From: Naegleria gruberi | Taxonomy: Eukaryota | Length of the DNA: 1,292 bases | Assembly: GCA_000004985.1 (NCBI GenBank) | Contig: GG739451.1 | Strand: one strand, 5' to 3' | Translations under genes and position numbers: made by a program | Shown: piece after piece, positions 1-1,292 of the stretch | How the letters are laid out: every line of letters starts with the position of its first letter | Position numbering within the stretch: position 1 is the stretch's first letter | The notes under the pieces: model-generated | What the model was told of the DNA's origin: nothing | Databases searched by the model: none | What the model saw: only the letters and a program-made list of their open reading frames with translations

Positions 1-1
1 T

Positions 2-22
2 AATTTAAATAATTTAAATAAT
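2..22 (+). repeat. Tandem 9-bp repeat (aatttaaat) x2.3 inside the open frame. It encodes NLN-NLN-N.
   Basis: Positions 2-10 and 11-19 are identical (aatttaaat), and 20-22 (aat) starts a third copy. Confidence 0.5.
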
Positions 23-712
23 TATGAAAATGGATTTTATTTTTTAAATAATTCAAATATTAATGAAATAATTCAAATTAAAGATGGAAATTATGAAATG
101 ATTAAAATAGGAGATTTAATTAAAACATTTGATAATAAATATTATAAAATAGATTTAATTATAGGATTAAATATAATTGGTACTGAATATAATTTATTTG
201 AAAATTTATTTAAAAAAACAAATAATGAAAATATTGAATTACCTATAAATAATGTTGAATTTAAATTATATTTAAATAATAATGAAAGAATTTATTATAT
301 TGAAAATTATAAAAATAATTTAAATTTAAATGATTTAATTAATATAAATCAAAGAAATATTAATTATTTAAAATATAATATTAATAATTTATTTAATAAT
401 CCTATTGAAAATATTAATTTATTAAAATTTAATAATTTTATTATTCAAAAAAATGATTTTATTAAAATTTTATTAAATGAAAATGAAAATGTAAATATTT
501 ATATTGGTCAATTAGTAAATTTAGTAAATGATAATTTATTTATTGAAATTTATAAAAAAATTGATCAATATTATATTACAACACATCAAATTATTTCTAT
601 TTTTGTAGCAGATATTTCACATTTAGAAAGTTTAATTGTTGTTAATGATTTGGAAAATTATAAAAATTTAAAAAAACAATTTAGAAATAATTTTATTTTA
701 ATTCAACAATAA
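2..712 (+). CDS. Hypothetical Asn/Ile/Lys/Leu-rich protein. Probably 5'-partial, with the frame open to the window edge; the alternative start is M at 98. Stop is TAA at 710-712.
   Basis: A single uninterrupted frame runs from base 2 to the TAA at 710-712. Hand translation of 2-97 gives NLNNLNNYENGFYFLNNSNINEIIQIKDGNYE with no stop. At roughly 10% GC about one random codon in ten is a stop, so 237 open codons cannot be chance. The other five frames are closed across this region. Codons are almost all A/T-ending (AAT, ATT, TTA, AAA, TAT). M98 is the only in-frame ATG before 100; the ATGs at 24, 30, 63, 84 and 93 are out of frame. Confidence 0.6.
   Translation, partial: NLNNLNNYENGFYFLNNSNINEIIQIKDGNYEMIKIGDLIKTFDNKYYKIDLIIGLNIIGTEYNLFENLFKKTNNENIELPINNVEFKLYLNNNERIYYIENYKNNLNLNDLININQRNINYLKYNINNLFNNPIENINLLKFNNFIIQKNDFIKILLNENENVNIYIGQLVNLVNDNLFIEIYKKIDQYYITTHQIISIFVADISHLESLIVVNDLENYKNLKKQFRNNFILIQQ
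46..78 (+). repeat. 13-nt direct repeat aaataattcaaat (46-58 and 66-78) with a 7-nt spacer.
   Basis: The two 13-mer copies are exact and offset by 20 nt. That offset is not a multiple of 3, so this is a DNA-level duplication, not a peptide repeat. Confidence 0.45.
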
Positions 713-713
713 A
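708..713 (+). promoter_or_regulatory. AATAAA polyadenylation signal overlapping the stop codon of gene 1.
   Basis: The hexamer aataaa sits at 708-713 and spans the TAA stop at 710-712. Downstream comes a T-rich stretch, tgttttaattttaattcttt. Confidence 0.4.
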
Positions 714-786
714 AATGTTTTAATTTTAATTCTTTGAGCAAAAAGACAATAACATTGTAAAAATAAGGAGATATCATTGACCAAGT

Positions 787-1292
787 TTATAATAGGAAAA
801 TTAATACACTCAATAATAGACATGTTAATCCAAATGATACAACTTGTCTAGTACTTGCTAGAGAATTTTTCTCTTCTCCAATTATTATTACAGATTTACT
901 ACCTGGTAAAGTATTGGTTGAGTTGACTGCAATAATTCCATTAGAGGAAGTAGTAGTTTGTGGAGTTTCAACCTTCAAAATAGTACAAGAGGAAGATGAT
1001 TCCTGATTAAGTGTTGTTCCACTACCTGCTAATAATTGTGAATAACAATACTTGGTTGGCCATACGAAAATACTGAATTGACCATTATTTAAATAAGGAG
1101 TTCCACCAGTCTTTGTCTGATTATTACAATCCAAAATGAAACGTAATCTAACTTGACCTCCTCCTGTTGTAACAGCTGTCATGTTATATAATTGTCCTGG
1201 TATTGGTTTTGCCCAATTCACTTGTCTAAAACCATTTTCATTTGCATTGACCATATAAGTTCTAGTAAATGTAACATTATTTGGTGGAAATA
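787..1292 (-). CDS. Putative secreted, GPI-anchored Ser/Thr-rich surface glycoprotein, C-terminal portion only. The N-terminus lies beyond the window end. Stop is TAA, the complement of 787-789.
   Basis: The minus-strand frame stays open from 1290 down to the stop at 787-789. Hand translation upstream of the track's Met reads ...FPPNNVTFTRTY-MVNANENGF... with no stop, so M(1254) is internal. Four N-x-S/T sequons are present: NVT, NMT, NQT and NST. Cys residues sit at ORF positions 43, 70 and 90. An S/T-rich segment (ESSSSCTILKVETPQTTTSSNG...NSTNTLPGSKS) ends in the small-residue stretch NSLAS, a candidate omega site, followed by an 18-residue hydrophobic C-terminus VVSFGLTCLLLSVLIFLL with no charged tail. 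That layout is typical of a GPI-attachment signal. Codon usage is dictyostelid-like. Confidence 0.7.
   Translation of the reverse strand, partial: FPPNNVTFTRTYMVNANENGFRQVNWAKPIPGQLYNMTAVTTGGGQVRLRFILDCNNQTKTGGTPYLNNGQFSIFVWPTKYCYSQLLAGSGTTLNQESSSSCTILKVETPQTTTSSNGIIAVNSTNTLPGSKSVIIIGEEKNSLASTRQVVSFGLTCLLLSVLIFLL
790..843 (-). other. C-terminal hydrophobic GPI-anchor signal peptide region. It could alternatively be a tail-anchor transmembrane segment.
   Basis: This region encodes VVSFGLTCLLLSVLIFLL directly before the stop. It is preceded by small residues (NSLAS) and a short polar spacer (TRQ). Confidence 0.5.
892..1029 (-). other. Ser/Thr-rich, probably O-glycosylated stalk region of the surface protein.
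   Basis: Residues about 76-121 of the ORF-track protein read GSGTTLNQESSSSCTILKVETPQTTTSSNGIIAVNSTNTLPGSKS. The segment has a high S/T fraction and includes an NST sequon. Confidence 0.45.

What the first reader, a model, noticed from the sequence alone, without database searches (positions are those of the whole stretch)
787..1292. GPI-anchor-type surface glycoprotein with an ectodomain I cannot place
The C-terminal architecture is a textbook eukaryotic surface protein: an S/T-rich stalk, then small residues, then an 18-aa hydrophobic tail ending at the stop. The globular part also carries sequons and spaced cysteines. The ectodomain segment (FPPNNVTFTRTYMVNANENGFRQVNWAKPIPGQLYNMTAVTTGGGQVRLRFILDCNNQTKTGGTPYLNNGQFSIFVWPTKYCYSQ) matches no adhesion, lectin or carbohydrate-binding family that I know. 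It could belong to a lineage-specific family of cell-surface or cell-wall proteins.
Basis: partly seen in the sequence, partly recalled or inferred. Interest (0 to 1): 0.5.

Follow-up and report, generated by a model that had tools for sequence, protein, structure and literature searches.

The report
Amoeba surface protein borrowed from bacteria
The window holds the tail end of a Naegleria gruberi secreted protein whose "unplaceable" domain belongs to an unstudied bacterial family from slime (exopolysaccharide) operons, and the amoeba copy has gained a sugar-rich stalk and a probable GPI membrane anchor.

Summary
Minus-strand ORF 787-1290 encodes exactly the quoted peptide and ends in an 18-residue hydrophobic tail.

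The window is a whole 1292-bp Naegleria gruberi scaffold (NAEGRDRAFT_77074), and the scaffold end truncates the gene.

The "unplaceable ectodomain" (residues 1-108) is not lineage-specific. It is the conserved C-terminal domain of a ~470-aa secreted protein family with no Pfam, NCBIfam or PDB relative. That family is common in Burkholderiales and Rhodocyclales, where it sits in a syntenic Wzx/Wzy exopolysaccharide operon: 77 of 77 loci have EPS genes nearby. The family's N-terminal domain is homologous to Gordonia-phage minor tail proteins. In a confident AlphaFold model of a paralog, the only matches to solved structures are beta-jelly-roll carbohydrate-binding modules.

N. gruberi has at least six related gene models, which form one clade (bootstrap 98/100). 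They carry spliceosomal introns, eukaryotic signal peptides and a Naegleria-specific Cys pair. Three paralog types, including the window's, also carry a Ser/Thr stalk and a GPI-signal-like tail with a candidate omega site 24-25 residues from the end.

Best reading: a horizontally acquired, probably glycan-binding or glycan-degrading protein tethered to the amoeba surface. GPI attachment and carbohydrate activity are inferred, not shown.

The parts
787..1292 (-). 3' part of gene NAEGRDRAFT_77074 (XP_002668016.1 / UniProt D2W6N0). It encodes 167 C-terminal residues plus the stop codon. The frame is open to the scaffold end, so an estimated 340-370 N-terminal residues (signal peptide plus N-domain) are missing.
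   Evidence: The public 155-aa model starts at internal Met13 (1252-1254), which is an artefact of the truncation.
967..1290 (-). Conserved C-terminal domain of the family (residues 1-108). It is predicted all-beta and probably a beta-jelly-roll, CBM-like module.
1045..1128 (-). Naegleria-specific cysteine pair: C55 (1126-1128) and C82 (1045-1047), a putative disulfide.
   Evidence: Both are present in all six Naegleria sequences and in none of the bacterial ones. Coordinates checked. Disulfide formation is inferred.
1177..1185 (-). N-glycosylation sequon N36-M-T, conserved as YN[MLIV]T in all Naegleria paralogs.
844..966 (-). Low-complexity Ser/Thr/Asn-rich linker or 'stalk' (residues 109-149, 14 of 41 Ser/Thr). 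It is absent from bacterial homologs and from paralog P0016.
862..864 (-). Best candidate GPI omega site, S143 (omega+2 = Ala, 24-residue propeptide). The alternative is A145.
   Evidence: Rule-based check. Equivalent candidates lie at -25 (N) in P0137/P0018 and -24 (N) in P0003. This is a heuristic, not a trained predictor.
790..843 (-). C-terminal hydrophobic segment VVSFGLTCLLLSVLIFLL, ending at the stop codon (787-789).
   Evidence: It was modelled as a helix in the single-sequence AF2 run.
2..712 (+). Convergent neighbour, not part of the finding: a 236-codon open frame running off the left end. GC is 4-14% and GC3 is 0.8%. It has no homolog and no public gene model.

Best explanation
The window carries the 3' end of a Naegleria gruberi gene. 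The gene belongs to a small paralog group that descends from a bacterial gene by horizontal transfer.

The bacterial parent:
- It is a Sec-secreted protein of about 470 residues, conserved at a fixed position in a Wzx/Wzy-type exopolysaccharide operon of Burkholderiales and Rhodocyclales.
- The consensus gene order across loci is Poly_export, Wzz, kinase, GT2, Wzy_C, this gene, hexapeptide acyltransferase, GT4, GT2, WecG, flippase.
- Its ~300-residue N-terminal domain is shared with minor tail proteins of Gordonia phages.
- Its ~105-125-residue C-terminal domain is the piece encoded in the window. It is an all-beta module whose fold resembles carbohydrate-binding modules.

Proposed mechanism:
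- The protein enters the secretory pathway.
- The C-domain binds a polysaccharide, most likely a bacterial exopolysaccharide.
- The missing N-domain cleaves or grips that polysaccharide, as operon-encoded EPS glycanases and phage tail depolymerases do.
- In Naegleria the Ser/Thr stalk holds the domains away from the membrane.
- The C-terminal signal is exchanged for a GPI anchor (omega near S143). The protein would then be displayed on the amoeba surface and phagosome lumen, where prey bacteria and their matrix are met.

Shown:
- Family membership and the bacterial distribution with its synteny.
- Homology of the N-domain to phage tail proteins.
- Eukaryotic features of the paralogs (introns, signal peptides, Cys pair).
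- The tail architecture.

Inferred:
- That the CBM-like structure matches fall on the C-domain.
- Carbohydrate binding or cleavage.
- GPI attachment.
- That this truncated gene has the N-domain and a signal peptide.
- The prey-related role.
For: - Identity of the window: a 100% match to N. gruberi XP_002668016.1 on a 1292-bp contig.
- Homologs: an exhaustive HMMER search found 15 hits. A profile search found 263, typically 46-55% identical over ~460 aa between Naegleria and bacteria.
- Naegleria paralogs: P0016/P0135 have a signal peptide and no tail. P0137/P0018 and P0003 have a stalk plus tail.
- Introns: two GT..AG introns lie in a P0137-like gene on contig L001, one of them inside the signal peptide.
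- Phylogeny: the Naegleria sequences, including the window, are monophyletic with NJ bootstrap 98/100.
- Naegleria-only features: the Cys pair and the conserved sequon.
- Phage link: the N-domain matches phage minor tail proteins by structure (Foldseek E = 1e-19; TM 0.61 for a 340-aa phage protein) and by sequence (PHROG 17388 E = 1e-16; BLASTP 27% identity, E = 5e-14; 69 Gordonia phages).
- Bacterial context: four loci were inspected with Pfam labels, three of them inside EPS clusters. In 77 of 77 species loci, EPS genes lie within 10 kb: WecG in 64, GT2 in 60, Wzy_C in 56, and a hexapeptide acyltransferase within 500 bp in 42, in conserved order.
- GPI-type geometry is conserved across three divergent tails.
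Against: - No biochemical data exist for any member, and no paper mentions the family or these genes.
- No sequence-level link to any CAZy/Pfam CBM or glycoside hydrolase family was found.
- The N-domain has no solved structural relative, so 'glycanase' rests on context only.
- The fold tools do not report which residues aligned. Assigning the CBM-like hits to the C-domain rests on its size and strand pattern.
- The window gene is truncated, sits on a tiny scaffold next to a compositionally bizarre ORF, and is the longest branch in its clade (46-52% identity to paralogs, which are 61-67% identical to each other).
- The polar spacer before the tail is short: 4 residues if omega = S143.
- The GPI machinery of Naegleria was not checked here.
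Confidence: 0.6

Rival explanations
1. Same protein family, but the hydrophobic C-terminus is a permanent single-pass membrane anchor (a type I protein with essentially no cytoplasmic tail), not a cleaved GPI signal.
For: The 18-residue segment is long and hydrophobic enough to be modelled as a helix. The polar spacer between the best omega candidate and the hydrophobic run is only 4 residues. No trained GPI predictor could be run.
Against: All three paralog tails end directly in hydrophobic residues, with no basic stop-transfer or cytosolic residues. The hydrophobic runs are only 15-18 aa. Each is preceded at -24/-25 by a small-residue motif (S-L-A, N-D-A, N-S-S), although the linker sequences are otherwise unrelated. 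From my own knowledge, this is the classical GPI-signal layout rather than that of a plasma-membrane transmembrane domain.
Confidence: 0.22
2. The window is a non-functional gene fragment or an assembly artefact: a decaying partial duplicate, or a chimeric clone on a 1.3-kb orphan scaffold. On this view its features have no present function.
For: The scaffold is only 1292 bp. Composition jumps from 4-14% GC to 33-37% GC at about 720-790. GC3 of the gene is lower than in a paralog (15.6% vs 22.8%). It is the longest branch in the Naegleria clade. No second copy of the locus was found.
Against: The frame is intact over 167 codons. The sequence keeps all 8 invariant positions of the 30-sequence C-domain alignment A5 and has the consensus residue at all 10 nearly invariant positions it covers. 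It also keeps the Naegleria-specific Cys pair, the conserved sequon and a complete stalk-plus-tail. That pattern indicates purifying selection.
Confidence: 0.1
3. The C-terminal domain is not a carbohydrate-binding module. It could instead be a generic beta-sandwich used for oligomerisation, protein binding or stabilising the N-domain, and the family could act on something other than polysaccharide.
Against: The best-ranked structure matches are mostly bona fide CBMs or glycan-binding modules. The family is fixed inside EPS operons in 77 of 77 loci. The N-domain is shared with phage tail proteins. The two conserved tryptophans (W26, W77) fit a sugar-binding platform, which is an inference.
Confidence: 0.25
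4. The scaffold is bacterial contamination of the Naegleria assembly rather than amoeba DNA.
For: The family is otherwise almost entirely bacterial, and tiny scaffolds are where contaminants usually sit.
Against: The sequence groups with N. gruberi paralogs located on 138-696-kb scaffolds. It shares their Cys pair, sequon, stalk and tail, all of which bacteria lack. A paralog has spliceosomal introns. GC3 of 16% is far from the codon usage expected of Burkholderiales, which are GC-rich as far as I know.
Confidence: 0.02

Closest known systems
Uncharacterised bacterial secreted-protein family, annotated by NCBI as 'Atrophin-1 multi-domain protein' (e.g. Aromatoleum toluvorans, Massilia aurea, Herbaspirillum robiniae; Azoarcus sp. 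KH32C 'hypothetical protein')
   Same: There is direct sequence homology over the whole window domain (33-41% identity), and the Naegleria full-length paralogs are 46-55% identical to bacterial members. All conserved residues are kept, and the two-domain layout is the same in the full-length paralogs.
   Different: The bacterial proteins end right after the C-domain. They lack the Cys pair, the Ser/Thr stalk and the hydrophobic tail, have Sec signal peptides and lie in EPS operons. The NCBI name has no support from Pfam, and no function is published.
Naegleria gruberi paralogs NAEGRDRAFT_64348/68484, 71236 and 68901/75935
   Same: They form one clade with the window gene (bootstrap 98/100) and share the Cys pair and sequon. 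64348/68484 and 71236 share the stalk plus GPI-like tail.
   Different: The window protein is the most divergent member (46-52% identity). It has 3-aa and 2-aa insertions and an extra Cys. 68901/75935 have no stalk or tail and so are probably soluble secreted forms.
Beta-jelly-roll carbohydrate-binding modules (CBM16, CBM4/9, CBM22, CBM6/36, CBM61, CBM70)
   Different: There is no detectable sequence relationship (8-17% identity in structural alignments; no Pfam or PDB sequence hit). Ligand binding is untested, and the domain attribution of the hits is inferred.
Gordonia-phage minor tail proteins (PHROG 17388; e.g. phage Guacamole gp30, phage Guillaume)
   Same: These are homologous to the family's N-terminal domain (27% identity, E = 5e-14). 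Shared motifs include GSDG, GxRA, IRxHE, HAL, a conserved Asp in YGxxVxD, and xVE.
   Different: The relationship concerns the part of the protein that is NOT in the window. The phage proteins are 750-1000 aa with other flanking domains and have no assigned activity.
Operon-encoded exopolysaccharide glycanases and lyases (PslG, BcsZ, AlgL, PelA hydrolase domain) and GPI-anchored glycan-active surface proteins of eukaryotes (e.g. fungal Gas/Crh, X325 LPMO-like proteins); named from my own knowledge
   Same: The analogy is functional. These are secreted proteins encoded inside polysaccharide-synthesis operons, and in eukaryotes, glycan-active domains carried on a Ser/Thr stalk with a GPI signal.
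   Different: There is no sequence or fold relationship to any of them, so this is an analogy and not membership.

Membership tests
Bacterial/Naegleria EPS-operon secreted protein family ('Atrophin-1 multi-domain protein' in NCBI naming) | Significant sequence homology of the C-terminal domain | tested here: met
   phmmer gave E = 1.3e-22 (P0002), 1.3e-19 (P0003) and 1e-7 to 8e-4 for bacterial or metagenomic members. The profile search gave 263 hits.
Bacterial/Naegleria EPS-operon secreted protein family ('Atrophin-1 multi-domain protein' in NCBI naming) | Conserved residues of the C-domain (W26, G32, T42-G43-G44, R48, W77-P78, S90-G91, S98) | tested here: met
   All are present in the window protein (alignments A2 and A5).
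Bacterial/Naegleria EPS-operon secreted protein family ('Atrophin-1 multi-domain protein' in NCBI naming) | N-terminal ~300-aa domain (PFxxxSxWNSRPV, DGH, IRKHE and HAL motifs) preceded by a signal peptide | not testable with these tools
   The ORF runs off the scaffold end at 1292, and no longer copy was found. Paralogs P0016, P0135 and P0137 have both features.
GPI-anchored proteins | C-terminal hydrophobic segment of about 15-20 residues ending at the C-terminus, with no cytosolic residues after it | tested here: met
   VVSFGLTCLLLSVLIFLL is 18 aa with mean hydropathy 2.73, and the stop codon follows directly.
GPI-anchored proteins | Omega site: small residues at omega and omega+2, a short polar spacer, and a propeptide of about 20-30 aa | tested here: inconclusive
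   A rule-based scan finds S143 (S-L-A, 24-aa propeptide, 4-residue polar spacer) or A145. Matching candidates lie at -25/-24 in the paralogs. No trained predictor (NetGPI, PredGPI, big-PI) was available.
GPI-anchored proteins | N-terminal ER signal peptide | not testable with these tools
   The N-terminus is missing. By proxy, paralog P0137, which has the same tail, begins MNNLFTVKLSVMLLLSVIYMF....
GPI-anchored proteins | Organism has GPI transamidase, and the protein is experimentally lipid-anchored | not tested
   One paper reports evidence of GPI-anchored proteins in Naegleria genomes (PMC9928731), and the abstract of PMC9098846 calls GPI-T conserved among eukaryotes. I did not check the N. 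gruberi genes myself.
Carbohydrate-binding modules (beta-jelly-roll CBMs) | Beta-sandwich or jelly-roll fold | tested here: met
Carbohydrate-binding modules (beta-jelly-roll CBMs) | Sequence membership in a described CBM family | tested here: not met
   No Pfam hit for the window protein. Among 30 C-domains scanned at E up to 10, none hit a CBM family and at most three members hit any one family, none significantly. There was no PDB sequence hit.
Carbohydrate-binding modules (beta-jelly-roll CBMs) | Demonstrated carbohydrate binding | not testable with these tools
   This needs glycan arrays, affinity gels or ITC.
Known glycoside hydrolase / polysaccharide lyase families | Sequence or fold match of the catalytic domain | tested here: not met
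   For the full-length paralogs and bacterial members there was no Pfam, NCBIfam or PDB sequence match. No PDB fold match covered the N-domain. That domain is not in the window.
Tail-anchored (cytosol-facing) membrane proteins | No signal peptide, with the bulk of the protein cytosolic | tested here: not met
   Paralogs with the same tail have a signal peptide. The whole family is secreted in bacteria (Sec signal peptides). The Naegleria-specific Cys pair and conserved sequon point to a lumenal or extracellular location.

The most novel reading that the evidence does not exclude
A bacterivorous amoeba captured a gene from the exopolysaccharide operon of its Burkholderiales prey. The gene encodes the founding member of an undescribed polysaccharide-depolymerase family that Gordonia phages also use in their tails. 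The amoeba duplicated it and added a mucin-like stalk and a GPI anchor, so that it now carries a biofilm-matrix-binding or matrix-degrading enzyme on its feeding surface.
Probability: 0.3. Interest if true: 0.65.

Novelty: new variant of a known kind. Interest (0 to 1): 0.5.

Why it matters
If the reading is right, three things follow.

1. A protein that is fixed in the exopolysaccharide operons of many freshwater and soil Betaproteobacteria (Roseateles/Mitsuaria, Massilia, Duganella, Herbaspirillum, Herminiimonas, Aromatoleum, Azoarcus) has no Pfam, PDB or literature record. It is a good candidate for a new glycan-active enzyme family with its own CBM-like module.

2. Its presence in phage tail proteins and in an amoeba links three kinds of "users" of bacterial surface polysaccharide: the producer, the phage and the predator.

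3. The Naegleria copies show step by step how a bacterial gene is made eukaryotic, through introns, an ER signal peptide, a disulfide, a glycosylation site, a stalk and a GPI-type signal. They also include both soluble and tethered paralogs for comparison.

For the window taken alone, the result is more modest. It is a truncated, divergent member of that group, and its public gene model has a wrong start.

Tried and rejected
- **Pfam on the window protein.** Only a sub-threshold Big_1 hit in the stalk region (E = 0.056). Rejected as noise.
- **NCBIfam, PHROGs and PDB sequence searches** with the window protein or the C-domain profile found nothing.
- **Single-sequence AlphaFold of the window fragment** was unusable (pLDDT 45). 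I therefore modelled paralog P0016 with a 75-sequence alignment instead.
- **Exact-protein look-ups** for P0001, P0018 and P0016 found no contig.
- **A metagenome scan** for a longer copy of the window gene found none. The gene's own N-terminus could therefore not be recovered.
- **The afdb50 fold library** was unavailable.
- **Foldseek rank 1 in PDB** (endo-alpha-D-arabinanase 8ic1, TM 0.18, rmsd 20 A) was rejected as a spurious long alignment.
- **Bacterial contamination** was rejected.
- **A tail-anchored cytosolic protein** was rejected by proxy from the paralog signal peptides.
- **The left-hand ultra-AT-rich ORF** has no protein homolog and no viral relative. Only a weak Peptidase_M99_C hit below the curated cut-off appeared. 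It is left unexplained.
- **Literature searches** for the family name, for the gene identifiers and for the Naegleria GPI machinery gave nothing specific.
Full report
**1. What is in the window**

The 1292-bp window has two convergent open frames separated by 74 bp.
- The frame is still open at the right edge of the window. The two leftover bases (TA) fit a preceding Val, Leu or Ile codon.
- A protein search returned one 100% match: the 155-aa model XP_002668016.1 / EFC35272.1 / D2W6N0, "predicted protein NAEGRDRAFT_77074" of Naegleria gruberi, whose only contig is 1292 bp long.

The window is therefore a complete orphan scaffold of that assembly. The gene is cut by the scaffold end, and the public model's start (Met13 of my fragment) is an artefact.

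**2. Checking the observation**

- The last 18 residues (VVSFGLTCLLLSVLIFLL, 790-843) are uncharged, have a mean hydropathy of 2.73 and run straight into the stop.
- Before them lies a 41-residue low-complexity linker with 14 Ser/Thr (844-966).
- The four N-x-S/T sequons are no more than the composition predicts: shuffles gave 3.4 +/- 1.6, p = 0.47.

**3. The ectodomain does have relatives**

The word-indexed search saw only the protein itself. The exhaustive HMMER scan of 1.8 billion representatives found 15 hits.
- Two N. gruberi proteins scored E = 1e-22 and 1e-19.
- The other hits above noise were short or ~470-aa proteins, all aligned through their C-terminal ~105 residues. Two further hits (P0006, P0009) matched only short stretches and were set aside.
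- A profile built from these retrieved 263 proteins.
- Most came from metagenomes. Named ones came from Massilia, Duganella, Herbaspirillum, Aromatoleum and Azoarcus, labelled by NCBI "Atrophin-1 multi-domain protein" or "hypothetical".
- None of the 120 listed hits has a precomputed Pfam domain, and direct scans found no significant Pfam or NCBIfam match in the members tested.
- A profile search of all PDB sequences found nothing.
- No paper uses the family name or the Naegleria gene identifiers.

Residues 1-108 of the window protein align along the whole conserved C-domain. They keep every invariant or nearly invariant position: W26, G32, T42-G43-G44, R48, W77-P78, S90-G91 and S98.

**4. The Naegleria paralogs**

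N. gruberi has at least six further gene models of the family:
- 68901 and 75935 (462 aa). Signal peptide MFKVILAITFCYLAAA…, ending right after the C-domain.
- 64348 (535 aa). Signal peptide MNNLFTVKLSVMLLLSVIYMF…, N-domain, C-domain, Ser/Thr/Asn stalk and tail …LPNVLIVLVLIILSFLYL.
- 68484. The same gene type as 64348, modelled without its first exon.
- 71236 (949 aa). The family part starts near residue 445, and it has its own stalk and tail.
- 77084. A fragment on another tiny scaffold.

A metagenome contig carrying a 64348-like gene (L001) shows two canonical GT..AG introns. One lies inside the signal peptide and one splits the DGH|CEI motif. These are therefore true eukaryotic genes.

All Naegleria sequences, and no bacterial ones, have a cysteine pair (window C55 and C82) and the sequon YN[MLIV]T.

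In neighbour-joining trees the Naegleria sequences, including the window's, form one clade within the bacterial diversity. Bootstrap support is 98/100 on the C-domain. The window protein is the longest branch: it is 46-52% identical to its paralogs, which are 61-67% identical to each other.

A single transfer from bacteria into the Naegleria lineage, followed by duplication, is the simplest reading.

**5. Fold**

The single-sequence model of the window fragment failed (pLDDT 45). Paralog P0016, modelled with 75 homologs, gave pLDDT 86.4 and pTM 0.86. Its last ~125 residues contain ten beta-strands.

- Asp3/Gap3 and Cry-toxin domain III.
- Each match covered 100-120 aligned residues.
- Nothing covered the ~300-residue N-domain.

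The tools do not print the aligned ranges. I infer from size and strand pattern that these hits belong to the C-domain. At sequence level there is no link to any CBM family.

**6. The N-domain (not in the window) and phages**

- Against predicted viral structures, the model matched Gordonia-phage "minor tail proteins" and an uncultured-phage protein over ~330 columns (E = 1e-19 to 7e-14; TM 0.61 normalised to the 340-aa phage protein).
- PHROG 17388 (minor tail protein) hits family members at E = 1e-10 to 1e-16.
- tblastn finds 69 Gordonia phages.
- BLASTP aligns P0016 residues 25-305 with Guacamole gp30 residues 252-520 at 27% identity, E = 5e-14.
- Shared motifs include GSDG, GxRA, IRxHE, HAL, a conserved Asp in YGxxVxD, and xVE.
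- The phage protein itself has no Pfam domain.

**7. Bacterial genomic context**

Four loci were inspected with precomputed Pfam labels.
- In Azoarcus sp. KH32C the gene overlaps by 4 bp the end of a Wzy_C polymerase gene. It is followed by a hexapeptide acyltransferase, GT4, GT2 and WecG genes, with Poly_export, Wzz/GNVR and a ParA-like kinase upstream.
- In Herbaspirillum robiniae and Massilia aurea it lies in comparable clusters, the former with exosortase EpsH/EpsI.
- A fourth locus is not in such a cluster.

A scan of one genome per species found 147 relatives, nearly all in Burkholderiales and Rhodocyclales. The best match to a Naegleria protein was an Aquabacterium MAG at 57% identity.

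In the 77 loci retrieved:
- every one has an EPS-type gene within 10 kb;
- WecG occurs in 64, GT2 in 60, Wzy_C in 56, GT4 in 55, Wzz in 42, flippase in 38 and Poly_export in 36;
- the hexapeptide acyltransferase lies within 500 bp, nearly always downstream and on the same strand, in 42 loci;
- gene order is conserved.

The family is thus a fixed, Sec-secreted component of a Wzx/Wzy exopolysaccharide operon.

**8. Mechanism proposed**

From my own knowledge, EPS operons commonly encode a secreted glycanase or lyase acting on their own polymer (PslG, BcsZ, AlgL, PelA), and phage tail proteins commonly carry depolymerases for host surface polysaccharide.

A secreted two-domain protein that is fixed in such an operon, shares its large domain with phage tail proteins and ends in a CBM-like beta-sandwich is best explained in this way:
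- it is a polysaccharide-binding and probably polysaccharide-cleaving protein;
- the window's domain is the binding module.

This step is inference. No catalytic residues can be assigned, and the N-domain has no solved relative.

**9. The Naegleria additions and the GPI question**

Bacterial proteins end a few residues after the C-domain. Three Naegleria paralog types, including the window's, add a Ser/Thr-rich linker and a terminal hydrophobic run of 15-18 residues with nothing after it.

A rule-based scan finds a small-residue motif at a constant distance from the C-terminus:
- S-L-A at -25 in the window (S143);
- N-D-A at -25 in 64348/68484;
- N-S-S at -24 in 71236.

The linkers are otherwise unalignable. 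That conservation of geometry, the absence of any cytosolic residues and the signal peptide of the full-length tailed paralog all fit a GPI attachment signal.

The points against are the short polar spacer in the window protein (four residues) and the lack of a trained predictor here. A plain C-terminal membrane anchor remains a live rival at about 0.2. I did not verify the Naegleria GPI machinery. One paper notes evidence of GPI-anchored proteins in Naegleria genomes (PMC9928731).

Either way the protein would be tethered to the outer face of the plasma or phagosomal membrane. The tail-less paralogs (68901/75935) would be released.

**10. Verdict**

- The GPI-type architecture is supported but unproven.
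- The claim of an unplaceable, lineage-specific ectodomain is not supported. The domain belongs to a large, uncharacterised bacterial family and probably has a CBM-like fold.
- The finding is a new variant of known kinds of things: a horizontally acquired, secreted glycan-active protein, and a GPI-type surface glycoprotein. It is built on a protein family that nobody has described.
- Interest is moderate for the window itself and higher for the family it points to.

**11. Unexplained**

The other half of the scaffold (2-712, plus strand) is a 236-codon open frame with 4-14% GC and GC3 of 0.8%.
- It is far longer than any open frame in shuffled sequence (maximum 111 codons).
- It is rich in Asn, Ile and Leu.
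- It has no homolog, no public gene model and no viral relative.
- A normal Naegleria neighbour gene on L001 has 33-38% GC.

Whether this is a real neighbour, an odd mobile element or a chimeric clone could not be decided.

Noticed in passing
window 2-712 (+): A 236-codon open frame runs off the left end. It has extreme AT bias (GC 4-14%, GC3 0.8%; Asn 54, Ile 39, Leu 28 of 236; no Trp or Cys). The longest open frame in 2000 shuffles was 111 codons. It has no homolog among 5.8 billion proteins (not even a public model of itself), no viral relative, and only a sub-threshold Pfam hit. The composition jumps to 33-37% GC at about 720-790.
   Followed up: partly
window 1252-1254 (-), Met13 of the fragment: The public gene model XP_002668016.1 (155 aa) starts at an internal Met only because the scaffold ends. 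Homolog alignments show the domain starts upstream and that some 340-370 residues are missing.
   Followed up: yes
P0003 = NAEGRDRAFT_71236 (949 aa): Only residues ~445-949 belong to the family. The first ~440 residues align to nothing in the family, so this looks like a fused or over-extended gene model.
   Followed up: partly
L001 465-509 and 846-926; P0018 vs P0137: Two GT..AG introns lie in a 64348-like gene on an ENA metagenome contig, one inside the signal peptide. Model NAEGRDRAFT_68484 (P0018) lacks that first exon and therefore appears to have no signal peptide.
   Followed up: yes
L003 6640-10082; 77 bacterial loci L008-L084: In Azoarcus sp. KH32C the family gene's start overlaps the Wzy_C polymerase stop by 4 bp. 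Across species a hexapeptide acyltransferase follows within 500 bp in 42 of 77 loci. The gene order Poly_export, Wzz, kinase, GT2, Wzy_C, family gene, Hexapep, GT4, GT2, WecG, flippase is conserved. The NCBI name 'Atrophin-1 multi-domain protein' has no domain support.
   Followed up: yes
L002 3236-5527 (Gordonia phage Guacamole gp30) and 68 other Gordonia phages: Minor tail proteins of Gordonia phages contain a domain homologous to the family's N-domain (27% identity, E = 5e-14). No Pfam domain or function is assigned to it.
   Followed up: partly
P0002 = NAEGRDRAFT_77084, on a 1253-bp scaffold: A second tiny N. gruberi scaffold carries a fragment nearly identical to the C-terminal part of NAEGRDRAFT_68901, with a doubtful modelled N-terminus. 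Orphan scaffolds of this assembly seem to collect pieces of this gene family, possibly as haplotype variants.
   Followed up: no
P0004, P0007, P0011-P0013, P0015: Short bacterial or metagenomic proteins consist of little more than the C-domain. One has a signal-peptide- or TM-like N-terminus. They may be fragments, or evidence that the domain also occurs as a stand-alone module.
   Followed up: no
L001 2189-2710 (-): The convergent neighbour of the 64348-like Naegleria gene contains a fibrinogen-related-like motif (…CNMNDGGWTLL…) and has normal GC content. It is unrelated to the window's left ORF.
   Followed up: no
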